Positions 1-64,000 of a stretch of DNA of 64,000 bases are shown one piece after another; within the stretch, counting starts at the first letter, position 1; each line of letters starts with the position of its first letter. Origin of the DNA: a virus (lineage: Duplodnaviria; Heunggongvirae; Uroviricota; Caudoviricetes; Demerecviridae); the IMG/VR virus record IMGVR_UViG_2974620381_000001, positions 48,928 through 112,927 of that record. One strand, 5' to 3'. A program made the translations under genes and the position numbers. A model generated the notes under the pieces. That model was not told the DNA's origin. It was given only the letters and a program-made list of their open reading frames with translations, and did no database searches.

Positions 1-1191
1 ATCTTTCTCTAACTGAACGACTTCTGGGTAAGTATACAGCTTTTCACGAGCTTTATTCAGATTATGAGTTAACTGGTACTGAGCTTCTTTTAAACGATCA
101 ATAGAAATAGGTACACCACGATCCTCAACACGTTGCAAGAATACGCAACCAGGCATCAAAACATCATAGTACAGACTGCAAAGTTTTTCATTCTTCTCAA
201 TTTTTGGTAAGAAGAAGTTGTGCAAACGTATGGTGGCATCTGTATCTTTCGCAGCGTAAGGCCACATAATATCAAACGGAATTAAATCATAGGTGAAATC
301 TTCTTTCTTGATTTTATGTGCTTTGCAGTAATCATCTTTGAACTTATCTAGTTCGAAGTCATAGTCACCCATATCGGTATACTTCATTGCTAGAGATTTC
401 AAGCCATGAGTACCACGACGTTCATCCAGAACATAATGCTGCAGCATAGTATCATGGAGCCTACGTTCTTTATGTGCTTTATCAAAAGTAAGTCCCAGAT
501 GGTACTTATAAAAGTGCATATCAAACTTCAGGTTGTGAAAAACAATAATGTGATTTTCACTATCCAGAATTTTCTGGAGATAATATACTGCAACCTCTGT
601 AAGACAATCAGAATCGATATATACACCCTGATACTCTTGGTGAGACATAGAAACACCGAGCAGATAACCATCTCGACAGTATAGTGCTGAGGTTTCGGAG
701 TCGAATGCGACAGGTCCGATAACCATATTATACACCATCTTGATATACTCTTCCGCCTCATCCGGGTCAGTAATAGGACGGTAATCACCAGCTTTTGCAA
801 TCTTCTCACGACCATTGATAATATCGTGGATATTCTCTACTGTTGCATCAAAAACTGGTTTCATTTCAGGCTTAAAGTGTAACTGGGCTGGGCTGATACT
901 CGCAATCCAGTTAGCATATCCATTATACTCTACACGTTTACCAGTATAGTCACCAATGCCTTTCTTACCTGCGAAATACAGGAAAGGTTCAGCACCTACT
1001 AGTATAACAAAATCATAATCATTCGGATCAAATGGGTTTTCTGGTGTTCCAATAGTAATGTGCTTTTTAAGCAAACGACCAGATAACTTCTCGTTACACA
1101 TATGGAATACATCAACTTCCTCGCCGTATAGCTGGAAATGTTTATCGTAACGAGTGTTATTTAGAGCTTTATCAACTACTGCGATTTTCAA
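1..1191 (-). CDS. DNA polymerase (family A), N-terminal 3'-5' exonuclease half; gene continues beyond window start
   Basis: Minus-strand reading frame open from 1191 to window edge; TTG start (complement 1189-1191) 7 nt after GAGGAG; translation MKIAVVDKALNN... contains DnaQ-like exo motifs FDSET, HNLKFD, YAAKDT typical of PolA 3'-5' exo domain. Confidence 0.85.
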   Translation of the reverse strand, partial: MKIAVVDKALNNTRYDKHFQLYGEEVDVFHMCNEKLSGRLLKKHITIGTPENPFDPNDYDFVILVGAEPFLYFAGKKGIGDYTGKRVEYNGYANWIASISPAQLHFKPEMKPVFDATVENIHDIINGREKIAKAGDYRPITDPDEAEEYIKMVYNMVIGPVAFDSETSALYCRDGYLLGVSMSHQEYQGVYIDSDCLTEVAVYYLQKILDSENHIIVFHNLKFDMHFYKYHLGLTFDKAHKERRLHDTMLQHYVLDERRGTHGLKSLAMKYTDMGDYDFELDKFKDDYCKAHKIKKEDFTYDLIPFDIMWPYAAKDTDATIRLHNFFLPKIEKNEKLCSLYYDVLMPGCVFLQRVEDRGVPISIDRLKEAQYQLTHNLNKAREKLYTYPEVVQLEKD

Positions 1192-1253
1192 ATTTAATCT
1201 CCTCTTGGTAAGTAAGTATAACTTCAGTGTTTCTTCTCTAACTTACCAATATA

Positions 1254-2144
1254 TTATACCAAATCTTTAAGCGATTCAGCAACTAAAATTTCAATACGTT
1301 TTGCTAACATATCAATTTCATCTTTGTTTAAATCACCTGGATCTTTGCCTTCAGGCAGGAGAAAGTTAGCAACTACAGGTGTTAAACGCGTTTTTGTACG
1401 AATTAGCTTAGCCAATGCTTGTGCAGCTTTATTACCAGAAGCATCATTATCTAGTAAGATAACAACAACTTTTACACCAGCAATAATATAAGGACTGAAC
1501 TTATCTGCAATGTTATCCGAAGTAAACTGATGTGTACCAAAGCAGCAAGAAGCATAGTCTATACCATTATCCTCTAGGTTCAGCATATCAAAGATACCTT
1601 CAACTAGAATAAGAACTGGAGTATTATATCGTACAGGGAAAATCGGTGGTGAAACTTGTTTTGGTTTTACTAAGTATTTAGGAGGGGCAGAACTGTTTAT
1701 AGAACGACCCAAAAATAGGATATTGCGTCCAACAGCATCTGTGATTGGGAATACAATTCTGCCTTCCCAGTCTGCTTGGTGTTGGAAAGCAAAATATTTC
1801 TTCAAGGTCTTAGAACTTATACCTCGGAAATCACCTTCGAAAAGGTAAGCAGATTCAGGAATTGCAAGATTCGTAGATCCATTCCTAATCTCTGAAATCT
1901 TTTTGCGTACTTGCGATAGCCTTGGGGACTGTCGGTACTGAGTCTCATTAAAATAATGGTAAATGCTCGGTATACCTTTACCGAAGCCACAACTCAAGCA
2001 GTGCATAATACCTGTTTCAGGATCAATACGCAAACTTGGGTGTTTATCGTCATGATCTGGATTGAGACAACAGATGAGGATGTCCCCACCTGTGTCTTTA
2101 TATTCAATGCCTTTCAGATCAAGTAGTTCTGTTATTCTACTCAT
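1254..2144 (-). CDS. DNA primase (DnaG-like: CHC2 zinc finger + TOPRIM)
   Basis: 296 aa; N-terminal CxxH...CLSCGFGKG zinc-binding motif; TOPRIM acidic motifs (VEGIFD, ILLDNDASG). Confidence 0.8.
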   Translation of the reverse strand: MSRITELLDLKGIEYKDTGGDILICCLNPDHDDKHPSLRIDPETGIMHCLSCGFGKGIPSIYHYFNETQYRQSPRLSQVRKKISEIRNGSTNLAIPESAYLFEGDFRGISSKTLKKYFAFQHQADWEGRIVFPITDAVGRNILFLGRSINSSAPPKYLVKPKQVSPPIFPVRYNTPVLILVEGIFDMLNLEDNGIDYASCCFGTHQFTSDNIADKFSPYIIAGVKVVVILLDNDASGNKAAQALAKLIRTKTRLTPVVANFLLPEGKDPGDLNKDEIDMLAKRIEILVAESLKDLV

Positions 2145-3613
2145 ATATCGCTGGCCTGTTCACCTGTTGAATTTTCAGTTTTGTCTTTCTTAGCACGTTT
2201 AGGTTGAGCCGGCTTATCCTTCTCAATAGGGATAACGAACTCAGCTTCCATTTGAGATATATCTTCCATTGCTAGGTTAGTTGTATTATCCATTCGCAGA
2301 GTTTCCCAGTTCATCTTAGGCATAAACTTCACGCTATCAGAAGAACGAGTCTTAACGAAGTCAAACATAATAGCACCTTGACCATTATCAGCTTTTGCAG
2401 CGTTAAGATTAGCAGCCATGTCAGCGGAATCAAGAATCCCCTTTGACATACGTGTTCTACCATCTTGATCGATCTGGTAAGGAGCTACACCAGCCACGTT
2501 ATGTTTCTGGCAGATAGATTTGAAAGACGAGCTAACAACCATCTGTTCTTTCCAGTCATACATATCAATGGTTTTAGAATCTGGAAGTCGGGTTTGGTTA
2601 ATATAGTCCAGTAAAGCTACTGTAACTTTATCACCATATCTAGCAACTAATTTATTTAATTCTACGTCAACTGTTGTAATGGACAGTTCAGGGTCATAAA
2701 CAATAATCATAGGAGTATGTAGCTCATACCCTTCTATTAGCTTACTTTCCATATCGTAGAAATCACTCATCTTAGCCATTGTGTACTGTTTAACAAAGTT
2801 ATCGAAAAGCTCTTCACCACCGTTAAACATCCTAGCTCTAGTTCTGGCTAATCTCAGCAGAGCTGCACCTTCTAGAGTATTATTACGCATTGCTAGTGCG
2901 GATACACCAGCTAACATGGCTAGATTACGTCTAAATACTTCATGTTCTTTCATCTCAATTGAGAAGTATGGAGCAATATCTCCATTCAAATATTGCTGAA
3001 CCTGTATGTTTGAACAGATAATGGATTTACCAGTACCACGCCAACCACCAAGCAGTAACGTTTCTGTGCGAGCTAAACCAATTTGAGCGTCGAACTCATT
3101 ACAAATACCAAGAGCGATTAAGTTCAGTTTGGTATCTTCTTCTCTCTGGAAAATACGCATGTTATCTGCGTTGAATACTTTTCCAGTATTCGTTACTTTC
3201 TCTTCTAATTTTAAGTGAAGGGAGGCAACTCGGTTGAGAATTTCTCCCTGATCCAGCATTGTTAAATCTTGAAGCACGTCTGTTTCTAGAAGCTTCAGGA
3301 ATAAATCCTGTGTATACTCGGCCTCTAGGACTTCAAGTGCCTGTTCCATGCTCACTTCTGGAATTTGAGTGTTAGCTAAGACGACTAGAGCTTGAGAAAG
3401 GCGGGCGTTCCTATTAGCTTCAAGCATAAGTGCGTCAATGGACGGCATTGTGTTATATTTTTTATAATAATTCTGGACGGCTTGGTAAATTGAGGAGAAA
3501 GCGTCATTAAAATGATCTTTATGCAGTTTTGAGAATGTTTCCAATGCTATTTGCTTCTGTTCGGAAGCTAGAAGCATCTTCAACACTACAGCTTGCACGT
3601 TAAACAAGGTCAT
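2141..3613 (-). CDS. replicative DNA helicase (DnaB-like)
   Basis: Walker A GGWRGTGKS; start moved to internal ATG (complement 3611-3613) preceded by AAGGAG; stop overlaps primase start (ATGA). Confidence 0.8.
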   Translation of the reverse strand: MTLFNVQAVVLKMLLASEQKQIALETFSKLHKDHFNDAFSSIYQAVQNYYKKYNTMPSIDALMLEANRNARLSQALVVLANTQIPEVSMEQALEVLEAEYTQDLFLKLLETDVLQDLTMLDQGEILNRVASLHLKLEEKVTNTGKVFNADNMRIFQREEDTKLNLIALGICNEFDAQIGLARTETLLLGGWRGTGKSIICSNIQVQQYLNGDIAPYFSIEMKEHEVFRRNLAMLAGVSALAMRNNTLEGAALLRLARTRARMFNGGEELFDNFVKQYTMAKMSDFYDMESKLIEGYELHTPMIIVYDPELSITTVDVELNKLVARYGDKVTVALLDYINQTRLPDSKTIDMYDWKEQMVVSSSFKSICQKHNVAGVAPYQIDQDGRTRMSKGILDSADMAANLNAAKADNGQGAIMFDFVKTRSSDSVKFMPKMNWETLRMDNTTNLAMEDISQMEAEFVIPIEKDKPAQPKRAKKDKTENSTGEQASDI

Positions 3614-3695
3614 TCTCCTTTGCACGCTTTCGTGCCTTCTAAATGCAAAAAGGGGAAGGAGCATAGCCCCCTCCCCTTAGGTTTAATTTACCAGA

Positions 3696-4463
3696 TTATT
3701 CAGCAGCCGCAGCTTTTGCATCCAGTTTAGCACGCTTAGCGGCACCATCATAGTCCTTAGCAACCAGACCACGACGAGACAGCATAGATTTAACACCGCG
3801 CTCAGATTTACCAGTTTTCTCAGCGATCTCAGCAACAGTCATGTTAACCAGATCCAGACCTTCTAACAGATCTTCACGAGTTTTAGCACTTGAGGTCTCC
3901 TGTACCGGCATAGCAGCGATACGACCTTCACGAAGCAGGCTCAGAGCTTTACCACGGATCTGCTTGATATTACGACCGAAGTGAGCAGCGATAGCTTCAA
4001 TAGTAGCACCAGCAACAACCTGATTAACAAAATCAGTTTCTTCATCCGGAGTGAAGGAACGAACAGCAGCAGCTTTTTCGGTTGGTTTAACAGAAGCGGT
4101 CATTTCCAGACTCAGGATCTTACCCTGTACCTGTTTAGCACCGAACTGACCACCAGCTACAGCAGCAGCGATTTCAGCATAGGTATACTGACCAGCATGA
4201 GCGTTTAGGAAATCAACCAGTTCAGCTTCCTGCTCAGGAGTCCACGGGGATTTCTGTACTTCGTTAGCTTTCTGTACTTCAAAACCTTCTTTACGCAGTT
4301 TAGAGCCAACAGAGCGAGCAGTAACATCTTTGCCAGTTTCAGCAGCCAGTTCAGCGGCGATAGCAGCTACTTGTTCTTGAGAGATTACAGAAACACCCAG
4401 AGCAGTGGCTTTTGCTTTCAGAGACTCGGTTACACCTTCTACGTTCCAGTTCAGTTTAGACAT
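3696..4463 (-). CDS. Ala-rich putative dsDNA-binding protein (possibly D5-like, ~29 kDa)
   Basis: 255 aa, three repeated K/R-rich helix-like motifs (SKLRKEGF, GKALSLLREG, KSMLSRRGL); size and position next to helicase/ligase fit T5 D5-type protein; function not provable from sequence. Confidence 0.45.
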   Translation of the reverse strand: MSKLNWNVEGVTESLKAKATALGVSVISQEQVAAIAAELAAETGKDVTARSVGSKLRKEGFEVQKANEVQKSPWTPEQEAELVDFLNAHAGQYTYAEIAAAVAGGQFGAKQVQGKILSLEMTASVKPTEKAAAVRSFTPDEETDFVNQVVAGATIEAIAAHFGRNIKQIRGKALSLLREGRIAAMPVQETSSAKTREDLLEGLDLVNMTVAEIAEKTGKSERGVKSMLSRRGLVAKDYDGAAKRAKLDAKAAAAE

Positions 4464-5238
4464 TATTATTTTTCTCCAATAGTTCTTTAATCGACAGGAT
4501 TTCTATCCCATTCGTTTCGGCTTTCTTATAAGATGAGGAAGAACGCTTCGATTCATCCTCACAGATTAGGTATTTGACGTCTTTGGTAACGGATTTCTTA
4601 ACCGTATATCCTAGACCTTCTAAATAGTTTGTTGCATCCGTTCGATTTGCAAAATCTTGCAAAGATCCGGTAATACATACCGCGATTCCATTTGGCTGGG
4701 CAACTAATTCATCTGTAATGATGACGTCAGCTTTAGTGCCCTTAATACCAGTTGAAAATTTCCACGGTAGTTCAATAACATCCTTGCCTTGTGGGGAATT
4801 TAGCCAGGCTTTGTAATTTTCTCCAGCCTTGCCGTCAGCCTTCACATTGTGAAAGCTAGTGCAATTTTGGGATAATTTCTTTGCTGCAACCTCTCCAATT
4901 AGAGGGATTCCTAAAGAACCGAGAACTGAACCAAAGTCAATGTCTCCGCGAACTTTAGTATTTAATTCGCTAATTAACTTAGCGGCAACCTTGCTACCCA
5001 CGGCTCTAACCAAATCTTCTTCGGTTAGGTAAAATAGTTCTGAAATCTTCGTCAGCTCCAGCTTCTCAATAGTTTTTGGGCCAAAGCCCTTTAACTTCAT
5101 TTTTGAACAGAAGTTCTCAATTAACTTACTTGATTGCGCTGGACAGTTGGACTTACTCCGACAGAATAATTGTCCGTTGACAAGATCTAGCTTAGAACCA
5201 CAAGAGGGACATTGTGTTGGAATTTCGATTTTCATCAA
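4456..5238 (-). CDS. NAD-dependent DNA ligase, subunit B (C4 zinc finger + HhH + BRCT-like C-terminal half)
   Basis: 260 aa; CPSCGSKL...C zinc finger, helix-hairpin-helix GFGPKTIEKL / LGIPLIG motifs; separate gene from adenylation half. Confidence 0.75.
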   Translation of the reverse strand: MMKIEIPTQCPSCGSKLDLVNGQLFCRSKSNCPAQSSKLIENFCSKMKLKGFGPKTIEKLELTKISELFYLTEEDLVRAVGSKVAAKLISELNTKVRGDIDFGSVLGSLGIPLIGEVAAKKLSQNCTSFHNVKADGKAGENYKAWLNSPQGKDVIELPWKFSTGIKGTKADVIITDELVAQPNGIAVCITGSLQDFANRTDATNYLEGLGYTVKKSVTKDVKYLICEDESKRSSSSYKKAETNGIEILSIKELLEKNNNV

Positions 5239-5265
5239 ATTTCTTCCTTATCAATTTATATAAAT

Positions 5266-5293
5266 ATTATAGCAAGTATTTAAGCATTTAGCA
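5266..5293 (-). promoter_or_regulatory. T5-type promoter (minus strand) for ligase subunit B, inside the gap between the two ligase genes
   Basis: Reverse complement reads TTGCTA-16-TATAAT. Confidence 0.55.
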
Positions 5294-5437
5294 ACTACAA
5301 TTTTAACTAACTTTGCTTACCCTCGCCATAACTTTCTATCCCTCAACTGAATGATAATAGTATATACCTAAGCGGCGAAAATGTCAATAACCACTTTATA
5401 ATTCCGATATGGTAGATGGGTAGCAAAGGGTTATGTA

Positions 5438-6409
5438 TTAATCGTATACTCGCTCTACTATACACGGGATTACACCACCAGCACGAATCACTCGAATCTG
5501 GCAACCGATCTCTAGATCAAGAGAGTTAATATAATCAACGTTATTAAGAGTCGCTTTAACAATTGTAGCATCATCAATAATTACCGGTTCGAAATAACCA
5601 ACTGGAGTTACTTTACCAGAAGCCCCTACCTGCCATTCAACTTTAGTAAGAGTTGTAATCTCGCCTTCTTCATCCTCTTTAATAGCGAATGCTCCACGAG
5701 GGAATTTATTAGTCCAGCCTTCCCGGAAGAATTTGTTGTTGTCATTAATACGAACAACTTTACCATCCGTCGGAATCCATTTAAAGAGGGAACGTACATT
5801 AACAACTGTTAAGAAGTTCTCATTCTCTAGCCAAAGCATATCTTTTAAATATGCTTCTGTAATACCTACAGATTCAGCAGAACACTGAATACCATATGCA
5901 ACGAAGATTAAACCACCTTCCCCGATACGCTGTACGAAATCATCACTATCTTTGAGGTTAATAGCACCAGAGGCAAAGTTACGTTTATTTTCTACTTCTT
6001 TTGTAATTAGAACTTCACCAGTGATTTGAGTAGGTACTTTTTGGGAAATCTTTTTAGGGATATTCAGCAATCTTACGTTGCTTGTGACATCATTCCCTAG
6101 AATACCATTACCACGAGTTAGTGCTTGAACAAATTCTCCATTAATATATAACAGAGAAATCGCACAACCATCTAACTTATCAGTTTCTACCTGACCTAAT
6201 GGGTTAAATGGAGGTTTATCCCCACGATTATAATAAACTTTCTGTAAAGAATACATACGATACAGATGTGGAATATCACCCCTAGGCCCGATCTCTTCTT
6301 CTAACGGAAATCTTTTAATCAGACGATCATATTCTTCGTCAGAGATTAAAGACATTCCCTGGTAATATGCTTCTTGGCAACGTTTAATAAAGTCTTTTAC
6401 ATTAGTCAT
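5438..6409 (-). CDS. NAD-dependent DNA ligase, subunit A (adenylation/OB half)
   Basis: 323 aa; KxDG adenylation motif (DKLDGCAIS), NAD-ligase N-terminal Ia-like region (CQEAYYQG). Confidence 0.75.
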   Translation of the reverse strand: MTNVKDFIKRCQEAYYQGMSLISDEEYDRLIKRFPLEEEIGPRGDIPHLYRMYSLQKVYYNRGDKPPFNPLGQVETDKLDGCAISLLYINGEFVQALTRGNGILGNDVTSNVRLLNIPKKISQKVPTQITGEVLITKEVENKRNFASGAINLKDSDDFVQRIGEGGLIFVAYGIQCSAESVGITEAYLKDMLWLENENFLTVVNVRSLFKWIPTDGKVVRINDNNKFFREGWTNKFPRGAFAIKEDEEGEITTLTKVEWQVGASGKVTPVGYFEPVIIDDATIVKATLNNVDYINSLDLEIGCQIRVIRAGGVIPCIVERVYD

Positions 6410-6424
6410 TTATTTATATCTCTC

Positions 6425-6470
6425 ATTAATTTATATAAATATTATATAACAAAACTGAGTTGAAAGCAAA
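6425..6470 (-). promoter_or_regulatory. T5-type promoter (minus strand) for ligase subunit A
   Basis: Reverse complement reads TTTGCTTTCAACTCAGTTTTGTTATATAATATTTAT. Confidence 0.5.
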
Positions 6471-6496
6471 TACATTTATAAAGAAAAAGCCAAGAA

Positions 6497-6805
6497 CTAG
6501 GCATTCTTGGCTTTGAGTTCTTCAGCTCGTTTCTGTACTTCATGTAAAACCTCAGATTCACTAAGAATCTGTGTAAACGCGTAGAAAAGCTGTGATGTTG
6601 TTTCTAGGGTGTAAGGAAAAGAGAAGCCAGATTTCGTTGGAAACCATTCATCATTAATATCAAGAAGCCAGTAACGAATACCCATGTATAGATTCCCACG
6701 AAATTCAGATACTGTTAATCTTACTTGTTCTCCCTCCTTCTCCCAAAGTATGATGGACTGGTCATCAACGTGTCCTTCATAGTTTTGATTTACCTGTTCG
6801 CTCAT
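6497..6805 (-). CDS. hypothetical protein
   Basis: 102-aa ORF in minus-strand gene array. Confidence 0.45.
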   Translation of the reverse strand: MSEQVNQNYEGHVDDQSIILWEKEGEQVRLTVSEFRGNLYMGIRYWLLDINDEWFPTKSGFSFPYTLETTSQLFYAFTQILSESEVLHEVQKRAEELKAKNA

Positions 6806-6855
6806 TTACATATCCCAAATACACAAAAAGCCCCATATAGGGGCTAATTGGTTTC

Positions 6856-7152
6856 TTATCGGCCTACTGGAGAAGCACGATCTAACTCTGATTGGAGGCT
6901 AGTCACACGACGGACTTTCTCAACAGGAATAAAACGGAAGCTATCATTAGTACGAGAGAAGACAAGGATCTCATCATCTTTCGCTTTACGAATACGTTCA
7001 CGTTTAATACGCTCAGCCAGATATTTATCTTGGGCTGGATCAAATTCCATTGTACCCTGAAGGTACGTGGTTCCTTTCTGACGAAGTTTCTCGTAATGAA
7101 GATAAAACTCACCAAATTTTTCGCACTGTGCAATAATTTCAGCTTTAGTCAT
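6856..7152 (-). CDS. hypothetical protein
   Basis: 98-aa ORF; co-oriented with neighbours. Confidence 0.45.
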   Translation of the reverse strand: MTKAEIIAQCEKFGEFYLHYEKLRQKGTTYLQGTMEFDPAQDKYLAERIKRERIRKAKDDEILVFSRTNDSFRFIPVEKVRRVTSLQSELDRASPVGR

Positions 7153-7189
7153 AGCTATAGTTCCTTTTGTTGGTGGATTTATCTAAATA

Positions 7190-7600
7190 TTACTTAGTAA
7201 TAGCTCGGATTGCTTCTGCCAGATGAGCAGCCGCTTTACCGGTCAGTTTGTCGATAATTGCATCATCCAGAAAATCTGGTGCTAAGCCAGCGTCAGAGAA
7301 TGCTGCGCGAAGGTCGGCATGGGCTTGAGCTTTGGAGGTACGAGAACCACCAGAAGCTTTTTCTCCAGTAGATGCGCTAGATTTAGAAGTAGAACCAGCA
7401 GCTTTCTTAATATACAAACCTGCTTTAGTCAGCTTCATACGAAAACCGTTCGGAGTTACACCGTTTTTCTGGGCAATTTCGCTAACAATTTCCATGCTAA
7501 CACCCGGACGTTCATCCTCTGGGAATTGCTCCATACGAGCAACGTATTCGGAAGACATTTTTTCGAACAGTTCATCAGTCCACTGAGTTGGAGTAGTCAT
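7190..7600 (-). CDS. hypothetical protein (S/A-rich linker)
   Basis: 136-aa ORF; T5-type promoter on minus strand at ~7625-7665. Confidence 0.5.
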   Translation of the reverse strand: MTTPTQWTDELFEKMSSEYVARMEQFPEDERPGVSMEIVSEIAQKNGVTPNGFRMKLTKAGLYIKKAAGSTSKSSASTGEKASGGSRTSKAQAHADLRAAFSDAGLAPDFLDDAIIDKLTGKAAAHLAEAIRAITK

Positions 7601-7703
7601 ATTTTATATTTCCTTAATTAAGAATTAAACAGAATAGTTCTTTCAAACTATGAGAATATTATATCAAGAATTGTAGGATTAAGCAACTGAAATTTTTAAG
7701 TAG

Positions 7704-7979
7704 TTACTCCACCAGGCCAACAGCGAGCATATCCTCGATGCTGGCAATCTCCCAATCATCTGCAATAGCTTCGCATACTGTTAATGAAACAACCTCGCTA
7801 TATGGATAGTTACCGGCTACCCAGGTATGCTGAGTAGCTACATCCGAGTCAGCATCTAAAGTTAGTAACACTAAGCCGTTATTATCGTTATCCCAGCTTC
7901 TACGATATAGTGTTTTTACTTCCCCATCTTTAAGTAAATCAGTTAGTCTACTCACGGCGTTTTCCTTTTTCTTTATCAA
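7704..7979 (-). CDS. hypothetical protein
   Basis: 91-aa ORF, overlaps upstream gene by 32 nt. Confidence 0.4.
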   Translation of the reverse strand: MIKKKENAVSRLTDLLKDGEVKTLYRRSWDNDNNGLVLLTLDADSDVATQHTWVAGNYPYSEVVSLTVCEAIADDWEIASIEDMLAVGLVE

Positions 7980-8652
7980 GTTTCAAGGCAGCCTTAACAG
8001 CTTCGTTAATCAACGTAATAACTTCTTCACGAGTCCACTTATACCCTAGAGATTTTACATCAACCCCTAGCTTTTCCAGATGTTTAACAGAAGCCAACTC
8101 ATAATTCATATAATGAACGTTCTGTTGTTTGCCTTCTGATAGAAGCCATACACGGTAACAACCAACAGGGTTATCCATTGCTTTTTTGATTTCACCGATA
8201 CACTGGTATCCAGGAACCCAAACAAGCTCACCTACCTCAAATTCTTCTGCTACAGCATCATCAGGAATAATTGGTGGGTTCAATGGGTCTACAATATCGT
8301 TCAAACGAAGCAGAGCACCATAGCGTTCCAGAACAGATTTAACCATTGCTACAGAGCGGTAATTACGATCGGCAATCTCTTCAAAAGAATCACCAGATAG
8401 ATACTGCTCAATAACGTTGGCTAACTCAATGCCTTCAATGAGTGTGCCACGTTTCTTTTTCTTCATTTCGGCAACTTGAATCTGGCGGTCTTGCCATTCT
8501 TCAATCATCCTTTCCATAGTTGGGTTGGATGATACCCCGAGCATTTCACATGCTGCTTTCTTAGTACCACCGTTCTCCAGATGCTCTATAACCTTTTTAA
8601 AGACTTCATCAGGGATTTCATGGATATGTTTCTTTCTGCGAGAACCAGCCAT
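7948..8652 (-). CDS. HTH DNA-binding protein (putative transcription regulator)
   Basis: 234 aa; N-terminal helix-turn-helix GGTKKAACEMLGVSSNPTMERMIEEW. Confidence 0.5.
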   Translation of the reverse strand: MAGSRRKKHIHEIPDEVFKKVIEHLENGGTKKAACEMLGVSSNPTMERMIEEWQDRQIQVAEMKKKKRGTLIEGIELANVIEQYLSGDSFEEIADRNYRSVAMVKSVLERYGALLRLNDIVDPLNPPIIPDDAVAEEFEVGELVWVPGYQCIGEIKKAMDNPVGCYRVWLLSEGKQQNVHYMNYELASVKHLEKLGVDVKSLGYKWTREEVITLINEAVKAALKLDKEKGKRRE

Positions 8653-8659
8653 ATTTAAA

Positions 8660-8715
8660 CTCCTCTCTCAAATTTATGAATCTATTATACAGAAAAATTT
8701 TCCTGAAAGCAAATA
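8660..8715 (-). promoter_or_regulatory. T5-type promoter (minus strand)
   Basis: Reverse complement reads TTTGCTTTCAGGAAAATTTTTCTGTATAATAGATTC. Confidence 0.5.
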
Positions 8716-8720
8716 AATTT

Positions 8721-8963
8721 TTACGATTCCTTGAGCAAAGAAGCAAGTTCAGCATAGACTTTATCTAACTCAAAGCCGATGCGAAGAGACACGTTTGTTT
8801 TCCGTTGTTTAAGTAACCACTCGGATATGTTAGGGATGCCAGCTAATCTGTGTGGTACCACCCTACATAGCTTTTCCGAAGTGTCGTAAACAGGAATTTT
8901 ACGTTCTTTTACTGGAAACTTCCTTGTTTCCCATTTTTTATTCTTCACTGTCATTTCTAGCAC
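8721..8963 (-). CDS. hypothetical protein
   Basis: 80-aa ORF. Confidence 0.4.
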   Translation of the reverse strand: MLEMTVKNKKWETRKFPVKERKIPVYDTSEKLCRVVPHRLAGIPNISEWLLKQRKTNVSLRIGFELDKVYAELASLLKES

Positions 8964-11592
8964 CTAGCTCTGACATTGCTTCATCATGCATATGTTTTTC
9001 CTCGTCAGTCATGAACTTATAAGGAATTGGCATACACTCGATTTTACAATAGGTTCTGTACCAGTCTACAATATTTTCAGTGTTCATATCCTTACCAATA
9101 CCCATCATACCAAGATACATTCTAGCATATTTTGGGTTAGCACTCTGACCTGTTTTAAGGAAGAAGTCTTTCTTCTTACCTTTCAGAGCCTCTATGAATG
9201 GTTTAATGGTCACATTTGAACACTTCTTAATATCTTCCCAGAACATCTCGTGCATTTTATGGAAGAATGCAGCTCGATCATTCGGTTTATCCTTAATATA
9301 CTGTTCAACATGCTCAACTGTTACATCTTTAATAGACTCAAGATGATAATAACGAACAAGAAGTAGTTTAGCTTCATACGCATCCGCATGACGTGGAGCA
9401 CAATAATCCGGAGTTGAATGTAGAATAGCTTTAATTCGCTCTTCTGTGTACTCTTTACCAGCACCTTCAATAGTTCCCCAGCTTTCGCTGAAAATATCAA
9501 TAGTTGCACCCTGATCAAGCAAGTAATAACGTAAAGTACTAGTATAGTTTCTAGATTCCAACTCTCTACGACGTGCGTATAATTGCTGTGCTAACTCCAG
9601 CCAACCTTCATCAATATTATATTGTTCAGAACCTGCGGAGAATCCACTAGTGGATTTATCAATAAAATAATAGATATTTTGAGCACCACGGTCGCGCCTG
9701 ATTGCTTGGAAACGCATGTTTGGCGCTTGATTACTGGTTCTAGTAATAACAAATACATTATCGAAATAGTTAAAGTCAACACCACTCGTTACGGATGGGC
9801 TACATAATAAGCAATCAATTTGTTGATCAATTAGCTCATTAGTTGTATAATCCAGAATACGTCGAATATCCACATCTGAGGTAGAGTTTGAATGGATTTC
9901 CTTAACTAACGCACCCGTATTACGACGCAGTGCCATACCCTTCTCATTCAGCTCATCAGGACCACAATCAGATACTAGAATAGATTTCTCACCCATCTCT
10001 AGAGAAGTCTGAAGTGCAACCCAAATACTGGATTCATCAGGGAACTCATAAGCATGAGCTTTTGACAGCATCTTACGATGATGATTATAAAATGCGACAG
10101 GTTTATCAAACTCAATCAAAGAACCATATGCTTCAATTGTTTCTGCACTAATATCACCATCAGATAATATAATTATTTTCGCAGTTGCAAGAATATCCCG
10201 AAGAACCTGAATACATTCGCGACGTTGCTTAACAACCGGGGCGAATAATAGGTCATTCATTACTGCATCACATTCATCGATAAAGATTGCATCAATTTGA
10301 CCAATAAAACTCTTGAATTTATGCAAAGAGTGAATAGTTGTGGACATACGGTCAATAGCACCGCGCTTAAAATTAAGCATATCTACAGACTTATCATATT
10401 GTCCTGCACTAAATTTCTTAGCATTTGAAGATACCAGTGCTCGAGTATTGGTAATTGCTAAGAAATTACCCTTAATAACTCCCGAATCTAACCAACGCAC
10501 AACCGCCGTAGTTTTACCTGTACCTAGACTTGCTTTTACAAAAGTCATATAACCTTCTGGTGGTACAGTATTTAATTTCAAGAAGTTATCAGTCTCTAGA
10601 GAGTTAGTTTCTAGCTTTTTAAGTGGAATACCTTTTAAAACATCCGGTATATCACGTTTAGAATTATTAACAAACGCTTTCAGAGCCTGCTTACGACCGT
10701 TGTTAAAGTAGTCTTGAATATTACGACTATTATCTTTAGTTGCAATATACTCTGATAAGGCTGGGCGGATTTCTTTTTCTAGCCATGCAAAATCAACACC
10801 ATCCTCTAAAGCCCTGTGATAGAGTTTAGGAATAATACGTAGATACACTCCATCCTCAGCTTCTTCTAGTTCGCTGATAGTTTCCTCTACTTTATCAGAG
10901 GCAGCCTTTTTACCTTTAATTTGATCGAGTAAGGAGTAAAATTCCTCTTTAAACTCTCCTCTAGTTGTTTCATAGTCAACTAGATTATTAGGTAAATTTA
11001 CCTTCGAACCTTTAACAAATACCAGACGTGAAGCACCCTCCGCCTTAAACGGATCGACTATACCATCAGTAAATAAAGGATCAGCAAAGTAATGGAGCTG
11101 TACGGAAGAGTAATAAGCTAAGTCGGCAATATCAAAGCCATACTTTTGTCTACTACTTTCGTTGATAGATGTAAATAAGAACTTGATTTGACCCTGAGTT
11201 ACTTTAACATTAGATTCTAGTATTAAGTGCATTCGGATACCTGGTTTTAGGCCAGCCGAAGATGATGCATGAGCGATAAACCCTGCATCAAGAGGAAACA
11301 TATCCTCACTAATACTATTTAACATTCTAATAATATGTCGAGCCATGCCAACAAGATCAAACTTGTTACAACCACCTGTATCTACAATACCATCCACGTC
11401 CATTGCAATTATATGACTTGGGTTAGATACATTAAAGTTGCCCTTCTTACGTCGCACATTATTTTTAGGTGCAAGACATCGACCTCGTACCGCAACGATA
11501 TGAGGGTCAGACGTTAAACGTCTCATAAGAGGGAGCATTTCTACTAGGGTTTGAGGATCAACTTCATCAATTACATCAAACTTGAAGGGCAT
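8938..11592 (-). CDS. SF2 helicase with N-terminal primase-polymerase-like region; putative replication origin-binding protein
   Basis: Walker A SLGTGKTTAV, Walker B/DExx FIDECD, N-terminal AMDVDG acidic motif; in-frame ORF extends upstream to 11925 but first ~110 codons atypical, so start set at MPFKFDV (complement 11590-11592). Confidence 0.6.
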   Translation of the reverse strand: MPFKFDVIDEVDPQTLVEMLPLMRRLTSDPHIVAVRGRCLAPKNNVRRKKGNFNVSNPSHIIAMDVDGIVDTGGCNKFDLVGMARHIIRMLNSISEDMFPLDAGFIAHASSSAGLKPGIRMHLILESNVKVTQGQIKFLFTSINESSRQKYGFDIADLAYYSSVQLHYFADPLFTDGIVDPFKAEGASRLVFVKGSKVNLPNNLVDYETTRGEFKEEFYSLLDQIKGKKAASDKVEETISELEEAEDGVYLRIIPKLYHRALEDGVDFAWLEKEIRPALSEYIATKDNSRNIQDYFNNGRKQALKAFVNNSKRDIPDVLKGIPLKKLETNSLETDNFLKLNTVPPEGYMTFVKASLGTGKTTAVVRWLDSGVIKGNFLAITNTRALVSSNAKKFSAGQYDKSVDMLNFKRGAIDRMSTTIHSLHKFKSFIGQIDAIFIDECDAVMNDLLFAPVVKQRRECIQVLRDILATAKIIILSDGDISAETIEAYGSLIEFDKPVAFYNHHRKMLSKAHAYEFPDESSIWVALQTSLEMGEKSILVSDCGPDELNEKGMALRRNTGALVKEIHSNSTSDVDIRRILDYTTNELIDQQIDCLLCSPSVTSGVDFNYFDNVFVITRTSNQAPNMRFQAIRRDRGAQNIYYFIDKSTSGFSAGSEQYNIDEGWLELAQQLYARRRELESRNYTSTLRYYLLDQGATIDIFSESWGTIEGAGKEYTEERIKAILHSTPDYCAPRHADAYEAKLLLVRYYHLESIKDVTVEHVEQYIKDKPNDRAAFFHKMHEMFWEDIKKCSNVTIKPFIEALKGKKKDFFLKTGQSANPKYARMYLGMMGIGKDMNTENIVDWYRTYCKIECMPIPYKFMTDEEKHMHDEAMSELGARNDSEE

Positions 11593-12194
11593 TGAAGCTG
11601 GTTTACCTTCAGGATGCTTTGAGGAAAATCTTTTAGCAAAAAGATAGTCTTCTGCTTTAACTTCTCGCCAATTGCCTGTGGCTAAATCGCGATGAAATCC
11701 TGCATGACCTTGTAGGATTGAAAACACAACAATACTCCTGTGTTGGAAATGAAATAAGTTTTCTTTAGGACTATTCAGAAAGAATAGAACAACTGTTACT
11801 GTCAATTTCTCAACAATTAATCGCAAATACTGAAGGGGGGTGGCAACTTCCCCTTTCACGCTACACTGCCGCTTCACTATACCGCACAAATCCTTGAGGA
11901 TGGCCGCTAAGCCAGATTTGCTCACCTAATGCTTCATGTACTAGCTCATACTAGATGTAGTATACCTTACGTCATCACTTCTCAGAGTTTTTCACTCTTC
12001 CCGTCTCACTTCACAACCACCTCACACTAGGTTGCTTCGAGGCCTTACCAGGGTTCCTACGGGATGTAGATCGCTAAGTATTCTATTAACTATTTGTTTA
12101 AAAACTAACACGTAACAGTTAAAACAACCCTTAATGGGGCAGCCTAACTGTTCCGTATCGCGGATTGTAAACAAGAAAAATTAGCAAAATCAAT

Positions 12195-12250
12195 TTTTAC
12201 TAATGTCTCTCAATTCAATATAAATATTATACCAAGATTTTGGGCATCAT
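12195..12250 (-). promoter_or_regulatory. T5-type promoter (minus strand) ~270-600 nt upstream of the SF2 helicase gene
   Basis: Reverse complement reads TTGCATGATGCCCAAAATCTTGGTATAATATTTAT. Confidence 0.5.
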
Positions 12251-12330
12251 GCAAGTAAAATTTTCCGGATGGTGCTATCATTGGTCTTGAGTACGGATAA
12301 AACCGAGCCAAAATGACTCGGTTATGTGGA

Positions 12331-12528
12331 TTAGACACTTAAAATACTTCTAATCTCTTCTATATACTTATCTACTTTTTTAGCATCTACTTTACTTAGT
12401 TTTCCTATATCAAAACTAGAATCAGTAAACATTCTAGCTATCTCTATCTCTAGAGACTTACTAATTTTCCCTGTAGTATTCCACTTAGAAATCTTACCTT
12501 TTATTTTCCAAAATTCCTTATTCATCAT
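12331..12528 (-). CDS. hypothetical protein
   Basis: 65-aa ORF. Confidence 0.35.
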   Translation of the reverse strand: MMNKEFWKIKGKISKWNTTGKISKSLEIEIARMFTDSSFDIGKLSKVDAKKVDKYIEEIRSILSV

Positions 12529-12910
12529 TTAATCCCGGAACATAAATCCCAACACGATTTAATTGTTCTTTAGCTTCTGTGAGAGTATCTGGAGTGTACT
12601 CCCAAATATCACCTTCCACCTGTAAAAGATGGGGCGAACAACCATCATCAGGCACACGACATATGGCCAAACCACGTGGATGGAACAAAGAGAAATTTAG
12701 TGCAACAATTAAACCCATAGCAGACAACTCATTCCAATCCAATTCCCATTCCCTAGCGTAGCCTGATAGGAAAACACCAATACAGGGATCGTCTATTTGC
12801 TGCTCCGGAAAAGTGAAGGAGGCTTGTCTTACCCCCAACCAACGTTGTAGCAGCTTCTCCGCACGCTTCACCAAACTAGGATCAATCTGACGCCAGTATA
12901 CTTGTTCCAT
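12518..12910 (-). CDS. hypothetical protein (paralog of 12920-13348)
   Basis: 130 aa; shares PCIG...MGL[IV][VF]ALN...PGL motifs with the adjacent gene. Confidence 0.5.
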   Translation of the reverse strand: MEQVYWRQIDPSLVKRAEKLLQRWLGVRQASFTFPEQQIDDPCIGVFLSGYAREWELDWNELSAMGLIVALNFSLFHPRGLAICRVPDDGCSPHLLQVEGDIWEYTPDTLTEAKEQLNRVGIYVPGLNDE

Positions 12911-12919
12911 TATGCCTCC

Positions 12920-13348
12920 TTAGGCAGTTAAACCTGGAATTTGATAACCAAAACGGCGAAGTTTTTGGATACCATCATTTACTTCTTCCGGTGAGTAAGA
13001 CCAACCATAACGTTCATTAACCTGAAAACCAGGAGATTCACTAGTTTTATAGTTAACAACGAGGCGATGCTTAGCAGGCATAAACAGCTTATAGTTTAAC
13101 GCAAAAACTAAGCCCATTTCATCTAACTCTTTCCAGCCGACAATTTCTTCAAGACCATCCTCTACCTGCACAATTAAACCAATACAGGGAGCCTCATCAA
13201 TATCATCTTTAAAAGCAAAGGAGATTTCGTTATTCTCACACCATATTTTCAAAGAGTTAATAGCCTCATTATACAGGCTGGCTGGGAGAGTACGCCAAAA
13301 GTTAACCAAAATTGGGTTAGCTTCTTTAGAGAGTACATTATTGAACAT
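12920..13348 (-). CDS. hypothetical protein (paralog of 12518-12910)
   Basis: 142 aa; tandem duplicate. Confidence 0.5.
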   Translation of the reverse strand: MFNNVLSKEANPILVNFWRTLPASLYNEAINSLKIWCENNEISFAFKDDIDEAPCIGLIVQVEDGLEEIVGWKELDEMGLVFALNYKLFMPAKHRLVVNYKTSESPGFQVNERYGWSYSPEEVNDGIQKLRRFGYQIPGLTA

Positions 13349-13350
13349 AT

Positions 13351-13857
13351 TTACACCTTAAATTGTTGTAAGGATTTACACATTTCAAGATCTGGGCTAA
13401 ATTCTAGCATATAGCTAACAGCTTTTAAATCTTGAAGATTTATCCCAGTCCTACCGTTGACTATAACTGTTGGATACTGATACATCATAGCACCCGCATC
13501 ATCAAGTACACACCAATGTTTGAGCTTATACTTTTCAACGAAACGAAGAACAGAATTACCCCTAGATAATCCACCTCCAGTAAAATCCGTTGTACCAAGA
13601 AAACGATCGATAAGACCTAATCTGGTCATAATCTGAACGTTCTCCATCTCATTTCTAACAGAGAACCAAGATGATACTCCAACAATCATTATCGGAGAAG
13701 GATGAATAAAGTCCTGAAAAGCTTTGAGAAGCGGTTTGAAAACCCAGTCACTTCCAAAGAAAATCTTTTCATCGTCAGGTGCATGGTGGTGGGAGATGCT
13801 CGAATTGAGCACCCCATCAATGTCTAGAAAAATAATCGGAGTATTACTTATTTCCAC
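13351..13857 (-). CDS. HAD-superfamily phosphatase
   Basis: 168 aa; HAD motif I IIFLDIDGVLN at N-terminus. Confidence 0.55.
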   Translation of the reverse strand: MEISNTPIIFLDIDGVLNSSISHHHAPDDEKIFFGSDWVFKPLLKAFQDFIHPSPIMIVGVSSWFSVRNEMENVQIMTRLGLIDRFLGTTDFTGGGLSRGNSVLRFVEKYKLKHWCVLDDAGAMMYQYPTVIVNGRTGINLQDLKAVSYMLEFSPDLEMCKSLQQFKV

Positions 13858-14026
13858 TTTTGTCCCTTTCTAAGAACGTATCATACTCAACCGTATCAAC
13901 ATATATGACACCATAGTCATCGGATTTATAGTCCATTTCCCACAGCTCACAGCGATAGCACCAACTACCGTCCGCCCATACAAATATATCATCGGGGTGT
14001 GTATATACAGATTTAACTATGGACAT
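13844..14026 (-). CDS. hypothetical protein
   Basis: 60-aa ORF. Confidence 0.35.
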   Translation of the reverse strand: MSIVKSVYTHPDDIFVWADGSWCYRCELWEMDYKSDDYGVIYVDTVEYDTFLERDKSGNK

Positions 14027-14841
14027 ATTTGTTTCCCCGGCATATAAGGCCTACCCTCTAGATGAGCTTCTACACGAGCAATAAAATCAGGGTCACTGAA
14101 GGCATCTACAGCCCCTTTACTCCAGTAAGGGATACCACGTTCTTCCAACTGGTACATCTCACTACGAGTCATGCCTTGATAGCCCGGTTCCGCTGCTAGG
14201 GCACTATCATAGTAGTTAACAACCATTAGCTTGGCAGCAGTACGGTTAAGAATAGGAAATAGTTCCCAGTAGAAGTTAATTACTTGGTTAGAGCAACCAA
14301 CCACAATGATCATATCTTGACTGGTAATACCATCAAAAACATTGTACATTTCTGCATACTCTGGAGCATGTTCCCCAAAGAAGATTACATTAGGTTTAAC
14401 CCATTTATAATCATCTGGGTCAATAGAATTGTACCCTACATCAATAACTCGTTTATTGCTACTATTGTAGCTGTCAGCTACAACAACCTCTTTTAAATAT
14501 CCGTGAATGTGCAGAATGTCACTATGTGAAACGCCAGCACGCTCAATAAGGTCATCAACGTTGGTAGTCAAATTTACTACCTGACCGGGGTATTGTTTAT
14601 ACCACTCACCAATACGAAGATGCGCAAGATTGGGTTCAACAGTTTTTAGCTCTTCACGTCGCTTGTTGTAAAACATATGGGTTTTATGATAAAAATTACC
14701 ACGAAAGGCATGAATATTACATACTTCTTCTAGATCATAATCATCCCACAATGCTTTACCACTAGCAGTATCAGTACGAAAGGCTCGTACACCACTTTCA
14801 ACGCTCAAACCCGCACCGCTAATAATAATTAATCTACGCAT
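14017..14841 (-). CDS. Sir2-family (sirtuin-like) NAD-dependent protein
   Basis: 274 aa; GAGLSVESGVRAFR (GAGIS-ESGIP-FR), TNVDDL (TQNID-L), HG and FFGE motifs of sirtuin catalytic core; no obvious Zn tetrad. Confidence 0.65.
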   Translation of the reverse strand: MRRLIIISGAGLSVESGVRAFRTDTASGKALWDDYDLEEVCNIHAFRGNFYHKTHMFYNKRREELKTVEPNLAHLRIGEWYKQYPGQVVNLTTNVDDLIERAGVSHSDILHIHGYLKEVVVADSYNSSNKRVIDVGYNSIDPDDYKWVKPNVIFFGEHAPEYAEMYNVFDGITSQDMIIVVGCSNQVINFYWELFPILNRTAAKLMVVNYYDSALAAEPGYQGMTRSEMYQLEERGIPYWSKGAVDAFSDPDFIARVEAHLEGRPYMPGKQICP

Positions 14842-15055
14842 TTTTCACCTGTTCTCTGAAGTTTTGCCCAATACTGTCTAATAACTCAGCTAATTCTTTA
14901 TTGCCTTTCTCCATTAAGGTATTAGCAATAACTTCTAGCATAGTAGCGCAGGATTCAACACCATTCTTATAGCCAGTTTCCCAATGCTGCATTAATGCGT
15001 TTTCCAAAGCGGAGTTTAAACCCTTATCTGGTAGCATCGGCTTCGAGAATACCAT
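14834..15055 (-). CDS. hypothetical protein
   Basis: 73-aa ORF. Confidence 0.4.
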   Translation of the reverse strand: MVFSKPMLPDKGLNSALENALMQHWETGYKNGVESCATMLEVIANTLMEKGNKELAELLDSIGQNFREQVKNA

Positions 15056-15248
15056 AAAGTTTCTCCTCTAATTCCATAACACGATTTTCATAAGAAGCAC
15101 GCAACTTTTCAATTGCCAGCGCACGCACCGTAACCTCATTAGAATTAATAGCTAATTGGGCCAGATCTTCTGTTTCCATACGTCCGTTGTAAATTAAGCG
15201 ATATTTAAGGTGTTTCACATTCTTAGTCATTATTAAACTCCACTGCAA
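15024..15248 (-). CDS. hypothetical protein
   Basis: 74-aa ORF. Confidence 0.4.
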   Translation of the reverse strand: MQWSLIMTKNVKHLKYRLIYNGRMETEDLAQLAINSNEVTVRALAIEKLRASYENRVMELEEKLYGILEADATR

Positions 15249-15603
15249 CGGTTTCTAGGTCTTCGTCAGAAAAACTAGAGTATATATCTTTAAGATACTG
15301 TTTAATACTCCAAGTAATATCTTCGTACCCATTGGGGCTACGTTGGTATACTTTTAACACTCTATTATACACAAATTCAAGATTACATTTTACTTCATCT
15401 CTGTCTTCATCAAACAAGCAATATGGGTTATAAGGCGATACATCTAGATTTGTTCCCACCCAATCGCCAATAATGGTAGGGTATGCAACACCCTCTATAT
15501 GCGAGTAATCACCTGTGGCAGCAAAGACAGCCTCAGCAATATCATCCACACCCAGATGGAAATCACCACATGTAGATTCAACTATATAGGGCTTTAATTC
15601 CAT
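15223..15603 (-). CDS. hypothetical protein
   Basis: 126-aa ORF; T5-type promoter on minus strand at ~15615-15660. Confidence 0.45.
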   Translation of the reverse strand: MELKPYIVESTCGDFHLGVDDIAEAVFAATGDYSHIEGVAYPTIIGDWVGTNLDVSPYNPYCLFDEDRDEVKCNLEFVYNRVLKVYQRSPNGYEDITWSIKQYLKDIYSSFSDEDLETVAVEFNND

Positions 15604-15702
15604 ATCTTTCTCCTCTCAAATTTATAAATCTATTATATATAAATTTTTGGCTGAAAGCAAATAAAATAAAAGCCAGGTCGACTAGCAACCCGGCTGATTA
15701 GC

Positions 15703-17577
15703 TTACTTAGCTCGAATATCCTGATGCTTCACTCTACCCATCACCTCGTGCTGTTTGCCAGGGTTAAATGGACGAGCACCCGGATTTCCAAGATACCCAC
15801 AAACTCGACGAGTTACTTCAAGAGTTTCGGGGTCATGGTTACCACAGATAGGGCACTTAAACCCATCTTCGGATGCTATTGTTTCGCCTAAGAATCCACA
15901 TTTACCACAAGAATCCACTGGAGTATTAATACCGAAGTAATGAACTTTACTAGCAGCATAATTAATAACCCATTCCAGTGCATCTGGGAATCGTTTCATA
16001 TCTGGTAGTTCTACATAGGAAATGCACCCACCAGAAGCAATAGGCGTAAAGTTAGATTCATAATCAAATTTCACATTGGGAGCAACCTTACGTTCTACAT
16101 CAAGGTGGTGCGAGTTAGTGTAGTATCCTTTAGACAGAATATCTTCATGCTCAGGGAAATATTCGCGGTCTAGACGACAAAAACGGTCACATAGGGATTC
16201 TGATGGTGTAGCATACAGGCTATAACCTAACTTAGTTTCTTCCTTCTTCTGATCGACTCTATCCCGCATGTACTGCAATACACGCTGAACAAACTTGATG
16301 CAGGTCTCGGACATTGTGTCTACATCTTTGCCAAACATGAACTGTAGCATTTCATGGCAACCAATATACCCTAGAGATACAGAAGCACGGTTATAGAAAT
16401 GATCGAATACATATTCATCAGGTCCTAAGCGTAATCCAAAGGCTCCTGACATATAGAGGATGGGCGCGGCTTTAGCTTGAATGTATTTTAAGCGATCAAC
16501 TCTCCACTCCAATGCTTTTAACGCTGTATCCACACGTAGCTCAAGCAAATCAAAGAATAGATCAATATTCCCTTCAGCTTCGATAGCAATTCTAGGCAAG
16601 TTTACAGAAACAACACCTAAGTTATTACGACCTGCAGTTTCACCATCTTCTGTAGCAGCTAGGAATGAACGGCAGCCCATAGAAACTTTGTAGTCTCCAG
16701 TAACTTCTACAACTTTGTCATAGCTGATATAATCTGGATACATACGTTCAGCAGTACATTTCATAGCTAACTTCTTGATGTCATAATTAACATCTCCTGG
16801 TTTCATATTTACTCCATCACGAAGTACAAATACCAGTTTCGGGAAGATAGCTGTACGTTTATTGATACCTAAACCATCCATACGTACTTTCAGTATTGCT
16901 TTCTGTACTAGACGAGCTTCCCAAGAAGTTCCTAGACCAAAACCAAAGGTAATAAATGGACTCTGGCCATTAGAGTTGAACATCGTATTGATCTCATACT
17001 CTAGACCCTGACAAGCATCATAGACTTCTTTTTCAGTCATCTCCGTAGCCATTACGGATGCTTTGGCCTCATCCTTAGTCCAACGTTTTGCAAACGCATG
17101 ATTTTTGTCATAGGATTTACGAACATAAGGGGCTAATACTTCATCTAATCGGTCTACAGAAGTACCACCATACTGATGGGAGCTAACCTGAGTGATAATC
17201 TGAGCAGTAATAGCCGCCGCAGTAGTGATAGAGTTTGGAGTGCTAATTTCAGCATTACCAACCTTCATACCATTCTTCAACATATCTTCCAGAGCTACCA
17301 GGCAACAGTTAGTCATGCCTAATGCAGCATAATCAGCATCATGGAAATGAATATCTCCAATCATATGAGCATTTCGAATCTGAATTGGCATTTCTTCTAG
17401 AATTAGATACTTACTCAATTCACCTGCAAGCATATCCCTTTGTGTAGGGAAACGTTCTGAGGGTTTATTAGCATTATTGAACAGCAGCTCTTCATCTGCT
17501 GACCCTTCGATAATCTCTTTGCAGTTTCTAATTAACGCCTGCATTTCTTTATATTTTAGTTCTTCATTACGATTCAT
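15703..17577 (-). CDS. nrdD: anaerobic ribonucleoside-triphosphate reductase (class III RNR)
   Basis: 624 aa; C-terminal glycyl-radical motif RVCGYLG, Zn-ribbon CGKCGF...CPICG; consensus sigma70 promoter TTGACA-17-TATAAT on minus strand at 17607-17635. Confidence 0.9.
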   Translation of the reverse strand: MNRNEELKYKEMQALIRNCKEIIEGSADEELLFNNANKPSERFPTQRDMLAGELSKYLILEEMPIQIRNAHMIGDIHFHDADYAALGMTNCCLVALEDMLKNGMKVGNAEISTPNSITTAAAITAQIITQVSSHQYGGTSVDRLDEVLAPYVRKSYDKNHAFAKRWTKDEAKASVMATEMTEKEVYDACQGLEYEINTMFNSNGQSPFITFGFGLGTSWEARLVQKAILKVRMDGLGINKRTAIFPKLVFVLRDGVNMKPGDVNYDIKKLAMKCTAERMYPDYISYDKVVEVTGDYKVSMGCRSFLAATEDGETAGRNNLGVVSVNLPRIAIEAEGNIDLFFDLLELRVDTALKALEWRVDRLKYIQAKAAPILYMSGAFGLRLGPDEYVFDHFYNRASVSLGYIGCHEMLQFMFGKDVDTMSETCIKFVQRVLQYMRDRVDQKKEETKLGYSLYATPSESLCDRFCRLDREYFPEHEDILSKGYYTNSHHLDVERKVAPNVKFDYESNFTPIASGGCISYVELPDMKRFPDALEWVINYAASKVHYFGINTPVDSCGKCGFLGETIASEDGFKCPICGNHDPETLEVTRRVCGYLGNPGARPFNPGKQHEVMGRVKHQDIRAK

Positions 17578-17606
17578 TACACCCTCCTTCTCTAACTAAG
17601 ACTACT

Positions 17607-17635
17607 ATTATAACTCATTCGAGGGCGGATGTCAA
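17607..17635 (-). promoter_or_regulatory. consensus sigma70 promoter TTGACA-17-TATAAT for nrdD
   Basis: Perfect hexamers on minus strand 30-60 nt upstream of nrdD start. Confidence 0.65.
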
Positions 17636-17827
17636 CAATATTTTACTATAAAGTTCTGTAACATGATCTGAGTCAAAAAATTTTATTTGCCAATCTCTAT
17701 TAAAAATTGTATAATCACGCACTCGTGCACGCGATATAAAATGATTATCTAGTATCACACATCTCACGTTAAAAGCAAGCAAATTTTTTATTTAAATGCA
17801 ATATCATAGGCTTATTTAAAATTGTAG

Positions 17828-17856
17828 TTGCTTTTTACTGTATATATTGGTATAAT
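17828..17856 (+). promoter_or_regulatory. T5-type early promoter (TTGCTT-17-TATAAT) upstream of phoH
   Basis: Exact -35/-10 with 17-bp spacer and TATAATAtATT extended -10; a second copy TTGCCA-17-TATAAT at ~17675-17703. Confidence 0.65.
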
Positions 17857-17929
17857 ATATTTGTAAGTTGATAAACAAGATCTTTTTGTTGATCCTCTGT
17901 TAGCGAAGTACACTATAGGAGTGTTATTT

Positions 17930-18682
17930 ATGGGAAAAGCACGTCAAAAAAGAGAGAACCGCAATGGTTCAAGAAAGCGTGGCAACAAATATGAGAATAA
18001 CGTAATTCAGGCTGATTTTTCTAATGATTACGCTAACCCAGTTGCTAAATCCCTAGTAGGTAAAAACCGCGAGCAAAAATCATATATCAATATGATCAAG
18101 AACAACACAGTGACTGTGGGTATCGGTGAGCCAGGTACTGGTAAAACCTTTATTCCGTCCGTTCTTGCAGCTCAGGAACTCGTAGACATTCACTCAGATA
18201 TTGAGCAAGTGATTCTCGTACGTCCTAATGAACCTCTAGGTAAGTCTCTTGGTATGCTTCCTGGTGATCTAGCGGAAAAGCTAGAGCCTTGGTTGGAGCC
18301 AATAGCTGATGGTATGAAATGGGCCATTGGTGATCATGCATATAAAGGATATGTCGAACGTCAGAAAATTAAATTTTTGGCTGTCGAACATGCTCGTGGC
18401 AGAACTTTCAACAACTCCTATGTAATTGTCGATGAAGCTCAGAATATTTCCGTTGAGGCAATGATTTGTCTCCTAACCCGTGTAGGACAAGACTGCCGTT
18501 TAATTATCTGCGGAGATATAGCTCAGAAAGACATTAAAGGTGACTCAGGTCTAGCACTCCTTATGGAAGTCTATGAGAAATACGAAAATGCCCCATTCTC
18601 AATGATTGAATTGATTGATAATGTTCGTTCTGTTGAGTCTAAAGCATTCTATGATATTTTTAAAGACATGGGGAAGGTGTAA
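17930..18682 (+). CDS. phoH: PhoH-like ATPase
   Basis: Walker A GEPGTGKT, Walker B VIVDEAQN; start moved to ATG 17930 after TAGGAG. Confidence 0.85.
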   Translation: MGKARQKRENRNGSRKRGNKYENNVIQADFSNDYANPVAKSLVGKNREQKSYINMIKNNTVTVGIGEPGTGKTFIPSVLAAQELVDIHSDIEQVILVRPNEPLGKSLGMLPGDLAEKLEPWLEPIADGMKWAIGDHAYKGYVERQKIKFLAVEHARGRTFNNSYVIVDEAQNISVEAMICLLTRVGQDCRLIICGDIAQKDIKGDSGLALLMEVYEKYENAPFSMIELIDNVRSVESKAFYDIFKDMGKV

Positions 18683-18683
18683 T

Positions 18684-18905
18684 ATGGGAAACGTCGTTCA
18701 TCTGAGCCGTAAAACTAAAATACATCGTACCTCACTGAGTGCTGCTAATATGATTACACGTAAGGAAGGGGAAGAAAGTCCTAAGACAACCCTAGCGTGG
18801 AAAATTGTAACCTCAAACCCAAATAAACCATTCAATTATAACGAGCTGAGCACCTCCATAGATATTCTATTAAAAGAAGTAGCTAAAGCTAAAGTAATTG
18901 AATAA
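18684..18905 (+). CDS. hypothetical protein
   Basis: 73 aa; ATG 4 nt after phoH stop with AAGGTG SD. Confidence 0.45.
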   Translation: MGNVVHLSRKTKIHRTSLSAANMITRKEGEESPKTTLAWKIVTSNPNKPFNYNELSTSIDILLKEVAKAKVIE

Positions 18906-19046
18906 GCTAAAAAGCTAGACTGGTAATATACAGGCCTGGGTATGAAAATACTCGGGCCTTTTCTATCAGAAAATTTTATTTGCCTAATGACCGATAATAA
19001 AGTAGAATATTCCTTAAATCCTGATAACTATAAAAAGGAAAGCCAA

Positions 19047-21377
19047 ATGAGCCATCGCATTGAAAAAGTAATTAAACGTGACGGTACTATAGAAGACTTT
19101 GCTCCTGAAAAACTCAATGGTTGGGCAGAGTATGGTTGCAAAACAGTTGATGTAAGTTGGTCAGCCATTACTATGGCTGCTCAAAAAACTCTACCTAAAG
19201 GGGTTGTAGATTCCGACACTCTGATGGACGCATTAATTAAAGCTGCTGAAAGTCTTATCAAAGATAACCCAGCATACGATGTGCCAGCAAAGGAATTACG
19301 TCTTGCGCAAATGCGTAAGCGCCTTTATGACTCTTTCGAACCACCTTCTCTACGCTTCTTCCATGACCACATGGTTAGCGTAGGTGCATGGGAAGACATG
19401 AGTGCATGGATTACCGATGAGCAATTTGAAGCTCTGAATCAGGTTATCGACCATGATCGTGACCGTCTTTTTACTAGTGGTGGGCTGAAGCAGTTCTTTG
19501 ATAAGTATTCCCGTCGTAACATAGCCACTGGTGAAATTTACGAAACCCCGCAGTTTGCCTACATGGGTATGGCAATGGCGATGTTATCTCAACCTAACTG
19601 GACAATTCTAGATGCAATCGACCTCTACAACGCAATGTCGCTCCACAAAATCAACGTTCCTACGCCGCCACTGGTTGGTCTGCGCTCTAGTGACCGTGGA
19701 TTTGCTAGTTGCTGCCTCGTGGATTCCACTGACACGTTGGATTCAATCGACACCGCCGAGCACATCGTCTTCAAAATGGTCGCAGCCAGAGCGGGAATCG
19801 GGTATCATCTTGAAAGCCGATCAATTGCTGATCCGGTGCGAAATGGGGCATTCCCGCATTCCGGAAAACTGCCATATTATCGACACATTGACCGCTCAGT
19901 AAAGGCCAATACTCAGCAAACTCGTGGTGGTTCTGCTACAGTGTCTTATCCATACTTCGACCCTGAAATCATTCAATTGATGCAGGTTAAGCAACAACGT
20001 GCTACAGATGAGAATAAAATCGATAAGATGGATTATTCTCTGAGCTTCAACAATCTTTTGTTAAAACGTTATCTGAAAAATGAAGATATTACGCTAATGT
20101 CATACTTCTATGCTCCAGAAGTTCATGAAGCGTTTTATAGTGATGACGAGGCTAAATTTGAAGAAATCTATGTGGCAGCGGAGAAACGTGTGGCATCTCT
20201 TACAAAGATCGACCACGAAGGAAAAACAGTTCCAGCAGCTCCTAAAGTCTCTGCAAAAGAAATCCTAGATACTTGGCTACGTATCCGAATGGAAACAGGA
20301 CGTATGTATGCTCATCACATTGGGGAATCTAATCGTCATGGTAATTTCCTTGATCCGATCCGTATGACAAACCTTTGTGTTGAGATTACTCAGCCTACTC
20401 GCCCGTTCCATCATATCACAGAGCTGTATAAGACAAAAGAGCAGCTTGATCAAATGAAGCCGGAGGATATTGGTGAAGTATCTCTGTGTAACTTAGGTGG
20501 TGTTGTACTTGGACGCATGGAATCTCTAGCTGAGTGGGAAAAAACTTGCTACATCCTCCTGAAATTCGTTGATACAATTATTGAAATTCAGGATTATCCG
20601 TTCCCAACTATGGAATATACGGCTAAGAAACGTCGTAATGTTGGTATTGGCCTAATGAACGCAGCAGGTGCAATGGCAGCAGAAGGTCTGGCTTACGAAG
20701 GTATTGAAGCCCGTAACTGGATTCACCGTGAGGCTGAAAAACTGTCCTACTTCCTGCATAAAGCCTCTGTACGCCTAGCTAAAGAACAGGGTGCATGTGA
20801 GTGGTTTGATCGTACTAAACCATCTAAAGGAATTCTAGTAACCGACACGTACAAGAAAACTGTTGATGAACTGGTATCCGTAGGCCTAGAAATGGATTGG
20901 GAGTCTCTACGTGCAGATATTCTGAAATATGGTATGCGTAACTCTGTTCTGACTGCTCAGATGCCGGGAGAAAGTTCCTCTGTTCTGCTAGGAGTTACTA
21001 ACTCTATTGAACCACCTCGTAAGATTGTATCTATCAAGGGTAGTGCAGTAAATAAAGTAATTGCAATTGCTCCAGGTGCAACCGATTGGGAAACGTTAAT
21101 GAGCTATAAATTGGCTTATGATGTAGATCGTATCGAGTGGATCAAATGGGTAGCAACTATGCAGAAATTCTTCAGCCAGTCTATCAGTACTAATATGTAC
21201 TACGACTACACCAAGTTTGAGAATGAAATTATTCCTGGCCCAGTAGTAGTTCGTGATTTCATGACTGCTGTTAAGTATGGGTGGAAGACTTTCTACTACG
21301 CAAACTTCAACACCGCAAATGGTGGGGGTGCTGGAGAAGAAGCAGCCGGTTGTGCATCAGGCGGTTGTACTATTTAA
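19047..21377 (+). CDS. nrdA: ribonucleoside-diphosphate reductase alpha subunit (class Ia)
   Basis: 776 aa; ATP-cone VIKRDG, active-site NLCVEI, C-terminal CASGGC redox tail; start at ATG 19047 after AAAGGAAAG. Confidence 0.9.
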   Translation: MSHRIEKVIKRDGTIEDFAPEKLNGWAEYGCKTVDVSWSAITMAAQKTLPKGVVDSDTLMDALIKAAESLIKDNPAYDVPAKELRLAQMRKRLYDSFEPPSLRFFHDHMVSVGAWEDMSAWITDEQFEALNQVIDHDRDRLFTSGGLKQFFDKYSRRNIATGEIYETPQFAYMGMAMAMLSQPNWTILDAIDLYNAMSLHKINVPTPPLVGLRSSDRGFASCCLVDSTDTLDSIDTAEHIVFKMVAARAGIGYHLESRSIADPVRNGAFPHSGKLPYYRHIDRSVKANTQQTRGGSATVSYPYFDPEIIQLMQVKQQRATDENKIDKMDYSLSFNNLLLKRYLKNEDITLMSYFYAPEVHEAFYSDDEAKFEEIYVAAEKRVASLTKIDHEGKTVPAAPKVSAKEILDTWLRIRMETGRMYAHHIGESNRHGNFLDPIRMTNLCVEITQPTRPFHHITELYKTKEQLDQMKPEDIGEVSLCNLGGVVLGRMESLAEWEKTCYILLKFVDTIIEIQDYPFPTMEYTAKKRRNVGIGLMNAAGAMAAEGLAYEGIEARNWIHREAEKLSYFLHKASVRLAKEQGACEWFDRTKPSKGILVTDTYKKTVDELVSVGLEMDWESLRADILKYGMRNSVLTAQMPGESSSVLLGVTNSIEPPRKIVSIKGSAVNKVIAIAPGATDWETLMSYKLAYDVDRIEWIKWVATMQKFFSQSISTNMYYDYTKFENEIIPGPVVVRDFMTAVKYGWKTFYYANFNTANGGGAGEEAAGCASGGCTI

Positions 21378-21388
21378 TAAAAACAAGG

Positions 21389-21420
21389 AGATCTTCGGGT
21401 CTCCTTTTTCTTTGAAATTT
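21389..21420 (+). terminator. rho-independent terminator after nrdA
   Basis: AGGAGA...TCTCCT hairpin followed by TTTTCTTTG. Confidence 0.5.
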
Positions 21421-21423
21421 TAC

Positions 21424-21452
21424 TTGCTAATCGCTACCAGATTTGCTATAAT
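21424..21452 (+). promoter_or_regulatory. T5-type promoter upstream of nrdB
   Basis: TTGCTA-17-TATAAT. Confidence 0.6.
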
Positions 21453-21483
21453 ATTCCTGAAATAGTGAGAAAGAGGAAAATCA

Positions 21484-22629
21484 ATGACTACTTTACTAAA
21501 CCTGAATTGGGATCATACTAACGCTGACCTTTTCCTGGGAGATTCTCTAGGTATCGCAGATTATGTACGTGTAGCACATCCAGAACTAGAACGTCTGGCA
21601 CTTCTGCAACGCTCTCAATTTTGGACTGAAACTGAAATCAGTCTGGAAGCAGATAAGAAACAATGGCCTAATCTCCCGCGTGAAATTCAGGAAATTACAC
21701 TCCTGAACTTAGCATGGCAGACTCAAACTGATTCCTTTATCAGTCGTGCCCCTGAAGCAGCTATTATGCCGCTTGTAAGTCGTCCAGAATTGGAAGGTAT
21801 GCTCAAACAGTGGAGCTATTTTGAAGACCTGCATAGTCGTGCTTATAGCAATATTATTCGTAATGTTCTGACTGATCCAGCAGAATTTATTGATTCTGTA
21901 ACCAAAAACCAAGAAGCATTCGCACGAATCGCTGATTCTGTTGAACTATTCGATGAACTGTACCAGTTAGGTCAGTATTTCATCGCAGTACGCGATCATC
22001 GTGGCGACAATACATATCCAGAAACTGAGTTCCCTGAAGTTAAACGTGAAACTCAGGCTAAACTATTAGACGCTTACTTTGCTATCTATGGTCTGGAAGC
22101 AATGCAGTTTTACGCATCCTTTGCATGTACCTTTGCATTAGCAGAGAACGATATTCTGCAAGGTATTGCTAAAAATCTGCAATTAATCGCTAAAGATGAA
22201 GCTCTGCACACTCAGATGTCTAAAGCAATCATCCAGATTATGTTCCAGCAGTTTGACAAAGATCTGGTAGATGAAGCAGTGGCTAAAGCACCAGCACAGC
22301 TCCTGAAAACTCTGAAAACTGAAATTGAATGGGGTCATTTCATTTTCAAAGGTCGTAGTCTGATTGGCTTGAATGCAGAACTTCTAGAAGAATATCTGTA
22401 CTTTGTGGGGCGTAATGCATTTATGCACATCGGTGTAGAATGGCCTAGTCACTTACCAGTAATCACCAAAAACCCTATTCCATGGATCATGAACTGGTTG
22501 GATACTACTTCTCTACAGCCTGCTCCGCAAGAAATCCAGATTGGTGCAGCTTACCGTGTAGGTCAGGTAACTGAGACCTCTGCTGATACTCTGAAAGATC
22601 TAGGTAATGAATTTGGAGATTTCTTATGA
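21484..22629 (+). CDS. nrdB: ribonucleoside-diphosphate reductase beta subunit
   Basis: 381 aa; ferritin-like di-iron/tyrosyl radical fold (E..H motifs, FACTFALAE). Confidence 0.9.
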   Translation: MTTLLNLNWDHTNADLFLGDSLGIADYVRVAHPELERLALLQRSQFWTETEISLEADKKQWPNLPREIQEITLLNLAWQTQTDSFISRAPEAAIMPLVSRPELEGMLKQWSYFEDLHSRAYSNIIRNVLTDPAEFIDSVTKNQEAFARIADSVELFDELYQLGQYFIAVRDHRGDNTYPETEFPEVKRETQAKLLDAYFAIYGLEAMQFYASFACTFALAENDILQGIAKNLQLIAKDEALHTQMSKAIIQIMFQQFDKDLVDEAVAKAPAQLLKTLKTEIEWGHFIFKGRSLIGLNAELLEEYLYFVGRNAFMHIGVEWPSHLPVITKNPIPWIMNWLDTTSLQPAPQEIQIGAAYRVGQVTETSADTLKDLGNEFGDFL

Positions 22630-23159
22630 TTACAGCAATGTATGCAGTTGGGCCGAATGGGGAGTTCGGCCTCCGAGGTAAACTTCCCTGGGGCTCCTTC
22701 AAAGAAGAACTAGATGCTTTCTATTCTCAACTGGACGTGTTGAATCCAGATAACATCATCATTGGTGCGGGTACTTATTTAGCTCTTCCATACGCCGTTA
22801 GAGAACGTATGATTGGAGCTTCTGACCTATTTATTCGTGCTGATCGTCCACTGCCAGACGATATTACACATGATATTTACACTCCCATATCAATGATAGG
22901 TGATACATTACCTACTTTTCTAAAAGATCAGCAAACAGTAGTTCTAGGTGGAGCTAATCTTCTTCTAGAAATGTACCAACATGGGCATATTGAAAGTGCT
23001 TTTGTATCCACAATCTTTAGTGATCAAAAACTAGAGGCAGATGTACATCTGGATAATACGATTCTAGATTACAACTATGAATCTACTCGCTTAGTTTATG
23101 CAACCGGCGCAAACAGTGATAACAGCCTGAGATTTGTACAGGAATTGGTTACTTATTAA
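22626..23159 (+). CDS. frd: dihydrofolate reductase
   Basis: 177 aa; MITAMYAVGPNGEFG...LPW N-terminal DHFR signature; overlaps nrdB stop (ATGA). Confidence 0.8.
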   Translation: MITAMYAVGPNGEFGLRGKLPWGSFKEELDAFYSQLDVLNPDNIIIGAGTYLALPYAVRERMIGASDLFIRADRPLPDDITHDIYTPISMIGDTLPTFLKDQQTVVLGGANLLLEMYQHGHIESAFVSTIFSDQKLEADVHLDNTILDYNYESTRLVYATGANSDNSLRFVQELVTY

Positions 23160-23998
23160 TGCAACAATATTTAAAAATTCTAACAGATGTAATTTTACTA
23201 GGTGAACCACGTAACGATCGTACAGGAACAGGCACAGTTTCGATTTTTGATTCCTATGCTAAGTTCGACCTACGTGAGGGATTCCCGGCTGTAACTACTA
23301 AACGCCTGGCCTGGAAATCAGTAGTAGGAGAACTCTTATGGTTCTTGTCTGGTTCCACAAACCTCCATGATCTACGTGTATTCACATTTGGTCGTGACGA
23401 AGGACAGTGGACCATCTGGACTCCAAATTATGAAGACCAAGCTATAAGTATGGGGTATGATAAGGGTAATCTAGGACCAGTATATGGTAAACAGTGGCGC
23501 AACTTTGGTGGGAGAGATCAGATTATAGAACTTATTGAAGGACTCAAGAATAATCCTCATGGCCGCAGACATCTAGTTTCTGCATGGAACGTAGCTGAAC
23601 TTGATAAAATGGCATTACCACCATGTCACTACGGCTTCCAGTGCTATGTAAGTAACGATGGATACCTAGATCTTAAATGGACCCAACGTTCTGTAGATTG
23701 TTTCCTCGGTTTACCTTTCAATATTGCTAGTTATGCTTTATTAACGCACATATTAGCAAAACTGACAGGATTAAAACCTCGCTACCTTATCTTTAGTGGC
23801 GGTGATACTCATATCTATAATGACCATATGGAACAGGTAGAAGAACAGGTAAAACGTAAACCTCGTTCTTTACCAACTCTAGTAATGCCAGAATTTGTAG
23901 ATCTCTACGATTTACTGGAGAATAATACTGCAGCTTGGTCATTCCATTTAGAGGGGTACGATCCTCACCCAGCTCTTAAAGCTAAGATGTCTTCTTAA
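23159..23998 (+). CDS. thyA: thymidylate synthase
   Basis: 279 aa; catalytic PPCH motif (ALPPCHYGFQCYV), R..R..W; followed by hairpin terminator 24006-24030. Confidence 0.9.
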   Translation: MQQYLKILTDVILLGEPRNDRTGTGTVSIFDSYAKFDLREGFPAVTTKRLAWKSVVGELLWFLSGSTNLHDLRVFTFGRDEGQWTIWTPNYEDQAISMGYDKGNLGPVYGKQWRNFGGRDQIIELIEGLKNNPHGRRHLVSAWNVAELDKMALPPCHYGFQCYVSNDGYLDLKWTQRSVDCFLGLPFNIASYALLTHILAKLTGLKPRYLIFSGGDTHIYNDHMEQVEEQVKRKPRSLPTLVMPEFVDLYDLLENNTAAWSFHLEGYDPHPALKAKMSS

Positions 23999-24005
23999 CT
24001 CAAAT

Positions 24006-24035
24006 AGCCCTTCGGGGCTATTATATTTGAAATTG
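24006..24035 (+). terminator. rho-independent terminator after thyA
   Basis: AGCCC-TTCG-GGGCT followed by ATTATATTT. Confidence 0.55.
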
Positions 24036-24098
24036 TATTTGCTTATTAAGTACAATTTCAAATATAATATACTCAATAAGTACAAAAAGGATAATAAA

Positions 24099-24482
24099 AT
24101 GAGTAAAGAAATTGAATTAGAACAAGCCCTTCTGAGTTACTCCAATTACTTGCAGAGTGATAAAGAAACTATTACTAAGGAACAGGTATTATTAATACTA
24201 GACTCTATCACTTCTAAATTCAGGACTTTAGAAGACTACTACTCTGTAGGCAATGGAGATGAGAAGGTAGAGTTACGTCTAAATCTTCTAGAAGATATGG
24301 GTTGGGACGAGGGAGATCAATTAGGATATTTAGGTATATCTACAGAAATTCTAGAAAATACAGAGCATGAAAATATACTTGAAGTAAAGAGCAGAAGTGC
24401 TATTCGATATAATACTTATGGTACAGGTATTACAGGAATAAAAGCATTACTTAGTATAGACATAGGATGGTTAGATGAGTAA
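24099..24482 (+). CDS. hypothetical protein
   Basis: 127 aa; start moved to MSKEIELEQ (ATG 24099) after AAAAGGA; track start lies inside AT-rich leader. Confidence 0.45.
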   Translation: MSKEIELEQALLSYSNYLQSDKETITKEQVLLILDSITSKFRTLEDYYSVGNGDEKVELRLNLLEDMGWDEGDQLGYLGISTEILENTEHENILEVKSRSAIRYNTYGTGITGIKALLSIDIGWLDE

Positions 24483-25023
24483 AAAGTTACCTAGCCAAGA
24501 AAGATTAAAAGAAATACTAATCTATGATCCAGATACTGGTATATTTACTAATAAGGTAAGTCGTGGTAGGGGAGGAAAAGCAGGTTCGCCAGCTGGATAC
24601 CTAAGAAAAGACGGCTATATAACTATTAAGATAGATAAAATAGATTATTTAGCGCATAGGTTAGCCTTTCTATACATGACAGGATCAATACCTGATTTAA
24701 TAGACCACAAAAATAGAATTAGGTCAGATAATAGGTGGATAAATCTAAGAGAAGCTACAAGCCAGTCTAATAACAGAAATTGTACCGCATCGAGTAAATC
24801 TGGATATCTAGGTGTACACTGGAACAAACAACTACAGAAATGGCAAGTACAGGTGATTGATAATAATGGTAAAAATATTTACGGGGGTGTTTTTGACTAC
24901 TTAGACCTAGAAAGTGCGGTCATAAAGGCTAATGAACTAAGAAAAACACTTCATGGTAACGAAGCAGTTATAGAAGATTTCTATACCAACTATTACCCAC
25001 CAATAGAGGAACTTAATAAGTGA
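24475..25023 (+). CDS. HNH homing endonuclease
   Basis: 182 aa; IDHKNRIRSDNRWINLREAT HNH motif; sits between thyA and rnh. Confidence 0.7.
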   Translation: MSKKLPSQERLKEILIYDPDTGIFTNKVSRGRGGKAGSPAGYLRKDGYITIKIDKIDYLAHRLAFLYMTGSIPDLIDHKNRIRSDNRWINLREATSQSNNRNCTASSKSGYLGVHWNKQLQKWQVQVIDNNGKNIYGGVFDYLDLESAVIKANELRKTLHGNEAVIEDFYTNYYPPIEELNK

Positions 25024-25496
25024 GCGTTTTCCACATTTACACAGATGGTGCTTGTAAGTCTAACCCAGGTCCAGGTGCTTGGGGTTTTATTGTCTATGAT
25101 GATAACGACGATCGTTTAGGTTCTAAATCTGGATATAGTCCTAAAACTACAAATAATGAGATGGAACTCACGGCTATTGTAGAGGCTCTACGTTGGTCAG
25201 TTAAAAAAGATAATAGACCAATTGTTATCTATACTGATTCTGCTTATTGCAAAAATGGTATGGAAAGTTGGATGTTTTCTTGGCAAAGGAAAGGCTGGAA
25301 GAAAGCAGATGGTGAAGTCCCTCTTAATCTAGAACTTTGGCAGGAAGCATTTAAATTAACACAGCAGTATATCAACTTTCACAATACTAATCCTACCTTT
25401 ATTAAGGTTAAAGGACATTCTGGTATTAGTGGTAATGAAGCTGTAGATGCATTGTGTAACACAGTTATTACTGAAGCTGAAATGGCCGAGATGTGA
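25020..25496 (+). CDS. rnhA: ribonuclease H
   Basis: 158 aa; IYTDGAC...E...D...GHSG..GNE.D RNase HI catalytic residues. Confidence 0.85.
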   Translation: MSVFHIYTDGACKSNPGPGAWGFIVYDDNDDRLGSKSGYSPKTTNNEMELTAIVEALRWSVKKDNRPIVIYTDSAYCKNGMESWMFSWQRKGWKKADGEVPLNLELWQEAFKLTQQYINFHNTNPTFIKVKGHSGISGNEAVDALCNTVITEAEMAEM

Positions 25497-25516
25497 TAAA
25501 TAAATTAAAAATCTTC

Positions 25517-25545
25517 TTGCTTAAAGCCCTCTAATTTAGTATAAT
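25517..25545 (+). promoter_or_regulatory. T5-type promoter
   Basis: TTGCTT-17-TATAAT. Confidence 0.6.
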
Positions 25546-25572
25546 ATTCGTATTGAAAGTGGGGAGGGCTTT

Positions 25573-25851
25573 ATGCGAATTTATAACTCAAATTCATTAG
25601 GATTTAAACCGTTGAGAAAACGTGCACAATCACCTCGTCAAATAAGAAAGGCTAATATTGGTGAGCCAGAAACACGTCTTCCACCTCCTCCAGAACAACG
25701 TTTAGTTTATCTGGATGAAGAGTTAGCTGAACGCGAAAGAAAAGCTCAAGAAGAGATTGAGCGTAAGAAAATGTGTACTGCTCCAGCGTATAATAAAGGA
25801 GCGTATCAATATGTTTCCGATGCAGAACAAGCCAAGATGGTTGGTAGATAA
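25573..25851 (+). CDS. hypothetical protein
   Basis: 92-aa ORF downstream of T5-type promoter 25517-25545. Confidence 0.45.
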   Translation: MRIYNSNSLGFKPLRKRAQSPRQIRKANIGEPETRLPPPPEQRLVYLDEELAERERKAQEEIERKKMCTAPAYNKGAYQYVSDAEQAKMVGR

Positions 25852-25867
25852 TTTTTAAAAAATTCAT

Positions 25868-25896
25868 TTGCTAAACTCTTCAAATTACCGTATAAT
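25868..25896 (+). promoter_or_regulatory. T5-type promoter
   Basis: TTGCTA-17-TATAAT. Confidence 0.6.
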
Positions 25897-25934
25897 ATAC
25901 TTCATAAATTGATAAACAAAAAGGAAAACAAATA

Positions 25935-26450
25935 ATGGCTAAGCAGAAAAACGCAAAAACTCAAGCAGCTACTACAGTTAAAACTTTCCCTCAGACTGAG
26001 GCTAACCGCAAAGCTCGTCTGGAACGCCACCTGCGCAAGCACCCTACTGATGCTCAAGCTGCACAGGCACTGAATCGTCCGGCTCCGATTCGTCAAAAGC
26101 CGAAGGCTAAGAACGCAACTCGTTCTGTAGCCCGCCTTGTGACCTATGTACAGGGTTACGGTCACAAATCTGTTCCAGTAGCACTGAGTTTCAATGCTGG
26201 AGCAGAATTGTTCCCTCGTAATGGCATGGCCATGAAAGATTACGAGAAAGCAGTTAACCAGAAACGCAAACCAACGGCAGATGTATTGCGTGATACTCGT
26301 GGACAGTTTGGTTCTGTTAAGCCAAATATCTTCGGTGTAGAGTATAGCAAAGATAACGTTCGTGCTCTGTGTTACGGTGTAGGCATTAAGTTCACGGGTG
26401 ATTCTGCTCGTAAATCTGCTAAACCAGCTCGCAAGCGTAAAGCGAAGTAA
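25935..26450 (+). CDS. basic (K/R-rich) hypothetical protein, possibly nucleic-acid binding
   Basis: 171 aa; highly basic; promoter 25868-25896; terminator hairpin 26459-26476. Confidence 0.5.
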   Translation: MAKQKNAKTQAATTVKTFPQTEANRKARLERHLRKHPTDAQAAQALNRPAPIRQKPKAKNATRSVARLVTYVQGYGHKSVPVALSFNAGAELFPRNGMAMKDYEKAVNQKRKPTADVLRDTRGQFGSVKPNIFGVEYSKDNVRALCYGVGIKFTGDSARKSAKPARKRKAK

Positions 26451-26513
26451 TAGATAAATAGGGGCAGAAGCCCCTACAATCTACTAATTCTCTAACTAAT
26501 CAAGGATATTTTT

Positions 26514-26729
26514 ATGTTCTCTAAGAAACCACGTTCTGTTACTGAAATCGTTGCTTCCTTTACCACTATCACTGATGAGCTTCAAGCTCGTATTGAGGCT
26601 GATCAAAAAATTGCTGCGGATATTCAGAAACAGCAGGAAGAACTCGCTTTAAAGTTGGCTGAAACCAACAAGAGTGAAAAATCTGCCCAAACTATTATGG
26701 AAAATATCCTTAAACTGCTGGGCAAGTGA
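26514..26729 (+). CDS. hypothetical protein (coiled-coil)
   Basis: 71 aa; terminator 26738-26765. Confidence 0.45.
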   Translation: MFSKKPRSVTEIVASFTTITDELQARIEADQKIAADIQKQQEELALKLAETNKSEKSAQTIMENILKLLGK

Positions 26730-26737
26730 TTTAAATC

Positions 26738-26765
26738 AGGGGGCGAAAGCCCCTCTTATTTGGAG
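26738..26765 (+). terminator. rho-independent terminator
   Basis: GGGGGC-GAAA-GCCCCT then CTTATTTGG. Confidence 0.5.
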
Positions 26766-26770
26766 AAACT

Positions 26771-27007
26771 ATGCGTAATTTTGTAGCAAAGAATGATTTT
26801 AACCGTGCTAGCACCCATAAGTCAGCTAGGGATTATACACGACTTTCTAGTCATGAGGTAATGGATGCCTGTTATGAAGAGCTGGAAGGTAGCTGGAATG
26901 AATGGCCCGACTTCTCTATGGAAGAGAACTGGGATGTCAGTGAGGATATGCTTCCTGGTTTTAAAGACCCCAAGAAGTGGGAGTCTATTAAAGAGACAGC
27001 TCTTTAA
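26771..27007 (+). CDS. hypothetical protein
   Basis: 78-aa ORF. Confidence 0.4.
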   Translation: MRNFVAKNDFNRASTHKSARDYTRLSSHEVMDACYEELEGSWNEWPDFSMEENWDVSEDMLPGFKDPKKWESIKETAL

Positions 27008-27035
27008 TAGTTTTCTACACAATAAAGGATAAGTT

Positions 27036-27737
27036 ATGAAAGTAAAACCATTTGGTATGCTAGATATTGAATCTCTAGGAACTCCAGGAGATTGTGGTAC
27101 TACTCATATCGCAATGCCTTCTTTCGCTTTTGTGGCTATGCATGGGATTGACAAAGACCCTGACTTAGTATTTGTTACTTTGGATGTGCAGGATCAGCTT
27201 AATTCTGGTGCCAAAGTTACAGCATCTACTCTAGCATTCTGGATGGATCAAGCTAAAAATAGCCCCTCTGCTATTCACATAATGGAAGCTATGAAGGAAC
27301 GTAATCCAAAACTGATTGCCTTCCAAAATGGTAAACATCACTGTACTAATAAGCTCGGCTCTAACTATGCTGCCTTCTCTATGGCTCAAAATATTATGGA
27401 GTTGGCTCTAGGCGAAAATGCTTTGTATTATGGCAATGGCCCAGAGTTTGATATGACTATCTACTCTGCAAACACGTTCCATGCTGGAACCAATGAAGAG
27501 GTAGTCCCGTGGAAATTCTGGAATTTGGGTAATGTTCGATCTCTTCGTAATCTCTGGATGCAAGCTGGATACAGTTATAAGGCTCTAGAGACCGAAGCTA
27601 TTAGCTGGGCAATAGCTAAAATGGAGAGGATGGACACTATTCGTTATGGGATCTATCCGGTTAAGCATGATCCTGCATTTGATGCCTTAGTTGAAAGCTA
27701 TTGTGTTGCAGCTATGATCGAAAAAATGAAAATTTGA
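27036..27737 (+). CDS. 3'-5' exonuclease, DEDDh family (putative)
   Basis: 233 aa; Exo I-like FGMLDIESLG and Exo III-like KHDPAFDA motifs. Confidence 0.5.
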   Translation: MKVKPFGMLDIESLGTPGDCGTTHIAMPSFAFVAMHGIDKDPDLVFVTLDVQDQLNSGAKVTASTLAFWMDQAKNSPSAIHIMEAMKERNPKLIAFQNGKHHCTNKLGSNYAAFSMAQNIMELALGENALYYGNGPEFDMTIYSANTFHAGTNEEVVPWKFWNLGNVRSLRNLWMQAGYSYKALETEAISWAIAKMERMDTIRYGIYPVKHDPAFDALVESYCVAAMIEKMKI

Positions 27738-27738
27738 T

Positions 27739-27767
27739 TTGCTTCCGGCCCCAAAATTCTGTATAAT
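27739..27767 (+). promoter_or_regulatory. T5-type promoter
   Basis: TTGCTT-17-TATAAT. Confidence 0.6.
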
Positions 27768-27807
27768 ATATTCATAAATTTGAGAAAACAATAAAAGGAA
27801 AACAAAT

Positions 27808-27990
27808 ATGCCAGTATCTAAAAATGTTCGTAAAAATGGTAAGAAAGCTACTCGTAATCTGGGTATCCGTCGTATGGCTGAACGTCAATCAGGTGTCCAG
27901 AAAATCTTTGATCTGCTAAATCGTGCTAATCCTAAAATTGATAACAGTAACGATACTGTTCTGCGCACTCTGCTGGCAATTGGTCTGTAA
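27808..27990 (+). CDS. hypothetical protein
   Basis: 60-aa ORF after T5-type promoter 27739-27767. Confidence 0.4.
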   Translation: MPVSKNVRKNGKKATRNLGIRRMAERQSGVQKIFDLLNRANPKIDNSNDTVLRTLLAIGL

Positions 27991-28043
27991 TAGACCAACT
28001 TTAAACAAATTCAAATCTCAAACTTCATATAAGGAAGCAAATA

Positions 28044-28682
28044 ATGACTACTCGTATCTCTAAAACTCGCGCTCTGGCAACTATCAAATCTCTGGAAGCT
28101 AAAATCCGTAAAGCTACTGAACAACAGCTTCTGATCGCTGTTGGTGAAGGTAAGGATAAAAATAAGGTTGTAGTTGGCGCTGCAATCGAAGTAGACGATC
28201 TATCTGCTCGTATTAAGGCAGATTTCCAGTCTCTGCTGGATATGATGTCCCAGCGTGATCGTATCAAAGCTGCTCTGATTAAGAGCAATGCGGAAACAAT
28301 CGTTGAGATTGGCTCTCGTAAGATGACTGTTGCGGAAGCAATTGAAGCTAAGCGTTCTATGGAACTTAAAGCTCAACTGCTGGCTAACATGCGTAAGCAG
28401 TTCCATGCTGCTACGGTTAAGTTTAACACGCAGAAAGCACAGTTTGATGCTAAATATGAGCGTTTGCAGGATAGCATGGCTACCCGCGATAAGAAAACTT
28501 CCGAAGATGAAGTTAAAATGCAGCTCAACCTGCTGGAACTCAAGAATACTCCATTCTTGATTGATCCGCTGGAACTGGAGAAGCTGATTAAGCAGCATGA
28601 CGAGGAATATCAGGACTTTGCAACAAATGTTGACTTTGTTCTGTCCGAGTCTAACGCCTCTACCTTCATTGAAGTAGAGTAA
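28044..28682 (+). CDS. hypothetical coiled-coil protein
   Basis: 212-aa ORF. Confidence 0.5.
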   Translation: MTTRISKTRALATIKSLEAKIRKATEQQLLIAVGEGKDKNKVVVGAAIEVDDLSARIKADFQSLLDMMSQRDRIKAALIKSNAETIVEIGSRKMTVAEAIEAKRSMELKAQLLANMRKQFHAATVKFNTQKAQFDAKYERLQDSMATRDKKTSEDEVKMQLNLLELKNTPFLIDPLELEKLIKQHDEEYQDFATNVDFVLSESNASTFIEVE

Positions 28683-29065
28683 TAATTTAAAAGCTAGTAA
28701 ATCGGTAGACGAAAGCCCAAGCATCTTACCTCGCAGCAGCGGTTGAAATACGAGGTTAAATAAGACCGCTGACCATACTATAAAGTATAATCTATTGGAG
28801 ATTATGTTTATTACATCAGACATTTAATCTGACACGTAAAAACAAAGCGTCGTTGATATTACCGACACAACTTCAAAGATCAACATTTAAGTATGAAAGC
28901 TGAAAAGTTTAAAGAACTCAAACTTCTAAACTTCTAAAGCTAAAAGATGCAAAGTATTCGTTGATGATTCAAACCCTAGATCAAAGGTACATGGCTCATA
29001 AGATATGGCCTGTGGCGCCTCTAGGCTGTTTATCGGTTTACTAGTTTCACAATTTAAAAATGTAT

Positions 29066-29094
29066 TTGCTAATTTACTAAATTATGTGTATAAT
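29066..29094 (+). promoter_or_regulatory. T5-type promoter
   Basis: TTGCTA-17-TATAAT. Confidence 0.6.
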
Positions 29095-29124
29095 ATATTT
29101 TTAAATTGATGAAACGAGGCTATT

Positions 29125-29442
29125 ATGACTTTTCATATTTTGATTGATGATGTGCGTAATCTTCACGGAATGGACATTATCATTCGAACCCCAGAAGCCG
29201 CTGTAGAGTTTCTGAATAAAACTGATACCACAGGCCATTTCGTTTATATGGATAATGACTTGGCTGTAGATGGTATGGAAGGTTATCAAATTCTTCGTTT
29301 ACTCTTAGAATTTGGGCAGAGACCAAAGAAAGTGGTACTAGTAACCTCGAACCCAGTAGCTAAGCAAAATATGCGTAATGATTTGCTTGACTTAGGGTAT
29401 AAAGAAAATCCCAATCGTGTTGAATATGATTGGCAGGAGTAA
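29125..29442 (+). CDS. hypothetical protein (CheY-like receiver-fold resemblance, weak)
   Basis: 105 aa; pattern of acidic residues (YMDNDL...GMEGYQILRLL) resembling receiver domain; promoter 29066-29094. Confidence 0.4.
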   Translation: MTFHILIDDVRNLHGMDIIIRTPEAAVEFLNKTDTTGHFVYMDNDLAVDGMEGYQILRLLLEFGQRPKKVVLVTSNPVAKQNMRNDLLDLGYKENPNRVEYDWQE

Positions 29443-29447
29443 AAAGA

Positions 29448-29897
29448 ATGAAGGCAGCTTTGCTTTTAGTAGCTGCCCTTACCTTCAGCTTTAGTAGTCA
29501 GGCATCGCACGATGCAAAAGAAATAGATTGCATTGCTAAAAATATCTATTTCGAAAGTCGTGGTGAGGGCATAAAGGGAATGACGGCGATTGCACATGTT
29601 ACTAAAAACCGTGTAAACTCCGGTAAATTCCCAGATTCCTACTGTAAAGTAGTATATCAGTCTAACCAGTTCTCTTGGGTATCTAAGAGACCAAAAGTTG
29701 ATAAAACTGATGAGGCTTGGCAAACCGCTAAGAATTTAGCTAGAGTGATATACTACGTTGATTTACCACAAGATCCTACATATGGAGCACTATACTTCCA
29801 TAGTGGTAAAGATAAACCTTACTGGACAAAGAAGTTTAAGAAAACAACTAAGATTAAGGGACATACATTTTATAAACCTGTTGTCACTAAAACTTAA
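29448..29897 (+). CDS. secreted cell-wall hydrolase, SleB-like
   Basis: N-terminal signal peptide MKAALLLVAALTFSFSSQA; IYFESRGE, AIAHVTKNRV, QFSW motifs of SleB/cell wall hydrolase family; start at ATG 29448 after GGCAGGAG. Confidence 0.55.
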   Translation: MKAALLLVAALTFSFSSQASHDAKEIDCIAKNIYFESRGEGIKGMTAIAHVTKNRVNSGKFPDSYCKVVYQSNQFSWVSKRPKVDKTDEAWQTAKNLARVIYYVDLPQDPTYGALYFHSGKDKPYWTKKFKKTTKIKGHTFYKPVVTKT

Positions 29898-29905
29898 AAA
29901 TTTAC

Positions 29906-29934
29906 TTGCTTAAATACTTAAATTTCCGTATAAT
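29906..29934 (+). promoter_or_regulatory. T5-type promoter
   Basis: TTGCTT-17-TATAAT. Confidence 0.6.
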
Positions 29935-29965
29935 ACTTCCATAAATTAATGAGAGGAAGCGAAAT

Positions 29966-30136
29966 ATGAAATCAGTTGTAATTATTGGTGTTAACACTCG
30001 CGGTATTCGTACTACGAAAACTGTTAAAACTTCTAACGTTGCTGAAATCACTACGAACCCTAAAAAGTTTGATTTCGCCAAAGTCTCAGCAGTTATGACA
30101 GAACAATCTTTTAACCAAGCGTTAGGAATGAAATAA
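29966..30136 (+). CDS. hypothetical small protein
   Basis: 56-aa ORF (below ORF-track cutoff) after T5-type promoter 29906-29934 and GAGAGGAAG SD. Confidence 0.4.
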   Translation: MKSVVIIGVNTRGIRTTKTVKTSNVAEITTNPKKFDFAKVSAVMTEQSFNQALGMK

Positions 30137-30579
30137 TGGAAGAGAATATTTTAGATGTTTTGCGTAGAGCTTTGCAGGATTCTAAGTTTAATGGTTCTGA
30201 TAAAGAAGTCGCTAAAAGCTATCAGACTATAATCGGGGATCTTCAGCGTATTGATAAAGATTTCATCACTTCTGAACAATTTGTGTCTTATCTCAAAGCT
30301 CAACTAAAAAGCATTAACCAGATGAAAGCTAAACTTCATGGTCAAGATCTTGATAGTTATAGCTTGCAGTCCGCTCAGTATGAATACATTCTAAATAAGT
30401 GGTTGCAGGAGTATCTGCCTCCTCAGTTATCTGATACTGAGATTCGTAAATACTTTGCAGAATTAGTTAAGCTAAACCCTGGAATTACAAAAGGTATGCT
30501 GATGAAAGCGATTAAGGAAGAATTTCCTGGGCGTTATGATGGTGGTACTGCTGCTCAGATTGCTGGCGAATTTAATTAA
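30136..30579 (+). CDS. hypothetical protein
   Basis: 147-aa ORF, start overlaps previous stop. Confidence 0.5.
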   Translation: MEENILDVLRRALQDSKFNGSDKEVAKSYQTIIGDLQRIDKDFITSEQFVSYLKAQLKSINQMKAKLHGQDLDSYSLQSAQYEYILNKWLQEYLPPQLSDTEIRKYFAELVKLNPGITKGMLMKAIKEEFPGRYDGGTAAQIAGEFN

Positions 30580-30587
30580 AAATTTAT

Positions 30588-30616
30588 TTGCTAAATGCTT
30601 ATAAATTCTGTATAAT
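30588..30616 (+). promoter_or_regulatory. T5-type promoter driving non-coding leader and tRNA cluster
   Basis: TTGCTA-17-TATAAT. Confidence 0.6.
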
Positions 30617-30622
30617 ATATTC

Positions 30623-30850
30623 ATAAATTAGAGAACAGCGAGCCGATTACGCTGAACTTGTCTTAATGTAAGATGCGTCGAGCACTAAGATTCGTTGAAT
30701 AGAGTCGGTGGGTTAGTTGTAAAACTAGTACACAGGGGGCGGCAATCCCGGTTAGTGGCTAGAACGTGTAAAATGAGGCGTCTGAAACCTCTCCCCTAAA
30801 CTCTTCTCTAATTTATAAATAGTGGGGTGTGGAAATCACTTATGTAGTAA
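30623..30850 (+). ncRNA. promoter-driven untranslated leader / candidate small RNA preceding the tRNA cluster
   Basis: Strong T5-type promoter 30588-30616 followed by ~230 nt without credible ORF (longest 9 codons). Confidence 0.35.
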
Positions 30851-30854
30851 CACT

Positions 30855-30926
30855 GCCGTCCTAGTATAATTGGTATTATCAAGCCGTAACTGGTGGAAGA
30901 TGTAGGTTCGAATCCTACGGTCGGTA
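30855..30926 (+). tRNA. tRNA-like element; canonical T-arm, anticodon arm not resolvable
   Basis: T-arm GTAGG-TTCGAAT-CCTAC at 30902-30918; acceptor GCCGTCC/GGTCGGT with one U-U mismatch; no encoded CCA. Confidence 0.3.
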
Positions 30927-31428
30927 AGAACTGGATAACTGATGCTTTTAACGTAAAAGCTTCCGAGGTTAGTTGCGCACTGCCTAAACCACGCGGTAGT
31001 TGGTTCCAGACTAACCAACCAGTCTGCTGAATAGTTTTATTACGATTTAACTATGTCCAGACTAAAGAAGAACTTTAGAAGGTATTCTAGGATAGTGAAG
31101 TTCTTTCTCCATATCGGAGTAGTTTTTCAGGCTATCCATAAAGTGGGAAATGCTGACATGAGAGATGTCACTAATGGTGCACAATAGCACAGGTAATTCG
31201 CGATAACTCCTGTTGAGTAGCAGCAAAAGGCGGGAAGTCATGACCCCAAGCCTAACCGAGTCCTCAATATACCGCAGGACATAACCACTAAGTCACCCTG
31301 ACTTAAACTGGAAAATAATAGACGTTACTGTATTTTGTCTTGAAATACTTAATGAGTGAGACTTATGACTCTCCCGGTATCGTCTGTATTTTTAAGAGTT
31401 TTTACGAGAGTTCTTAAAAATACTTAAA

Positions 31429-31500
31429 CGGGGTGTAGTCTAAGGGAGAGGCAGGAGTCTTCTAAATTCCTTTATGCAGGTTCGAATCCTGTCACCTCGG
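31429..31500 (+). tRNA. tRNA-Arg (anticodon TCT)
   Basis: Hand-folded cloverleaf: acceptor CGGGGTG/CACCTCG, anticodon loop CTTCTAA, T-loop TTCGAAT, encoded CCA 31501-31503. Confidence 0.7.
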
Positions 31501-31537
31501 CCAATTTTATTAACTGTAACTAAAACAAAGGAAATAT

Positions 31538-32485
31538 ATGTTTGCTACTAAAAATATGAAAGAACTGACTTCTGAGCAGAAAGTAATTCGTACTATTAAA
31601 CGTTGGGGTATTGGTGCTGTAGTTGGTTTAGCAGGTTTAATCCTAGCTCTTAATTCATATACTATTGTTTCTGATGGTACGGTTAAAACCCAAACATTCC
31701 TGGGTAAAGTAGACCCTAATCCAGTATTGCCGGGTTTCCATCTTGTAAACCCGTTTGCATCTTTCGATACTTTTAGTACAAAAGATATTGCTGTAAAATT
31801 AGATAAACTTCAGGTTCCTAGTCAGGATAAATTTAAATCCACTGTTGACCTGACTGTTATGTTGCAGTTTGATGGTTCTAAGGCACCAATTAACCGTATT
31901 AACGCAGGTACTCAGGATCAGGCGCTAGACAAGTATGTAACTGAAAAATTACTGTCTACTATTCGTGAGTTTGGTAAGTCTGTACCTAAAGCACAAGATT
32001 TGTTTGATGCTAAAATTCAGGCTCAATTGCAAACTGCAATTCAACAGGAAGTTGAAGAGTATGCACGCCCATATGGTTATACAGTTAAGCAGGTATTCCT
32101 TCAGGATATTACTTTGCCACCAGTAATCATGGAACAGGTACAGAATACCAAAGTTCGTGAAGAGCAAGTTAATGCTGCGAAAGCTGAACTGGTTCGTGTT
32201 GAACAAGAAGCACAGCAGAAGGTTAAACAAGCAGAAGCAGATCGCGAAGCTCGTAATAACCAAGCTATTGCTAACGAACGTGACGCAGATGCTAAACTAT
32301 ATGCAGCTAAGAAAGAAGCTGAAGCTAACGCCGCATTGCAACGTACCATTACTCCTGAGATGATTCGCTGGAAGCAACTGGAAGTTGAAATGATTCGTGC
32401 TCAGAAATACCAAGGTGGTGTACCTCAAACTGTGGTTGGTACTGGCTACGATGGCCAAATGATCATGGATATGCGTAATAAATAA
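31538..32485 (+). CDS. SPFH/band-7 (prohibitin/HflC-like) membrane protein
   Basis: 315 aa; N-terminal TM helix, SPFH domain, long E/Q/A-rich coiled coil; tandem terminators 32508-32545 and 32562-32600. Confidence 0.65.
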   Translation: MFATKNMKELTSEQKVIRTIKRWGIGAVVGLAGLILALNSYTIVSDGTVKTQTFLGKVDPNPVLPGFHLVNPFASFDTFSTKDIAVKLDKLQVPSQDKFKSTVDLTVMLQFDGSKAPINRINAGTQDQALDKYVTEKLLSTIREFGKSVPKAQDLFDAKIQAQLQTAIQQEVEEYARPYGYTVKQVFLQDITLPPVIMEQVQNTKVREEQVNAAKAELVRVEQEAQQKVKQAEADREARNNQAIANERDADAKLYAAKKEAEANAALQRTITPEMIRWKQLEVEMIRAQKYQGGVPQTVVGTGYDGQMIMDMRNK

Positions 32486-32507
32486 TATCCGTACGTAACA
32501 TCTGAAG

Positions 32508-32600
32508 TAAGCCCTGCGTTCCCTGGAGAGCGCAGGGCTTTTCTGTATTTAAGATAAAAGAAAAGCCCCTAAGTCTTTCGACTAGGGGCTTTATTGTTTG
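32508..32600. terminator. two tandem hairpin terminators between convergent SPFH and Q-rich genes (second one bidirectional)
   Basis: GCCCTGCG...CGCAGGGC+TTTTCTG and GCCCCTAG...CTAGGGGC flanked by T-runs on both strands. Confidence 0.6.
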
Positions 32601-32809
32601 GTTCCTTAGAACCATATACTCTTGTTACAGCAACCACCCATACGGGAGGCCAATCTTGACTGAAAATCTACTCTAGGGGGCAGGATAAGAGTAGGCTTAA
32701 AGGCAAACGGATTGAACGCCGGTATTTGCGTAAACATTGCTGGAGAGCAACAACGTGCTACAGGCATTGGGCAGCACGAAACAGATTTTCTGCAACACAT
32801 AATTTCTCC

Positions 32810-33238
32810 TTAGGAGTTATTACCACCATTTTGAGCTTTTGCAACTTGGCTTTGGCAGAAGCTATTAAACTTACCCATAAGTGATACAAGCTGTTTCCCA
32901 TCCTCTGTCTTTGCGAAGTCTTCGAAAAGGGCTAGTACTGCCTGTCCTTCCGCAGAAACCTGCGGTTGTTGGGTTTGCTGCTGAACTTGCTGCTGAACTT
33001 GCTGCTGCGGCATCTGTTGCTGCATTTGTTGAGGCATTTGCGACTGCCCGCTCATTTGCTGCACCATTTGCATAGGACTCACACTCCCAGGGTTTTGCTG
33101 GAGTTGTTGCTGCATCTGTTGCGCTTCTGCTAAACGCTGTTGCAATTGTTGTAGGTAGGGGTTATCCAGACCAGGCATGGGCTGCTGGGAGCCCATGCTT
33201 TGATTAAGTCCGTTATTTACAAAACCATATTTACTCAT
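32810..33238 (-). CDS. Gln-rich low-complexity protein
   Basis: 142 aa; >35% Q; GGGGAGGA SD right after upstream stop; GC-richer codon usage than flanks. Confidence 0.5.
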   Translation of the reverse strand: MSKYGFVNNGLNQSMGSQQPMPGLDNPYLQQLQQRLAEAQQMQQQLQQNPGSVSPMQMVQQMSGQSQMPQQMQQQMPQQQVQQQVQQQTQQPQVSAEGQAVLALFEDFAKTEDGKQLVSLMGKFNSFCQSQVAKAQNGGNNS

Positions 33239-33259
33239 AATGGGCTCCTCCCCTTAATA

Positions 33260-34255
33260 TTAAGCCGGCAGTTTAGCCTGCAGACCAGCCAGAGTCTGAG
33301 TGATAGCACCAAGACTTACAGCGATTTGATTAATTACCTGACCGTTAGCACCGTTACCCGCAGCGATTGCTTCACGTAGACGACATGCATCTAACTCATC
33401 CTGAATACGAGCAGTAGTTACACCAGCGATCGCAGTCTGAAGTTCACAGCAACATTCAGCGATCTGACGTTCCAGAGAGTTCTGGTTAGCACACATCTGA
33501 GCCTGAACAGCGGCAAACTGATTATTAGTTTGTAAAGTCTGCTGGAAAGCGATCTGTGCAGAATCAAACTTATCTTGTGCACGAGCTATCTGATTAGCTG
33601 CGAAAGATTGATCAATCTGGCGAGAAAGATCGAACTGACCCTGAATAACATTGCGAGTTTCCTGGCAGATCTGATTAGACAGATTAGCACCTGTACCATA
33701 GATCGTAGTTAGTACAGACTGAGTATCACGGCTCTGGTTTTGGGATGTCTGGCTAAAACCATTGTTAACTGCGCTTAAAACAGCTCCAGTACCCTGGTTA
33801 GCTTCTGTACGAGTAGTGTTAATAGCTGCTAGAATACTAGCGGTATCTTGGTTCTGAAGTACTGCATCAACTGCGGTACCATCACCAACTACACCACGTC
33901 CACCGAATCCACCGAATCCACCGAATCCGCCTGTTAGTAGAGCACCGATTAGGATAGCTCCGAATAGTCCCATACCTTCACCACCGAAAGCACCTGCGTT
34001 TGCTGGGTAACCACCCAGTAGGCCAGGGAAGCCACTAGTGAATACGTTTACTGGTTCTTGCATTTTATGTTTTCCATATTTATGACAATGTTCATCATCA
34101 TCTTCTTCTTCATCATCGTGTTCACGATGTTTCTCTTCGTAGGCTCTGACCTTCTCCCACTTTTTCTTATCTGATTCCTCGTGACGGTGCAGTTCTGCTG
34201 CAACGCTAGCGACGGTCTCAGGACTCTTAGCTACTTCTTCTGTCATTTTTGACAC
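33260..34255 (-). CDS. low-complexity protein: acidic/His N-terminus, Gly-rich hydrophobic segment (GGFGGFGGFGG), Q/N/T-rich C-terminal region
   Basis: 331 aa; own sigma70-like promoter TTGACA-17-TAAAGT on minus strand (34308-34336), AGGAGGTG SD. Confidence 0.55.
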   Translation of the reverse strand: MSKMTEEVAKSPETVASVAAELHRHEESDKKKWEKVRAYEEKHREHDDEEEDDDEHCHKYGKHKMQEPVNVFTSGFPGLLGGYPANAGAFGGEGMGLFGAILIGALLTGGFGGFGGFGGRGVVGDGTAVDAVLQNQDTASILAAINTTRTEANQGTGAVLSAVNNGFSQTSQNQSRDTQSVLTTIYGTGANLSNQICQETRNVIQGQFDLSRQIDQSFAANQIARAQDKFDSAQIAFQQTLQTNNQFAAVQAQMCANQNSLERQIAECCCELQTAIAGVTTARIQDELDACRLREAIAAGNGANGQVINQIAVSLGAITQTLAGLQAKLPA

Positions 34256-34307
34256 CTCCTAGTATGTAGAAAATGTGTGTCTCTTTGATCACTCATCCAT
34301 AACATAT

Positions 34308-34336
34308 ACTTTATACTACTCCAGCGAAAATGTCAA
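34308..34336 (-). promoter_or_regulatory. sigma70-like promoter TTGACA-17-TAAAGT for the 331-aa low-complexity protein gene
   Basis: Hexamers on minus strand; differs from the T5 early-promoter style used elsewhere. Confidence 0.5.
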
Positions 34337-34452
34337 GGGGTCTTTAAAAATTGCCCCCGGATTTTTAGTGGGGTCACAAATTTTGGTCCTCACCACTTAT
34401 CTGCTACCCTTAAGCGCCCTATGATTTTCCTCTAAAAAGTTAAAAAATTTGA

Positions 34453-34481
34453 TTGCTTGAATGCTAAATTCTCTGTATAAT
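34453..34481 (+). promoter_or_regulatory. T5-type promoter
   Basis: TTGCTT-17-TATAAT. Confidence 0.6.
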
Positions 34482-34511
34482 ATATCTATAAATTTGAGAG
34501 AGGAACCAAAT

Positions 34512-35030
34512 ATGAATGTTGATGAGCTAACACAGCACCTCTTATCTATGGGATTTGATACTGATAAATATCATTGCTGGTTAAGTCCGGAAGGATGGCT
34601 AACAGTCCCGTTGTATGATTTCTCTGGGATGTTGAGGGGCTATCAAACTTATAATCCTTCTGCTCCAAAAGGTCATGGTAAGTGCCCCTTTGAAGCTAAA
34701 TACTTTACTTATTCTACCACCCAGTGTGTATGGGGACTAGAAACTCTCAATGGAGATGAAAAAGTAGTATTGATCGCTGAATCTGTATTTAAGGCAGTTG
34801 CGTTACATAACGCTGGGTATCCAGCCCTGGCAATGTTGGGTTCTTCTCCAGGAAAAGCGTTATTAAAGCAACTGAAATTACTACCTTTTAAATTGGTAGC
34901 TGTCGGAGATAATGATCCTGCGGGTGAAAAATTTGCTAGAAAATTAAACGGCTTTGTTTCTCCTGTAGATGTGGATGAGATGTCTACCGAAAACTTGAAA
35001 AATTTTCTTGCTATGAAGCTAAATTTCTAA
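34512..35030 (+). CDS. Toprim-domain protein (primase-like)
   Basis: 172 aa; VVLIAESVFKAVAL (E) ... LVAVGDNDPAGEKFARKL (DxD) Toprim motifs; start moved to ATG 34512 after GAGAGGAACC (track start is inside promoter). Confidence 0.5.
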   Translation: MNVDELTQHLLSMGFDTDKYHCWLSPEGWLTVPLYDFSGMLRGYQTYNPSAPKGHGKCPFEAKYFTYSTTQCVWGLETLNGDEKVVLIAESVFKAVALHNAGYPALAMLGSSPGKALLKQLKLLPFKLVAVGDNDPAGEKFARKLNGFVSPVDVDEMSTENLKNFLAMKLNF

Positions 35031-35036
35031 TATAAT
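35008..35036 (+). promoter_or_regulatory. T5-type promoter driving tRNA-Ser/tRNA-Met
   Basis: TTGCTA-17-TATAAT overlapping 3' end of the Toprim gene. Confidence 0.6.
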
Positions 35037-35051
35037 ATATCTTATAAATTC

Positions 35052-35137
35052 GGAAGAATAGCATAACGGTATTGCAGCAGATTGCTAATCTGTCGGTTTG
35101 AAATATAGCCTTGTGGGTTCGATTCCCACTTCTTCCG
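35052..35137 (+). tRNA. tRNA-Ser (anticodon GCT)
   Basis: Acceptor GGAAGAA/TTCTTCC, anticodon loop TTGCTAA, long variable arm, T-loop TTCGATT, CCA encoded. Confidence 0.7.
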
Positions 35138-35146
35138 CCAGATTTT

Positions 35147-35221
35147 GGTTCTCAAGCTCATATGGTATGAGCACCCGGCTCATAACCGGAAGGTACGTAG
35201 GTTCGAATCCTCGGGGAGCCA
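35147..35221 (+). tRNA. tRNA-Met (anticodon CAT; fMet, Met or Ile2 not distinguishable)
   Basis: Acceptor GGTTCTC/GGGAGCC (2 G-U), anticodon loop CTCATAA, T-loop TTCGAAT, CCA encoded. Confidence 0.6.
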
Positions 35222-35243
35222 CCAAATTAAATAAGGACAATTA

Positions 35244-35432
35244 ATGGAATTATTCATAGTTTCTGTTAAATTTGCACAAGATAGAGAACGTTCGGACGAG
35301 TTTAAACAAGGGTACAGACTAGTAAAGGCTACATCCGAACTCCATGCTATGGACAAAGTAGTAGACTATATGTATAATGTAGAAGATGTTTACTACGTCA
35401 ATGCTTTAGAAGCCTCAAAAGTAATTGACTAA
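35244..35432 (+). CDS. hypothetical protein
   Basis: 62-aa ORF after tRNA pair. Confidence 0.4.
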   Translation: MELFIVSVKFAQDRERSDEFKQGYRLVKATSELHAMDKVVDYMYNVEDVYYVNALEASKVID

Positions 35433-35441
35433 GGAGACTAT

Positions 35442-35627
35442 ATGTCCAAGTTTCAAGAACTCAAGCAAGAGCTAGAAGAGTGTGCCTGCCCTGAGTGTAG
35501 GGGAATTGGTGAAAGTTCTGATGCAGAAGCAGGAGATACTTTTTGCAATATCTGGGTTTGCCCAAATTGCAATGGTACAGGTATTAATCCTAACTGTGGT
35601 ATTTCTCTAGATATTGAAAGAGGATAA
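35442..35627 (+). CDS. small zinc-finger protein with DnaJ-type CxxCxGxG repeats
   Basis: 61 aa; CPECRGIG and CPNCNGTG motifs. Confidence 0.45.
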   Translation: MSKFQELKQELEECACPECRGIGESSDAEAGDTFCNIWVCPNCNGTGINPNCGISLDIERG

Positions 35628-35727
35628 TACCTGTGAAACTAAAAGATTATTATATTGGTTGGTTTGTGGGACTAGTAGTAGGATTTTCACTAGGCTATAA
35701 TATGTATCAACTAATAAACTGATTACA

Positions 35728-35801
35728 CGGGGGGTGTAATCGAATTGGCATAGGTACTGGACTTAAAATTCAGGTTTTGTGGGTTCGAATCCCACCACCC
35801 C
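35728..35801 (+). tRNA. tRNA with anticodon TAA (Leu-type anticodon) but short variable arm
   Basis: Acceptor GGGGGTG/CACCCCT, anticodon stem CTGGA/TTCAG with loop CTTAAAA, T-arm GTGGG-TTCGAAT-CCCAC, CCA encoded; D-arm poorly paired. Confidence 0.5.
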
Positions 35802-35821
35802 TACCAAATTAAGGAAATAAG

Positions 35822-35989
35822 ATGTATAGACATCCACCTCCGCCAACACGTCGTTCTAGGGAAGTCATCCTTATGGAATTGACTAAAAACTTCAAGGCAA
35901 CTCTTGAAGATAGAGATCTAGGCACGGATGAAGATATTGATTTTATTTGTAGACTATTAAAGATGAAACTGGAGAAACAACATGGCTAA
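35822..35989 (+). CDS. hypothetical small protein
   Basis: 55-aa ORF with AAGGA SD, overlaps next ORF start. Confidence 0.35.
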   Translation: MYRHPPPPTRRSREVILMELTKNFKATLEDRDLGTDEDIDFICRLLKMKLEKQHG

Positions 35990-36188
35990 TCCTGAAATTA
36001 CCGCACAACGTTTCATGCTTAAAGGCATGATTGCTGAGGCAGGTATAACTCAAGAGGTTGCAGATTTTCATAAGCAATTTCTTGACATTATAACTCTAGC
36101 TAAAGAGACTGGAGAAAAAGAACATGGAGCGGCAATTATGGCTATATCTCTTATTAGTCTAGACTTGGCTGAAGAATCTGGAGTTTAG
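35982..36188 (+). CDS. hypothetical protein
   Basis: 68-aa ORF. Confidence 0.4.
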   Translation: MANPEITAQRFMLKGMIAEAGITQEVADFHKQFLDIITLAKETGEKEHGAAIMAISLISLDLAEESGV

Positions 36189-36278
36189 CTCCTCCAAACA
36201 GAATTTTTAAAAATGTACTTGCCTTTTGCTTTAAATTTCTGATATAATAGTTATATAAATTGATGAAGGAGTTAACTA

Positions 36279-36554
36279 ATGCAAAATCGTGTTATAGCAG
36301 CTGGTATTGAAAGTGCAATCTGTAAATCCTGGGAAGGCTGGGAAGGTGAGATTGAATGGCTTTATTTCTATGATGTAGAACTTCTGCCGGAAGTTAAAGC
36401 TAAATGTGTTGAAGCTGGCATGGCTCCGGATGCAAAAGCTGATATTGATATTTCAATGTCTGAACTTAAAGGTCGTGTAGTTACCGTTAGTAATGAGGGG
36501 GAAGAAGTTTTCGAACTTCCATTCTCCTTAACTGTCACTCCTAAGTTCGACTAA
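36279..36554 (+). CDS. hypothetical protein
   Basis: 91-aa ORF after promoter ~36219-36249. Confidence 0.45.
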   Translation: MQNRVIAAGIESAICKSWEGWEGEIEWLYFYDVELLPEVKAKCVEAGMAPDAKADIDISMSELKGRVVTVSNEGEEVFELPFSLTVTPKFD

Positions 36555-36590
36555 CTAATACAGCACTGAGCAAGTTCTTTAAAATTTGAC

Positions 36591-36619
36591 TTGCTCAGTG
36601 CCTTAAAACTTGGTATAAT
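36591..36619 (+). promoter_or_regulatory. T5-type promoter driving tRNA-Tyr/Glu/Trp/Phe block
   Basis: TTGCTC-17-TATAAT. Confidence 0.55.
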
Positions 36620-36685
36620 AGTTATCTAATTTGGAAACATATTTAAAAGTGTTTAAATTAGAATATTTTGAATACTTCTAAATAT

Positions 36686-36770
36686 GGGGAAATATTCTGT
36701 AAGTGGTAGCAGAGCTGACTGTAAATCAGTTGTCATTGCGACTCGGGTGGTTCGACTCCATCTTTCCCCA
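36686..36770 (+). tRNA. tRNA-Tyr (anticodon GTA)
   Basis: Acceptor GGGGAAA/TTTCCCC, anticodon loop CTGTAAA, 15-nt variable arm, T-loop TTCGACT, CCA encoded. Confidence 0.7.
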
Positions 36771-36779
36771 CCAATTTAA

Positions 36780-36853
36780 GTCCTGTTAGACAAACTGGTA
36801 AAGTCACTACCCTTTCAAGGTAGGATTTGCGGGTTCGATCCCCGCACAGGACG
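36780..36853 (+). tRNA. tRNA-Glu (anticodon TTC)
   Basis: Acceptor GTCCTGT/ACAGGAC, anticodon stem-loop CTACC-CTTTCAA-GGTAG, T-loop TTCGATC, CCA encoded. Confidence 0.75.
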
Positions 36854-36864
36854 CCAATTCCTGC

Positions 36865-36938
36865 ATTCCTAGAGTGTTACTGGACAGCATGTCGGTCTCC
36901 AAAACCGTACGGTCTAGGTTCGAGTCCTAGTAGGTTTG
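36865..36938 (+). tRNA. tRNA-Trp (anticodon CCA), acceptor stem with two U-U mismatches
   Basis: D-stem GTGT/GCAT, anticodon loop CTCCAAA, T-arm CTAGG-TTCGAGT-CCTAG, CCA encoded; acceptor ATTCCTA/TAGGTTT pairs 5/7. Confidence 0.5.
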
Positions 36939-36948
36939 CCAAAAATTT

Positions 36949-37020
36949 GCACCTTTAGCTGAGATGGATTAGCGCTTGCCTGAAGAGCTTGAGAGGTTCG
37001 TTCGATACGAACAGGGTGCA
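36949..37020 (+). tRNA. tRNA-Phe (anticodon GAA)
   Basis: Acceptor GCACCTT/AGGGTGC, anticodon loop CTGAAGA (stem has two U-U mismatches), T-arm GTTCG-TTCGATA-CGAAC, CCA encoded. Confidence 0.55.
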
Positions 37021-37039
37021 CCAAATTGAAGGAGCTGCT

Positions 37040-37304
37040 GATGCATCCTGAAAACTTCTTTATTTACTGCGCGGATAAGTCGCTGAAACGTAGAATTAAC
37101 AAAGTCTATCATTATCGTGCTAGTCAACAGCCTTATGTATATGCTTTTGATGATGATCACATTCCACTAGAACAATTATCTTGTGATTACATGATATTGA
37201 AGAACTTTGACGAGACAAAGATCTCAAGCGTTCATAATCGACAGAATCCATTAACGTGGAAATATAAGAAGAAAAAGAAAGGCATCAAATTTTTAAAAAT
37301 GTAG
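37040..37304 (+). CDS. hypothetical protein
   Basis: 88 aa; start at ATG 37040 after AAGGAG. Confidence 0.45.
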
Positions 37305-37333
37305 TTGCTTAGTTTCCAAAAGTTCTGTATAAT
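37305..37333 (+). promoter_or_regulatory. T5-type promoter
   Basis: TTGCTT-17-TATAAT. Confidence 0.6.
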
Positions 37334-37362
37334 AATTACATAAATTGAACTGGAGAAGCAAC

Positions 37363-37587
37363 ATGACAGAACAAGAGTTGAATGAACGTAAGCTGGTAAT
37401 GCTTCGCTTACTAAATATTTTCTCTGGTATGGACGGTGGAATTGACTTTGTTCATCTACGTTCCTTCGTAGAAGAAGCTGAAGGCGAATCTATCACTAAA
37501 ATCCTTAAACACATGGGATTACTTTTAGATGCTGCTAATGTGGCTACTGAATATAAACTAGAAGATCTACCGGAGCGTGTTAAATGA
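37363..37587 (+). CDS. hypothetical protein
   Basis: 74 aa; start at ATG 37363 (MTEQEL) after CTGGAGAAG; promoter 37305-37333. Confidence 0.45.
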   Translation: MTEQELNERKLVMLRLLNIFSGMDGGIDFVHLRSFVEEAEGESITKILKHMGLLLDAANVATEYKLEDLPERVK

Positions 37588-37775
37588 AACGTTTAGTTAG
37601 ATTTAAGTGTTGTGGTTCTGAACATGTTTTCACACATCTTCGTGAATTTAAAATGTGTGATTGTGGTAAATCAGGCTATGACTTAGGAGATGGGTTCTAC
37701 ACCCGTACTCTAGGGAACTTCAATGATCTAGAATTTGAAGATCTCGAAAAACAAGATAAATCGACCGTTGGCTGA
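37584..37775 (+). CDS. Cys-rich small protein (putative zinc-binding)
   Basis: 63 aa; CCGSEH...CDCGKSG. Confidence 0.4.
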   Translation: MKRLVRFKCCGSEHVFTHLREFKMCDCGKSGYDLGDGFYTRTLGNFNDLEFEDLEKQDKSTVG

Positions 37776-37834
37776 ATGGCTTAGGCGAAGGATTGCAAAT
37801 CCTTTTTATGTGAGTTCAAATCTCATGCGGTCGT
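37762..37834 (+). tRNA. tRNA-Cys (anticodon GCA)
   Basis: Acceptor CGACCGT/GCGGTCG, anticodon stem-loop AAGGA-TTGCAAA-TCCTT, T-loop TTCAAAT, CCA encoded. Confidence 0.75.
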
Positions 37835-37840
37835 CCAATT

Positions 37841-37987
37841 TGCTGAAAGAATTGTTAAATCAATTCAGGCACGCGTAGGAACACTGTCTCCGTAATTGAA
37901 AGATGAGGCACGGTTTGGAGAGGTATGCCGCTACACGCTACGGTGCTAACTCCGTCTAGGTGAAAATCCTAGTCAGCAATATAAATT
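37841..37987 (+). ncRNA. structured tRNA-like/ncRNA element
   Basis: TTGCTGA (37841-47) complementary to TCAGCAA (37976-82) flanking a T-arm-like hairpin CTAGG-TGAAAAT-CCTAG (37959-75) with non-canonical loop. Confidence 0.25.
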
Positions 37988-37989
37988 TA

Positions 37990-38069
37990 GGGTCGTTAGC
38001 CAAGCGGTTTGGCGGTGGACTGTTAATCCATGTCGAAAGACAACGTAGGTTCGAATCCTACACGGCCCG
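37990..38069 (+). tRNA. tRNA-Asn (anticodon GTT) with extended variable arm
   Basis: Acceptor GGGTCGT/ACGGCCC, anticodon loop CTGTTAA, 13-nt variable arm, T-loop TTCGAAT, CCA encoded. Confidence 0.65.
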
Positions 38070-38174
38070 CCAAATTCTGTGTAGAGTTAAGTAAACCGGT
38101 AGCCAACCAGCTATCATTGCTGATATCGAATTCAGCCACAGATACCATTTTCATTAATAACTGAGGAAACAAGC

Positions 38175-38360
38175 ATGTCCAAGAATGTAATTGCGCAGCT
38201 AGAAGTTCATCGTGATAGCACTATCAACAATATTGAAGTTGAGAAGAAATACATCGAAGAACTTAAACATGATATACTAGTAAGTCTTAATCGTCTTAAT
38301 GTACGAAAAGAGTTTCTTAAGGAACTTAATGCAGCTATTGAAAAACTCAAAGCTGAGTAA
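38175..38360 (+). CDS. hypothetical coiled-coil protein
   Basis: 61-aa ORF. Confidence 0.4.
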   Translation: MSKNVIAQLEVHRDSTINNIEVEKKYIEELKHDILVSLNRLNVRKEFLKELNAAIEKLKAE

Positions 38361-38369
38361 ATGAATTAT

Positions 38370-38443
38370 GCGACCGGGGCTGGCTTGGTAATGGTACTCC
38401 CCTGTCACGGGAGAGAATGTGGGTTCGAATCCCATCGGTCGCG
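38370..38443 (+). tRNA. tRNA-Asp (anticodon GTC)
   Basis: Acceptor GCGACCG/CGGTCGC, anticodon stem-loop CTCCC-CTGTCAC-GGGAG, T-loop TTCGAAT, CCA encoded. Confidence 0.75.
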
Positions 38444-38629
38444 CCAAACAATTAGGGTACAGAGTAGGTAAAGGTAGGGGAGGTCACATATGGTCTTTAG
38501 ACGGATATGCTCTGGGGCTTCCGACTAGAAAGCTGCTTTACCGCGCCCTAGCCACAATAATTAAGCAAATCCCTCTTTTTCACAGGAGAGGGTATTTGAA
38601 GAAATTCTTACGAGAGATTCTTCAAATAT

Positions 38630-38702
38630 ACATCCATAGCTCAATGGTTAGAGCTACCGCCTCTTAAGCGGAGGGTTCTAGGTTCAAGTCCTAGTGGGTG
38701 TA
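38630..38702 (+). tRNA. tRNA-Lys (anticodon CTT)
   Basis: Acceptor ACATCCA/TGGGTGT, D-stem GCTC/GAGC, anticodon loop CTCTTAA, T-loop TTCAAGT, CCA encoded. Confidence 0.65.
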
Positions 38703-38731
38703 CCAAACTAAACTAGTACGAGAAATACGCT

Positions 38732-39079
38732 ATGATTAATGCTAAAGAAGAGTTGTTACTTGCCCTAAAGAATACTAAGTCTGAAGTTAAGTGTATTAAG
38801 ATAGAATTCGGTTATTATGGGGACAAAGAAGTCTGGGTATTACCAGTAGGTTATACAGAAAAAGATATTGAAGATTTTCTAAATAATCTAGACTTTAAAT
38901 ATGATTCTGGTTTCGGTGGACAATTGCTTTATGGTAACGTATGGTTTACTGATGGAACTTGGTTAGAACGTGGTGAATATGATGGTTCTGAATGGTGGGA
39001 ATATAAGACTACACCAGCAATCCCTGAGGAATGCCGAACAATTAATGGTGAAGTAGATAATACTTTACGGTTAAACTAA
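38732..39079 (+). CDS. hypothetical protein
   Basis: 115-aa ORF. Confidence 0.45.
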   Translation: MINAKEELLLALKNTKSEVKCIKIEFGYYGDKEVWVLPVGYTEKDIEDFLNNLDFKYDSGFGGQLLYGNVWFTDGTWLERGEYDGSEWWEYKTTPAIPEECRTINGEVDNTLRLN

Positions 39080-39201
39080 TAAAATTTCAGTGCAGAACAC
39101 GGAGCTAGCAATTCGGAAGTGCTGACTCATGATAAGCTGCCTATGTACTTGCGAAGCGGTCGTGTCCAAGACTCGGACTCTTGCACTGAAAACAATCAAA
39201 C

Positions 39202-39322
39202 ATTCTAGCGTGGTTGATGGGGAAACCAGCTTGGCGAGGGCAGAAGCTCGTTCGATTCGAGTGAAAGAATGGTTCTCGTAAGTCCGCACAAGTGATAACA
39301 GGTTCGAGTCCTGTCTAGAATG
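39202..39322 (+). ncRNA. tRNA-like element with ~48-nt insertion (121 nt between matching acceptor strands)
   Basis: 5' ATTCTAG (39202-08) is exact complement of 3' CTAGAAT (39315-21) flanking T-arm ACAGG-TTCGAGT-CCTGT (39298-39314); D-arm TGGT/ACCA present; contains a second T-arm-like hairpin GCTCG-TTCGATT-CGAGT at 39246-62. Confidence 0.3.
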
Positions 39323-39471
39323 ACACTATAAAGTTTACTTATTATGTAGGTTCCGGTAGACCGGCGGGTCTATTCTGGCATTTAAGAGAGGTCTCGCAAG
39401 CCTCTTTGTCAGCCGTGGGGTTCATAGCCTCCAGGTGGCCTACACAATAAGTAAATTTATTAAAAATTCAT

Positions 39472-39500
39472 TTGCTATTCTGCTTAATTCTCTGTATAAT
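39472..39500 (+). promoter_or_regulatory. T5-type promoter
   Basis: TTGCTA-17-TATAAT. Confidence 0.6.
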
Positions 39501-39532
39501 ATATCTTATAAAGTGAAGAGAAGGAAAGCTAA

Positions 39533-39730
39533 ATGAAGAAAGTTTTATTACTATCTGTATTCCTACTTACTGGTTGTTTTAAATTTGACTCAACCATTAA
39601 TAAAGAGTATGAATTTGCTAAAAATTTCTGTGGCGGGGAGAGTAATATAAAGAATTTCTACATATATAGTACAATTCCTAGTACCGTTTATTGTGTAGAC
39701 GGACGAATTATTAATATTCCTCCACAATAA
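39533..39730 (+). CDS. small lipoprotein
   Basis: 65 aa; signal peptide with lipobox LLTGC; promoter 39472-39500. Confidence 0.45.
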   Translation: MKKVLLLSVFLLTGCFKFDSTINKEYEFAKNFCGGESNIKNFYIYSTIPSTVYCVDGRIINIPPQ

Positions 39731-39739
39731 AAGAATTAA

Positions 39740-39812
39740 CAGTGCGTAGCGCAGTTGGTAGCGTGGGAGCTTTGGATGCTTCGGGTCGCAGGTTCGAGTC
39801 CTGCCGCACTGA
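39740..39812 (+). tRNA. tRNA-Pro (anticodon TGG)
   Basis: Acceptor CAGTGCG/CGCACTG, anticodon loop TTTGGAT, T-loop TTCGAGT, CCA encoded. Confidence 0.75.
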
Positions 39813-39821
39813 CCAAACAAT

Positions 39822-39896
39822 TGCGGGTTAGATCTCTGGTAGAGATCACTAGTCTCATAAGCTAGAAAGAGGTAGGTTCGATTCCTGCACCCGCTT
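39822..39896 (+). tRNA. tRNA with anticodon CAT (Met or Ile2)
   Basis: D-arm GATC-TCTGGTAGA-GATC, anticodon stem-loop CTAGT-CTCATAA-GCTAG, T-loop TTCGATT, CCA encoded; terminal acceptor pair mismatched. Confidence 0.6.
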
Positions 39897-39919
39897 CCAT
39901 TTTAATAGAGGATTTCGAA

Positions 39920-40087
39920 ATGAAAGTATTTCGATTAGTAGTAAGTGACAAACGTTTAGGTAAGAATACATCAAAATCCTTACTTGCTCATTACGGTAAA
40001 AATTGGGATGAAGTAATGGTAGAGTTTAGTACTAATCACCCCTACTTAAAAGTCCACTCTATTAAAGAAGTATACAATGGTTACTAA
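39920..40087 (+). CDS. hypothetical small protein
   Basis: 55-aa ORF with GAGGA SD. Confidence 0.35.
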   Translation: MKVFRLVVSDKRLGKNTSKSLLAHYGKNWDEVMVEFSTNHPYLKVHSIKEVYNGY

Positions 40088-40088
40088 T

Positions 40089-40164
40089 AGATCGCTAGCT
40101 CAATAGGTTTAGTAGCATCCGACTTTTAATCGGAAGGTTCTGGGTTCGAGTCCCAGGCGATCTA
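40089..40164 (+). tRNA. tRNA-Lys (anticodon TTT)
   Basis: Acceptor AGATCGC/GCGATCT, anticodon stem-loop TCCGA-CTTTTAA-TCGGA, T-loop TTCGAGT, CCA encoded. Confidence 0.7.
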
Positions 40165-40185
40165 CCAATTTCAAGAAAAATGCAG

Positions 40186-40215
40186 TTGCTTAATGCTTAA
40201 TTTCTTGTTATAATA
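40186..40215 (+). promoter_or_regulatory. T5-type promoter upstream of HNH-endonuclease leader
   Basis: TTGCTT-18-TATAAT. Confidence 0.55.
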
Positions 40216-40459
40216 TTTATATAAATTGATGAGAAGAGATCCTCATCATAGTTCACTAAGGTATTAGCTCGACCTAGGACTGGCTGCCAAAAAGCACGAT
40301 CCCTACGATTCGGGAGAAGTTCTAGATTAGTCCACTAGATTCAGCGGCAACTGAATAGTGTATCGGGTTTGCGAGATGACGCGGTTCCTTCCGCTTGAAG
40401 CGAAGGTGCTGTAGTTACGCCGAGCTAATAGCCTTAGTAAACTTACAGGGGTTAACGCA

Positions 40460-40846
40460 GTGTGTACAAAAACATGTAGAGCCTGTGGGAATGAATATCC
40501 GTTAACAACCGAATATTTTTATTCGAATGGATTTACTCCTAATGGCACAAAGAAGTGGAAGCCAACATGTAAAGCATGTGAAAAAGCTGAACGAGTAGCT
40601 GGACATGAAGAATTAATTAAAGAAGTATTTCCTGTATTAGAATGTAGTATTTGTGGATATAATAGGTGTAAACAAGCCCTAGATTTCCACCATACTAATC
40701 CAGAAGAAAAGGAATACTCCATTGCAAGGTTTAGAACTTCTCGTAGAAACAGAGAAGTAGTAATAGCAGAACTTAAAAAGTGCGTACTATTATGCTCTAA
40801 CTGCCATAGAGAAGTACATGCTGGATTAATAAATTTGGGCGAATAG
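40460..40846 (+). CDS. HNH endonuclease
   Basis: 128 aa, GTG start; Cys-rich N-terminus and HNH motif DFHHTNPEEK...NCHREVH. Confidence 0.65.
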   Translation: MCTKTCRACGNEYPLTTEYFYSNGFTPNGTKKWKPTCKACEKAERVAGHEELIKEVFPVLECSICGYNRCKQALDFHHTNPEEKEYSIARFRTSRRNREVVIAELKKCVLLCSNCHREVHAGLINLGE

Positions 40847-40908
40847 TGTCAGCGGGAGCACACCAGACTTGCAATCTGGTAGGGAGGGTTCGAGTCCCTC
40901 TTTGTCCA
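40837..40908 (+). tRNA. tRNA-Ala (anticodon TGC)
   Basis: Acceptor GGGCGAA/TTTGTCC (G-U pairs), anticodon stem-loop CCAGA-CTTGCAA-TCTGG, T-loop TTCGAGT, CCA encoded. Confidence 0.7.
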
Positions 40909-40916
40909 CCAAACAT

Positions 40917-40990
40917 GCGTGATTGATGGAATTGGCATACATACCGTCCTTAGAAGTCGGGTTTTGAGGGTTCGAATCCCTTGTCACGCA
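40917..40990 (+). tRNA. tRNA with anticodon TAG (Leu-type anticodon) but short variable arm
   Basis: Acceptor GCGTGAT/GTCACGC, anticodon loop CTTAGAA (stem 4/5), T-loop TTCGAAT, CCA encoded. Confidence 0.5.
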
Positions 40991-40995
40991 CCAAA

Positions 40996-41069
40996 TTTGA
41001 TGGTCAGAGTAAATTAAACCTACTATCTCGGTTGAGCTGTTTTAATGGGTTCGAATCCCAGCGAGGCGT
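40996..41069 (+). tRNA. tRNA-like element, not foldable (possible pseudogene)
   Basis: Canonical T-arm TGGG-TTCGAAT-CCCA at 41046-41060 but no matching acceptor strand or anticodon arm; no CCA. Confidence 0.3.
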
Positions 41070-41105
41070 AACTGCCTGGCGTGATAGAGGCATCATCTTA
41101 TTATT

Positions 41106-41193
41106 GGAAGAGCAAATCGAATTGGCGACGAAAACCGCTTGGAAAGTGGCTGACTGGTAAAACGGCTTGAGAGTTCAAATCTCTCCTCTTCCG
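41106..41193 (+). tRNA. tRNA-Ser (anticodon GGA)
   Basis: Acceptor GGAAGAG/CTCTTCC, 3-bp D-stem, anticodon loop TTGGAAA, long variable arm, T-loop TTCAAAT, CCA encoded. Confidence 0.6.
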
Positions 41194-41203
41194 CCAAACA
41201 AAT

Positions 41204-41290
41204 GGAAGGTAGGGCGTAGTGGTACGCAACTAGTCTTGAAAACTAGCCCGCTGTAGTGATACGGTGATGGTTCGACTCCATTACCTTCCT
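41204..41290 (+). tRNA. tRNA-Ser (anticodon TGA)
   Basis: Acceptor GGAAGGT/ACCTTCC, D-stem GCG/CGC, anticodon stem-loop CTAGT-CTTGAAA-ACTAG, 19-nt variable arm, T-loop TTCGACT, CCA encoded. Confidence 0.7.
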
Positions 41291-41312
41291 CCAATTAACT
41301 ATAAGGAATCAT

Positions 41313-41486
41313 TATGAGCAAAACAGTTACTGTAACAATGAAGGACGGTAAAAAATTTAAAGCATGCCTTCATGAAACAGATAAGGGATGGATGGCTTAT
41401 TTGCCACACCTAGATTCCACTGGGTATGGAATGACCCAACGTGAAGCTATTGTTGATGCTTTAAATGAGGCTTCTGCTGGTTTATA
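41313..41486 (+). CDS. hypothetical small protein
   Basis: 57-aa ORF, AAGGAA SD. Confidence 0.35.
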
Positions 41487-41855
41487 AAAATTCTTGAAGT
41501 ATGCCGGAATCGGTAGACGGGGCTGCCTAAAAGGTTTATAGGGAACATCCACTCCCTGCAATATACCTCATAAAGCGGCTGAGATAAATGGTCTATCTCG
41601 TGAAGGTTCAAGTCCTTCTGCTTCTTGATATATCTATGGCTCAAAGTGTAACGGTGCTATTTGATGCTCTTAGTAAGACTTTCCCGACATGCGTTCGGGA
41701 GTAAGCTGCTAAGACTAGAGTAGAAGAGTTTCTGAGAGCCGCCACAATTGAAAATTCGTACTCGTCTTGAGCTGCGTGCAACAGGAGATAACTTGATTAG
41801 TATTCTAGAACATGCTAATTGAGGATGGTTTCGCTAACCCTGCGAGTTTTCAATT

Positions 41856-41929
41856 GTGGCTATATCATAATTGGTTAATGATCCTGATTGTGAATCAGGC
41901 CTATGTGGATTCGAATTCCACTAGCCACC
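41856..41929 (+). tRNA. tRNA-His (anticodon GTG)
   Basis: Acceptor GTGGCTA/TAGCCAC, D-stem TCAT/ATGA, anticodon stem-loop CCTGA-TTGTGAA-TCAGG, T-loop TTCGAAT, CCA encoded. Confidence 0.75.
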
Positions 41930-41957
41930 CCAGATTAACTTAAATAGGAAATAAAAT

Positions 41958-42155
41958 ATGGCTGAGTTCTGCAAACAATGCTCCATTGATATGTGGGGCA
42001 GAGATACTGGTGACTTATCTGGTTTGATTACAGAAGCTGAGGTCAAAGAAGGTTATGGTGCAGTTGTGGTTTGCGAAGGATGCGGAGTTATTCGAGTAGA
42101 TCATGAAGGCAAACGTTTAGAAGAACCGGAAAACTTAGGAGAAACAAATGAGTAA
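41958..42155 (+). CDS. hypothetical Cys-containing protein
   Basis: 65 aa; CKQC...CEGCG. Confidence 0.4.
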   Translation: MAEFCKQCSIDMWGRDTGDLSGLITEAEVKEGYGAVVVCEGCGVIRVDHEGKRLEEPENLGETNE

Positions 42156-42384
42156 TGCTTTAATTAGTGAAATTATGTTAACACGTCTTGCAGAACTGCA
42201 AACTCTTCGAGATGAATCTCAGAATAACTTATCCTACCATAAACAGATGGTAGATACTCTTACTACTCGTATTGAAACTTACGAGCGTGATATTGCAGCA
42301 TTACAAGCTCTTTTCTCTGTATCAGCACCAGATACACTAGAACAGCCTGTCGTATCTCAGCCGGTAGAAACAGCATCTAGTTAA
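42148..42384 (+). CDS. hypothetical coiled-coil protein
   Basis: 78-aa ORF overlapping previous stop. Confidence 0.4.
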   Translation: MSNALISEIMLTRLAELQTLRDESQNNLSYHKQMVDTLTTRIETYERDIAALQALFSVSAPDTLEQPVVSQPVETASS

Positions 42385-42393
42385 TAGCATTCT

Positions 42394-42466
42394 TGGGGTG
42401 TAGATCAATTGGCAGATCGTCGGCCTCTGACTCCGAAGGTTCCTGGTTCGATCCCAGGCACTCCAG
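42394..42466 (+). tRNA. tRNA-Gln (anticodon CTG)
   Basis: Acceptor TGGGGTG/CACTCCA, D-stem GATC/GATC, anticodon loop CTCTGAC, T-loop TTCGATC, CCA encoded. Confidence 0.6.
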
Positions 42467-42475
42467 CCAAACAAT

Positions 42476-42548
42476 TGGAGAGTAGTGTAACGGTTAGCAC
42501 AACGGCCTTTGACTCCGTTAATGGTAGGTTCGATTCCTCCTTCTCCAG
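42476..42548 (+). tRNA. tRNA-Gln (anticodon TTG)
   Basis: Acceptor TGGAGAG/TTCTCCA, D-stem GTGT/GCAC, anticodon loop CTTTGAC, T-loop TTCGATT, CCA encoded. Confidence 0.6.
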
Positions 42549-42558
42549 CCAAATAATA

Positions 42559-42632
42559 AGCGGTTAAGCACACGGGTTGTGTCGCAGGCCTTCCAAGCCT
42601 CGCTGAGTAGGGTTCGATTCCCTCTAGCCGCT
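42559..42632 (+). tRNA. tRNA-Gly (anticodon TCC)
   Basis: Acceptor GCGGTTA/TAGCCGC, anticodon loop CTTCCAA, T-loop TTCGATT, CCA encoded. Confidence 0.6.
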
Positions 42633-42651
42633 CCAACTTTAAGGAAACATT

Positions 42652-42903
42652 ATGCACGTTTTTGAGTTTCGTAATAAAAGTACCGATAAACGAGTTATTG
42701 TTATTGGAGAAACATACCGAGCATACGAACAAACTGACGGCTCTGTTATCCTGAATGATGAGAAAGGAGGTTTTAGCTTTTATCCAGAAGAACCTTATGA
42801 AGAGTTTCGAAAACAATTTAACCTAGACTGGAGAAAGCATTTAAACACTGTTGCTTCATCTGTAGTATTGCCAACTACCAGTACTGTACTCTCTAATGGC
42901 TGA
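42652..42903 (+). CDS. hypothetical protein
   Basis: 83-aa ORF. Confidence 0.4.
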   Translation: MHVFEFRNKSTDKRVIVIGETYRAYEQTDGSVILNDEKGGFSFYPEEPYEEFRKQFNLDWRKHLNTVASSVVLPTTSTVLSNG

Positions 42904-43060
42904 CAACCTAAAAGTCAAGATTGATAAACAAAAGAAACGTGTAGAAGTAGAGATTGGTGAAGAACGTGTAGCCTTCACCTTTGAATTTCTTCAGCAGTTG
43001 GCAATGGCAGTTATGACTGATAAGTCTCCTGTTATTGAAAAAGAAATCCCGTTAAAATAA
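42896..43060 (+). CDS. hypothetical small protein
   Basis: 54-aa ORF; ATG overlaps previous stop (ATGGCTGA). Confidence 0.35.
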   Translation: MADNLKVKIDKQKKRVEVEIGEERVAFTFEFLQQLAMAVMTDKSPVIEKEIPLK

Positions 43061-43070
43061 CGGGATCATC

Positions 43071-43141
43071 GCTCCTAAAGCATTGCTGGCGATGCAGTTG
43101 CCTTGTAAGCATCTGAACCGGGTTCGATTCCTGGTGGGAGC
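43071..43141 (+). tRNA. tRNA-Thr (anticodon TGT)
   Basis: Acceptor GCTCCTA/TGGGAGC, D-stem GCAT/ATGC, anticodon loop CTTGTAA, T-loop TTCGATT, CCA encoded. Confidence 0.7.
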
Positions 43142-43160
43142 ACCAAATTTAAAAATTCAT

Positions 43161-43189
43161 TTGCCTTCTCTCTTATTTCTTGTTATAAT
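43161..43189 (+). promoter_or_regulatory. T5-type promoter
   Basis: TTGCCT-17-TATAAT. Confidence 0.55.
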
Positions 43190-43219
43190 ATCTAATTAAA
43201 TTAATGAGAGGGAAACCAA

Positions 43220-43510
43220 ATGAAACGTTATCTTTCTATTGTATTCCAAACTGGTGGCCAAAGATATACCTATGAATTTCCATCTTCTTGGAAAATCAAA
43301 GAAGGTGATCAAGTAGTTGTGCTAACTCCGCGTGAGGGATATAAAGTAGTAACGGTTAAACAAGTATTTCCAAAAGATCATGAGCCTGCTAGAGGCATCC
43401 GATATAAGATGATTCATGGTGTGGTTCGTCAAGTACCACGAACTGAGGTAGAAGTAGGTAAGAATGGAGAAACTAAATTCCATTATACTTCTTACCTAGA
43501 TAGTGTGTGA
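43220..43510 (+). CDS. hypothetical protein
   Basis: 96 aa; promoter 43161-43189. Confidence 0.45.
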   Translation: MKRYLSIVFQTGGQRYTYEFPSSWKIKEGDQVVVLTPREGYKVVTVKQVFPKDHEPARGIRYKMIHGVVRQVPRTEVEVGKNGETKFHYTSYLDSV

Positions 43511-43525
43511 TGTAAATATTTTAAT

Positions 43526-43599
43526 GCTTCGGTAGCTTAGCGATCTAAAGCACTCGGCTGATAACCGAGAGATCGGGGGTTTAAATCCCTCCCGGAGTA
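43526..43599 (+). tRNA. tRNA-Ile (anticodon GAT)
   Basis: Acceptor GCTTCGG/CCGGAGT, D-stem GCTT/AAGC, anticodon stem-loop CTCGG-CTGATAA-CCGAG, T-loop TTTAAAT, CCA encoded. Confidence 0.7.
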
Positions 43600-43698
43600 C
43601 CAAATTTAGGAATTAAGACTATGCGTCCAGGAAAGTTTAAAAAAGCTAATTGGTCTAAAGAGTATAAAGAATACTTACTTAGTCTAGTAAAATATAGC

Positions 43699-43770
43699 AG
43701 TTAGTTGGCAGAGTGGTTATGCACCTCCTTCATACGGAGCGACTACAGTGGTTCAAATCCACTACTAACT
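43699..43770 (+). tRNA. tRNA with anticodon CAT (Met or Ile2), third CAT copy
   Basis: Acceptor AGTTAGT/ACTAACT, anticodon loop TTCATAC, T-loop TTCAAAT, CCA encoded. Confidence 0.6.
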
Positions 43771-43797
43771 ACCAAATTCTAACATCGGGGAGATCTA

Positions 43798-44166
43798 ATG
43801 AAAGCATATCAAAATCTTAAATCTGGAGTAATTAACCTTGTTCATGAAAATCAGATTATTCAGCTATACTCCGACAACGGTGAACTTAAACAGAAAGTTC
43901 TAGTTGAAGATCTAGAAGGTATTACACCACAATTCGATCCCGAAGCCTTCCGTGAAGTTAAGGTGGAAGTCGCCCCTCAAATCGAAGGTGGTCAGCACCT
44001 AAATGTCAATGTATTAAGCCGTGATCAGCTTTTGGATGCGCAGAAACATCCTGAAAAATATCCTCAGTTGACCATCCGTGTCTCTGGCTACGCTGTTCGA
44101 TTTAATGCACTGACTCGTGAACAACAGAACGACGTTATTAGTCGTACATTTACTCAGGCGATGTAA
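43798..44166 (+). CDS. autonomous glycyl-radical cofactor (GrcA/YfiD-like spare part)
   Basis: 122 aa; C-terminal [11 protein letters not shown]...[29 protein letters not shown] matches YfiD/GrcA and PFL C-terminal glycyl-radical domain. Confidence 0.7.
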
Positions 44167-44247
44167 TGGGGTTTGGATACGATTTCTCCCAGCTACGCAA
44201 GGTAGTCGAGCAAACTCCGTTTATCTCCCAAGTTTTAGGAGAAATGT

Positions 44248-44562
44248 GTGGATCGAGCATTAAGACGCCATCACCGGCAACGTGTGAAGAACAACCGCAA
44301 GAAGTATTGGACAGTCTTTCCACATGAAGAAAGCCCTAAGCGGTTAGGTATTATCACTACTACTCCTTGCATCTGTTCTTGCTGGATGTGTGGGAACCCT
44401 CGCAAATATTATAAGAATAGTAAAGCAGGTATGAAAACCTCGGAGATCAGAAAAATGGAAGCAATGATTATGGGCATCTCAAATGATGAATTTGATGGCT
44501 TTGTAGGATTCGGAGAAGGAATCAGCTCAGGCTGTTTCGAAGATGAACGCCCCGATCTGTAA
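44248..44562 (+). CDS. hypothetical Cys-rich protein
   Basis: 104 aa; CICSCWMCGNP. Confidence 0.4.
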   Translation: MDRALRRHHRQRVKNNRKKYWTVFPHEESPKRLGIITTTPCICSCWMCGNPRKYYKNSKAGMKTSEIRKMEAMIMGISNDEFDGFVGFGEGISSGCFEDERPDL

Positions 44563-44683
44563 TTAATAACAAACCCCAGCTATTGAATAAGTAGTCTGGG
44601 GTTTTTCTGTATAAAGGTACATAATATATGTATAATAAAATTCATCCACATTAGGTTAATTTAAAAGACTTAATGGAGGTAAT

Positions 44684-45031
44684 ATGAGCCGTACTTATCG
44701 TAAACAATCTGGTGATCAGTGGTGGAAGTCTAAAGAACAATTCTCCCAAGAATATTCTTTCCTCAAAGAAAATGGCTACTGGATTCGTGTTATTTATGCC
44801 AAATCCTGGGACGACATCAAAAAAGAAATGAAGGAAGCAACCATTCGTAATGAGAAAAAGGATGGTTATAACTGGAATTCTATTAGTAAGAATGTTAAGT
44901 GGCATTCTAATAAAATGGTTCGTCAAGGGAATCGTCAAGAACTCCACCGCGTGATGAAAGATCCAGAAAATTATGATTATAATCGCGATCATGACATGCG
45001 TAAACGTGGGTTATGGTGGTGCTATGACTAA
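44684..45031 (+). CDS. hypothetical protein (W/K-rich)
   Basis: 115 aa; preferred over overlapping minus-strand ORF 44651-44992 because co-oriented with the operon and preceded by GGAGGT SD. Confidence 0.45.
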   Translation: MSRTYRKQSGDQWWKSKEQFSQEYSFLKENGYWIRVIYAKSWDDIKKEMKEATIRNEKKDGYNWNSISKNVKWHSNKMVRQGNRQELHRVMKDPENYDYNRDHDMRKRGLWWCYD

Positions 45032-45048
45032 ATTCTGAAATAATTCAT

Positions 45049-45077
45049 TTGCTAAACCTCTCTTTTCTTGCTATAAT
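45049..45077 (+). promoter_or_regulatory. T5-type promoter
   Basis: TTGCTA-17-TATAAT. Confidence 0.6.
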
Positions 45078-45107
45078 ATGTTTATAAATTGATGAGAGAG
45101 GTTTGAA

Positions 45108-45389
45108 ATGAAAACTCGTCTAGACTGTGCTGTTCATGTTCTTGAACACGATGTTGAGGGAACCTGTATGTCTTACCACGAAGCAGGTCGTTTAATTAAA
45201 GAACGTGTGGCAGATGTGTGCGGATTGAAGATTACTGCTGAGGAGGCTGACGATCTTTTAGGTCAAGCACTGGAGAAAACCGAAATGTTTCTCTGCGATT
45301 CTTGTTCTTGGTGGTGTGAAGCCCACGAACGTTCTTTCAACGATTATGATGTATGTCGTGATTGTAGTGGGGAGGATGAAGATGAATAA
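45108..45389 (+). CDS. hypothetical Cys-rich protein
   Basis: 93 aa; promoter 45049-45077. Confidence 0.45.
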   Translation: MKTRLDCAVHVLEHDVEGTCMSYHEAGRLIKERVADVCGLKITAEEADDLLGQALEKTEMFLCDSCSWWCEAHERSFNDYDVCRDCSGEDEDE

Positions 45390-45681
45390 GTTTATTATTG
45401 CACTGATGATCTCCGCAGTTAGTTTCGGTTCTCTGGCATCTACCAAAGTTTCAATGAAAAATGGTAATGTTAAAGTCCAACAGAACGGCATTATTACCGA
45501 GTATGGTAAAGTTCGTGATGTTAAGGAACGTAATGGTAAAGTAGAAATATATACTAATAAAAACTTCTCTACTCCAGCCGTTACTATTAGCAAACATGGT
45601 GAAATAACCACTCAACGTACTAATAGTTCTGATTCTTTTACTTGTCGTTATGATTGCGACTTTGAAGGTGAAGATGAATAA
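45382..45681 (+). CDS. secreted hypothetical protein
   Basis: 99 aa; signal peptide MNKFIIALMISAVSFGSLAS; GGGGAGGA SD. Confidence 0.45.
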   Translation: MNKFIIALMISAVSFGSLASTKVSMKNGNVKVQQNGIITEYGKVRDVKERNGKVEIYTNKNFSTPAVTISKHGEITTQRTNSSDSFTCRYDCDFEGEDE

Positions 45682-46093
45682 TTTAGACCCTAGAATTAAA
45701 TTTGCAATTACAGAAATCCAAGATCAAATTGACGAGGACTTCACCGTTTGGTCAAGGTCTGGTAATGGAGAATATTGCCAGCTTTATAGCATGAAAATGG
45801 GTATCTCAATTGAGCTTAATATCAACCCTGAGGGTAGAGTAGAAGCTCAACCCATGTTCAGTGTTCCAGGCTTCTCTGGATTTGTTGCAGGTATAAAATT
45901 GTGTCTACCAAATAACCATCTTCATCGAGTTATTTGTCAGCTAGAAACTATTAAGCATTTCTTGCCAGAAGATAACATTAATGACTACTACCATGAAGTT
46001 GTAGCAGCTCATATGATGAAAGAAAGTAAACGTCGGAGAGAAGAACGTGAAAAGACTAAACATCAACAGCACGGTGCAGATTCCAGCAACTAA
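45674..46093 (+). CDS. hypothetical protein
   Basis: 139 aa; start ATG 45674 after GAAGGTGAAG. Confidence 0.45.
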   Translation: MNNLDPRIKFAITEIQDQIDEDFTVWSRSGNGEYCQLYSMKMGISIELNINPEGRVEAQPMFSVPGFSGFVAGIKLCLPNNHLHRVICQLETIKHFLPEDNINDYYHEVVAAHMMKESKRRREEREKTKHQQHGADSSN

Positions 46094-46343
46094 GGATGTT
46101 TTAACCTTCCTACGTAGTGAGAATACCCAGTTTTGGCATGACTATATTCAGGAAAATAAAAATAATCCAGACATAGTTGCTTTTGCCAAAAAACGTATTG
46201 GGGAATATAAAGATCCAGAGATTAAAGATGGGATGATTACTATGCAGTTATGGATAGCTATGAAAACCTTTGGACCCACTATGAGTCTAGGATTTACTCC
46301 ACTGTTTACTAATATTCTAGTCAATGAAAAGGATCTGAAATGA
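46047..46343 (+). CDS. hypothetical protein (start uncertain)
   Basis: 98-aa ORF overlapping previous gene by 47 nt. Confidence 0.35.
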   Translation: MKRLNINSTVQIPATKDVLTFLRSENTQFWHDYIQENKNNPDIVAFAKKRIGEYKDPEIKDGMITMQLWIAMKTFGPTMSLGFTPLFTNILVNEKDLK

Positions 46344-46624
46344 TTATCTCTCCATTTGCTCTTTGGTTCGTCATAGGATCTGTGGTTGCTATTTATAGCC
46401 TGGTTGATGATCTGTATATTTCTAAGAATAAAGATGTGATCTTATATGTTGTACATAAAACACGTCCATCAGACCTAGCACCTCTTGATGATAAAACGTT
46501 GCTCAGGTGTGCTAGATCTGCAATATTTATTATAGACATTCTTCTAGGCCCAACATCTGTATTTTTCTATTACCGAAAAACTCGTAATATGAAAAAATTT
46601 AAAGCAGAAATGCAGAATAATTAA
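46340..46624 (+). CDS. small membrane protein
   Basis: 94 aa, two hydrophobic segments. Confidence 0.4.
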   Translation: MIISPFALWFVIGSVVAIYSLVDDLYISKNKDVILYVVHKTRPSDLAPLDDKTLLRCARSAIFIIDILLGPTSVFFYYRKTRNMKKFKAEMQNN

Positions 46625-46734
46625 AGAACTCGCGTAGGACCGAGTTGCGTCACCTGCAACTGTTACGGATAAGGGAGTCGTGCCCCTTAGTGCGGTAAGT
46701 GGTGAGTTGGTCGCTGACCTTAACTGGAGATTAT

Positions 46735-47079
46735 ATGACTATAGTACTAATTCTTGTTACCACTTGGTTTTTAATTGGCGCTGGGTATGCAGTAGCTATA
46801 CTTAGACACTTAGATGAATACTCTGCTGAATGGTTCATTAAACACCTTCGTATAGACAACAAGGAGCACGAGTTTGAAAACGAAAAACAAAGAAAAGCAG
46901 TTGAAGAAATGACAGGCGAAGAATGCTTATTCTATATGCGTGCAATAGGATTCTTAGGGTTATTTAGTGCTGGTCCACTAGGTTTTACCATAGCTCCTTA
47001 TAAAGAAACAGTAGACGATATTAAGTTATGGAGAAATGCAGGGGTACTACGCAAAGCTAGAGAAACTAAAATTACATAA
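46735..47079 (+). CDS. membrane protein
   Basis: 114 aa; start ATG 46735 after CTGGAGA. Confidence 0.4.
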   Translation: MTIVLILVTTWFLIGAGYAVAILRHLDEYSAEWFIKHLRIDNKEHEFENEKQRKAVEEMTGEECLFYMRAIGFLGLFSAGPLGFTIAPYKETVDDIKLWRNAGVLRKARETKIT

Positions 47080-47172
47080 GATTGACACTAAGTTAGCTTA
47101 CTAGCAAAAGCAAATAATGACAAAGCCCAGCCTGCACTTTTGCGACTGGGCTATTTTTATAATAAAATTTTA

Positions 47173-47201
47173 GTTGCTTAGATGCCCAAACTTTTGTATA
47201 A
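47173..47201 (+). promoter_or_regulatory. T5-type promoter
   Basis: TTGCTT-17-TATAAT. Confidence 0.6.
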
Positions 47202-47233
47202 TATGTTTATAGATTGAGGCAAGAGGATTAAAT

Positions 47234-47932
47234 ATGAGGATTATTTCTAAGTTCGCCGATGTGTATGATTTGCAGAACAGTTTGTTCGACCCAGATCGTG
47301 TGTGGGAACGTAAAACTGAGGAGTTGCTGGTTAAAGTAACCGATGATGCAGAAAAGAACATTGTGCATACTCGCCAGGTATTTCGTGATGGTTCGCTATC
47401 TTTCCGGGGTGATTTCGAATATTTTGTAAACCCACTATTTGTTGCAGGTGAAGTTTACTGGTTACACGAGCTGTACTGCTGGCATCCAGCATTTAGCTTC
47501 AAAACGTTCAACCTAGACACTATGTTTGATAAAATGGAAGAGATGGGATTACATGCTCGCTCTTACTTAATGGATAAGAGTCGCGGAGATGTTCGTGAAA
47601 CAATGCGTGATTTGCTCGCTGAAGCAAAACCTAAAGCAGAACGTATCTTATCCGAACTGCGTGTACCTATTGCATATGTGAAAGGTATTAAAAAGAACGA
47701 TAACGATGATGTTCGTAACTTCGTGATTCAGACTAACATTCGTTTCCATCAGTCAGGTATTCCGTGGCAGGAAATTGAAAGTAACTTATACCGTTTACAC
47801 CAAGTTCTCGAACAGTATATCTTCGGTGTACTAGGAACTGGTGAGCCTGATATGATTAAAGTATCAGATAAAGACAGGTTAGCAGCGCATGGATTTGATA
47901 CAAAAACTTCTTTCAGGAATATGGCACGGTAA
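47234..47932 (+). CDS. hypothetical protein
   Basis: 232 aa; promoter 47173-47201. Confidence 0.5.
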   Translation: MRIISKFADVYDLQNSLFDPDRVWERKTEELLVKVTDDAEKNIVHTRQVFRDGSLSFRGDFEYFVNPLFVAGEVYWLHELYCWHPAFSFKTFNLDTMFDKMEEMGLHARSYLMDKSRGDVRETMRDLLAEAKPKAERILSELRVPIAYVKGIKKNDNDDVRNFVIQTNIRFHQSGIPWQEIESNLYRLHQVLEQYIFGVLGTGEPDMIKVSDKDRLAAHGFDTKTSFRNMAR

Positions 47933-48338
47933 GTGGTACATCCTGGGAGCAGGTCTAGCGATAGGCATCGGGTTCGGTGCTTATCACTTAGTAGATAAAG
48001 TGGAGACTTTAGCAGGAGATCTTGCGGTAGCTACTAAAAAGATTTCTTCTCTAGAGACTTCCCTTAATAAGGTGAAAGCTGAAAGCGAACTTCGTGAGAC
48101 TAGAATGAATCAGTATTTCACAATGAATAATATTTCGCAAGCAGATCTAGACAAAAAGATTAAGCAGTTAGATAAAGCTCTTAGTCGCCAAGATATTATA
48201 GCTGCAAAGCCTGGATTGGTAACATTAATTGCTAAAAAGCAGAGTAAAGAGTTCGAGGAAAGATTAGCGTGTTTAACTGGAAACTTGGAATACTGCTCGC
48301 AGCCACAATCACAATCACAGGCTGTGCAGAAGAAATAA
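47889..48338 (+). CDS. membrane-anchored coiled-coil protein (i-spanin-like, putative)
   Basis: 149 aa; N-terminal TM helix then periplasmic coiled coil. Confidence 0.4.
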   Translation: MDLIQKLLSGIWHGKWYILGAGLAIGIGFGAYHLVDKVETLAGDLAVATKKISSLETSLNKVKAESELRETRMNQYFTMNNISQADLDKKIKQLDKALSRQDIIAAKPGLVTLIAKKQSKEFEERLACLTGNLEYCSQPQSQSQAVQKK

Positions 48339-48622
48339 AACCAGAGCCATCCCATGAGTTAAAGCAAGCTCATGTAGACTGGCCTAAAGGACTTCAACCT
48401 TGTAGCTTTGACTTTAAGTTTGAAAAGAAATTAGCTACAAATGGAGAAGATGGCGTAGTAGTTGTTGTACCATATAAAGATTGGAATGCAAAAGCAAAAT
48501 GTGAGGAAGCAGTTTACTCTTACATTTCACGACTGACTGGTATGGTTTGCTTCTATCGCCAAGATTTACAAGAAAAACGTTGCTTAGTTTACTATCCACC
48601 AATTAACAATAGGAAAGATTAA
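48269..48622 (+). CDS. lipoprotein (o-spanin-like, putative)
   Basis: 117 aa; lipobox ITITGC; start overlaps 3' end of preceding gene. Confidence 0.4.
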   Translation: MFNWKLGILLAATITITGCAEEIKPEPSHELKQAHVDWPKGLQPCSFDFKFEKKLATNGEDGVVVVVPYKDWNAKAKCEEAVYSYISRLTGMVCFYRQDLQEKRCLVYYPPINNRKD

Positions 48623-49374
48623 TGTCAGTATTAGTCGGTTTACATGGTGAAGCTGGTTCGGGAAAAGATACCGTTGCAAAATTAATTATCGATTGGTGTA
48701 ATGACACGTATCCAACGTGTTTATCCAGTCGTTATAGTTTTGCTAAGCCCGTTTATGAACTTGCATCCGTAATCCTCGGTGTAACTCCAGAGTTTCTAGG
48801 AGAGCGCAGAGGAAAAGAGATTGACCAATGGTTTACGGTCACACAATCTCAATTGGAGCGAGCCAGAGATGTGTGGTTTAAGTACGGTATCGATAAGTTT
48901 GAAGACTTCTCGTACGTTTGGCCTATTTTTGAGGAAAAATATCTTAATCCTCAACAACTTATCTCAGAGAATAAAGAAGACGGACTTTATAGTTTATTTA
49001 TTTCTCCGAGAAAAATGTTACAGCTCGTAGGGACAGAGCTAGGAAGGCAGCTGGTGCATGAACGCATTTGGCTCATAATTCTGGAGCAATCCATCGCTAA
49101 AGACGACCCAGATGTCGCCGTAATAACAGATGTTAGATTCCCCAATGAAGGAGAGTTACTCAGAGAAACAAATCATTTAGATATGGATTCTTTGATAGTA
49201 AATGTAGTACCCGCTGAGCAGAAGTTCACTATTAAATCAGATCATCCATCTGAAAGTGGTATTCCTGCAAAATATATTACTCACGAATTAGTTAATAAAT
49301 TCGATGGTATCAATAACCTTAAACTAGAAGTTTATAACTTCTGTGACTTAGAGCTAGAACCACTAGTTGGATAA
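48622..49374 (+). CDS. deoxynucleoside monophosphate kinase
   Basis: 250 aa; N-terminal P-loop GLHGEAGSGKDT like T4 gp1 dNMP kinase. Confidence 0.6.
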   Translation: MSVLVGLHGEAGSGKDTVAKLIIDWCNDTYPTCLSSRYSFAKPVYELASVILGVTPEFLGERRGKEIDQWFTVTQSQLERARDVWFKYGIDKFEDFSYVWPIFEEKYLNPQQLISENKEDGLYSLFISPRKMLQLVGTELGRQLVHERIWLIILEQSIAKDDPDVAVITDVRFPNEGELLRETNHLDMDSLIVNVVPAEQKFTIKSDHPSESGIPAKYITHELVNKFDGINNLKLEVYNFCDLELEPLVG

Positions 49375-49386
49375 TCAAGGATCGCT

Positions 49387-49986
49387 ATGACTAATAAAAA
49401 AGAAGAAAAGACTAACCTGTTTCACTCCATTCACCAATCTAACGAGTATACCTTTTTCTTTGATGAAGAATTAGGCCCGCCAGATGAATACCGTGATTTA
49501 TCAATGGTACTTATGCAGGCAAATGAGGACGACGAAATTAATCTGATGATTAATGGTCCAGGTGGTTATGTTGATACTGCTGCACAGTTATCTAACTTAA
49601 TTGCTAATTGCCGTGGAACAGTTATAGGGCATCTGATTGGTCCTAGTGCTTCTGCTTACTGTACAATTTTCCTATCCTGTCATGGATGGGTAGTACATCC
49701 ACATGCTACGCTAATGGGACACACGTTCTCTGGTGGATTCTGTGAGAAAGGTCAAGAAATCAAGAAAGCCTATGAATCTTACAACAAGTTCGTAGAAGAT
49801 ATGATGCTAGACGTCTACTATCCGTTCTTCTCAATAGACGAAATCGACGAGATGGTAAAAGACAACAAAAATATCTATCTAGATAGCAAAGAAATCCATA
49901 AGCGTATTGAAATCTTGGCAAAATATCGGTCTGAGCAATATAATAAAGCCCAGTTACCTCAATCCAAGGAGCATAACGAAGAGTAA
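49387..49986 (+). CDS. ClpP-like serine protease
   Basis: 199 aa; INGPGG (ClpP INSPGG), candidate Ser (GPSASAY) and His (HPHATL). Confidence 0.55.
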   Translation: MTNKKEEKTNLFHSIHQSNEYTFFFDEELGPPDEYRDLSMVLMQANEDDEINLMINGPGGYVDTAAQLSNLIANCRGTVIGHLIGPSASAYCTIFLSCHGWVVHPHATLMGHTFSGGFCEKGQEIKKAYESYNKFVEDMMLDVYYPFFSIDEIDEMVKDNKNIYLDSKEIHKRIEILAKYRSEQYNKAQLPQSKEHNEE

Positions 49987-50142
49987 GTAATTTTAAGCCA
50001 GGGTTTAACGACCCTGGCTTTTCTTTTATCTAAAATTCTTCTTGACAACGACAAAATTTTATGCTCCAGAAGTGATCTTTAAAAACACATTGTAATTTTC
50101 CTCCAAAATTAGTATAATGGTACTGGTTAGAGGAGGTTACAA

Positions 50143-50799
50143 TTGGAAAAGTTCTTACAATTATTAACGGTACTGCTCCAAGAAGCGAAAGATCCAGCAT
50201 CGCTTCTTAAACGTCTGCTAACTATCTTAGTTGCTGTCATTATTTTCTTATTTGTTAGTAATACTAGCGAGGTGATGTCATTCTTAAAGACTTTCTCCAC
50301 GTCTGCGGTTCTACAAGATGTTCAAACTCAAAGGATAGATAACTTTCCTAATGTAGCTAGAGAAAAGAGCATGGTACTCTTTTCTCAAACGGGTGCGGAT
50401 GCTGTTTTTGTCGTCAAGTATAAACCCGATGCCATTAATGATTATTCTAACATTATTGCATGGGAAAGCAATGCGCAATTAGATAGGGCTGACTTGGCCG
50501 ATAAAGCGGTAAATAAAACGTCTGAGCTATATAGACGTCACTTGGAAGGCTTTAACTACGCATCGGATTTAAGTGTAAAAGTAAATAAATACATGGGGTT
50601 AAATATACCTGCGTTTAAGAACGTTACTTTTAATTACATATACACTTGTCCGTATTTCAATCTAAACAATATCTATGCTGGGTATATTGGTATTGCTTGG
50701 AAAGATAATCCTGTAGATGCAGCCGATTCTGAGAAATTTAAGGAATATTTAACAAAGCTCTGTTCACCACAACAGAGATCTTTAGGTAGATCAATATGA
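50143..50799 (+). CDS. holin (putative, class III, single TM)
   Basis: 218 aa, TTG start after GAGGAGGT; one N-terminal TM; immediately upstream of and overlapping the endolysin gene. Confidence 0.55.
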   Translation: MEKFLQLLTVLLQEAKDPASLLKRLLTILVAVIIFLFVSNTSEVMSFLKTFSTSAVLQDVQTQRIDNFPNVAREKSMVLFSQTGADAVFVVKYKPDAINDYSNIIAWESNAQLDRADLADKAVNKTSELYRRHLEGFNYASDLSVKVNKYMGLNIPAFKNVTFNYIYTCPYFNLNNIYAGYIGIAWKDNPVDAADSEKFKEYLTKLCSPQQRSLGRSI

Positions 50800-51209
50800 G
50801 TTTTAAATTTGGTAAAAATAGTGAAAAACAATTAGCTACCGTTAAGCCAGAGCTACAAAAAGTAGCTCGTAGAGCTTTAGAATTATCTCCATATGATTTC
50901 ACGATCGTACAGGGTATTCGTACAGTAGCACAAAGTGCCCAGAATATTGCTAATGGTACTTCATTTTTAAAAGATCCTAGTAAAAGCAAGCATATTACTG
51001 GGGATGCTCTTGATTTTGCTCCATACATTAATGGTAAGATTGATTGGAATGATTTAGAAGCATTTTGGGCAGTTAAAAAGGCTTTTGAACAAGCAGGTAA
51101 AGAACTAGGCATTAAACTTCGTTTTGGTGCTGATTGGAATGCTTCGGGAGACTATCACGATGAAATAAAACGTGGTACCTATGATGGCGGTCATGTCGAA
51201 CTAGTTTAA
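50796..51209 (+). CDS. endolysin, L-alanyl-D-glutamate peptidase (peptidase M15 family)
   Basis: 137 aa; Zn-ligand motifs SKHITGDALDFAP (H..D) and GGHVE. Confidence 0.75.
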   Translation: MSFKFGKNSEKQLATVKPELQKVARRALELSPYDFTIVQGIRTVAQSAQNIANGTSFLKDPSKSKHITGDALDFAPYINGKIDWNDLEAFWAVKKAFEQAGKELGIKLRFGADWNASGDYHDEIKRGTYDGGHVELV

Positions 51210-51286
51210 TTAATAACTTAGGCGGGAATATTCCCGCCTTTTTAGGCAAAGGGGGCTTTAATAATTTTTGAAGATAGGAGAAAGCC

Positions 51287-51703
51287 ATGTTTGCAGAACT
51301 ATTCACTATGATGCTGCTAGGTATCTGGAAAATAAGTCTAGTAGTATTCGTTTTAATGATAGTCTTTACTATCATTGCACTAACTACCCGAAATAGCTTA
51401 TTAATAAAGGTTATTCACGGACTAGAGTATATAATTATGGGCTCATTCGGCGTTTGTAAATGCAATTGCCATAGAGATACGAAATATTGTTGGTTATGGA
51501 TGGAACTAGAGAATCCTATATCCGTAGCTTTGGCTGTTTCATTCGGCATGATTCTTATGGCCCTTACTCTAGCATTAATACCTTTGATGTTAGCTGGGGG
51601 AGTTACAGCGTATTTCACCCTTTTCTCCCCGATACTTATGTACTCAATTTACCCAATAACTATGTATCTAGTTAGGAAAAGATTTATACATGCAGTAGAT
51701 TAA
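51287..51703 (+). CDS. membrane protein
   Basis: 138 aa, multiple TM segments. Confidence 0.45.
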   Translation: MFAELFTMMLLGIWKISLVVFVLMIVFTIIALTTRNSLLIKVIHGLEYIIMGSFGVCKCNCHRDTKYCWLWMELENPISVALAVSFGMILMALTLALIPLMLAGGVTAYFTLFSPILMYSIYPITMYLVRKRFIHAVD

Positions 51704-51778
51704 GATAAAAAAGTAGTTGACTTTTAGCCCTAGTTATTATATAATATATACATAAATTAGTTAAGAGAGGTATATATT

Positions 51779-52210
51779 ATGTCTGATCGTTTCTATACTC
51801 AAATGGCGGAACATTTTCGTATACCACATTACGAGCTAAACATTGCACTCCGTGATCATGACTCTCCTGAGTACAAAAAGCTCGAAAAGAAAGCGGAAAA
51901 ATCTATTGATACAAAGGTAGGTGCATCTATGTCTAAGGGCAAAAAGTTAACTCGTCTTGATCTTAATAAAATTTTAACTGAACTTTTGGGTACTGATATT
52001 GAAGGTGCTAAATTACCACTTCTTGTACTAGAGACTATGATTAAAAAGGTCAAAAATAAAGAATATAAGAAGGTAGAAGTCCCAGAAGGCAGATTAAAGG
52101 CTCCTTATCAGGAAGCATTAACCGAGTGTTTGGGTGTAAATCTTGATCTGAGCACCGCAACCGTAAAAACTATGAAAAACTTCTTAGAGGCCATTAATAA
52201 CTATGAGTAA
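51779..52210 (+). CDS. hypothetical protein
   Basis: 143-aa ORF after TTGACT promoter-like sequence ~51717-51755. Confidence 0.45.
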   Translation: MSDRFYTQMAEHFRIPHYELNIALRDHDSPEYKKLEKKAEKSIDTKVGASMSKGKKLTRLDLNKILTELLGTDIEGAKLPLLVLETMIKKVKNKEYKKVEVPEGRLKAPYQEALTECLGVNLDLSTATVKTMKNFLEAINNYE

Positions 52211-52493
52211 ATTAGTATATCTATTAAAAGGTTCCACTTGCAACCCGTGTAAACTTTTCGAACCAGTATTTGATAAAGTAGTCAATGAATATAATTTGGA
52301 AGTCCATAAAGAGACTGATAATACAGAATTAATGCAGAAATTTGGCGTACGCCAAGTTCCTGTAGTAGTTCTAGCGGATCGCTTACCTAATGGTCGAGTA
52401 GAAGCTAATCATATTTTGATTGGACGTCAGCTTCGTAAAGAAACTATGCACGAAGCTATTAAAAATTTCCTGGATGATAATCCAGAGGATTAA
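52203..52493 (+). CDS. thioredoxin-like protein
   Basis: 96 aa; CNPC redox motif near N-terminus in thioredoxin-fold context; terminator 52498-52530. Confidence 0.55.
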   Translation: MSKLVYLLKGSTCNPCKLFEPVFDKVVNEYNLEVHKETDNTELMQKFGVRQVPVVVLADRLPNGRVEANHILIGRQLRKETMHEAIKNFLDDNPED

Positions 52494-52497
52494 TAAA

Positions 52498-52530
52498 CCA
52501 AGCCTGATCTTAGCGGATCAGGCTTTTATT
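52498..52530 (+). terminator. rho-independent terminator after thioredoxin gene
   Basis: AGCCTGATC...GATCAGGCT + TTTTATTTT. Confidence 0.6.
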
Positions 52531-52534
52531 TTAC

Positions 52535-52563
52535 TTGCTTTTTGCTAAAAATTTTGGTATAAT
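52535..52563 (+). promoter_or_regulatory. T5-type promoter
   Basis: TTGCTT-17-TATAAT. Confidence 0.6.
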
Positions 52564-52590
52564 ATTTATATAGATTGATAGGAGGATTAA

Positions 52591-52836
52591 ATGTTAGCAG
52601 AGCAAGCAAAACGTTTAGCTAGAGTTAATAGAGCTGCTCTTCTCAAGGGCAGAAAGAAGCCGTATAGATACGTTAAAAGACGGATTCTAGCCTCTGTAGA
52701 GGCTGGGGGTTCTTTTATACAATTTAATCGTGATGAAATTAGTTATGAAGCTATAAAAGCCCTCTATAAAGATGGTTATACTCTAAAACTATCAAATAAT
52801 TATGGTACAACTATTTTAAATGTTATTTGGGAATAA
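52591..52836 (+). CDS. hypothetical protein
   Basis: 81 aa; promoter 52535-52563. Confidence 0.45.
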   Translation: MLAEQAKRLARVNRAALLKGRKKPYRYVKRRILASVEAGGSFIQFNRDEISYEAIKALYKDGYTLKLSNNYGTTILNVIWE

Positions 52837-52838
52837 TT

Positions 52839-53702
52839 ATGAAAAAAGAATTTAATGTGCATAAAACACTAGTAGTACCTGATGATGTTAACTTATTCTT
52901 TGTTGGTGATATTCATGGATGCAACGATTTACTAGAAGATGCACTACAATTAGCTGGCTATAACGGCAAGAAAGACTGCGTTGTATGCGTGGGGGATTTA
53001 ATTGATCGAGGCACGCAGAACCTACAAGTTTTAGCCAAATTCCTGTATAATCCACGCTTTATCAGTGTCCGTGGTAATCATGACCAATTTATGATTGTGG
53101 GAGATTGGACTAACTGGATGTATAACGGTGGTATGTGGGCCATGAATGAACTAGATGCAGATACCATTAAAAATATTGCTGAAGACATGGCTGAAAAAAT
53201 GCCAGTATTTCTGACTGTATTGCATCGTGGTAAAAAGTATGGTGTTGTTCATGGTGGTGTACCTTTTATGTACAAAGAATGTGGTAACGAAGTAGAAACC
53301 CCAGTATGGGATAACCTTATTGCACAAGTAGAAGCAGCTAAGGAAGACCCACATGACCATCCTGGATACCATGTTGAGCCATACTTATGGGATCGAGATG
53401 TAATCCAAGAAATAGGTTTTCACTTATCTAAAAATGGTGAAGAACACTCATATTTCCAGCGTTATGCAGGGTTTAAAGAGAAATACATGGTAGAAGTACC
53501 TCCAGTTAATGGAGTAGACTTTGTATTTCATGGGCATACTGGAGTGCCTTACCCGATTTTACACCAGAACCGTGTTTACCTAGATACTGGCGGTGTTTTC
53601 AACGGGCAGTTGACGGTTGCGCAGGTTAACGATGAAACGGGCAAAATCACCACATTTACCACAGACAAAAATGATAGCTGCGGTGTACAGAGGATCCTTT
53701 AA
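52839..53702 (+). CDS. Ser/Thr protein phosphatase (calcineurin-like metallophosphatase)
   Basis: 287 aa; GDIHGC, GDLIDRG, GNHD motifs. Confidence 0.7.
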   Translation: MKKEFNVHKTLVVPDDVNLFFVGDIHGCNDLLEDALQLAGYNGKKDCVVCVGDLIDRGTQNLQVLAKFLYNPRFISVRGNHDQFMIVGDWTNWMYNGGMWAMNELDADTIKNIAEDMAEKMPVFLTVLHRGKKYGVVHGGVPFMYKECGNEVETPVWDNLIAQVEAAKEDPHDHPGYHVEPYLWDRDVIQEIGFHLSKNGEEHSYFQRYAGFKEKYMVEVPPVNGVDFVFHGHTGVPYPILHQNRVYLDTGGVFNGQLTVAQVNDETGKITTFTTDKNDSCGVQRIL

Positions 53703-53989
53703 TGAATGATAGAATGAAAGAAGTACAAGAAGAATTACGAGCAATGCGTATTGATGCCCTTCGTTGGAGGGCATTAGTTAATGCTTTCGTCAAAGGAGAC
53801 ACCGGAGTAATATATTCTGGAATAGCAGTCAATTTTTGTTTTAATTCTCCTGCTGAAATAGAGATAGAAACAAGGCTTACTACCTACCTTAATGAGGTAG
53901 ACCTTAAGGAAGGAGAGACTCCCGAGGAGTTTAAAACTAGAGTATTAACTACCTGGGTTGATAATTTAATACAAAAAAGGAGTAAGTGA
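53702..53989 (+). CDS. hypothetical protein
   Basis: 95-aa ORF, ATGA overlap with previous. Confidence 0.4.
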   Translation: MNDRMKEVQEELRAMRIDALRWRALVNAFVKGDTGVIYSGIAVNFCFNSPAEIEIETRLTTYLNEVDLKEGETPEEFKTRVLTTWVDNLIQKRSK

Positions 53990-54579
53990 TGAAGGTTAAA
54001 TTCTGGTCAGACTTGCACTTAGACCACCCTGGAGCACTACGTTTCCGTCCGTGGTTTAAGAACATGAAAGAGCACGATGAGTATATTCTAGATACTTTGT
54101 CCAAGCATATTGGTAAACGAACAAAACTTATTTTGCTAGGAGATATTGCAGTAGGTCGTGAAGGTCTGGCCAAATTAAAGTCGGTTATCCACAATGTCCC
54201 TAATCAACTCATTATGGGTAATCATGATGCGGAGCGTCAAGGACTGAGTATTAAGGACTTAGCGGAAGTTTATGATGATATTCAGGCTCTAGGTAGACAG
54301 ACTGGAGGTGGCAAAAAGTTTTGGCTATCTCACTGCCCTTTGCATCCCAATGAACTTCGTGGTAAACTAAATATTCACGGACACGTACATACTACTTCTT
54401 TACGTGATCCACGTTATATTAATGTCTCATTTGAAATGAGTAAAACTCCAATTCCGCTAGAGGATATTGTGTCTGGTAAGTTTACTAGCTATGATAGGGT
54501 AGTTAATTGTACTACCGGCGAGGTATTACAAATAGGAGAAGACGTAGCTGCTGTATTACGTGGTGATATAAATGTCTAA
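53989..54579 (+). CDS. metallophosphoesterase
   Basis: 196 aa; D.H, GDIAVGREG, GNHD, GHVH motifs. Confidence 0.6.
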   Translation: MKVKFWSDLHLDHPGALRFRPWFKNMKEHDEYILDTLSKHIGKRTKLILLGDIAVGREGLAKLKSVIHNVPNQLIMGNHDAERQGLSIKDLAEVYDDIQALGRQTGGGKKFWLSHCPLHPNELRGKLNIHGHVHTTSLRDPRYINVSFEMSKTPIPLEDIVSGKFTSYDRVVNCTTGEVLQIGEDVAAVLRGDINV

Positions 54580-54687
54580 GTATATAGCTGAGGTTATTAT
54601 TAAACGAATCATACAGGCGATAGCAATACTTATAATCATTTGTATTGCTATTGGCACAGGATTAGGCATTTTAATTGAAAGTTTTAT

Positions 54688-54716
54688 TTGCTAAAATGCT
54701 TAAGTTTCTGTATAAT
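54688..54716 (+). promoter_or_regulatory. T5-type promoter
   Basis: TTGCTA-17-TATAAT. Confidence 0.6.
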
Positions 54717-54746
54717 TACTTTATAAATTGATGAGAAGGAATCAAA

Positions 54747-55178
54747 ATGAACAAAGTTGATAAAGCTCTAGTTTTCGCAGCAGCAGATAAGTTTGAACAA
54801 GTTAAGGCAACTTTCCGAACCCTGTTTCAGTCTTACGTACAGGATAAGTCTAATCCTATTTCTGAACGCTTGATGGTTTGGGAGTGTCATGCTTGCAATG
54901 CCCTGCTAATTGCTGATTACCGTAGTGATATAGATAAAGATCTTTGTGAAATCCTTATCCCCGAGGAAGCAGAACGTTATCAGTTAATCTCTTTCCAAGA
55001 TTTGGCGGAGCACATCATTCCTGATGATCTTTGGGACAAATATTACGGTGATCCTGAAGATGAAGGAATGACTCCAGAAGCCTGTATTGAGCTGATCTGC
55101 AAAGATCATCCTGAAATTGCAGAGAAATTTGAAAAAGTTTTTGCTTCTGAGTTCTCCGGCGTTGTTAACGATTGGTAA
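54747..55178 (+). CDS. hypothetical acidic protein
   Basis: 143 aa; promoter 54688-54716. Confidence 0.45.
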   Translation: MNKVDKALVFAAADKFEQVKATFRTLFQSYVQDKSNPISERLMVWECHACNALLIADYRSDIDKDLCEILIPEEAERYQLISFQDLAEHIIPDDLWDKYYGDPEDEGMTPEACIELICKDHPEIAEKFEKVFASEFSGVVNDW

Positions 55179-55195
55179 GTAATTAAAAAATTCAG

Positions 55196-55224
55196 TTGCT
55201 TTAAGCCTTAAAATTCTGTATAAT
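55196..55224 (+). promoter_or_regulatory. T5-type promoter
   Basis: TTGCTT-17-TATAAT. Confidence 0.6.
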
Positions 55225-55256
55225 AAGTTCATAAATTAATGAGAGAGGAAATTCTA

Positions 55257-55508
55257 ATGGAAAACATGACTAAAAACGAAATGGCTAACGTTCTGGCAAT
55301 TCTCCTCGACATGCAGGGTTTTGAGGGTCAGCTCATGAAGATGTCTATTCCGGCAATGAAAAAGATGTATGATTCTCTGAATAAGAACGCTATGGCGTTC
55401 AACCTTGCAAAACAGGAAGCACGTTTTGCTAAAGAGCATCAAGCGACTGCTGAACGTCGAGCAGCATCTTTTGAGCGTGAAGTTAAGCAACTGAAAGGTA
55501 AGAAATAA
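55257..55508 (+). CDS. hypothetical protein
   Basis: 83 aa; start ATG 55257 after GAGAGGAAA; promoter 55196-55224. Confidence 0.45.
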   Translation: MENMTKNEMANVLAILLDMQGFEGQLMKMSIPAMKKMYDSLNKNAMAFNLAKQEARFAKEHQATAERRAASFEREVKQLKGKK

Positions 55509-55672
55509 TGGAAAGAGTATCAATTTCAATACTGTCATTCCTTATAGGAATACTAATATATAATATAGTTGCTCTTAATGTACACTTAACTGAGGTAGAC
55601 AAATCTCTCCATGAGTTAAATGTAGAAATGTGTAAATTAGTCCCGGATAACGAAAAATGTAGGGGTATTTAA
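55508..55672 (+). CDS. small membrane peptide
   Basis: 54-aa hydrophobic ORF, ATGG overlap. Confidence 0.3.
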   Translation: MERVSISILSFLIGILIYNIVALNVHLTEVDKSLHELNVEMCKLVPDNEKCRGI

Positions 55673-55953
55673 TGTTAATTGAAATTCTCATTGGACTACT
55701 AGTTCTTATGACACTAGCAGCGATTGGTGGGGTTATTGGTATTGTAAGCATGCGAAAAAATATAGAGAGTATGCTTACTACTAATAGTGGACTTCACTGC
55801 CGCTTAATAGAACAAGAACAAGATATTGAACTAGCACAGAGACGCTCAGATATTCTAAAAGAAAAACTAAATAATATTGAAGCAATAGTTGGGAATAATA
55901 AATTACCTGCTAAAGTAATGCGTACACAGATAATCACGGAGATTAAAAAATGA
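55672..55953 (+). CDS. small membrane protein
   Basis: 93 aa, N-terminal TM. Confidence 0.4.
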   Translation: MLIEILIGLLVLMTLAAIGGVIGIVSMRKNIESMLTTNSGLHCRLIEQEQDIELAQRRSDILKEKLNNIEAIVGNNKLPAKVMRTQIITEIKK

Positions 55954-56195
55954 TGATGTTTATTCTAGCATTTTATATAATCGTGGTAGGGGTTCTAGTT
56001 ACTAAGTATCATACATGGGCACCAAAGAATGTAGGTAAGGTAGCACTGTTTGTTATCCCAGTTCCACTTATCATACTTTCTATGTTACTGGTGATGTTAA
56101 TAGGTAAAGTAACAAAAACCGATATTAAACGTATTGCTGATGAATTGCAACAGTCTTGTGATATGGTAGAGGATATTCTTAAAGATGAAGCTTAA
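55950..56195 (+). CDS. small membrane protein
   Basis: 81 aa, two TM. Confidence 0.4.
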   Translation: MMMFILAFYIIVVGVLVTKYHTWAPKNVGKVALFVIPVPLIILSMLLVMLIGKVTKTDIKRIADELQQSCDMVEDILKDEA

Positions 56196-56511
56196 TTTTA
56201 ATGAATTAAATACCTTACATGAGATATTACAGTTTGTGAATAATAATATTAGTATTCCAGATGATACACTAGAAGTTCTCACGGTAATCGAGAAAAAGGT
56301 AGGAATTGAGATTGAGGACTCCTGGAAACCGCTTTCTGTATTAACACCTCTTAATATGAAAGTGATAGTTAAAAATATCGATACTGGTGAAGAATGTAAG
56401 ATGATTCGTAAAGAACTAGCTGATAGTTATTCACCAAAGTCTGTAGTAATGTATCATGATGACACACCTAAGGTTCTACAGACAGCTAATTATGTATGGC
56501 GTCTCCCATGA
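56185..56511 (+). CDS. hypothetical protein
   Basis: 108-aa ORF. Confidence 0.4.
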   Translation: MKLNFNELNTLHEILQFVNNNISIPDDTLEVLTVIEKKVGIEIEDSWKPLSVLTPLNMKVIVKNIDTGEECKMIRKELADSYSPKSVVMYHDDTPKVLQTANYVWRLP

Positions 56512-56610
56512 TTGATTTAGTACCAATTACTGCGGGGCTAATAGCACTATTAGTGCTCGCAGTTTTCATTATTGTGGAGCAGGCCAAAGTAATAAGGAGA
56601 CTTAAAAACA

Positions 56611-56811
56611 ATGATAAAACGTCTTGTTTATCAGGCACCAAAGATTGTAACTGAGTATTTTGTATTACTGCCTCAGATTGTATTTCTAACAGCATTATTT
56701 AATATACTTTTTCGACATCTAGGAATAACGGAAAATATCTTCTACACTTCTGAACTACTTCCTTTTATGTACGAAGGCATCATCGTGGCAATTAACGGAG
56801 TTCGTAAATGA
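56611..56811 (+). CDS. small membrane protein
   Basis: 66 aa hydrophobic. Confidence 0.35.
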   Translation: MIKRLVYQAPKIVTEYFVLLPQIVFLTALFNILFRHLGITENIFYTSELLPFMYEGIIVAINGVRK

Positions 56812-57269
56812 CAGCACTACAACAACTACAGAATTACTGGTTTGATAACCAATTTAACGATCTCTTTATCCAGTTATTTGTCGAAACGAACGGACGCTTC
56901 AACTACCGATTCTTTAATAAGTTTCACGAAACAAAATTCTCCCATACAGAAATTAATGCAGCGATCCAAGACCTAACTGGTTCTAAAGTAATTCAGTATC
57001 GTGAAGTAGACTTTACGCCGGATTGTTTTGGGTTTGAATTGTTTAAGAAAGCGTATAAATTTGGTAAGTTTGAAGATGCTCGTCAATGGGTTCATGATTT
57101 CTGGTATAATACCGATATTGTCCCTAGTCGTGTGCTGATTCTTAACTGGATTGCTAAACAACATCCACCTAAAGCTCAATCGTCCTTCTTACCAACTGAC
57201 ACAGGAAACCTCTACCATGACAGAAAAGAAAAATCCATTGCTGGAGCAGATGAAGGAATGGGAGAGTAA
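56808..57269 (+). CDS. hypothetical protein
   Basis: 153-aa ORF. Confidence 0.45.
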   Translation: MTALQQLQNYWFDNQFNDLFIQLFVETNGRFNYRFFNKFHETKFSHTEINAAIQDLTGSKVIQYREVDFTPDCFGFELFKKAYKFGKFEDARQWVHDFWYNTDIVPSRVLILNWIAKQHPPKAQSSFLPTDTGNLYHDRKEKSIAGADEGMGE

Positions 57270-57588
57270 TATTGAATCTGGTCTAGTAGACGGAGAAGAT
57301 ATTGTTAACTCTATGCTAGAAGTAACAGTAGATAATATTAATCCTATTTTGGCCAAAGAAACCTCCGATCTTATAGGACTCTCTAGCACATTTGATTCTT
57401 TGGCTAAATTAGCTTTAGACGATGAAGAGATAACCAAAGAAGATCTCGCCTCAGCTATGAATATGGCTATTAACGCTTACATTGGTAAACGTACCGATGA
57501 ACTTGGTAAACAGATCAATAAGCGTGATACTACGCTAGGTCTTATGGAAATGGCCACTATGTTACGAAGTGGTAAACAACTTCATTAA
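57217..57588 (+). CDS. hypothetical acidic protein (start uncertain)
   Basis: 123 aa from ATG 57217; terminator hairpin 57597-57630 downstream. Confidence 0.4.
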   Translation: MTEKKNPLLEQMKEWESNIESGLVDGEDIVNSMLEVTVDNINPILAKETSDLIGLSSTFDSLAKLALDDEEITKEDLASAMNMAINAYIGKRTDELGKQINKRDTTLGLMEMATMLRSGKQLH

Positions 57589-57596
57589 TTCTAGAG

Positions 57597-57630
57597 GCCA
57601 GGACTTAATTGTTCTGGCCTTTTATGTTTT
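57597..57630 (+). terminator. rho-independent terminator
   Basis: GGCCAGGAC...GTTCTGGCC + TTTTATGTTTT. Confidence 0.55.
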
Positions 57631-57643
57631 CAAGGAACTTCAA

Positions 57644-57847
57644 ATGCAAGTATATGTCCTTACCAGAGATATAAATGAGTATAATCAGGATGGTGAGTAT
57701 TTTGTAAAAGTATTCGCTGAAAATCCAAGTAAACAACAATTATTAGATGCTGGAGTACCGGAAGACCAAGCTAAGTGTTTACTACAAGATAAAGAGTTTA
57801 CTGGAGATGCTTACGAATGTTTCTACCTTAACTGTGAGACTATTTAA
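57644..57847 (+). CDS. hypothetical small protein
   Basis: 67 aa from ATG 57644. Confidence 0.35.
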   Translation: MQVYVLTRDINEYNQDGEYFVKVFAENPSKQQLLDAGVPEDQAKCLLQDKEFTGDAYECFYLNCETI

Positions 57848-57848
57848 T

Positions 57849-58295
57849 ATGAGAGAGAAAGTAAATGAATTATTAATCGAGGAAGCTAACAACTTTCCAA
57901 TAAATAGATTCATTAAATCGGATGGATCTATTAATAGAACTAAGATTAAGCAGCTACATCCCGACTTCCAGCAAGAAGCACTAAACCTTATATTTATCAA
58001 GAAAGCCGTTGCAGCTCACGGGGCTTTCTTCGGATATGAGCGTGTAAATTATAAGACAATGCAACAGCAAGTCGAGATTTATTGTCCAGATCATGATGGT
58101 TATTACTGGCAGACTGCTAGATCTCATTTAGAAGGGCATGGTTGTCGACTGTGTGCACACAAGGTTGTGCAGCGTGTCACGGATTATGGAACTTATACCG
58201 TACCAGCATGTTACCATAAATTTGTAATTGACGATAATCATATAGTTTGGTATAATAAGTTTTCAAAGCTAAGAATGGAGATAAGTAGTGAGTAG
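57849..58295 (+). CDS. hypothetical protein with CxxH...HxxC...C..C cluster (possible Zn site)
   Basis: 148 aa from ATG 57849. Confidence 0.4.
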   Translation: MREKVNELLIEEANNFPINRFIKSDGSINRTKIKQLHPDFQQEALNLIFIKKAVAAHGAFFGYERVNYKTMQQQVEIYCPDHDGYYWQTARSHLEGHGCRLCAHKVVQRVTDYGTYTVPACYHKFVIDDNHIVWYNKFSKLRMEISSE

Positions 58296-58578
58296 CTATA
58301 TTGTATGGTCAAACCCACTAGCAGCACTTAGTAACAAACTATTTAAAACAACGTGGGGGTATAATGAGATAGACTTAGGTAGTCGTCCAATACCAAATAA
58401 ACACCCTTTAGTTCCAGAGCTGTATAGGGTAGTGATAAATGGCACAGAGTATTTGGTTGATAAATTTGACAGAAAACGTTTACTAGAGGGTATCTACGAT
58501 AATTCTACATCGATAAATGAATTAGTAGAACATGCCCAAATATATGATAAAAGCTGGATGTTAATATGGAGATCATAG
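58288..58578 (+). CDS. hypothetical protein
   Basis: 96-aa ORF. Confidence 0.4.
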   Translation: MSSYIVWSNPLAALSNKLFKTTWGYNEIDLGSRPIPNKHPLVPELYRVVINGTEYLVDKFDRKRLLEGIYDNSTSINELVEHAQIYDKSWMLIWRS

Positions 58579-58799
58579 TAATTATTTTAGCAGTTATGTT
58601 ATTTATTGTAACATTTGTATCATTTGCTATTATGCGCAGAGCTAGAGAACTAGCGGAAGATATAACAAAATTACGTGGTGAGTTGGCTGCTCTTAAATTA
58701 CAGCGTGAGGCTTTAAAGTTGTTTGTGATTCAGGGTAGCGTAGAACATACAGCAGAAGACTTCATCACGTATCTCAAACGTTACATGGGAATTAAATAA
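58566..58799 (+). CDS. small membrane protein
   Basis: 77 aa, N-terminal TM + coiled coil. Confidence 0.35.
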   Translation: MEIIVIILAVMLFIVTFVSFAIMRRARELAEDITKLRGELAALKLQREALKLFVIQGSVEHTAEDFITYLKRYMGIK

Positions 58800-58984
58800 T
58801 GGAAACTCTTTTTCTTTTAATGCTCGTAGGTTCGTTAGTAGTTATATTAGCACTTCTACTAATCTGCAATATTCTTAATAATAAGAATTTAGAGTTAAAG
58901 TGTGAGAACCAAATCCTTAATCGTGAACTTAAACAATATAACCTAGCAGCGCACAAGCTACTAGACAAATTGGAGAATAAGTAA
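58799..58984 (+). CDS. small membrane protein
   Basis: 61 aa, N-terminal TM + coiled coil. Confidence 0.35.
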   Translation: METLFLLMLVGSLVVILALLLICNILNNKNLELKCENQILNRELKQYNLAAHKLLDKLENK

Positions 58985-59589
58985 TGACTTTATATGCACA
59001 ACAACCTGTTCAAGTAGTACCAGACCATGAGTTAAATACATGGGATTATGATTTTAAAGACTTAACTGCCACTGTACAGTTCAAATCTATGAAATTAACC
59101 TTTGCACACACTGATATTAAAGCCTGTAAAGATCTTGAGCATAAATTAAAAGAAGCTCGTAAGATTTTTGGAAAAGCCCGTATCCCCGCTGATAATCTAA
59201 TTAATACATTAATCGATGCTGGTTATAAACTCGTGAAGACTGAGGTGAACCGTCCTAGTACTCCTGTGACTGTTGGAGGTTCCTGGACCAAAAGTGGTAT
59301 CGCATTTAATCCTAAAATAACGTCGGAAATGCACAATGTTCCATGTGGTGGCACTATAGAAAATAGTTCCACATATCGAGTTGGTGAAGATTATGGGCCT
59401 TCTGTACAGCTGAAACATACCCAAGAAGCTTTTGAATCTGATATGAAAAGCGTAGCGCCTGCGGATGCTGAAGGTTTTAAAAGTCCCATCTATGTTACTC
59501 ACTTTAATAATCTTAGACCTGGGAGTATAAATGATGCTATTCTTGAAGCGTTGGGAGCTGCTCTTAATGAAGATAAAAGAGGTAATTAA
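58984..59589 (+). CDS. hypothetical protein
   Basis: 201-aa ORF. Confidence 0.5.
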   Translation: MTLYAQQPVQVVPDHELNTWDYDFKDLTATVQFKSMKLTFAHTDIKACKDLEHKLKEARKIFGKARIPADNLINTLIDAGYKLVKTEVNRPSTPVTVGGSWTKSGIAFNPKITSEMHNVPCGGTIENSSTYRVGEDYGPSVQLKHTQEAFESDMKSVAPADAEGFKSPIYVTHFNNLRPGSINDAILEALGAALNEDKRGN

Positions 59590-59936
59590 TGATACTTGGT
59601 AAAACAAAAATAACTTCTGCTGGTGACGATTTAATTACTCTTAGTCTTTACTATAAAGATGAAAATGTAGAAATAGAAACACTAGAGTATATTCTAATAA
59701 CTACTAATAAGCCCAAAATAGGAGAGTTATTTGATATAATATCTAGAGTCTCTGCTAGGGAAGATGTTCCAAGTATAACACCAAAGAATATAGCTCACTT
59801 AGCACAACAACTAGGAATCCTGTGGTATAAAGTAGATCTTCCAGCTAAAGAAAGAACCAAAGGAACCTTTGCAGAGGTTGCAAGAAAACCTAAGACAGAA
59901 AATAAAGAAACAGGGGAGCAAGCGTCTGATATATGA
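59589..59936 (+). CDS. hypothetical protein carrying helicase-like C-terminal tail ...ETGEQASDI
   Basis: 115 aa; last 8 residues identical to C-terminus of the DnaB-like helicase (2141-3613). Confidence 0.5.
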   Translation: MILGKTKITSAGDDLITLSLYYKDENVEIETLEYILITTNKPKIGELFDIISRVSAREDVPSITPKNIAHLAQQLGILWYKVDLPAKERTKGTFAEVARKPKTENKETGEQASDI

Positions 59937-60646
59937 TTAAAGAAGCCGAAAAATTAAAACGTCTCATTCAGTTAGCGCGTGGTGCTACACAAAAGAGCCT
60001 TTCTCAGCTAACTGATGAAGAAAAATATGCAGTAATGTTTTTAGGAGATCATTATCCTGCTAAGTGGGATAAAGGTAAGATCAAATATGATCGTGATGCA
60101 AAACGAGTAGTTTGGTCAGGCTCATATGTGGAGGTGAATAAAGCGTTGAAAGCTTTAGATCCTGAAGCAAAGGGTTTCTCTTCTAATGCTATTCATATTC
60201 TAATCGATGAAGATCTCCCAAGATTTAAGGAAGCATCATTTAAAGAAGCATTAGCTAGCGAAGATCTTATCCCTTTCAAACATGGCAAATATGCCCACCT
60301 TCCTCCACTAGAAAAAGAGAAACCAACTCTAGTTAAAGATGAAGTTTATCGTGGGATTGGCACGATGTTAGCGAGTTTGACTGTAGCTCTCCATAAAGAT
60401 CTAGAGTTAACGCCCTTAGAAAATGCTGTGCATTTCATGTGTCATAAATACGAAGATACATTTAAAGAGCTATGTAAGTCGCTAGGAATGCCAAGTTACA
60501 CGATATTAAACTACGCTCCTGAGTATACTAGAGCAGCTCGCGGAACTATGGATTACGATGATACAGGATCCACTGCTTCCTATTTAGCAACTTATATCTA
60601 CTTCGCATCCTTAGGTATCAAACTCAAATCCAAGAAGGAGGAATAA
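59933..60646 (+). CDS. hypothetical protein
   Basis: 237-aa ORF; last gene before the 1.7-kb repeat region. Confidence 0.5.
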   Translation: MIKEAEKLKRLIQLARGATQKSLSQLTDEEKYAVMFLGDHYPAKWDKGKIKYDRDAKRVVWSGSYVEVNKALKALDPEAKGFSSNAIHILIDEDLPRFKEASFKEALASEDLIPFKHGKYAHLPPLEKEKPTLVKDEVYRGIGTMLASLTVALHKDLELTPLENAVHFMCHKYEDTFKELCKSLGMPSYTILNYAPEYTRAARGTMDYDDTGSTASYLATYIYFASLGIKLKSKKEE

Positions 60647-60696
60647 AAGTTAACAAAAAGTTCTTGCATTCTCATACCCAAACATGTTATAATAAT

Positions 60697-60866
60697 CTCA
60701 TAGATTAACAACTACTCTAGTTGATTAACTCTAGGGGCGATGATTATTACACGAATGTCTCGTATAGCTTGCGGCCTAGCAACAGCGGTATGACGGCATG
60801 AGTACTCACGTAATTAATCACGCGCCCCCAGGAGAGACTCTCATGAAATTGGGGGTCTCTTTTTCT
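60697..60866 (+). ncRNA. candidate small RNA (promoter-to-terminator unit, ~170 nt, no ORF)
   Basis: Promoter TTGCAT-18-TATAAT (60664-60693); downstream GC hairpin (CCCCCAGGAGAGAC...GGGGGTCTCT) plus TTTTTCTTTAT at 60815-60866. Confidence 0.4.
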
Positions 60867-61020
60867 TTATATTATTTAAATATTTTTAATGGCAATATCT
60901 GTGTTCAAGATGATACACCTGTTGCCGTTCATCTGCTAGGATGGCACAACACTTTCTTCTAGACTCCTAAGTTTCTAGGAATAGTTGAGCACAAATTCTA
61001 GAGATCACACTAAAATATTC

Positions 61021-61757
61021 ATCGGATTTGCACATATTCTAGGGCAGTTTTCTTCTCATATTATATTCTTTAGGCCGGTTTTCCTATATAGGGCGGTTTT
61101 AGGGAGGGCGGTTATTTCTAGAAGACATTTTTCGAAAACACATTTCCAGAAATTACTGTCGGATTTGCACACTGATATTCTAGAAATTTATGGTCGGATT
61201 TGCACAAACGCCTAAGTTTTTAGGAACTCTTACTCTCCTGAAAATAGCAGCATTATTTCGGGCCGAAGGCCCATGATTGCCTGAGTTTTTAGAGCCACAG
61301 AAATTTTCACTTGTCAAGCTATTTTGCCCCATTTTGCTAATAAAATTTTACTTTATCTGCACCTATCCCAAATCTTCCCAAATTATCTCAACTCTTCCCC
61401 AAAATCCCCGCAAATCAGGTGCTCCGCACCAAACATGCGCCCCATCCTTCTAGCCCCCAAATTTCTCTCGCTCTCTCATCTTCTCCTCAAACCCACACAA
61501 TCACACACCCTCCAATCGAAGTCACAAAAATCTTGTCGGATTCGCACAAATAAACTCATGTCGGATCTGCTCATACTCTAGCTAATTCCACAGGATTGAT
61601 GCGCAGCATCGGATTGCTGGAGTTTTTAGGAAAATTCATTGTCGGATTTGCACACTATAAAAATTTTTCGGGTCGGATTTGCACACTACCAAAAATTGTC
61701 GGATTCGCACATACATGCCCGCACGTAACACCCGTGGAGCAATGTCGGATTTGCACA
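61021..61757. repeat. nine dispersed 14-bp iterons GTCGGATTTGCACA (two with 1-2 mismatches)
   Basis: Copies at 61021, 61158, 61193, 61535, 61560 (degenerate), 61641, 61672, 61698, 61744; all same orientation. Confidence 0.8.
61360..61530 (+). other. G-poor polypyrimidine (C/T/A) tract of ~170 nt
   Basis: Plus strand contains almost no G between 61360 and 61530 (ccc/ctc/tcc runs). Confidence 0.7.
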
Positions 61758-61789
61758 AAAGCGCAGGGCAATTGCCCTGCGCTAAATAC

Positions 61790-61990
61790 GAATGATAATA
61801 AGAATCATTCTCATTTAAAAAGCGGAATGAGAATGATAATAATTCGCATTTAGAAAGTGAAATGAGAATCAATCTCATTTAAGAAAGGGAATGAGAACTA
61901 TTCAAAAAGTGAAATGATTATCGGTTAGATAGTGGAATGTGAATGATAATAATTCGCATCTAAGAATGGAAGTGAGAAACACTGTTATTT
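61790..61990. repeat. array of GRAATGAGAA(T) repeats with internal palindromes
   Basis: At least six copies (cGGAATGAGAATg, tGAAATGAGAATc, gGGAATGAGAACt, tGAAATGATTATc, tGGAATGTGAATg, GGAAGTGAGAAAc); perfect palindrome AAATGAGAAT-c-ATTCTCATTT at 62298-62318. Confidence 0.7.
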
Positions 61991-61993
61991 AAG

Positions 61994-62086
61994 TTATCCA
62001 CAGACTTATCAACAGCACGATTTGATTTGACAGAATCCTAGCCATTTTGAAGCGTTATTAACAGACTTATCCACAGCTTATCCTAC
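61994..62086 (+). promoter_or_regulatory. DnaA-box cluster (2 perfect TTATCCACA + 3 one-mismatch variants) embedded in 18-bp direct repeat ACAGACTTATC[CA]ACAGC
   Basis: TTATCCACA at 61994-62002 and 62067-62075; TTATCAACA 62007-62015; TTATTAACA ~62055; TTATCCTAC 62078-62086. Confidence 0.65.
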
Positions 62087-62359
62087 TGTATAAATATACA
62101 GTATTCCTATGCAGTGAATAATTCTAATATACCGCTAAAACGTCCTGAATCGCATTCTAACGCGTTTAATTTTGGTGGGGATACTAAAACAAGGGCAAAA
62201 TTGGAGGAGGCTTAAAAATTAGTTAGCCCGCTAACGATCACACAAGGCGACACGTAACACCCTAATCATTAGCAGGCTAACCATCGCGAGCGCGGTCAAA
62301 TGAGAATCATTCTCATTTGAGAATTGGGGGCACTCCCTGGTAGTTGCGCCCCGTGATTA

Positions 62360-62554
62360 TTAGTCTGGTAGTCGATGCGTGATTTTTTCCTCCTCCCCGT
62401 AGGAATCCACCAAATGCTGATAATAACCATCGTGATCATAAATCACTTTATCATACTCGCCACGCTCGACCGCTTGCCGGTTTTCCGGCGTATCGGGCAC
62501 ATAAAAAACGTCAACCATTGTGGTAGTTTTGGTTACAACAATTTTATTGCTCAT
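62360..62554 (-). CDS. hypothetical protein
   Basis: 64-aa ORF, first gene after the repeat region, opposite orientation to early genes. Confidence 0.4.
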   Translation of the reverse strand: MSNKIVVTKTTTMVDVFYVPDTPENRQAVERGEYDKVIYDHDGYYQHLVDSYGEEEKITHRLPD

Positions 62555-62570
62555 AATAACCCCCGTTATT

Positions 62571-62732
62571 AATTATTTGCGTAAATATACGCTTGCCAAT
62601 AGTCCAGCTAGAAAGCCCGCCGGTACACCAAATGAAGCCACACCGGGAACACTAGCACCATGAGCATATAAAGCCCAGCAAATTACATAAGGCAACAACG
62701 GAAACATGCCAGCTATTAAAAACTTTTTCATT
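62571..62732 (-). CDS. small membrane peptide
   Basis: 53-aa hydrophobic ORF with GGTGG SD. Confidence 0.3.
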
Positions 62733-63087
62733 GCGCCACCTTTCGAAACGCTGTTTCAATACTATCCGCAGTGGATTGAATATACGCGCCTTTCATTATC
62801 AGGCGCTCGGTGCATATCTTGCGGAAAATATTAATAAAATCATCTTCATTTTCTGCAATTAACGCTTCACCCATGACCTGAATATCACAAGATGCGAAAG
62901 TCAAAAATTGAAACGCTAGTTCACGGGCAACGACCGCATTGATTTTATAATGCGCGTTGCCTTCATAAATATTAATAACGCCCTTATAAGCTGGGGAAAG
63001 CTGGTTTAAATAGTTTGCTAATAATGCCGGACGGCAATTAGCAACAAAGCGATTGCCTTCATAAATTATCATTTGCATAGCTCCCAA
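62728..63087 (-). CDS. hypothetical protein
   Basis: 119-aa ORF; start ATG overlaps stop of an upstream 39-aa hydrophobic ORF (63077-63196). Confidence 0.45.
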   Translation of the reverse strand: MGAMQMIIYEGNRFVANCRPALLANYLNQLSPAYKGVINIYEGNAHYKINAVVARELAFQFLTFASCDIQVMGEALIAENEDDFINIFRKICTERLIMKGAYIQSTADSIETAFRKVAQ

Positions 63088-63726
63088 ATAGTTCCGCCGA
63101 TGATCATTAGCTGACTAATAATTATCAGAATAAAACCAATTGAAGGCAGGACGCCCCAAAAACGAAAAGCCGTTTTAATTTGCTGAATCATTTGACAGCC
63201 TCCCGATTAGATAGCCAGATAAAAGCATAAAAATCCCCAGTAAAAGGGGATCATTCTTAAATAGGGTGGCGGTAAAACCGCCCACCATTGCAAGGAGAAT
63301 AACAATAACGCTTTTCATAGTACCCCACGAAACGCAGCGTAAAAGGTGGCAAAATGTTTAACCGTTTCAGCGATCACGTTGCCACGCTTATCAAATTTCT
63401 TTTCTGTAACACGGAAGGCGTTTTTATTCCGCGCTACATAATTCGATTTTACAATCAGGACGCTCAAACGTGTTTACATCCACCAGCTTAAAGCCTTTCG
63501 AACGAGCAAGAGAAACGTTGCGGATCATTTTTATTCTCCTTTACTAGTCATGCAGCCCAGCAGATAAGAAAAAACGGCGATACCCGCGCCGACAATAACG
63601 GCGTGAACACCGAAAGCTATTGCAAACAACGATAAAATAGCGCCCAAGATACCCGCTAAAATAGCTCTAAAAATAACCATTTTCATCCTCCTAGTTAGCG
63701 GGGCGAAAATAACGCCCCGTTATTAA

Positions 63727-63958
63727 TTACATTAAAACAATTTTAGCGGCTTGTTTTTTGGTGCAATGTTCCGCCTTCAGGGTATCCAGCAAAAAGCCAG
63801 CCGTTTGCTGATCGATTTTATCGGCGTTATACAATTCTTGGATGGTATTATAAGTTTTAGCAATGCCGTATTCTTGCACCATTTCGTGAATAATAACGCG
63901 ATTAGATACCCAGCCTTGAGCGGTAAACAGATGACTAGCAGAAGAATAAGCAACCATT
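63727..63958 (-). CDS. hypothetical protein
   Basis: 77 aa from ATG after GGAGGC SD (track start further upstream). Confidence 0.4.
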
Positions 63959-64000
63959 TTAAGCCTCCAAATTTTTGGGAAAATTTTCAACCGCCCTCAA

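Follow-up and report, generated by a model that had tools for sequence, protein, structure and literature searches.

The DNA analysed here is a stretch of 64,000 nucleotides (the window), whose segment 61000-62400 is 100% identical to Phage NBSal005 (MN994504.1), a T5-like Salmonella phage of the genus Tequintavirus with a genome of 121,040 bp. Window positions (w) are converted to record positions as w + 48,927. Positions 1-10,822 of the record are identical to positions 110,219-121,040, which reveals a direct terminal repeat of 10,822 bp. Its inner boundary was placed at window position 61292 from this repeat identity, and it maps to the end of the left terminal repeat of T5 (AY587007, position 10139). 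The NBSal005 record is oriented opposite to the T5 reference, the repeat copy contained in the window is the counterpart of the T5 left terminal repeat, and DNA enters the cell from right to left in window coordinates. The DnaA-box module described below is located 702 bp inward of the boundary, within the terminal repeat that is first to enter the cell. Between 61879 and 62113 no ORF of at least 30 aa was found on either strand. A small pre-early ORF of 64 aa (62360-62554, minus strand, from the ORF calls) is the last member of the operon that terminates shortly ahead of the module. The presence of an RNA gene at the module was rejected because an Rfam scan of 60600-62600 yielded only matches at chance level. 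Close to the boundary, a strongly C-rich, strand-asymmetric tract with a GC skew down to -0.65 occupies positions 61300-61599, directly inside 61292. Repeated short GGGCGGTT-type motifs, also present in Klebsiella phage Sugarland, are found just outside the terminal repeat at 61040-61115, around the place where T5 has its direct repeat A.

The whole module extends over 61971-62101 on the plus strand and is the reverse-complement ortholog of the T5 segment IRD'-spacer-IRC' (AY587007 9332-9462). Its conserved left edge (61971-61993, plus strand) consists of the imperfect palindrome AGTGAGAAACACT (61971-61983) followed by GTTATTTAAG, with identities between the primary and the secondary copy of the module of 0.79 and 0.97, respectively. 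Four 9-mers were located downstream by motif scan, all on the plus strand: box 1 (61994-62002) and box 4 (62067-62075) are both TTATCCACA, the perfect DnaA-box consensus, box 2 (62006-62014) is TTATCAACA, with one mismatch (C6 to A), and box 3 (62055-62063) is TTATTAACA, with two mismatches to the strict consensus and one to TTWTNCACA. When the relaxed consensus TT(A/T)TNCACA is applied, boxes 2 and 3 each deviate by a single base, at C6. The boxes are thus arranged as two tandem pairs (starts at 61994/62006 and 62055/62067), each in a 12-bp register with a gap of 3 bp within the pair. The pair starts are 61 bp apart, and the pairs are separated by a spacer of fixed length (40 bp, 62015-62054, plus strand, from the alignment of 38 elements) that holds a conserved TTGACA at 62027-62032 and can vary freely in its right half. 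The second pair is followed by a 20-bp palindrome, TACTGTATAAATATACAGTA (62084-62103), which corresponds to T5 palindrome D (AY587007 9330-9349).

The original prediction of two perfect TTATCCACA boxes in this region was borne out, as was the common orientation of the cluster, since every TTATC/TTATT-type 9-mer faces the same way. The three further boxes that it described as one-mismatch variants carry in fact one (TTATCAACA at 62006), two (TTATTAACA at 62055) and three mismatches (TTATCCTAC at 62078). The last of these (62078-62086, plus strand), counted as a fifth box, corresponds to a TTATCC half-box, conserved with an identity of 0.88 between primary and secondary copies, and its end reaches into the left arm of the palindrome TACTGTATAAATATACAGTA. 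The duplication of an 18-mer proved real as a duplication, its length being 17 nucleotides: the repeated units are ACAGACTTATC(A/C)ACAGC at 62000-62016 and 62061-62077. Taken as a 24-mer (repeat family D7), the duplicated segments 61993-62016 and 62054-62077 are 88% identical. The T5-type lytic phage, with host-type DnaA boxes and neighbouring repeats, had also been recognised correctly from the sequence, the window being part of the T5-like NBSal005.

A chance origin of the cluster was rejected on the basis of 2000 first-order Markov simulations of the window. Three perfect boxes were observed in the 64 kb against 0.66 expected; two perfect boxes on the same strand within 95 bp never occurred in the 2000 simulations, and three or more matches with at most one mismatch within 95 bp occurred in 0.2% of them. 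The third perfect TTATCCACA is isolated (54185-54193), far from the module, and is compatible with chance, about 0.66 being expected per window. The 64 kb of the window, genome centre included, contained no other cluster of DnaA boxes.

Comparison with T5 has revealed what this element is. Across 160 nt, the module is 92.5% identical to the T5 contig L078, and its coordinates were mapped without gaps onto T5 strain ATCC 11303-B5 (AY587007) in an alignment of 131 bp. The two copies of T5 direct repeat B (B1, 9357-9379, and B2, 9418-9440 in AY587007) are the two box pairs, and the T5 region 9140-10149 is annotated in NC_005859 as "injection stop signal (iss)". T5 major nick 1 (7.9%; AY587007 9661-9668) falls at window positions 61761-61768, with the module just preceding it on the entered side, and the approximate T5 shear point maps to about 61809, so that the module is located 160-290 bp to the already-entered side. 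With near certainty, the cluster can be identified as the NBSal005 version of the known DnaA-box module in the injection-stop-signal region of T5. In both phages it occupies the same position, some 700 bp from the inner end of the terminal repeat, with box pairs separated by 3-bp gaps, the same spacer length and the same adjoining palindrome. In contrast, NBSal005 has two perfect boxes and T5 only one, since box 4 is TTATCCACA in NBSal005 and TTATCCCCA in T5; box 3 is TTATTAACA in the former and TTATCAACA in the latter. The terminal repeats are 10,822 bp and 10,139 bp long, respectively, and the two database records have opposite orientations.

The discovery of the DnaA boxes in T5 reportedly goes back to an article by Heusterspreute and colleagues in Gene in 1987. 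According to Davison (2020, bioRxiv 10.1101/866236), the boxes of this element were reported in 1987; the same author compared 25 T5-like phages, described box pairs 3 bp apart with a constant spacer, counted eight boxes in each first-step region, since the element is present a second time in inverted orientation, and proposed that membrane-bound DnaA binds the boxes and stops the first-step transfer. The module and its DnaA boxes are therefore already known, and the stalling of DNA transfer suggested in the original prediction is a published hypothesis, because the boxes, the spacer and the stop model were all described by Davison in 2020. Later papers restate this DnaA model and call it experimentally untested, and searches of the accessible literature yielded neither binding nor genetic experiments on the boxes.

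As in T5, where a second inverted copy (IRC-spacer-IRD) is found further inside the terminal repeat, NBSal005 carries a second module on the opposite strand, 81% identical to the first and outside the window (record MN994504.1 114828-114958; L001 8902-9032). This copy is found a further 3.9 kb into the repeat and is flanked by divergent genes (record 114562-115125). The two inverted modules bracket a variable operon of small genes (011-017-like), with their LexA-type ends (see below) facing inward. The orientation and content of the genes in the cassette between the modules vary among related phages. Such an arrangement might be read as a device for recombination, circularisation or processing of the terminal repeats, for example by pairing the left and right repeats or by marking a cleavage site. 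The four copies of the module per virion DNA, the variability of the cassette and the proposal of A1/A2 cleavage near palindromes (Davison, bioRxiv 10.1101/866236) would agree with this, but the terminal-repeat boundary is 700 bp away, no sequence feature links the boxes to cleavage and no experimental support was found in the searched literature, so that this explanation appears very improbable.

The conservation of the element was assessed in T5-like loci collected by an exact iteron match 250-1000 bp from the boxes, without selecting on the boxes themselves; this sampling replaced the use of the flanking 237-aa protein as query, which had retrieved two loci only. Altogether, 542 phage records contain the element, and the sample comprised 22 distinct primary and 16 distinct secondary (inverted) elements, 38 in total. 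The distance from the start of box 1 to the end of box 4 was exactly 82 bp, with no indels, in all 38. Box 1 was perfect in 20 of the 22 primary and 12 of the 16 secondary copies. Box 2 was TTATCAACA or TTATTAACA in every primary copy, the C6-to-A change being present throughout, and TTATCCACA in 8 of the 16 secondary ones. At the position of box 3 other phages have TTATCCACA, TTATCAACA, TTTTCAACA, TTTTACACA or TTTTGCACA, and box 4 is TTATCCACA or TTATCCCCA in most relatives. The identity between paralogous copies was 0.96 in box 1, 0.89 in box 4 and 0.94 in the gap between boxes 3 and 4, and it was 0.33 in the gap between boxes 1 and 2, 0.67 and 0.41 in the left and right halves of the spacer, and 0.36 in the flanks. 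A profile of the 152 boxes was close to TT(A/T)TNCACA with additional tolerance at position 6: T1, T2, T4, C8 and A9 were essentially invariant, position 3 held either A or T, and variation was seen at positions 5 and 6. The relaxed consensus itself is matched by 86 of the 152 boxes across relatives and by two of the four in the NBSal005 module. The alignments show the boxes and their spacing to be under purifying selection throughout the family.

The palindrome TACTGTATAAATATACAGTA matches the LexA/SOS consensus TACTGTATATATATACAGTA at 19 of 20 positions, is unique in the window and has an expectation of 0 by chance. It has the form CTGT-N8-ACAG with an AT-rich centre, near the 20-bp LexA/SOS consensus, and its heterology index, calculated with a matrix entered by hand, is about 1.2, which places it among the strongest SOS boxes of E. 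coli. After the boxes, the arrangement CTGTAT-N4-ATACAG is found in every T5-like copy and in most of the Proteus, Vibrio, Aeromonas, Klebsiella and Pectobacterium relatives. Palindrome D shares the CTGTAT/ATACAG arms and a variable centre with the LexA/SOS operators of Gammaproteobacteria (e.g. umuDC, recN, dinD). Unlike them, it does not demonstrably overlap a promoter and is found beside DnaA boxes in a strictly lytic phage. It is thus regarded as a near-perfect candidate LexA/SOS box, conserved family-wide and possibly new: LexA, SOS and Fur are not mentioned in the text of Davison (bioRxiv 10.1101/866236), and the LexA- or Fur-type identity of these sites is unreported in the searchable literature, which does not extend to older subscription papers.

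The combined promoter and terminator scan detected no promoter-like site inside the primary module at the threshold used, and one weak antisense promoter-like site (62095-62122) was found to overlap the palindrome. RNA polymerase can be stopped by complexes formed on DnaA boxes, and both LexA and Fur are textbook repressors. The modules could be regulatory or insulating elements, with DnaA, LexA and perhaps Fur modulating the pre-early small-gene operon or blocking read-through instead of acting on DNA entry. The 011-017-like operon does lie between the inverted modules, whose LexA-type ends point inward, and the second copy is placed between divergent genes near the predicted pre-early promoters T5P3 and T5P4. 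However, the annotated T5 promoters are about 90 and 180 bp from the second copy without overlapping it, a terminator is predicted ahead of the primary copy, and the primary module has nothing nearby except the weak antisense site. Moreover, the operon is dispensable, yet the module is the best-conserved DNA of the area. A purely transcriptional role is accordingly considered quite unlikely.

Distant relatives were gathered by fetches anchored on A1. In distant Demerecviridae (Proteus, Aeromonas and two Vibrio phages, with A1 proteins 32-42% identical), 2-6 perfect TTATCCACA boxes were counted per 18-26 kb, with about 0.2-0.3 expected, and three phages with DNA-level matches only (Pectobacterium DU_PP_V, Klebsiella Sugarland and Vibrio SJ1) had 2-3 perfect boxes per 10 kb. 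With few exceptions, the boxes of these relatives were located within or close to the equivalent non-coding DNA. The Vibrio phage iterons are unlike those of T5. An argument from helical phasing in distant phages (about 51 versus 61 bp between boxes) was dropped, since the correspondence of the boxes is ambiguous.

These relatives bear on the nature of the ligand. The 9-mers and the palindrome could be sites for a phage protein (the dimeric A2, an A1/A2 complex or a DNA-holding virion protein), the likeness to DnaA and LexA sites being incidental or the result of mimicry. Both A1 and A2 are needed for the second-step transfer, A2 is a DNA-binding dimer, homologs of A1 and A2 accompany the module throughout the family, the strictly fixed spacing suggests a single defined complex, and half of the boxes deviate from the DnaA consensus. 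The A2 protein gave no Pfam or PDB sequence match, and its PHROGs label, "DNA binding protein" only, is uninformative on a DnaA- or LexA-like domain. Against a phage ligand, TTATCCACA and CTGTAT-N4-ATACAG remain exact in relatives where A1 is only 32-42% identical and the other repeats have changed, and an accidental match to two unrelated host consensus sequences is very unlikely. Retention of the universal host consensus by a motif, against a background of drifting phage-specific repeats, would favour a host ligand, and binding of a phage protein as the primary explanation is therefore judged unlikely.

The side of the module facing the rest of the genome is rich in further repeats. An AT-rich array of Fur-box-like repeats and palindromes (61793-61958), corresponding to T5 DRC and palE to palI, was recognised by motif scan and T5 mapping, and the approximate T5 shear point falls within it. 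The Fur 7-1-7 motif TGATAATNATTATCA (up to three mismatches) has six matches in this array and two more at 62301 and 62418, so that eight of the 18 matches in the whole window fall within 61793-62432. Fur-box-like sequences, AATGAGAATCATTCTCATT and GATAATAAGAATCATTCTC among them, are present as repeats and palindromes at 61793-61958, 62296-62320 and 62418-62432. Comparable Fur-like arrays were observed in Klebsiella, Pectobacterium and Vibrio relatives, one Vibrio relative carrying AAATGATAATCATTCTCATT. The putative Fur-type repeats flanking the module are possibly new. Next to the array, at 61760-61783, is a perfect 12+12 GC-rich palindrome, AGCGCAGGGCAATTGCCCTGCGCT (inverted repeat I9, T5 palindrome J), which is the site of the annotated T5 "major nick 1, 7.9%", the same fraction as the first-step DNA. 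It is followed by nine iteron-like repeats GTCGGATTTGCACA (family D1, T5 DRD; 61013-61759, plus strand, in the same orientation as the boxes), which span the terminal-repeat boundary at 61292. The iteron core ATTTGCACA is one base off the relaxed DnaA consensus, and the equivalent iteron in a Pectobacterium phage contains TTTTGCACA, which satisfies it.

Four DnaA boxes beside a tract of 29.5% GC and nine GTCGGATTTGCACA repeats resemble the layout of a plasmid origin, and the locus could accordingly be conceived as a DnaA-dependent, iteron-type replication origin. In the iteron plasmid origins P1 oriR, pSC101 and F oriS, DnaA boxes are likewise found beside direct repeats and an AT-rich tract. 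Unlike these origins, the module has no known cognate initiator gene for the iterons, its second copy lacks adjacent iterons, and the T5 origins are elsewhere. With the chromosomal DnaA-box clusters of E. coli the module shares several close boxes in one orientation, with consensus and weaker variants together. In contrast to oriC-type clusters, it has no 13-mer unwinding element and no GATC cluster, its register is 12 bp instead of the 11 bp of oriC arrays, it is placed in a phage terminal repeat, and nothing in it points to unwinding or to control of the nucleotide state of DnaA. As for an unwinding element at the module, only the AT-rich Fur-like array was seen. The 9-mer consensus, as given by Davison, is common to the module and to the oriC R boxes, datA and DARS. 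The literature cited by Davison (bioRxiv 10.1101/866236) places the T5 origins near the genome centre by electron microscopy and indicates that the replication genes arrive only with the second-step DNA, and no DnaA cluster was detected at the genome centre within the window. The role in replication initiation that the original prediction offered as one possibility is thus unsupported; an origin at this locus is very unlikely and was the weakest of the rival readings.

The best explanation of the locus, held with a probability of roughly 0.55, is that host DnaA, and perhaps LexA, would be bound to the first-step DNA at this DnaA-box module of the T5 injection-stop region. As the final portion of the first-step DNA emerges, its four boxes would be occupied by host DnaA, a protein present in abundance at the inner membrane, and the neighbouring palindrome may be occupied by LexA; the module would then act as a platform for host DnaA that helps to hold or pause the incoming DNA. 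Taken on its own, binding of host DnaA to the boxes is probable. A role of the module in the transfer pause is a more tentative suggestion, somewhat less likely than not; it fits the position of the module, which is on the entered side of both the shear point (about 61809) and nick 1.

Several points stand against the DnaA explanation. Half of the boxes are off the accepted consensus, and proteins bound to DNA that has already entered have no obvious way to halt further entry. The relevant site could instead be the first major nick, which is also at the 7.9% point. With FhuA proteoliposomes, ejection in vitro runs to completion (Davison, bioRxiv 10.1101/866236), which indicates only that some cell factor is needed. 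T5 deleted for hegG to 017 is viable; this block presumably contains the second, inverted module, so that the two-copy "knot" model would not be essential.

An extended form of the DnaA explanation would be a composite landing pad, in which four DnaA boxes, a near-perfect LexA box and the Fur-like arrays, present family-wide at the border between first- and second-step DNA, allow host proteins or the state of the host to set the pause or the release. LexA, for example, might be lost after the A1-driven breakdown of the host DNA. This broader proposal is speculative and rather unlikely to hold as a whole.

The stop of T5 after 8% of its DNA has entered, and the subsequent restart, have been unexplained for about 60 years. 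The identification of the NBSal005 module itself adds no new fact on this pause, and the box module is the best-conserved candidate stop site; the family-wide conservation data and the LexA-type palindrome narrow down which sites should be mutated first. If DnaA, perhaps together with LexA, does hold the DNA, the universal replication initiator would double as a gate for virus entry, and the pause could be manipulated in many T5-like phages used for biocontrol.
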